Below, piece by piece: positions 1-12,747 of a stretch of DNA of 12,747 nucleotides. The translations under genes and the position numbers were made by a program. Source of the DNA: a virus. Taxonomy: Duplodnaviria; Heunggongvirae; Uroviricota; Caudoviricetes. The DNA lies in IMG/VR virus record IMGVR_UViG_2531839474_000002. One strand, written 5' to 3'. The notes below the pieces were generated by a model. The model searched no databases. It was not told the origin of the DNA and saw only the letters and a list, made by a program, of their open reading frames with translations. How positions within the stretch are numbered: position 1 is the stretch's first letter; each line of letters begins with the position of its first letter.

Positions 1-116
1 ATTTTCTTCACAACTAACTCTTTAATCTATTAATTATATTGGCATACTCAACCACAAAACCTCCAGCAGTTTTGCCATCTTTGCTTTCCTAACAAACATC
101 CACCGGACATGACAAC

Positions 117-142
117 AAAAACCGGAGCCGGACTCCGGTTTT
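117..142 (-). terminator. Rho-independent, potentially bidirectional terminator at the end of the tail fibre gene cluster
   Basis: Stem CCGGAG (122..127) pairs with CTCCGG (133..138) around a 5-nt loop, flanked by an A-run (117..121) and a T-run (139..142). On the minus strand the hairpin is followed by TTTTTGTTGTC, 15 nt after the small-ORF stop. Confidence 0.65.
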
Positions 143-156
143 GTGAAGCTGTCGGG

Positions 157-426
157 TTACTTCATCCCGCCAATATTTTCCCACGTCCCGTCAGCACGCA
201 GGATTTGCAGCGGTCTTACCACACACTGTATCTGCTTTTTATCCGCATCCAGTATCACCACCTGCGTGATTACCCTGGCCTGCTCCGGAATAATACCATT
301 CTCATCTGACTCCAGAATGTCTGCCGGCCCCAGACGCAGTTGTGCTGTAAGCGACTGCACGTGTTCACGGCCATCATGCTTTCCGCAACCACACAGACAC
401 TGCATAAGTTTTTTTAGTATATTCAT
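157..426 (-). CDS. Hypothetical small protein (89 aa) translationally coupled to stf; function unknown, possibly a fibre-associated chaperone or accessory protein
   Basis: ATG at 426 is preceded by a strong AGGAGA ribosome-binding site and lies 1 nt after the stf stop (TGAcATG). Its stop TAA at 159..157 is followed by a terminator hairpin. Protein MNILKKLMQCLCGCGKHDGREHVQSLTAQ... has an N-terminal Cys/His cluster (C-x-C-x-C-x2-H-x4-H). It does not resemble the lambda Tfa sequence as I recall it. The ORF-track start 44 codons upstream overlaps stf and is rejected. Confidence 0.6.
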   Translation of the reverse strand: MNILKKLMQCLCGCGKHDGREHVQSLTAQLRLGPADILESDENGIIPEQARVITQVVILDADKKQIQCVVRPLQILRADGTWENIGGMK

Positions 427-427
427 G

Positions 428-1741
428 TCATTCTCCTGTTCTGCCTGTATCACTGCCCACTTCATCCAGCCCCTTAACATCCTGCCACGGCCCGTCACCA
501 AACCTGACCTGCAAATGCCGAAAAAACCCCTGAACCCGTGTGGCATCTTTGGGGTCAAGAAAGGTCAGTCCGGTGATGAGCGCACCATCTGTACCCGGGA
601 ACCAGCCATTGCTGTTTGTCTCAATAATGCTCCCCGGCCCCAGACGAAAACGGATTTGTGTCTCCCCCGGGTCGCCCTTCGGTCCCTGAGGTCCGGTTGC
701 CCCCACCGGGCCAGCCGCACCTGTTTCTCCTTTCGGTCCCTGTGGGCCTGCCGGGCCTGCCGCACCGGTATCTCCCTTTGGACCCTGTGGACCTGCACTT
801 CCCGTCAGACCGGTCTCTCCCCGCTCTCCCATGTCACCTTTCGGCCCCTGCGGGCCTGCCGGACCAGCATCACCTGCCGGTCCCCGTTCGCCGGTTGCCC
901 CGACAGGGCCGGTGTCACCGCGCTCTCCCTTATCACCCTTCGGCCCCTGAGGACCCGCGGGCCCCTGTTCCCCCTTTGGCCCGGGAGGTCCCACCACGGT
1001 GGGGATTCGGTTTACGGCCTCTTCCGCCGCTATCCTGCTTTGTTCCGCTGACTGTGCGCTTTCTGCTGACTCCCGGGCTTTTTCTGTTGCGGTCGTTGCA
1101 TCCCTGGCTGCATTACCGGCTGCACTTTCTGCCGTCTTTCTTGACAATTCAGCATCTGCTGCACTTTGTGATGACTCACTGGCTTTTTGAGCGGCCGCAG
1201 AGGCCGAGGACGAGGACGCATCCTCTGACTGCTTTGCTGAGGCTGCACTTTCTGCCGCCTGCCGGGCTGACTCCGATGCCTCCCCTGCTGAAGTGTCAGC
1301 ATTTGCAGCGCTCTCTTCTGCCTGACTGGCTGATATGCCGGCATTCCTCGCTGACGTCTCCGCCTCTCCGGCATTCTTCTTCGCCTCCTCAGCGTGACGC
1401 GCCACCTCTTCCACCATCAGTTCAAAACGACGCAGTGCCTCCGGCCGGACATCATCCTCCGACATGGCACCGAGAAAATCATTCAGCGTACCCGGCTGAG
1501 AATCTTCATACACGGTGATGGTCCCGGCATGTGACGGCGGGAATCCCTCCACCAACAGAATGACGCTGTACTGACCATACTCAACGTCCATTGTGTAACG
1601 CCCGGCTTCATCCGGATTTTCTGAGGCCACCGTGTTCACCACCACCGTGGTGCTGTTACGTCTGGCTTTCAGCTGGATTGTGCAGTTCTGTACCGGTTTT
1701 CCTGTGCCGTCTTTCAGTACACCTGAAATCTTTACTGCCAT
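428..1741 (-). CDS. stf: Side tail fibre protein (437 aa): lambda Stf-type N-terminal anchor, Ala/Ser/Glu-rich helical region, collagen-like Gly-X-Y domain, short C-terminal domain
   Basis: ATG at 1741 preceded by GGGGTGA; the ORF-track start is an upstream GTG. The N-terminus MAVKISGVLKDGTGKPVQNCTIQLKARRNSTTVVVNTV... matches the recalled lambda Stf N-terminus. Residues ~112-250 are low-complexity A/S/E/Q (likely coiled coil). Residues ~253-362 form about 36 uninterrupted Gly-X-Y triplets (GPPGPKGEQGPAGPQGPKGD...). The last 77 aa are unrelated to lambda Stf. Confidence 0.9.
   Translation of the reverse strand: MAVKISGVLKDGTGKPVQNCTIQLKARRNSTTVVVNTVASENPDEAGRYTMDVEYGQYSVILLVEGFPPSHAGTITVYEDSQPGTLNDFLGAMSEDDVRPEALRRFELMVEEVARHAEEAKKNAGEAETSARNAGISASQAEESAANADTSAGEASESARQAAESAASAKQSEDASSSSASAAAQKASESSQSAADAELSRKTAESAAGNAARDATTATEKARESAESAQSAEQSRIAAEEAVNRIPTVVGPPGPKGEQGPAGPQGPKGDKGERGDTGPVGATGERGPAGDAGPAGPQGPKGDMGERGETGLTGSAGPQGPKGDTGAAGPAGPQGPKGETGAAGPVGATGPQGPKGDPGETQIRFRLGPGSIIETNSNGWFPGTDGALITGLTFLDPKDATRVQGFFRHLQVRFGDGPWQDVKGLDEVGSDTGRTGE
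662..991 (-). repeat. Collagen-like Gly-X-Y coding repeat (about 36 triplets, 9-nt periodicity at the DNA level)
   Basis: Near-identical DNA units recur in phase, for example tcggtccctgtgggcctgccgggcctgcc around 750-780, tcggcccctgcgggcctgccggacc around 840-865 and tcggcccctgaggacccgcgggcc around 940-965. This is coding repeat within stf, not a CRISPR array. Confidence 0.9.
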
Positions 1742-1749
1742 ATTCACCC

Positions 1750-1779
1750 CACAAAAAAGCCCGCCTGAACCGGCGGGCT
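1750..1779 (-). terminator. Rho-independent terminator downstream of lom
   Basis: Minus strand reads AGCCCGCC GGTTCA GGCGGGCT (8-bp GC-rich stem, 6-nt loop) followed by TTTTTTGTG. It lies 21 nt after the lom stop and immediately before the stf ribosome-binding site. Confidence 0.7.
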
Positions 1780-1800
1780 GTCATAAAGCTGTGCTACTAA

Positions 1801-2400
1801 TCAGAATTTATAACCGACACCAACGATAAAACCGTCAGTGCGCCAGTCACCGCTGCCGGAGCCTTCATAAGCGACATCAACGGACACAGATTCGGTCGGG
1901 TTAAACTGCACGCCAGCTCCCCACGCCAGAGACGTGTTGCTGTGGCGACCGTCATCACTTCCGGTCAGCACATCGTGCGTTTTCCCCTTGTTGTCAGTTA
2001 CGCGGAGATAATCCCCGGAAAAAGCCGACACACGGCTGTAAGCCACACCCGCCATCGCATACGTGCTGAACCATTCATTCACGCGCACAGATGGCCCCGC
2101 CATCACGCTGAACCAGCGGTTACGCACAGAATCTTCATGCCAGCGGGTATCGCTGTAACGGGTCAGCTGGCGATTCCTGTCTCCTGCATAGCTGAATGAC
2201 GTCACCACCCCCAGTGTGTCCGTAAACTCATAACGGTATTTCACGTTAATCCCGTTCAGATCATCGCTGCCGGGAACGTTCGTCGGGGCATGAAGATACC
2301 CCGCGCTCAGCGTGGACTGATGTTCAGACGCCCATGCAGGCGCACCGGATACGGCCAGACAAATGGCTGCGGACAAAATGGCTGCACAAACTTTACGCAT
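1801..2400 (-). CDS. lom: Lom outer-membrane protein (Ail/PagC/OmpX-family beta-barrel), 199 aa, a lysogenic-conversion moron
   Basis: MRKVCAAILSAAICLAVSGAPAWASE (signal peptide) ... VDVAYEGSGSGDWRTDGFIVGVGYKF, with the C-terminal aromatic residue typical of outer-membrane barrels. Homologous to recalled lambda Lom and in the same position after J. ATG at 2400 preceded by GAGAGG. Confidence 0.95.
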   Translation of the reverse strand: MRKVCAAILSAAICLAVSGAPAWASEHQSTLSAGYLHAPTNVPGSDDLNGINVKYRYEFTDTLGVVTSFSYAGDRNRQLTRYSDTRWHEDSVRNRWFSVMAGPSVRVNEWFSTYAMAGVAYSRVSAFSGDYLRVTDNKGKTHDVLTGSDDGRHSNTSLAWGAGVQFNPTESVSVDVAYEGSGSGDWRTDGFIVGVGYKF

Positions 2401-2424
2401 AATTACCTCTCGCTTTTCTGCAAT

Positions 2425-2448
2425 AAAAAAGGCACCATTTCTGGTGCC
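2425..2448 (-). terminator. Rho-independent terminator downstream of J
   Basis: Minus strand reads GGCACCA GAAA TGGTGCC (7-bp stem, 4-nt loop) followed directly by TTTTTT (plus-strand A-run 2425..2430). It sits 22 nt after the J stop and upstream of lom. Confidence 0.65.
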
Positions 2449-2469
2449 CTTATATGGGTTATAACAATT

Positions 2470-5400
2470 TCAACGAATACTGATGCCGGAAGCGGCTTTT
2501 TTGGTCACAATCACCGTACAGTCGGTGATATTGCCTGCCCCCTGATTCCCTTTCTGGAAAATCTTAAACTCCAGAGTGACGCTTCCCCTGCCACTCGGCA
2601 TATCAATAACCGCACTGTAGCTACCGGGAATGGCCCCTTTAGTTTCTCTGGATGCGATTAATACGCCGTTTTTGCGAACTTCAAAACCATAACCCGTGTA
2701 TCGCGTGCCTCCGGGGTTATTTCCGCTCCCCGGATCGGCATACGCTATACCGTTAAAAATAATGGGCGGAATAATAATCTGACGGTCAAAGTTATGATCA
2801 TCGCTGATGGTGACTGTAACCGTACCGTCTGGTGTTTCCGTGTTACCCCACGTACCGACTTTTTTCGGGAAGGCTTTTGATACAGCTTTAACGAAATCCC
2901 CTCTGACCTGGGTCGCCTCCAGCATGCCCTTAATCGTACAGTTCTGGTTAATCGTGACATTGTTGAGCGTCCCGGAGTTCGCATTCACGTTACCGCTGAT
3001 ATCAGCGTTTTTCGCCGTCAGCCGCCCGTCCGGTGTCAGGGAAAATGCCGGTGGATTGCCGCCGCTGGTGATGGTCGGGGCCGTCAGGCGCTTCAGGAAC
3101 ACGTCGTTCATGAATATCTGATCGCCCTGACCAACAAACATTGGTCGTGTGTTGCCATTAGACGGATCAATAAACGCAATACGGTTAGCGGCAACCAGAA
3201 ACTGGCTCAGCTTGCCTTCCGGCGTGTCCTCCATACTGAGGCCAATACCCGCGACATAATGTTTGCCGTCTTTGGTCTGCTCAATTTTGACAGCCCACAT
3301 GGCATTCCATTTATCGTTGACATCCTTCCACTCTTTCGAAAACTCCTCCAGTTTGCTGGCGTTATCCTCCGTCAGCTCGACTTTTTCCAGCAGCTCCTTG
3401 CCGAGATGAGATTCGGTTATCTTGCCTTTGAAAAAATCCAGGTAACCTTCCGCATCATCGCTCGCCCGACCGACGGCCTCCACGAACACCGATTTGCCAA
3501 CGGTGTTCACACTGCGAACGTAAAAATAATAATCATGGCCCGGTTTGATATTGATACTGGCGGCTATCCAGTACATCCCCGTACCAAGATAGCGGGCTGT
3601 GGTTTCAACCTGCCGGATATCGGCAATCCGCTTTTCCGAAAACCAGAACTCAAACTGTACCGTCGGGTCATAAACCGCAAGATGCGGCGTGGCGGTTATC
3701 TGAAAATAGCCCGGCGTCAGCTCAATCTGTGACGGCGCTGCCGGTGCGGCAATCCTGAACGATACCGACGCCGGGTCACCCTGCTGTCCCCACGCATTTA
3801 CCGCCCGGACTGTCAGCCTGTAGTTCCCCGGCGCCAGTTGCCTGAAACGATATTCGGTTTCCGTCGTCCGGGCCGTGCTGACCAGCCGCTCACTGCCGTC
3901 GTCTGCTGCCACAGTCAGACGAAGCATAAAGCTCACCCCCTTCACCACCTTCGGCGTGTCCCAGCGCGCCAGCACCTGATATTCCCCGCTGTCTGCCGAG
4001 ACTTCGGCGGTCAGGTGCTGCACCGCTGGCGGCGTGACACCATTCACCGTGCCGCTCTGGTCGCCGTCAAAGTGCGCACCGTTATCCACGATAGCCTCTT
4101 TTTCAGGCACATGCTGCACGGCAGTGACAGCGTACGTGCCGTCGTCGTTCTCACGGATACTCACGCAGCGGAACAGGCGCTGGCGCAGCGTCGGCAGCTT
4201 CAGCCCCCACACGCTGTATCCGGCAACGCCGTCAGGAACCCGGCTCACTTTCACCTGCACGCCGTCGGTGACGGACTGGACCTCCACGCTGACCGGACTC
4301 CCCGTCCCGTCGACCAGGCTTATCAGTGTGGTGCCGGAGGCTGGCAGCGTGATTTCACGGTCGAGCGTCAGCGTCCGGGTCTGGCTGTTCACCGCCAGCA
4401 CGCGACCACCGATGCTGATACCCGCATAGTCATCATCGCAGATTTCAATGACGTCTCCCGGCACATGGCGAAGCCCTTCTACACCCACGCTGAAGTCCAC
4501 GGTCTGCGTTTCCAGCAGTTCCGTTTTAATCAGCCACAGCCCGGCGCGGTGCGCCTGCCCCCGGCTGGTACAGCCAAAGGCATCCATCTTCGTGACGTTA
4601 CGACCGTAACGGGCAATGGCCTGCGTGTCTTCAACCAGCTCTGTCGCCGTCTCCCAGCCGTTGTCCGGGTCAATCCAGTTCACCTCAACGGCGTTATGGC
4701 GGTCCTTCAGGGCGCTGAAGCTGTAGCGGAACGGCGCGCCATCATCCGGCATCACCACATTACTGCGGTTATAGGTCCACACCTTATCCGACGGTCGGTC
4801 CTGCACGAACGTCAGCGTCTGCCCGTTCCATACCGGCATACAGCGCATCGCCGAGCAGAAATCACTGAGCACATCCCACGCCTTGCGCTGTGTGGTCAGG
4901 TACGCATTACAGGTGATGCGCGGCTCCGTGCCGCCAAAACCGTCCGGCACCGACTGATCGCAGTACTGGCCGATGACATACAGCGCCCATTTGTCCACAT
5001 CCGCCGCACCGAGACGCTTCCCCATGCCGTAGCGCGGATGGGTCAGCATATCCCACAGACACCAGGCCATATTGTTGCTGTATGCTGGCTTAAACGTTCC
5101 GTCCCAGATACCGCTGTATTGCCGCGTCTGCGGGTTATAGTTCGACGGCACCTGCAGAATGCGCCCGCGAAGATGATAATTACGGCTCACCTGCTGACTG
5201 CCGAACTGTTCCGAGTCCACCTGCACGCCGACCAGTGCCGTGTTCGGGTAGCACTGTTGCACATCGATGATTTCGGTGTATGACGACCAGAGCGTTTTGT
5301 TCTGCAGCTGGTCTGTGGTGCTGTCCGGCGTCATCCTGCGCATCCGGATATTAAACGGGCGCGGCGGCAGGTTACCCACCACCACCGAGGCCAGATACTG

Positions 5401-5883
5401 CGAGGTGGTTTTGCCCTTAATGGTGATGTCTTTTTCCGTCACCCAGCCACCATTACGTTGTATCTGAACCAGCAGGCGGACTTCCGACGGATTCCGGTCC
5501 CCCTTTGAAGTGGTTTCCACCAGTGCCTGCACACCGAAGGTAAAGCGCAGACGGTCGATGTTTGCCGATGTGATGGTCCGGGTAATCGGCGTGTCGTACT
5601 TCACCTCCGTACCCAGCACCGTCTCGGAGCCGGAGGATTCAAATCCCTCCGGCGGTGTCTGCTCCTGCTCACCTGCCCGGAACACCACCGTGACACCGGA
5701 GATATTGGTATTCCCCTCACTGTCCAGCACTGGCGTACTGTTCAGCAGCACACTTTTTAATCCATCCACCGGACCTTCAATCGGCCCTTCACTGATGGCG
5801 TCTATCACGCTCAGCAGCTGGGATGATTTCAGGTTGTCCTTCGCTTCGCGCGGGGTATGCCCCTTACTGCTGCCTTTACCCAT
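2470..5883 (-). CDS. J: Central tail fibre / host specificity protein J (1137 aa), with a divergent C-terminal receptor-binding region
   Basis: ATG at 5883 preceded by GAGAGGA, giving [34 protein letters not shown].... The first ~985 aa match recalled lambda gpJ closely; the last ~150 aa differ substantially although a few motifs remain (DMPSGRGSV, the terminal KK..GIS). The ORF-track start 15 codons upstream is rejected. Stop TGA at 2472..2470. Confidence 0.95.
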
Positions 5884-5904
5884 TCCTCTCGCTCCAGAAA
5901 CGAC

Positions 5905-5925
5905 AAAACCGCCCTGAGGCGGTTT
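5905..5925 (-). other. Stem-loop in the I-J intergenic spacer (AAAACCGCC CTGA GGCGGTTTT, plus-strand text)
   Basis: Perfect 5-bp GC stem (5909..5913 pairs with 5918..5922) flanked by an A-run and a T-run, inside the 60-nt spacer between the I stop and the J start. Function unknown. Confidence 0.3.
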
Positions 5926-5943
5926 CACATAAAACGTTTTTCA

Positions 5944-6615
5944 TCAACGACCAATCACCACAACCTGACCACCGTCCCCCTCGTCTGCCGTGCTGATCTC
6001 CTGAGAGACAACACGTGACCCCACGCGCATTTCACCGTACAGAACAGGCAGAACATTGCCCTGGGCAACCATATTGTCCAGTGACGAGAAATACGTGTTC
6101 TGCTTACCGTTATCCGTTGTTTGTGTGCGGGGAGTTCTGGGTTTAGGGGCCAGCATCTGGGCCACACCGCCAAGCACCATACTGGCACCGAGAGAAAACA
6201 GGATGCCGGTCATACCACCGGCACCAATGGCAGCCCCCCATGCTGCAAGGGTGGCTCCGGCGGTAAAGAATGATCCGGCAATGGCGGCTGCTCCCAGGAC
6301 AATCTGGAATACACCACCTGACTTGGCCCCGGCGACTCTGGGAACAATATGAATCACAGCGCCGTCAGGCAGAGCCTCATGTAACTGCGCCGTTAATCCG
6401 GACGTGCTGACATCCTGCCCGGCAATACGCACCTGATACCAGCCGTCGCTCAGTTTCTGACGAAACGCAGGGAGCTGTGTGGCCAGCGCCCGGATGGCTT
6501 CGGCCCCCGTTTTCACACGAAGGTCGATGCGGCGGCCAAATCGTTGCAAATCCCCGTAAAGGCAGATGCGTGCCATGCCCGGTGACGCCAGAGGGAGTGT
6601 GTGCGTCGCTGCCAT
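5944..6615 (-). CDS. I: Tail tip assembly protein I (223 aa)
   Basis: MAATHTLPLASPGMARICLYGDLQRFGRRIDLRVKTGAEAIRALATQLP... matches recalled lambda gpI, including the Gly/Ala-rich hydrophobic segment. ATG at 6615, stop TGA at 5946..5944, start inside the K 3' end. Confidence 0.95.
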   Translation of the reverse strand: MAATHTLPLASPGMARICLYGDLQRFGRRIDLRVKTGAEAIRALATQLPAFRQKLSDGWYQVRIAGQDVSTSGLTAQLHEALPDGAVIHIVPRVAGAKSGGVFQIVLGAAAIAGSFFTAGATLAAWGAAIGAGGMTGILFSLGASMVLGGVAQMLAPKPRTPRTQTTDNGKQNTYFSSLDNMVAQGNVLPVLYGEMRVGSRVVSQEISTADEGDGGQVVVIGR

Positions 6616-7256
6616 TTGTCGGTATACCTCTCTCGTTTGCTCAGTTGTTCAGGAATATGGTGCAGCAGCTCGCCGTCACCACAGTAAATGGCGGCATGAT
6701 TCGGCACCGATGAACCAAAACAGCACAGCAGCACATCGCCCGGCTGCGCCGCTGACAACGGCACCTGATACAGCCCTGTGGCCTCCAGATTATCCAGATA
6801 GAGATTCTGACCGTTACGCCACCAGTCATCCTCGCGGTGAAAATCCGGCATCTCAATCCCCGCCAGATGGTAAGCATCCCGGAACAGCGTGTAACAGTCC
6901 GTCACCCCGTGCTCAAAGCGCCGCCCGGTAAGATGCGGCACACAGCGGAACTTGTGAATCGCCCCCCGGCAGACCAGCCACCACGGCAAATCACTCTGCA
7001 CCTGCAGCCGCCGGTCGGCCTCACTCAGCCAGGGCAGACCACCGGGGTGGCTGTGGACCAGCGCCACAATCTCACCCTGCATCTCTGCCTGCAGCCAGTC
7101 CTCCGGCGACATACGGAAATACGCCTCCGGCTCACCGGAAATATTCACGCCGGGAAAATATCTTTCCCCCTCCGGCGTTCTCACCACGAAGCCGCACGAC
7201 TCCGCTGGCGCACATCGCCGGGCGTGCGCCAGAATCGCTGATTCTGTCTTTGTCAT
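6513..7256 (-). CDS. K: Tail tip assembly protein K, long form (247 aa), with an N-terminal JAB/MPN (JAMM) domain and a C-terminal NlpC/P60-like domain
   Basis: ATG at 7256 lies 5 nt after the L stop. The JAMM signature H-x-H-x7-S-x2-D is present as HSHPGGLPWLSEAD, with a candidate catalytic Glu in AESCGFVV. The C-terminal half has Cys/His residues compatible with a papain-like NlpC/P60 fold. The canonical lambda K annotation (199 aa, as I recall) would correspond to an internal ATG at 7112. The 3' end overlaps I by about 100 nt, as in lambda. Confidence 0.85.
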   Translation of the reverse strand: MTKTESAILAHARRCAPAESCGFVVRTPEGERYFPGVNISGEPEAYFRMSPEDWLQAEMQGEIVALVHSHPGGLPWLSEADRRLQVQSDLPWWLVCRGAIHKFRCVPHLTGRRFEHGVTDCYTLFRDAYHLAGIEMPDFHREDDWWRNGQNLYLDNLEATGLYQVPLSAAQPGDVLLCCFGSSVPNHAAIYCGDGELLHHIPEQLSKRERYTDKWQRRTHSLWRHRAWHASAFTGICNDLAAASTFV

Positions 7257-7261
7257 GGGAT

Positions 7262-7960
7262 TTACTGCGAAAGTTTGTTAATGGAAAGGAAGCCGCCAAA
7301 GTTGCCGACGTTATTGCGGAACTTACAACCGCTCAGGCATTTGCTGCATTTATCCTTCGTGATATCGGACGTCGGCTGGTCATATTCATCCGCGACCGCC
7401 GGACCGTGATAACCGCACTCACCGCCGCGATAGGTCCAGGTGCAGGTGTTGGCCAGCATGATACGTCCCGGAAAAACAGCGCCGTCCGTTTCCGTCGGCG
7501 TGGACAGTACAAAGGAGGCACTGACCGCGCTCAGTTCGCTGCACTGCTCGATGCGCCAGCAACTGATCACCTCCTGCTCCGGATCGGCGTCACTGTTTCC
7601 GTTGACGAAGTTCACCGCATCCAGAAAACGGGCGTAAACCTTACGCCGGACCACCGTTCCGCCGACCAGACTCTGCAGATCTTCCGCCATCCCGGTGACC
7701 ATACCGTACAGGTTAGAAACCGTCAGCGTGGGGCGCGTACTGGTGCCTTTGCCATTCAGTTCAAAACCACTCCCCTGAATGGGATACGGCTGATACTGTC
7801 GCCTCTGCCAGGTGACCGGCTCACCTTTTTCGTTCTGCTCATTACAGAAAAAATAACGTTCTCCACCGACCTCTGTCAGGTCGATTTCCCAGAGCACCAC
7901 GCTGGCCGACTGCTCCGCACGGGTGCATTCATTCAGTGTTTCCTGCCGGATATCCTGCAT
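7262..7960 (-). CDS. L: Tail tip protein L (232 aa), with a C-terminal cysteine cluster
   Basis: MQDIRQETLNECTRAEQSASVVLWEIDLTEVGGERYFFCNEQ... matches recalled lambda gpL. The C-terminal region carries clustered Cys residues (CTWTYRGGECGYHG ... KDKCSKCLSGCKF), consistent with the Fe-S cluster reported for the gpL family. Confidence 0.95.
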   Translation of the reverse strand: MQDIRQETLNECTRAEQSASVVLWEIDLTEVGGERYFFCNEQNEKGEPVTWQRRQYQPYPIQGSGFELNGKGTSTRPTLTVSNLYGMVTGMAEDLQSLVGGTVVRRKVYARFLDAVNFVNGNSDADPEQEVISCWRIEQCSELSAVSASFVLSTPTETDGAVFPGRIMLANTCTWTYRGGECGYHGPAVADEYDQPTSDITKDKCSKCLSGCKFRNNVGNFGGFLSINKLSQ

Positions 7961-8289
7961 CAGTTCACCACCTGTTCAAACTCTGCGCTGAACTCAACAC
8001 GCAGCATACTGACCCGCGACGACCATTTTGCGCAGGTCACCTTTATCTGCCGCCACTCATAAGGCGGCGTCCACAGAAAGGACTTCCAGCCCCCGTGCTC
8101 TTCCAGAAACGACTCCAGTACCGTGGCCTCCCAACGGGGAACAGAAAGCGTCACGCTGTACGTTTTCAGGTTGGCATTCAGCCCGGCAGGCGCTCGCTGG
8201 GAATAGCCATCACCAAAGCGCACCTTTCTTACAGAAGGGACCGAAGCCACATCCATACCGGGTTTCACTTTCCAGCGGAAGGTTTTCAT
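7960..8289 (-). CDS. M: Tail tip assembly protein M (109 aa)
   Basis: MKTFRWKVKPGMDVASVPSVRKVRFGDGYSQRAPAGLNANLKTYSVTLSVPRWEA... matches recalled lambda gpM. Start ATG overlaps the H stop, and its stop TGA shares one nucleotide with the L ATG (TGATG). Confidence 0.95.
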   Translation of the reverse strand: MKTFRWKVKPGMDVASVPSVRKVRFGDGYSQRAPAGLNANLKTYSVTLSVPRWEATVLESFLEEHGGWKSFLWTPPYEWRQIKVTCAKWSSRVSMLRVEFSAEFEQVVN

Positions 8290-10847
8290 CGTCCACCTCC
8301 GGAGAACAGACCACCATCACGCATCTGCCCCGGAACAACATCAAGGGCACCCTTACGGGCCACGTCATAAACCGCCTTCAGAGCAGCCGGACCTATCTGA
8401 CCGTTCGTGCCGTCGTTGTTAATCACCACATGGTTATTCTGCTCAAACGTCCCGGACGCCTGCGACCGGCTGTCCGCCATGCTGCCCGGTGTACCGACAT
8501 AACCGCCGGTGGCATAGCCGCGCATCAGCCGGTAAAGATTTCCTACGCCAATCCGGCTGGTTGCCTCCTTCGTGAAGACAAACTCACCACGGTGAACAAT
8601 CCCCGCTGGCTCATATTTGCCGCCGGTTCCCGTAAATCCTCCGGTTGCAAAATGGAATTTCGCCGCAGCGGCCTGAATGGCTGTACCGCCTGACGCGGAT
8701 GCGCCGCCACCAACAGCCCCGCCAATGGCGCTGCCGATACTCCCGACAATCCCCACCATTGCCTGCTTAAGCAGAATTTCTGTCATCATGGACAGCACGG
8801 AACGGGTGAAGCTGCGCCAGTTCTGCTCACTGCCGGTCAGCATCGCCGCCATATTCTGTGCAATACCATCAAAGGTCTGCGTGGCTGCACTTTTTACCTG
8901 CGACATACTGTCCGTGGCGCTCTCTTCCCACTCACTCCAGCCTGACCTGAGGCCTGCCATCCAGCTCCCGCGAAGCTGGTCTTCAGCTGCCCAGGTCTTT
9001 TTCTGCTCTGACATGACGTTATTCAGCGCCAGAGGATTATCGCCATACTGTTCCTTCAGGCGCTGTTCCATGGCTTCCCGCGCTGCCTGCCGGTCAGTCA
9101 GCCCCCGGTTTTTTGCATCAATGGCGGCCCGTTTTGCCCGTTGTTGCTGTGCGAATTTATCCGCCTGCTGCGCCAGCGCGTTCAGGTGCTCCTGATAGGT
9201 GACCTTGTCGCCAAGTACAGCCAGCTGGCGTTTGTACTCCAGCGTCTCGTCTTTATGCGCCAGCAGGGATTTCTCCTGTGCGGACAGCTGGCGACGTTGT
9301 GCCGCCTCCTCCAGTACCGCGAACTGACTTTCTGCCTTCCACAAATCCCGGCGCTGCTGGCTGATTTTCTCATTTGCTCCGGCATGCTTCTCCAGCGTCC
9401 GGAGTTCAGCCTGAAGCGTCAGCAGGGCAGCATGAGCACTGTCTTCCTGACGATCGCCCGCAGACACCTTCACGCCGGACTGTTTCGGCTTTTTCAGCGT
9501 CGCTTCATAGTCCTTTTTCGCCGCCGCCATCAGCGTGTTGTAATCTGCCTGCAGAATTTTCCCGTCCTTCAGTGCCTTGTTCAGTTCTTCCTGACGGGCG
9601 GTATATTTCTCCAGCGGCGTCTGCAGCCGTTCGTAAGCCTTCTGCGCCTCTTCGGTATATTTCAGCCGTGACGCTTCAGTATCGCTCTGCTGCTGCGCAT
9701 TTTTGTCCTGTTGACTCTGCTGTTCAGCCTTCTTTCTGGCGGCTTCAAGCGCAAGACGGGCCTTTTCACGATCATCCCAGTAACGCGCCCGCGCTTCATC
9801 GTTAACAAAATAATCATCCTTGCGCAGACTCCAGATGTCGTCCGCTTTCTTAAACGCAGCCTCTGCCTTAATCAGCATCTCCTGCGCGGTATCAGGACGA
9901 CCAATATCCAGCACCGCATCCCACATGGATTTGAATGCCCGCGCTGTCCTGTCTGCCCAGGTCTCCAGCGTACCCATGTTCTCTTTCAGGCGGCGGGTCT
10001 GGTCATCAAACCCTTTCGTCGCGGCCTCGTTCGCCGCCTGCAATGCCCCGGCCTCGTCTCCGGAACGCTGCAGCTGTGCAACATACGCAATCTGCTCCGC
10101 CGTCACGTTATGGAACTGGCGTGCCATCGCTGTCAGCCCTGACGTCGGGTCTGTGGTCAGCTTCCCGAAGGCTTCAGCGACCTTGTCCACCTCCACGCCG
10201 GATGCAGAGGAGAAACGCGCCACACTCTGGCTGATGGATGCAATCTGAGCCTCACCGCTTACCCCCGCCTTAACCAGTGCGCTGAGTGACTCGCTGGTCT
10301 GGTTAAACGTCAGCCCTGCCGCCTGCCCGGCTCTGGACAGGACCAGCATACGATCTGCCGTCAGCCCCGACTGATTGCCGGAAAGGACCAGCGTTTTGTT
10401 GAAATCGGACAGGGTTGAGTTGCCCTGATACCAGGCATACGCCAGCGCACCGGTCGCCACCGCCAGCGAGGTGGCCCCCACCATCGGCAGGGTGATCGCA
10501 CCGGCAAGCCCCCTGAACATGGGGATCATCCCGCCGAAGGAGTCCTTAACCTGACCACCCTGTTGCAGCAGGATCAGCCACGGACTTTGCCCGCCTGCAA
10601 GCTGCGTGGCCACGTCGGTGAACTGTGCAGGCAGCATACGCATGGCGGCTTTATACTGCCCGACGGAAATCCCCGCTTTCTGTGCAGCCAGCGCCTGTCG
10701 GCTCAGCGACTGTTCAACGACTGCCGCTGTTTTTTTCGCATCACTTTCCGTACCGGAAAAATGACGCCTGACTCTGGCCATCTGCTCGTCAAATCTGGCC
10801 GCATCCAGACTCAAATCAACGACCAGATCGCCTACCGGTTCAGCCAT
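8286..10847 (-). CDS. H: Tail tape measure protein H (853 aa)
   Basis: MAEPVGDLVVDLSLDAARFDEQMARVRRHF... with the same 853-aa length as lambda gpH, a helical Ala/Gln/Glu/Lys/Arg-rich central region and a Gly-rich C-terminal region. ATG at 10847; stop TGA at 8288..8286 overlaps the M start (ATGA). Confidence 0.97.
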   Translation of the reverse strand: MAEPVGDLVVDLSLDAARFDEQMARVRRHFSGTESDAKKTAAVVEQSLSRQALAAQKAGISVGQYKAAMRMLPAQFTDVATQLAGGQSPWLILLQQGGQVKDSFGGMIPMFRGLAGAITLPMVGATSLAVATGALAYAWYQGNSTLSDFNKTLVLSGNQSGLTADRMLVLSRAGQAAGLTFNQTSESLSALVKAGVSGEAQIASISQSVARFSSASGVEVDKVAEAFGKLTTDPTSGLTAMARQFHNVTAEQIAYVAQLQRSGDEAGALQAANEAATKGFDDQTRRLKENMGTLETWADRTARAFKSMWDAVLDIGRPDTAQEMLIKAEAAFKKADDIWSLRKDDYFVNDEARARYWDDREKARLALEAARKKAEQQSQQDKNAQQQSDTEASRLKYTEEAQKAYERLQTPLEKYTARQEELNKALKDGKILQADYNTLMAAAKKDYEATLKKPKQSGVKVSAGDRQEDSAHAALLTLQAELRTLEKHAGANEKISQQRRDLWKAESQFAVLEEAAQRRQLSAQEKSLLAHKDETLEYKRQLAVLGDKVTYQEHLNALAQQADKFAQQQRAKRAAIDAKNRGLTDRQAAREAMEQRLKEQYGDNPLALNNVMSEQKKTWAAEDQLRGSWMAGLRSGWSEWEESATDSMSQVKSAATQTFDGIAQNMAAMLTGSEQNWRSFTRSVLSMMTEILLKQAMVGIVGSIGSAIGGAVGGGASASGGTAIQAAAAKFHFATGGFTGTGGKYEPAGIVHRGEFVFTKEATSRIGVGNLYRLMRGYATGGYVGTPGSMADSRSQASGTFEQNNHVVINNDGTNGQIGPAALKAVYDVARKGALDVVPGQMRDGGLFSGGGR

Positions 10848-11280
10848 ACCGGACTCCTCCTGCGATCCCTTCTGATACTGTCATCAGCATTACGTCATCC
10901 TCCGTCATGTCCGCCACATCCGGGGAAGTAGGGATAACTTCATTCCCGTCCGGGCCAAAGCGGACACCTCCGGCAAGCCCTGCCGCTTTCTGCATCAGCA
11001 CATCATCTTCAGGCTCTTCGTCAGCCTCGCGCCGGTTCAGCAGACTGAAATCCAGCGGATGCATATCCGGATCGCTGAAAAACAGGCTGAGCACGGTGTA
11101 TGTCAGCCCGGAAAAGTGCATATCCAGCAGAACATCATGAAAATAATGGGTACTGTAAAAGCGGTGCCAGTCGGCATACTCCGTGGATGACATCCCGGCA
11201 AGCATGGCGCGCCAGTCGGGTCGCCCCATCTCACGCGCCAGTTTCAGGGCAAAACTCAGCTCACCGTCGAACACTTTCCC
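10840..11280 (-). CDS. T: T segment of the gpGT fusion tail assembly protein, expressed by -1 frameshift from G (no independent start expected)
   Basis: The -1 frame ORF (VFDGELSFALKLAREMGRPDWRAMLAGMSSTEYADW...GGVRYG) is open from the slippery site to a TGA at 10842..10840 and matches recalled lambda gpT. The ORF-track start is a GTG that coincides with the slip site. The 3' end overlaps the H start by 8 nt. Confidence 0.85.
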   Translation of the reverse strand, partial: GKVFDGELSFALKLAREMGRPDWRAMLAGMSSTEYADWHRFYSTHYFHDVLLDMHFSGLTYTVLSLFFSDPDMHPLDFSLLNRREADEEPEDDVLMQKAAGLAGGVRFGPDGNEVIPTSPDVADMTEDDVMLMTVSEGIAGGVRYG

Positions 11281-11678
11281 GCAGAAACAGGCTCTGTAGG
11301 CCCGGCGTCATCTGCCTGTTCAGGGGCATTATTCACCACAAACTCAGACATTCCGGACAGACGTAACACCACGTTTTCAGCCTGAGCAATTGCCTCCGTG
11401 GGCCAGGTGGTAAGCACTTCCTGCTCAATCTGCGTAATGGCTTCATTCATGGACGGCAGCTTTGTCTTCTGCGGATGGTTATGCCACAGAGACATCGCCA
11501 CCAGAAACGCCCCGCCTCTGATAAGATCCTCTACAGACACCTGCAGGTTGCCACTGGATTCAGCCTTTTTTTCCTGCTCTTTCAACCAGGCGAGATGCTC
11601 AATACGCTGCAGGGCTGACAGTTCAGAAAGCGTGACGGTCACGCCGTTATATTCAAATGATTCGGTTTTCAGGAACAT
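11256..11678 (-). CDS. G: Tail assembly chaperone G (140 aa)
   Basis: MFLKTESFEYNGVTVTLSELSALQRIEHL...VSAGKCSTVS matches recalled lambda gpG; ATG at 11678, stop TGA at 11258..11256. It contains the slippery heptamer near its 3' end. Confidence 0.95.
   Translation of the reverse strand: MFLKTESFEYNGVTVTLSELSALQRIEHLAWLKEQEKKAESSGNLQVSVEDLIRGGAFLVAMSLWHNHPQKTKLPSMNEAITQIEQEVLTTWPTEAIAQAENVVLRLSGMSEFVVNNAPEQADDAGPTEPVSAGKCSTVS
11274..11280 (-). other. Programmed -1 ribosomal frameshift slippery heptamer G GGA AAG (G-T frameshift site)
   Basis: On the minus strand the heptamer GGGAAAG occupies 11280..11274, and in the G reading frame it is phased as G GGA AAG (codons Gly134 Lys135). The -1 frame continues open as GGG AAA GTG into the T ORF. 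This is the arrangement established for lambda gpG/gpGT. Confidence 0.85.
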
Positions 11679-11693
11679 CGCTGACTCTCTGGA

Positions 11694-12434
11694 TTAACTG
11701 GCGGTGACGGTGATTTCTGCAACCGCAGCAAACTCACCATTACTGGATACAACCGGAATGTTGACCTTGCCTGCAGCAACGCCGTTCACGGTGATGGTCA
11801 TACCACTGACCGACACGGTGGCTTTTGTTTTATCCGCAGACACCGCACGGAAGCTCTTGTCGGTTACACCTTCCGGCTGGAATGCCACGGTCAGCGTGGT
11901 GCTCTGCCCTTTCACTACGGAAGCACTGGCTGGCGTTACCGTCATGCCGGTTGCTGCCGTCACCGTACTGCGATCTTCAGCCATCGACGGGCGTCCCACA
12001 TTGGTGACCTTCACCGTGCGGGTGATCACTTCCTTCGCCGTCACCGCTTTACCGATACTGCTGACCCAGCCACGGAACACATCGACCGTGCCGTTCGGGA
12101 AGCGGATTTTATAGGCACGGGTATCACCTTCATTAAACCACGCCAGCAGCGCCTGCTGCCCCTGCTCTCCGGGCATCCACGCCAGCGTGAAGCTGGTATC
12201 TCCGGCAGATTTCTGCCCCTGCCCGGTCGCAGTCCAGTCCGCATCTTCATCATCGAGATAGCTGTCGTCATAGGACTCAGCGGTCAGTTCGCCGGGTGTC
12301 AGGTCTTTAACTTTTGCCAGACGCGACCAGTCAACGTCTGAAAGCGGGTTCGCATAAGGGTCACCGTTCCCCTTATAAACCCACAGTGTGGTCCCGGCAC
12401 CTTTCACCGGCATTGTTGGATTTGGTACAGGCAT
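11694..12434 (-). CDS. V: Major tail tube protein V (246 aa)
   Basis: ATG at 12434 preceded by GAGGA, which overlaps the U stop. The protein [22 protein letters not shown]...EITVTAS matches recalled lambda gpV along its length, including the C-terminal Ig-like region. The ORF-track start 10 codons upstream ([10 protein letters not shown]) is rejected. Confidence 0.95.
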
Positions 12435-12441
12435 AGCGTCC

Positions 12442-12747
12442 TCACATTTCATAGGTAATGACATACGTCAGATCGGCTGAACTCCACAGGCCCGCATCAT
12501 CGTCGCGCCGGTAGTCATAGCCACTGGCCACCATACTGGTGATCAAATCTGACAGTGCCGGGATATCGCTCATCACCGGATAAATCCGGGACTCCATCCA
12601 CGAATCCAGCTCTGAATCCGGCACCTGAGCAGGCAGGAAAACTTCAATATGCAGCTCCGCCTGCCAGGTATCGCTGTCCAGCTCTTCGCCCGTGTATTCA
12701 GCGCCGGTGAGATAAACGGCAATTGCCGGAAAATCCGCCTCATCAAA
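12442..12747 (-). CDS. U: Tail terminator protein U, C-terminal 101 codons only (N-terminus lies beyond the window end)
   Basis: The frame is open from the window edge (translation begins [101 protein letters not shown]) and matches my recollection of the lambda gpU C-terminus. Stop TGA at 12444..12442. The ORF-track start at 12624 is a GTG inside the gene, not the true start. Confidence 0.9.

Follow-up and report, generated by a model that had tools for sequence, protein, structure and literature searches.

Collagen-like tail fibres of the EPclA and EPclB types, encoded by EHEC prophages, end in a PF06820 domain (Phage_fiber_C, hereafter PfC), an autonomous trimerisation knob approximately 7 nm across (PMC3368898). 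EPclA expressed alone in laboratory E. coli formed a dumbbell-shaped trimer, and the isolated fibre PfC (7.2 kDa) was a trimer by SEC-MALLS and renucleated the collagen helix after heating (Ghosh et al. 2012, PMC3368898). The small ORF downstream of such fibre genes goes unmentioned in that paper; it has been recorded in three phages under different names. For Sp5, an Stx2 phage of E. coli O157:H7 Sakai, a study based on in-frame deletions across the phage reports that the fibre (ORF67) is essential, its deletion abolishing infection; ORF68 appears there in the list of non-essential late genes and is suggested to be an "intragenomic reservoir sequence" (Mondal et al. 2016, PMC5155283). The Stx1 phage AU6Stx1 (NC_049921) carries the gene as atfT, annotated as a tip reached by +1 frameshifting. 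In phi24B it corresponds to 'gp59', which is left undiscussed in the text of a 2026 cryo-EM and proteomics preprint on that phage (10.64898/2026.04.10.717836).

Two further arrangements are relevant for comparison. In lambda, the side tail fibre gene is followed by tfa, whose product (Tfa, Caudo_TAP family) is co-expressed with the fibre. Phages Mu and P1 carry alternative fibre C-termini on invertible G and C segments.

Here, we analysed a stretch of 12,747 nucleotides from a Caudoviricetes virus (IMG/VR record IMGVR_UViG_2531839474_000002; hereafter, the window), in which a small ORF, which we call sPfC, lies downstream of a collagen-like fibre gene. Sp5 ORF68, phi24B 'gp59', and AU6Stx1 'atfT' are its orthologues: all are 89 aa long, are 90–99% identical to it, and occupy the same position with the same AGGAGAATGACATG junction. 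The window allele carries Cys instead of Arg at residue 10 and lies in the tail module of a lambda-like siphovirus, not of a podovirus, and we see no essential difference between it and these three genes. Compared with the PfC of EPclA and EPclB, which belongs to the same family, sPfC is free-standing and has a 27-residue basic leader in place of the collagen shaft. Like Tfa, it is placed after the side tail fibre gene and co-expressed with it; unlike Tfa, it has an orthologue that is reported to be dispensable in Sp5 (PMC5155283), has half the length and no sequence relationship to Tfa, and follows a fibre that folds without it (PMC3368898). As in Mu and P1, a second copy of the distal part of the fibre is encoded just downstream of the first. 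In contrast to those phages, a reading of the tail-fibre region of the window by its genes showed no recognisable invertase gene or invertible segment, and sPfC starts at an ATG of its own and varies hardly at all, which does not resemble an alternative specificity.

Gene organization of the fibre module

The gene order in the window is J (5928..2470), lom (2400..1801), the collagen-like fibre gene, and sPfC, paralleling the order J, lom, stf, and tfa in lambda. The closest E. coli chromosome (97.8% identical) has the same arrangement in a prophage adjoining bioA/ybhB, with the effector genes nleB2, nleC, nleH1, and nleD beyond sPfC. By Pfam, the fibre consists of an N-terminal domain (PF08400), collagen repeats, and PF06820. 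Its true start is probably the ATG at 1741 (MAVKISG...), since the RefSeq homologue is 1314 nt long and the related protein P0134 begins with MAVKISG. A single base (427) separates the fibre stop codon (TGA, 430..428) from the sPfC start codon, and the sPfC product begins with MNILKKLMQCLCGCGKHDGREHVQSL and ends with GGMK (Table 1). An ATG further upstream, which would give a 102-aa product (MKWAVIQ...), was rejected as a conserved start because Salmonella has stops there.

Downstream of sPfC, an 11-bp hairpin is followed by UUUUUGUUGU (−25.8 kcal/mol, z = −3.15 in the fold calculation). The hairpin recurs in related loci and, with altered stem bases, in Salmonella. A simple terminator scan did not call it, probably because its A/U stem ends take up part of the T tract, and no promoter of sPfC's own was found on its strand. 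An earlier note on this stretch, made from the sequence, had described an AGGAGA ribosome-binding site, a start 1 nt past the fibre stop, and a terminator, and had placed the gene in the tfa position, coupled to the fibre gene; direct reading of the sequence and the fold calculation agree with this anatomy, as do the gene order and the junction with the placement.

Table 1. Coordinates of sPfC, the adjoining fibre gene, and associated elements in the window
Feature	Coordinates	Strand	Description and evidence
sPfC, stand-alone PfC-domain protein	157..426	minus	ATG 426..424, TAA 159..157; 89 codons (89 aa) + stop; Pfam, PHROG, RefSeq, dN/dS
Shine-Dalgarno sequence AGGAGA of sPfC	432..437	minus	within fibre codons GGA GAA; 5 nt before ATG
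sPfC leader, residues 1–27	346..426	minus	basic amphipathic helix (ILKKLMQxL), then Gly/Cys/charged linker; holds CxCxC-H-H
sPfC PfC domain, residues 28–89	160..345	minus	Pfam; includes Cys68
Collagen-like side tail fibre, EPclA type (PfN, coiled coil, collagen, PfC)	428..1747	minus	Pfam PF08400, PF01391, PF06820; architecture per PMC3368898
Fibre's own PfC, residues 365–428, sPfC paralogue	464..655	minus	BLASTP, Pfam; dN/dS 0.25
Intrinsic-terminator-like hairpin and U tract, end of fibre-sPfC unit	108..142	minus	fold, conservation
GGGGTTTTTT homopolymer within fibre PfC, codons QGFF	521..530	minus	guessed to be the AU6Stx1 'slippery sequence'; site of natural 1-nt deletion

Family assignment

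Residues 28–89 of sPfC matched the whole 64-position model of PF06820 (model positions 1–64; 119.4 bits against a cutoff of 25, E 8.6e-35), and residues 29–88 aligned with residues 366–427 of the fibre, its C-terminal non-collagen knob, at 35% identity (BLASTP E 5e-11). The entire protein corresponded to positions 1–89 of the 89-position profile of PHROG 576 (E 5e-59), and the RefSeq orthologue WP_001101707.1 is named "phage tail fiber C-terminal domain-containing protein". PF06820 is defined as the C-terminus of a prophage tail fibre protein, which does not describe sPfC, a separately started protein of 89 aa whose body consists of the domain; the stand-alone families of PHROG and RefSeq do describe it, both in the full-length match and in the position after a PfC-ended fibre gene. 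PF06820 was its only Pfam match at E ≤ 1, and neither Pfam nor NCBIfam gave a match to the Tfa/Caudo_TAP family at E ≤ 1; searches against NCBIfam as a whole, PADLOC, and PDB sequences likewise returned no match. AlphaFold2 monomer models reached pLDDT values of 53 and 49 with 9- and 17-row alignments, respectively, too low for structural use.

sPfC is a genuine late protein-coding gene and a free-standing paralogue of the fibre's PfC knob, belonging to a family that is already known and annotated rather than to a new kind of gene. The lack of resemblance to lambda Tfa stated in the earlier note was corroborated by the family searches. Its description of the ORF as unassigned does not hold, given the Pfam, PHROG, and RefSeq families. 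One orthologue has been tested by deletion (Sp5 ORF68, PMC5155283) and another detected by mass spectrometry (phi24B).

Sequence conservation

The 89-codon ORF was intact in all 86 related E. coli-type loci: one E. coli chromosome, two genome contigs, three phages, and 80 contigs from IMG/VR. These last were the top 80 of 283 by protein identity, so that intactness was selected for and the dN/dS of sPfC is biased downward. With that bias, dN/dS was 0.12–0.13 for the whole ORF (57 distinct alleles), and at the same loci was 0.075 for its PfC part, 0.28–0.30 for the 27-residue leader, and 0.25 for the fibre's own PfC. Half of the variable sites in sPfC (26 of 52) fell at third codon positions. 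Purifying selection on the sPfC domain is therefore strong, and stronger than on the fibre's own tip, the small copy evolving approximately three times more slowly than its paralogue. A lack of conservation across related prophages, which the earlier note had named as the finding that would speak against the gene, was not observed among these loci, whose choice favoured intact copies.

In a separate, independent comparison, between E. coli and Salmonella, the small proteins were 65% identical, the fibre PfCs 39%, and the cross-comparisons 30–38%, which indicates that the duplication is older than the split of the two lineages, that both copies were kept, and that the small copy has been the slower-evolving one. 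The two copies also differ at residue 68, where a Cys is conserved in the small proteins through both TGC and TGT codons (within QIEC in Salmonella), and where the fibres carry Gly or Ala.

The leader is less uniform. The E. coli and Salmonella leaders have in common only the pattern M-x-I-[LF]-K-K-[LI]-x3-L-x-G and one or more Cys residues close to it. Both AlphaFold2 models, at low confidence, place a helix at residues 3–12. The window allele contains the string C10-x-C12-x-C14-x2-H17-x4-H22, which had been proposed at the outset as a possible metal-binding cluster. The string is indeed present, but its would-be ligands vary: Arg replaces C10 in 47 of 54 alleles, some alleles have Tyr, His, or Gly in place of C14, others have Asn or Asp in place of H22, and the Salmonella orthologues have HCLFGCDK or HCLSGGDK at that place and lack the His pair. 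We therefore rejected a conserved metal site and regard the string as specific to the window allele. A lipoprotein was also rejected by inspection, since the 13 residues before Cys14, with K5, K6, Q9, and R10 in E. coli or K5, K6, K8, and H9 in Salmonella, contain no hydrophobic stretch.

These observations bear on the idea that sPfC is a small protein that binds metal, is a lipoprotein, or benefits the host as a 'moron' with no link to the virion, which we consider extremely unlikely. It would account for the Cys/His string and the lipobox-like L-C-G-C of the window allele, for the location of the gene next to the effector cargo region, and for the many draft loci in which sPfC is intact beside a disrupted fibre gene. 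This last pattern is biased by the way the loci were selected, however, and the variable Cys and His positions, the lack of a hydrophobic core before the Cys (with R10, or K/H, in the would-be h-region and thus no signal peptide by inspection), the missing PADLOC and NCBIfam matches, and the failure to find a separate promoter on the gene's strand all count against it. In Citrobacter rodentium, moreover, sPfC decays along with the fibre: the fibre gene is a stop-ridden remnant, and sPfC has lost its original start through a 1-nt deletion in an A run and also carries a 4-codon deletion. This joint decay, although a single example, fits a phage-linked role rather than a host-benefit one.

Translation of sPfC

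The Shine-Dalgarno-ATG junction was kept in 82 of 84 loci, as AGGAGAATGACATG in 80 and AGGAGAGTGACATG in 2, and in the two exceptions an IS66-family element was inserted between the fibre and sPfC genes. In the last 13 fibre codons, synonymous diversity was 0.03, against 0.10–0.14 in the remaining domain, as expected if the same bases double as the sPfC ribosome-binding site. The Salmonella counterpart is built differently. Its 468-aa fibre has no collagen and consists of PfN, an Ala/Ser-rich coil, Phage_fiber_2, and PfC; the 79-aa small ORF overlaps the fibre end by 14 or 23 nt, is preceded by AGGAGG with a 6-nt spacer before its ATG, and has a hairpin terminator downstream. The C. rodentium junction reads AGGAGG-ATGAT-ATG. 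Retention of a start signal across such differing junctions points to independent, probably coupled, initiation of sPfC.

Protein data are available for phi24B. Its supplementary virion peptide table lists VITQVVILDADKK and ADGTWENIGGMK, both of which occur exactly in the sPfC of the window, assigned to the entry "Fusion_6159_FS1 ... 39891_to_40295 ... gp59_start", which the protein table labels "Spike or just gp59?" (10.64898/2026.04.10.717836). Each of these peptides has a count of 3, compared with 47 for the fibre peptide GLDEVGSDTGR, if the column is taken to give spectra, and EA1829, the gel slice second from the bottom, gave 25 spectra for the fusion entry and 24 for the fibre, a weak hint of a free small protein (10.64898/2026.04.10.717836). 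No N-terminal peptide of sPfC was found in the part of the supplement examined. On these data, the sPfC orthologue is made and is present at a low level in the purified phi24B virion sample, where contamination from the lysate or a rare fusion could also account for the signal.

The annotation of 'atfT' in AU6Stx1 offers a different account, in which a programmed +1 frameshift, through a slip of either the ribosome or RNA polymerase, yields a fibre extended or re-tipped by sPfC. The geometry is compatible with this: relative to the fibre, sPfC is read in the +1 frame in both E. coli and Salmonella, most loci keep this frame open over the 46 codons that precede the ATG (from 558 to the ATG in the window), and the fibre codons QGFF within the open stretch contain a G3T7 run, which in the window is G4T6 (530..521). 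The RefSeq note to NC_049921 predicts a slippery sequence with a pseudoknot, and the phi24B authors searched fusion entries and could not separate fusion from free protein. Fusions also arise naturally, since three separate 1-nt deletions (L030, L036, and the LC727864 type) join the fibre to sPfC; the LC727864 type comprises five Stx2a phages and additionally has AGGAGA changed to AGGCGA. These deletions may be real variants or homopolymer sequencing errors.

Across loci, however, a conserved slippery site combined with an open recipient frame was not found. The T run is merely T3 in 52 of 86 loci; the alternative frame is closed in 12 of 87 loci by a stop 13 codons before the ATG (fibre variant D427N); and in both Salmonella loci examined the frame of the small ORF is closed by a stop lying 2 or 6 codons ahead of its ATG. 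A slip at the T run would halve the fibre's own PfC, and at GAA UGA C the P-site tRNA appears, from the sequence, unable to re-pair at +1. Mondal et al. found no frameshift signal (PMC5155283), no junction peptide was found in the examined part of the phi24B supplement, and there was no long fusion protein among the matches listed (120 of 174 homologues). Given the unconserved T run, the closed frames, the halved PfC, the lack of re-pairing, and the report of Mondal et al., frameshifting appears not to be the general expression route of sPfC, and we consider the programmed mechanism very unlikely.

Distribution

The 270-nt sPfC gene was present in 698 of 5,426 complete E. coli genomes, at 6,809 places in total (median, 11 copies per genome), and the best place in each record had 90–99% identical DNA. 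In the phage collection, 296 records matched sPfC, mostly Stx1- or Stx2-converting phages and including lambda-like siphoviruses such as phi330 and cdtI. Co-occurrence with collagen-like stf genes, which had been put forward as a check on the gene, was seen at this level: the fibre PfC likewise matched 296 phage records with the same organism breakdown, an agreement at the level of totals and organisms. The sPfC-fibre pair was found on three shaft types, namely the siphovirus EPclA type, the podovirus EPclB type, and the non-collagen Salmonella fibres, and sPfC always accompanies a PfC-ended fibre gene.

Relatives at the protein level came from E. coli, E. albertii, Citrobacter rodentium, and Salmonella enterica. 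When 1.84 billion representative proteins were searched with a profile, only 85 matched, so PF06820 is a very small family. The multi-stretch matches P0143, P0148, P0158, and P0178 were judged spurious, being long tandem-repeat proteins unrelated to phage fibres. P0175 (2,696 aa) matched in a single stretch with E 6e-5, and P0142, with four PfC-like units and collagen repeats, looks like a real relative. The scan of species-representative genomes gave two loci only, one of which, a 725-bp 'Xanthomonas pisi' contig, is probably contamination.

Possible role in the fibre

That sPfC is a separately encoded, conserved, and translated paralogue of the fibre knob, always alongside a PfC-ended fibre, is in our judgement nearly certain. 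What it does there is a more tentative matter. The picture that we favour, while rating it at slightly less than an even chance as a whole, is that of a separately translated, probably trimeric, non-essential accessory knob of the fibre module that is not a chaperone. Ribosomes terminating on the fibre gene would re-initiate at the ATG at 426, and the product, with a short basic N-terminal helix, would homotrimerise into a small knob in the way shown for the isolated fibre PfC. It would then dock, most likely, on the PfC end of the fibre or on its acidic C-terminal tail, and would ride on the virion in low, sub-stoichiometric amounts as a second, conserved distal knob. The acidic tails read ...DEVGSDTGRTGE in E. 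coli and ...QEVSDDNIQEN or ...QEVTDDNI in Salmonella. Because the PfC end with its acidic tail is the sole element common to the three shaft types, the partner is most simply the fibre tip, and the slower evolution of sPfC relative to that tip fits a conserved partner rather than a store of receptor diversity.

The earlier note suggested that sPfC might be a fibre-specific chaperone or trimerisation helper. Taken as a Tfa-like protein needed for fibre folding, this would fit its tfa position, its translational coupling to the fibre, and its strict co-occurrence with PfC-ended fibres. The idea conflicts with the published behaviour of the fibre: EPclA alone forms a correct trimer, and isolated PfC trimerises and renucleates the collagen helix (PMC3368898). 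Deletion of the Sp5 fibre abolishes infection, whereas ORF68 is listed as non-essential (PMC5155283). Since the only family that Pfam returned is PF06820, with no Tfa match, we hold a chaperone role to be highly improbable.

Mondal et al. (2016) would instead see in the gene a genomic reservoir or spare tip, a DNA cassette that replaces the fibre tip by recombination or indel, which we think unlikely. Paralogy to the fibre tip is what such a cassette would show, the protein P0063 fuses collagen repeats straight to an sPfC-type domain, chimeric proteins exist with junctions inside sPfC, and the three 1-nt fibre-sPfC fusions described above are of the kind this model envisages. Those fusions are rare, however, and may be homopolymer errors, and at only 35% identity between the two domains homologous exchange is unlikely. 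A cassette would also need no Shine-Dalgarno sequence, ATG, or leader, yet all three are conserved across genera; and the protein is made, to judge from the phi24B peptides. Nor does the sequence pattern resemble a diversity store, since sPfC evolves more slowly than the fibre tip and is nearly uniform, with best places at 90–99% DNA identity across approximately 6,800 copies.

The accessory-knob reading can be taken further, to a two-component tip in which the sPfC trimer would sit end-on on the variable PfC knob, with its basic leader on the acidic tail. We offer this elaboration as speculation that is rather unlikely to be correct. If it were true, it is sPfC that would bind a conserved surface structure as the true distal adhesin, or it would work as a latch for stowing the fibres. 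Since the +1 frame from one gene to the next is usually open, loss of a single base in the fibre PfC would then produce one sPfC-tipped fibre, serving as a built-in safeguard or a crude way to switch the tip.

Collagen-like fibres of this kind belong to the Stx-converting, effector-carrying prophages behind EHEC and EPEC pathogenicity. Being more conserved than the fibre tip and present in every such phage, sPfC, an annotated family member whose function is experimentally tractable, is an obvious candidate for experimental work on host range and toxin-gene spread. Among other studies of related fibres, a paper on the Stf of Gifsy-1 contained nothing bearing on sPfC, and the phi24B preprint gives an indirect argument that the fibre C-terminal domain does not bind BamA (10.64898/2026.04.10.717836).

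Sequence differences near the fibre–sPfC junction

Three different 1-nt deletions, all in the second half of the PfC domain of the collagen-like side tail fibre gene, were found in two IMG/VR loci (L030 and L036) and in L088 (LC727864 34831-36454), which represents a group of five Stx2a phages. Each of them joins the fibre frame to that of sPfC, the small stand-alone PfC-domain gene behind it, so that a fibre–linker–sPfC fusion is predicted; in the LC727864-type phages the SD additionally reads AGGCGA. These deletions may represent genuine variation, or else errors in sequencing through homopolymers. In L033 and L059 (L059 348-2963), the gap that separates the fibre stop codon from sPfC is exactly where an IS66-family element with three ORFs has inserted; the SD is lost, and the sPfC ORF is still intact.

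Copy number and possible recombination

Among complete E. coli genomes bearing sPfC, the median number of copies was 11 and the maximum 15; in EHEC- or EPEC-type strains, it seems that almost all lambdoid prophages carry a copy. Several database proteins were chimeric, with junctions inside sPfC and with fragments of Lom, CII and J as the joined parts, which suggests that prophages recombine with one another at this conserved stretch.

Gene layout and relatives

Terminator-like hairpins follow both J and lom (see the table); thus, terminators flank each of J, lom and the fibre–sPfC pair, and their expression is presumably reliant on late antitermination. The fibre start in relatives and in RefSeq is the ATG two codons downstream of the listed GTG (window 1741, -), from which the product (MAVKISG...) would have 437 aa. 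Two antisense ORFs face the collagen repeats and sPfC, and look like by-products of GC-rich Gly-X-Y coding, not genes.

Additional features of the window
Feature	Position	Strand	Remark
Terminator-like hairpin after lom	1758-1779	-	coding strand
Terminator-like hairpin after J	2428-2451	-	coding strand
Fibre start by ORF lister	1747	-	GTG; reads MNMAVKISG...
Antisense ORF	143-1051	+	302 aa
Antisense ORF	658-1518	+	286 aa

In a Salmonella prophage (L089 3193-4551), a 452-aa GDSL-lipase-like gene lies between J and the fibre gene, in place of lom. A 725-bp contig labelled Xanthomonas pisi (L083, NZ_JPLE01000138.1) carries an E. coli-type fibre end and sPfC with 92% protein identity, and is probably contamination of the Xanthomonas assembly. 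In P0142, a 565-aa protein, collagen repeats come after a tandem array of four PfC-like units; therefore, one chain can string together several PfC-like domains.

Follow-up and report, generated by a model that had tools for sequence, protein, structure and literature searches.

The closest described relative of the gene considered here is EPclA, a collagen-like protein widespread among the prophages of E. coli O157:H7 Sakai and EDL933 and defined by the domain order PfN-PCoil-Col-PfC, with a total of 437 aa, of which PCoil accounts for 116 aa and Col for 111 aa (Ghosh et al., 2012; PMC3368898). Its copies share more than 90% identity and lie in a prophage tail-gene context, and its PCoil domain is built of Ala-x-x-Ala/Ser-x-x-Ser heptads almost without Leu, Ile or Val. 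The recombinant protein from Sakai is a trimer that dissociates when denatured; its CD spectra combine collagen and alpha-helical signals, the collagen (42 C) and the PCoil (52 C) melt independently and each cooperatively, and EM reveals a hinged dumbbell of ~50-62 nm, whose stalk is divided between collagen (~30 nm) and coiled coil (~16 nm). Recombinant PfC serves as a trimerisation module and lets the collagen helix refold rapidly, and PfN alone is largely monomeric (PMC3368898). A second point of reference is the side tail fibre (Stf) of Ur-lambda, in which residues 1-91 fold into a helix and a beta-sheet of six strands and 12 copies from four trimeric fibres make up a collar at the gpV/gpM junction; a flexible linker (92-101) leads from there into a trimeric, Ala/Ser-rich coiled coil (102-393), and the tip of lambda Stf binds OmpC (paper behind PDB 9E7M/9MGH, 2025). 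A third is provided by the EPclB-type lateral fibres of short-tailed Stx phages (933W L0121, Sp5 ORF67/ECs1228, phi24B gp61). Like the protein described below, these combine a PfN-like beta-sandwich anchor with a coiled coil, collagen and PfC, and have the same 89-aa PfC ORF downstream (Sp5 ORF68), but they are 645 aa long, with two collagen runs parted by a Pf2 repeat, and attach to a podovirus adaptor ring (gp62), not to gpV/gpM.

The window, that is the whole 12.7-kb stretch of DNA analysed here, is one unbroken lambda-type tail module on the minus strand, in the order U (3' end), V, G, T, H, M, L, K, I, J, lom, stf and a small ORF (Table 1). From V to stf every ORF is full-length and has full-length Pfam matches. 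The J tip protein at 2470-5928 (minus; 1152 aa from GTG) has all the lambda J domains, the family of the C-terminal receptor-binding domain among them. The interval 428-1741, singled out in an earlier sequence-only reading as a side tail fibre gene, is correct as a minus-strand CDS, with its ATG start at 1741-1739 and its TGA stop at 430-428; the ORF listing begins two codons upstream, at GTG 1747, and the ATG start yields the N-terminus MAVKISG... that is shared with lambda Stf.

We identify this gene, with little doubt, as the side tail fibre of a lambda-like prophage in its EPclA form. The protein displays PfN, the PCoil heptads, a single uninterrupted 111-aa collagen domain, PfC, more than 90% identity to EPclA and the J-lom-stf gene order, and its total and domain lengths equal those in Table 2 of PMC3368898 exactly. 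It is 97% identical to VT1-Sakai H0004 (the Sp15 copy) in a gapless alignment with 14 substitutions, and shares 96% identity with gp23 of lambda_2B8, a siphophage that has been isolated. Compared with EPclA (ECs2717, ECs2941/VT1-Sakai H0004), it agrees in architecture, lengths and place after J-lom, and is set apart by allelic differences only; the likeness to prophage-encoded collagen-like proteins of pathogenic E. coli that had been noticed from the sequence is therefore genuine, down to exact EPclA lengths and 97% identity to a listed copy. The exact 437-aa allele is absent from a collection of 15 billion proteins, in which the neighbouring 89-aa protein has an exact match, and the best genomic matches to the stf region are only ~95-97% identical. 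The trimer, which had been proposed as a check and is positive in the EPclA literature, the collagen and coiled-coil conformation, the melting temperatures and the dumbbell shape were all shown elsewhere, on a ~97%-identical protein.

Table 1. Features of the stf region in the window (all coordinates are positions in the window)
Feature	Position	Strand	Basis and remarks
stf CDS, very probably an EPclA-type side tail fibre	428..1741	minus	437 aa + stop; ORF and translation, three Pfam domains, 97%/96% identities
Collar/anchor (beta-sandwich), aa 1-91	1469..1741	minus	PDB 9e7m_Ta/9mgh match; Ur-lambda homology; predicted docking on the tail tip
Linker and helical end of Pfam PfN, aa 92-133 (coiled-coil start)	1343..1468	minus	Pfam phage_tail_N; Ur-lambda layout
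PCoil, Ala/Ser/Glu-rich trimeric alpha-helical coiled coil, aa 134-250	992..1342	minus	Composition, periodicity, EPclA experiment
Collagen triple-helix domain, aa 251-361, 37 Gly-X-Y triplets, ~32 nm	659..991	minus	Triplet count, Pfam Collagen, EPclA CD/EM
PfC distal knob, aa 362-437 (PF06820 aa 363-426 = nt 464-655) + 11-aa tail	431..658	minus	Pfam; trimerisation/refolding role
89-aa PfC-only ORF	157..426	minus	27-aa Cys/His-containing extension with a C-G-C motif, PfC aa 28-89; Pfam E=8.6e-35
AGGAG Shine-Dalgarno of the small ORF	433..437	minus	Within the last stf codons, 6 nt upstream of the start; sequence read
Hairpin AAAACCGGAG / CTCCGGTTTT + T-run, probable intrinsic terminator ending the tail operon	111..142	minus	RNA fold -25.8 kcal/mol (70-nt stretch)
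Terminator-like hairpin between lom and stf	1758..1779	minus	Window scan; near-identical hairpin precedes orf-401 in lambda (L002 713-734)

The domain order proposed in the sequence-only reading, namely a Stf anchor, a helical spacer, a collagen shaft and a small distal domain, is recovered both by Pfam and by the alignments, and the collagen and phage-fibre families that it had suggested searching are all matched: phage_tail_N (PF08400; aa 1-133, E=1.2e-69, full profile coverage), Collagen (PF01391; E=2.9e-18, 65.8 bits versus a cut-off of 27.2) and Phage_fiber_C (PF06820; E=1.4e-35). The spacer (aa ~95-250) contains 29% Ala, 17% Ser and 15% Glu over aa 101-250, and its Ala and Ser residues recur with a 3.5-residue periodicity in the register S-A-x-x-A-x-x, a regularity reached in none of 500 shuffles. 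The Gly-X-Y run has no interruption, just as had been claimed, with a chance of in-register Gly of ~1e-31, and the earlier count of ~36 triplets falls one short of the actual 37. Pro occupies 18 of the 37 X positions, followed by Glu (7), Asp (6) and Ala (4), and the Y positions hold Ala (8), Thr (8), Lys (7), Gln (6), Arg (3) and Pro (2); the acidic residues are thus mainly at X, and Lys, Ala, Thr and Gln at Y. The C-terminal domain, previously given as 77 aa, is present as PfC and amounts to the 76 aa after the last triplet. Its suggested role in trimerisation agrees with the behaviour of recombinant PfC (PMC3368898), and the epithet 'uncharacterised' that it had received is to that extent not wholly true.

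Against the N-terminal part of lambda Stf (orf-401), aa 1-93 are ~95% identical, with 5 differences, and aa 1-117 ~91% identical, with 10; similarity is detectable up to aa 153 (77% identity over a 160-column alignment of aa 1-153), past which the alignment gives low-complexity resemblance only. The ~100 lambda-like residues reported before are accordingly a roughly correct, slightly short estimate. The same aa 1-93 match residues 1-93 of the 'Tail fiber protein' in PDB 9e7m_Ta/9MGH (E=7e-53), which together with a gpM 99% identical to that of lambda means that the anchor mechanism is well supported by homology; going by the solved structure, we infer that the collar of the window phage likewise binds at the gpV/gpM junction. 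One part of the earlier interpretation fails, namely that the spacer is a foreign part of a chimera: behind its collar, lambda Stf too runs into an Ala/Ser-rich trimeric coiled coil of this kind (Ur-lambda 102-393), and the spacer corresponds, in shortened form, to the proximal coiled coil of lambda, such that the departure from lambda starts at the collagen run. Lambda and Ur-lambda Stf (P03764; PDB 9E7M, 9MGH) hence share with the window protein the collar, the linker, the type of coiled coil, the locus after lom and the upstream hairpin, but differ in having a long coiled coil, a hinge, a gp37-like OmpC-binding distal domain and a Tfa chaperone gene; in the window, collagen, PfC and the 89-aa PfC-only ORF stand in for lambda's distal region and Tfa. 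As the similarity ends at aa ~153, and as the downstream gene encodes PfC alone and not Tfa, the protein is a Stf by anchor and position and is not of the lambda type along its whole length.

These comparisons suggest a model for the assembly of the fibre. The stf gene is transcribed towards the end of the late tail operon U-V-G-T-H-M-L-K-I-J-lom-stf-small ORF; because terminator-like hairpins flank lom, its expression presumably needs antiterminated late transcription, the second of these hairpins lying between J and lom at 2428-2451 (minus). Three Stf chains would form one fibre, and their three N-terminal collars (aa 1-91) would dock round the gpV/gpM junction as in Ur-lambda. From there a short linker would lead into a trimeric Ala/Ser-rich coiled coil of ~16-22 nm, and this in turn into a flexible hinge, a 37-triplet collagen segment of ~30 nm and a trimeric PfC knob of ~7 nm. 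PfC, which trimerises by itself, would fix the register of the chains, so that the collagen helix could zip up from the C-terminus. In the assembled fibre, the PfC knob may contact a host surface component and thereby speed or broaden adsorption.

This last step is the one most exposed to an alternative, for PfC might act purely as a nucleus for folding and registration that binds no receptor, with the fibre acting non-specifically, via steric effects, by reversible contact with surfaces or by touching the capsid, or with another protein giving specificity. We regard such a limited role as possible, if less than likely. It accords with the capacity of PfC alone to trimerise and permit collagen refolding (PMC3368898), and with the tiny, nearly invariant nature of the family, since a search of 1.84 billion representatives with the PfC profile yields no more than 100 proteins, most of them E. 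coli fragments, and the E. coli copies are ~93-98% identical to each other, unlike typical fast-evolving receptor-binding tips. It also accords with a cryo-EM preprint on the podovirus phi24B, in which the tips of the EPclB-type fibres point to the capsid and fibre function is listed as an open question, and in which the related fibres of lambda_2B8 are reported not to recognise BamA of MG1655; in light of these two observations the older view that the EPclB fibre binds BamA/YaeT has come into doubt. Yet the C-terminal region of Stf evolves with a dN/dS of 0.25, above that of PfN or Col, the fibres of the EPcl family swap C-termini (PfC versus Peptidase_S74 types) in the manner of receptor-binding modules, and the tip of lambda Stf does bind a receptor, OmpC. 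The siphophage phi330, whose stf is 97% identical to that of the window, needs OmpC, a dependence which its source does not assign to any tail protein.

As for the fold of PfC, AlphaFold2 monomer models of Stf aa 354-437 and of the small ORF (19-sequence alignment each) reached mean pLDDT values of 46 and 50; they are all-beta, agreeing with the CD data, and are unusable for fold comparison, and the phi24B preprint met with the same prediction failure for the homologous domain. A search of PDB sequences with the PfC profile returned noise only, at E-values of at least 0.026. Most of the seemingly 'divergent' PfC matches are frameshifted or chimeric gene calls, and two giant repeat proteins matched by the profile (P0241, P0258) look unrelated. 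Three others (P0252, P0264, P0270) share only a generic fibre repeat, 'LDxxGKxPAxDGSLIT', that resembles the N-terminal half of PfC. In P0259 (565 aa) four tandem PfC-like modules (VVVLDAD...GILQVRRADGTWxEIP) are followed by a collagen run, a layout indicating that a PfC-like module can also be an internal repeat and not a C-terminal knob alone.

We gathered 80 related viral-contig loci, which contain 47 full-length stf copies including that of the window. The modal form, with 437 aa, a 111-aa collagen domain and a 76-aa tail, is seen in 40 of the 47, and the other lengths differ by whole triplets, in agreement with PMC3368898. The window copy, in a single frame and of modal length, is not a pseudogene; the fragment or frameshift that the sequence-only reading had named as its possible undoing is thus not what we find. 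Among 40 alleles the dN/dS of stf (Nei-Gojobori) is 0.19 overall, with 0.11 for PfN, 0.33 for PCoil, 0.125 for Col and 0.25 for the C-terminal region, and every domain is under purifying selection. The region is matched in ~4,900-5,000 of 5,426 complete E. coli genomes, a single genome having as many as 16-18 such places; 390 deposited phage records, mostly of Stx-converting phages, match it as well.

Such abundance raises the prospect that stf is the intact-looking leftover of a defective prophage, with no fibre made in the source strain: many of the copies within a genome reside in cryptic prophages, ~11 of the 80 related loci have lost the frame between the PfN/collagen and PfC parts (L006, L008, L014, L024, L031, L037, L050, L056, L065, L072, L076), and defective, frame-lost copies (EPclA*) were also recorded in 2012 (PMC3368898). 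We deem this unlikely for the window, where the tail genes V to stf are all full-length, in ORF and in Pfam match alike, and stf itself is in one frame at modal length. In the ~11 frame-lost loci the 89-aa downstream ORF is still intact. Finally, it is most improbable that the protein is not a phage part and is instead a collagen-like surface adhesin or virulence factor of the cell, akin to streptococcal Scl or Legionella Lcl: a host-side role was left open by Ghosh et al. (2012) and NCBIfam collagen-adhesin models (Lcl, SclA/B) match the Gly-X-Y region, but these matches fall far under the curated cut-offs (84 versus 500 bits and similar) and are confined to the collagen repeat, Stf is without signal peptide or anchor and is the product of a tail-operon gene with a virion collar domain, and the EPclB homologue has been located at the Sp5 tail by immuno-EM (Mondal et al., 2016). 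Scl1/Scl2 of S. pyogenes and BclA of B. anthracis parallel Stf in having an unhydroxylated Gly-X-Y helix, stabilised by Pro and charge, and a globular trimerisation nucleus; they differ in being secreted and anchored to the cell or spore and in their unrelated globular domains, the sequence relation being confined to the repeat.

The side tail fibre is accompanied by the 89-aa PfC-only ORF, which starts at 426-424, 1 nt past the stf stop (stop-C-ATG). The junction CAGGAGAATGACATG recurs in 30 of the 33 loci listed; the ORF is 89 aa long in all related loci, and wherever the stf ORF abuts it the spacing is the same 1 nt. This arrangement, along with the AGGAG motif, predicts translational coupling of the small ORF to stf. 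Its PfC is 35% identical to that of Stf, and its family (PHROG 576; 'phage tail fiber C-terminal domain-containing protein' in RefSeq) has thousands of sequences and occurs in E. coli, E. albertii and C. rodentium, the terminator element also following the C. rodentium copy. The small ORF is under purifying selection, with a dN/dS of 0.11 among 49 alleles, a value biased downward by the choice of loci by protein similarity, and of 0.29 when compared with the C. rodentium copy. Siphovirus and podovirus backgrounds alike have this ORF alongside the collagen-PfC module. In related prophages, cargo in the form of type III effectors comes directly after the terminator of the small ORF, comprising nleB2/nleC/nleH1 in O55:H7 (L001 1-3155) and NleG in lambda_2B8 and C. 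rodentium (L084 1020-1517; L086 3033-3416). The fibre module in this sense forms the border of an exchangeable effector locus; the window stops 156 nt past the small ORF, short of any cargo of its own.

Several potential roles for this mini-protein were considered. The Sp5 equivalent, ORF68, is non-essential and was suggested to be a 'reservoir' for fibre variation (Mondal et al., 2016); a reservoir cassette recombining with the 3' end of stf is not supported here, the two PfC-coding segments sharing just a 13-nt match. The only fusions of collagen to the small-type PfC that we found are a rare microhomology deletion, in which collagen is joined straight to that PfC at a GPAD microhomology (P0077), and two singleton read-throughs in which Stf is frameshifted into the small-ORF frame (P0296 and P0297; 494 aa). 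All three look like sporadic mutations or assembly errors and not like a programmed event. Programmed frameshifting as a route from stf to the small ORF was likewise discarded; the frame of the latter is open for 44 codons upstream into stf (427-558, minus), an extent that is not unusual, and Mondal et al. (2016) found no shift site either. A lipoprotein or signal peptide, as would befit superinfection exclusion, was rejected on account of the consensus N-terminus MNILKKLMQRLCGCG, which has neither a hydrophobic core nor a canonical lipobox. A more speculative notion, to which we give only slender credence, is that the 89-aa protein might be neither a leftover nor a silent 'reservoir' but a working partner of PfC-tipped fibres, forming a separate trimer that caps or co-assembles with the Stf knob in the place of Tfa and tunes assembly or host recognition.

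In terms of the fibre itself, the architecture, oligomeric state, thermal stability and shape were already published in 2012 and the anchor was solved in 2025, and to these our analysis adds nothing new; its value lies in the correct annotation of an intact EPclA-type Stf within a complete lambda-type tail module. Beside this otherwise known fibre, the leads are the conserved PfC-only mini-protein and the fold and ligand of PfC, and the identity of that ligand bears on the spread of Stx and effector-carrying prophages among O-antigen-bearing E. coli.

Follow-up and report, generated by a model that had tools for sequence, protein, structure and literature searches.

Gene K of the tail cluster analyzed here is very likely to encode a product of 247 aa, started at the ATG that follows the L stop codon and composed of a JAB and an NlpC/P60 domain, with the 199-aa K protein of the lambda reference genome resulting from one missing G in that sequence. 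The window, that is, the whole stretch of DNA that was analyzed, consists of 12,747 nucleotides from a virus of the Caudoviricetes (IMG/VR record IMGVR_UViG_2531839474_000002). The features of the window are summarized in Table 1.

Results

The K gene and its neighborhood

The window contains a cluster of lambda-type tail genes, all on the minus strand, in which K is located between L and I. The order V-G-T-H-M-L-K-I-J-lom is shared with lambda and phage 434, and the K of the window is the same gene as lambda gpK and 434 K. The K region shows 97% DNA identity to phage 434 K and to many lambda relatives. The N-terminal region of K in lambda itself is 99.7% identical to that of many prophages. 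The match to PHROG 30 spans residues 1–247. The position between L and I and the high identity to lambda K assign the protein to lambda gpK. Both its length of 247 aa and its JAB plus NlpC/P60 architecture are those of most annotated relatives, from which it differs by few substitutions, such as K3, R26, and G36. The lambda reference entry differs from the window in that one G is absent and the first 48 codons are lost. At the other end of the gene, the 3' end of K overlaps gene I by 103 nt.

Table 1. Features of the lambda-type tail cluster and of gene K in the window.
Feature	Position	Strand	Evidence
Gene V	11694–12464	minus	Pfam
Gene G	11256–11678	minus	Pfam
Gene T	10840–11274	minus	Pfam
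Gene H, 853 aa	8286–10847	minus	Position and length
Gene M	7960–8289	minus	Pfam
Gene L, 232 aa, stop codon at 7262–7264	7262–7960	minus	Pfam Phage_tail_L
Gene K, 247-aa CDS, tail tip assembly protein K	6513–7256	minus	ORF list, Pfam, PHROG 30
Codons 1–48 of K, N-terminal stretch missing from the 199-aa annotation	7113–7256	minus	Prok-JAB match, conservation, AlphaFold
JAB/MPN+ domain, residues 3–98	6963–7250	minus	Pfam PF14464, Foldseek
E19 codon GAG, equivalent of the JAMM general-base/water-binding Glu	7200–7202	minus	Conservation, alignments
GGAGG in codons 43–45, 11 nt upstream of the Met49 ATG	7124–7128	minus	Sequence; Shine-Dalgarno-like
G (C on the plus strand) missing after 14266 of J02459/NC_001416	7122	minus	Alignments, whole-genome comparison, transgene variant
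Met49, internal ATG, annotated start of the 199-aa lambda K	7110–7112	minus	Alignment to NC_001416
H68-S-H70-x7-S78-x2-D81, JAMM zinc-site motif	7014–7055	minus	Direct reading
NlpC/P60 (C40) papain-like peptidase domain, residues 111–224	6585–6926	minus	Pfam PF00877, Foldseek, profiles
Gene I, 223 aa, N-terminal ubiquitin-like domain	5944–6615	minus	Pfam Lambda_tail_I, residues 14–97
Gene J	within 2470–5928	minus	Pfam
Lom homologue	1801–2400	minus	Pfam
Collagen-repeat side tail fibre	428–1747	minus	Pfam

The K ORF consists of 247 codons, and its ATG (7254–7256) is found 5 nt beyond the stop codon of L. The nearest upstream in-frame stop is a TAA 9 codons 5' of this ATG. Because this TAA is reached without another start codon, 247 aa corresponds to the maximal K ORF. 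The junction between L and K, TAAATCCCATG, contains no Shine-Dalgarno string before the long-form ATG. Because of this, the translation of K is probably driven by termination-reinitiation coupling to L, as judged from the junction sequence. The neighborhood of K was inspected in three distant relatives (33–38% identity). Two of the three have the order M-L-K and an overlap of K with the stop of L, which measures 4 nt in one and 47 nt in the other. In the third, K starts 11 nt past a cut upstream gene, for which there is no Pfam call.

A start at the internal Met49 leaves exactly 199 aa. The GGAGG in front of it is annotated as a ribosome-binding site in lambda imm21 (OM418625), and the resemblance of this string to a Shine-Dalgarno sequence explains why the short start looks plausible.

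Coding evidence for codons 1–48

Across the six frames of the window (57% GC), 36% of the 48-codon windows are free of stops, and therefore the open frame alone is not significant. The case for coding thus rests on protein-level evidence, and the open frame is not counted. The 48 N-terminal residues alone match positions 3–39 of the Prok-JAB model with an E-value of 1.3e-4. The 199-aa form matches only positions 63–103 of the same model, and its score of 22.9 bits does not reach the cut-off of 25.

With HMMER, 1.84 billion cluster representatives were searched, and 2672 matches were returned. Full-length homologues with 35–50% identity align from query residues 2–15, near their own N-termini. 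Conservation was analyzed in an alignment of 89 full-length homologues, whose identity ranges from 32 to 58%. The upstream stretch is well kept in this alignment: P17 is seen in 82, E19 in 88, C21 in 83, G22 in 89, N38 in 89, and F47 in 84 of the 89 sequences. Met occupies the Met49 column in only 13 of them, and Ile in 53. In 85 of 88 homologues, the N-terminus reaches 0–7 residues further out than the Met1 column of the window. Among related loci of IMG/VR, 80 were fetched, and all 79 that could be scored have at least 247 open codons. Substitutions in 74 distinct close relatives point in the same direction, as the variable sites of codons 1–48 are distributed 5/2/20 over the first, second, and third codon positions. 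Codons 1–48 are genuinely coding and belong to the JAB domain.

The original prediction, which had proposed the upstream ATG as the start, is borne out at this level. From the ATG 5 nt beyond the stop of L, the frame is open throughout 6513–7256, and conservation in the 89 homologues begins near the upstream ATG and not at the internal Met49. In-frame stops upstream of Met49 in close relatives, which the prediction had named as evidence against itself, were seen in none of the 79 scored IMG/VR loci.

The JAB/MPN+ domain

The match of gpK to the Pfam model Prok-JAB (PF14464) covers residues 3–98 and model positions 3–103 of 114, with 50.4 bits against a cut-off of 25. The residues of the JAMM motif are nearly invariant: H68, H70, and D81 are each present in 89 of 89 homologues, and S78 in 84, with Thr in the remaining five. 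In the AlphaFold2 model of gpK, which was built on the homologue alignment and reaches a pLDDT of 97 and a pTM of 0.91, the upstream codons encode the helix 3–15 and the strands 21–27 and 30–36 of the JAB fold. A Foldseek comparison of the first half against the PDB retrieved PfJAMM1 (5LD9/5LDA), 2KKS, AMSH, Rpn11, and CSN5 with a probability of 1.00. In sequence and profile alignments, E19 corresponds to the Glu of "(N/V)E(A/V)CG" in 2KKS and in P. furiosus JAMM1. The equivalents in AfJAMM, which we take to be E22, H67, H69, and D80, have a spacing almost identical to that of gpK.

The motif, the profile, and the MPN fold of the predicted structure are all found in the protein. Judged from its sequence and model, gpK is a predicted zinc metalloprotease that carries a complete JAMM/MPN+ site. 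What had been read from the letters alone holds here: the signature H68-S69-H70-x7-S78-x2-D81 lies at the residues first given as about 68–81, and the octapeptide AESCGFVV at residues 18–25 includes E19 and belongs to the long form only. As had been argued, the 199-aa form would lack this Glu; a start at Met49 removes E19 and, with it, over half of the JAB domain.

The domain shares its fold with PfJAMM1 (5LD9, and 5LDA with SAMP2) and with DSY2949 (2KKS), with rmsd values of 2.5–2.6 Å over 106–109 columns (2.6 Å over 109 columns for 5LD9). The motif E...HSH-x7-S-x2-D is common to gpK and the prokaryotic JAMM/MPN+ proteins, including PfJAMM1, desampylase, and 2KKS. Another likeness to the prokaryotic JAMM/MPN+ enzymes that cleave ubiquitin-like proteins is that a ubiquitin-like partner is encoded next door. 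In contrast to these enzymes, gpK carries its JAB domain in fusion with NlpC/P60. The substrate proposed for it also differs: it is a ubiquitin-like (Ubl) domain that a normal peptide linker connects with the structural portion of gpI, and no isopeptide conjugate. In a comparison with the haloarchaeal desampylase equivalog NF041370, gpK scored 27.8 bits against a cut-off of 130. Being so far under the cut-off, gpK is a distant relative and no member of the desampylase family.

The NlpC/P60 domain

The Pfam model PF00877 matches gpK over its entire length (positions 1–105 of 105) with 49.2 bits against a cut-off of 23. C121 (6894–6896) and H187 are conserved in 88 of 89 homologues, and H199 in all 89. 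Foldseek and profile matches of the second half of gpK include MepS/Spr, LytE, and CwlO, and the Cys and both His residues of gpK are aligned with those of Spr. Both the whole-domain profile and the conservation of the Cys-His-His residues thus place this half among the NlpC/P60 proteins, and gpK appears from sequence and model to have a complete Cys-His-His site of this family. The papain-like fold and the conserved Cys-His-His are common to gpK, E. coli MepS/Spr, and B. subtilis LytE/CwlO, and the spacing from His to His is 12 in both gpK and Spr. Unlike these cell-wall endopeptidases, gpK is a tail assembly factor and is absent from virions. The proposal that K is a complete two-domain protein of the JAB plus NlpC/P60 type agrees with Pfam, conservation, AlphaFold2, and Foldseek.

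A missing G in the lambda reference sequence

Where the lambda reference J02459/NC_001416 reads GGAGGC-TATTTCCGTATG, the sequence of the window, phage 434, 2B8, and other lambdas is GGAGGCGTATTTCCGTATG. In the reference nothing is lost from the upstream ATG or the first 45 codons (MTQTESAILAHARRCAPAESCGFVVSTPEGERYFPCVNISGEPEA), but they lie out of frame with the rest of K. The K frame is closed in the reference by a stop 6 codons before the annotated ATG, and a mechanical ORF search in K of NC_001416 gives only 199 codons. The 199-aa call in the reference is thus attributable to the missing base, which closes the frame upstream of Met49.

The G is present in PV340536, KT232076, lambda imm21 (OM418625), imm434, h434 imm21, DE3, HK629, and HK630. 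It is also present in LC730321 (Lambda_AGU, 48,503 bp), where the whole-genome comparison with J02459 shows an insertion after 14266. The variants reported for the lambda-gt10 transgene of MutaMouse include both 14266 C>CG and 137 AG>A (Table 5 in PMC6760142). In a search of 5,426 complete E. coli genomes, of which 4,328 matched, no copy identical to the reference version was seen among the matches listed; the best of those listed was 99.7% identical and had 302 nt against the 301 nt of the query. Thousands of E. coli prophages appear to have the G.

Outside J02459/NC_001416, the reference state at 14266 was found only in OR974322 and OR474059. The latter is flagged UNVERIFIED. OR974322 is labeled as an isolate from chicken swabs, has coordinates identical to those of the reference, carries the Sam7 change, and has a garbled 3' end. 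The record probably represents control DNA for which the reference served as the assembly template.

According to Feiss et al. 2022, many laboratory lambdas share nine differences from the published sequence (PMC9119081). We found no explicit published statement of a sequence error in K, and the closest are this sentence and the variant table of PMC6760142. The missing G is most likely an error of the 1982 sequence. The G+C-rich stretch GCCGGAGGC at the gap could compress on gels. It is far less probable that this essential gene acquired a private mutation.

The heptamer GGGAAAG in K codons 30–32 (7162–7168) was considered as a site of programmed frameshifting and was rejected. Its phase does not allow a −1 slip in the K frame, it precedes the gap by about 40 nt, and its two copies in the window compare with 1.98 expected by chance.

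Annotation of K in public records

K is annotated with 247 aa in phage 434, in RefSeq 2B8, in lambda PV340536, and in the prophage of E. coli J53, where PGAP named it "C40 family peptidase". A length of 199 aa is given in the lambda reference J02459/NC_001416 as "K (tail component;199)", in OR974322, and in lambda imm21, in which the frame is open and the GGAGG is marked as a ribosome-binding site. KT232076 has 211 aa. Among the protein clusters listed, those represented by a 247-aa protein comprise about 51,000 members and those represented by a 199-aa protein about 11,000, numbers that are rough since members may differ in length from their representative. Because of this ratio of about 51,000 to about 11,000, the long form can be considered already the majority annotation. 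The short form persists by inheritance from the lambda record.

The original prediction had also held that the start of K is under-called in lambda-type annotations. This holds only in part. In the lambda reference the frame is closed by the missing G, and most annotations already have 247 aa. True under-calling is limited to some G-bearing records, as the 199-aa start was copied in imm21 and a 211-aa start is used in KT232076.

Discussion

Alternative explanations

Lambda has precedents for one gene with two products, C/Nu3 and S107/S105. K could likewise give a 247-aa protein coupled to L and a 199-aa protein with only NlpC/P60, for which the internal GGAGG would direct initiation at Met49, and the two could differ in their roles in tail tip assembly. 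The presence of GGAGG 11 nt upstream of the Met49 ATG, against a long start with no Shine-Dalgarno string, is consistent with this, as is the marking of GGAGG as a ribosome-binding site by the curators of lambda imm21. The optimal Shine-Dalgarno spacing for initiation in E. coli is shorter than 11 nt, however, so the spacing here is above the optimum, and the string falls in the codons Pro43-Glu44-Xaa45 and may exist for coding reasons. Versions of K with only NlpC/P60 are known in some phages (Iyer et al., PMC1779556), but Met49 itself is shared by just 13 of the 89 homologues (53 have Ile), and its codon context is not conserved in distant relatives either. Because Met49 is so rare, two products are unlikely as a conserved feature, and we consider their production from K improbable. 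It is harder still to accept that the 199-aa annotation is simply right and that the 144 nt upstream of Met49 go untranslated, as a spacer or a decayed remnant. The annotation of J02459, the Shine-Dalgarno-like GGAGG, and the roughly 11,000 database members of the 199-aa clusters could be cited in its favor. Such a protein would lose E19 and positions 1–62 of the JAB model and fall below the Pfam cut-off. Conservation of the upstream protein down to 32% identity, the bias of substitutions to third positions, and a frame without a stop in each of the 79 loci that were scored out of 80 also argue against it, and the upstream codons of lambda itself are intact save for the single-base gap. We give this explanation hardly any credence.

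It might also be speculated that the missing G was real in the cI857 S7 stock that was sequenced, in which case K would be made as two polypeptides or through a +1 frameshift, or the JAB domain would be dispensable. OR974322 shows the reference state at 14266, and since the Sam7 change (G45352A) is present in it, this record derives from commercial cI857 Sam7 DNA. Moreover, the upstream ATG in the reference opens an ORF of 76 codons, of which the first 45 are intact. However, the reference-identical coordinates and the artefactual 3' end of OR974322 suggest a reference-guided consensus, in which indels are easily missed. The G is found in every other lambda derivative examined (imm21, imm434, the h434 hybrids, DE3, lambda-gt10, PV340536, KT232076, and Lambda_AGU). 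The G-bearing strains also share a 1-nt difference at 138, which suggests errors of the 1982 sequence, and there is no slippery motif at the site. A real mutation in that stock is thus very improbable, slightly less so than a 199-aa product alone. An uninterrupted 247-aa K, shortened in the reference by what is most likely a sequencing error, best accounts for the gene in the window and in lambda.

Proposed function of the 247-aa product

Under the preferred reading of a single 247-aa product, ribosomes that have just terminated on L would start K at the ATG 5 nt further on. Residues 3–98 would then constitute the JAMM/MPN+ domain, in which E19 is predicted to activate the water and H68, H70, and D81 to be the zinc ligands, along with S78. 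Residues 111–224 would be the papain-like cysteine peptidase domain with C121, H187, and H199 as its putative active-site residues. The most likely role of the K JAB domain is to detach the ubiquitin-like N-terminal domain from gpI as the tail tip is assembled, and the cut would be expected behind the Gly at the end of the Ubl domain, around residues 95–101 of gpI. What is left of gpI, its C-terminal part, would then remain in the virion, and gpK would not.

Much of this picture is earlier work. Iyer, Burroughs and Aravind (2006) described TAPK as JAB plus NlpC/P60 and TAPI as having a Ubl domain that ends in a conserved Gly, and they proposed the release of the Ubl domain by JAB (PMC1779556). 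A meeting report of 2025 summarizes the talk of Alan Davidson, according to which gpK cleaves the Ubl domain of gpI (PMC12908700); the statement is that of a conference summary. Mass spectrometry of virions found gpI and did not find gpK (PMC10721106). The observation of the ORF and its reading as JAB plus NlpC/P60 are correct, and both were already known, the architecture having been published in 2006. The link between the 199-aa lambda K and the missing G at 14266 may deserve a curation note; it corrects a database entry and is no discovery.

Implications

Lambda is the reference phage, and other annotations and analyses continue to take over its 199-aa K entry. When HHpred was applied to the 199-aa K in a 2020 review, only the peptidase domain was reported (PMC7291167). 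Cloning, modeling, or mutating "lambda K" from the reference leads to a protein that has lost the catalytic Glu and half of its JAB domain. In practice, the present analysis is of value as a correction of the lambda entry, in which a G would be added after 14266 and the start moved to 14132. With its full length, K makes the proposed processing of the Ubl domain of gpI by the K JAB domain chemically possible, an idea that, like its test, belongs to earlier work.

Alternative Start Calls for Gene I and the Overlap with K

Records disagree on where gene I begins, and their calls give three forms. The ATG of the longest form is preceded, 11 nt upstream, by GAGAGAGG. The Pfam domain Lambda_tail_I spans residues 14–97 of this form (positions 2–83 of the 83-position model). 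Because of this placement, the two shorter calls would truncate the ubiquitin-like domain. The short starts of gene I are the mirror image of the problem with K, which is annotated in the lambda reference as 199 aa, without its first 48 codons and most of the JAB domain.

Genes I and K are read in different frames where they overlap. Conservation is poor at the end of K: over its final 21 residues (227–247) the mean gap fraction is 0.60 among the 89 aligned full-length homologues. The K tail thus seems to be a tolerated read-through across the start of I.

Features of the tail gene cluster in the window (all coordinates are those of the window)
Feature	Length	Position	Strand	Remark
Gene I	 	5944–6615	(-)	
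Gene I, lambda and 434	223 aa	ATG at 6615	(-)	
Gene I, RefSeq 2B8	201 aa			
Gene I, PGAP call for E. coli J53	190 aa			GTG start overlapping the K stop
I/K overlap	103 nt	6513–6615	(-)	
J ORF, mechanical call	1152 aa	2470–5928	(-)	GTG start 15 codons upstream of MGKGSSKG
Lom/Ail outer-membrane protein homologue	199 aa	1801–2400	(-)	downstream of J
Side tail fibre	439 aa	428–1747	(-)	downstream of J
GGGAAAG at the G/T junction		11274–11280	(-)	
GGGAAAG in K		7162–7168	(-)	codons 30–32

GGGAAAG Heptamers

GGGAAAG is seen twice in the window, where 1.98 occurrences are expected by chance. The copy at the G/T junction lies where lambda has its known G-T -1 frameshift site. The copy within K is out of phase with the K frame for -1 slippage.

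Comparison of Lambda Records

Lambda_AGU (LC730321.1, L088) differs from the lambda reference J02459.1 (L090) at 15 sites. In the orf-401/orf-314 (stf) region, one of them is an additional C following position 20832; this is how Ur-lambda reads, in which the side tail fibre gene is intact. Another is a 1-nt deletion at 138. As this change is common to Lambda_AGU and the lambda-gt10 transgene (137 AG>A), the state of J02459 at 138 is probably another reference error.

OR974322.1 (L089) is deposited in GenBank as a lambda "isolate", and its source is stated as chicken cloacal swabs from South Africa. Its coordinates are those of J02459 throughout the record, and it departs from that sequence only around 45037–45041, at the Sam7 position (45352), at 46312 and in a garbled 3' end. 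The record gives the impression of lambda DNA that served as a sequencing control and was assembled against the reference, rather than of a phage from the environment.

J and the Side Tail Fibre

Lambda J begins with MGKGSSKG, and the same sequence is present inside the J ORF of the window. In its layout the side tail fibre does not resemble lambda's own stf: it carries the prophage tail fibre N-terminal domain and collagen triple-helix repeats, and it ends in Phage_fiber_C. Counted from the Met of MGKGSSKG, J would be 1137 aa in the window phage versus 1132 aa in lambda, which would make the central tail fibre slightly different in the window phage.
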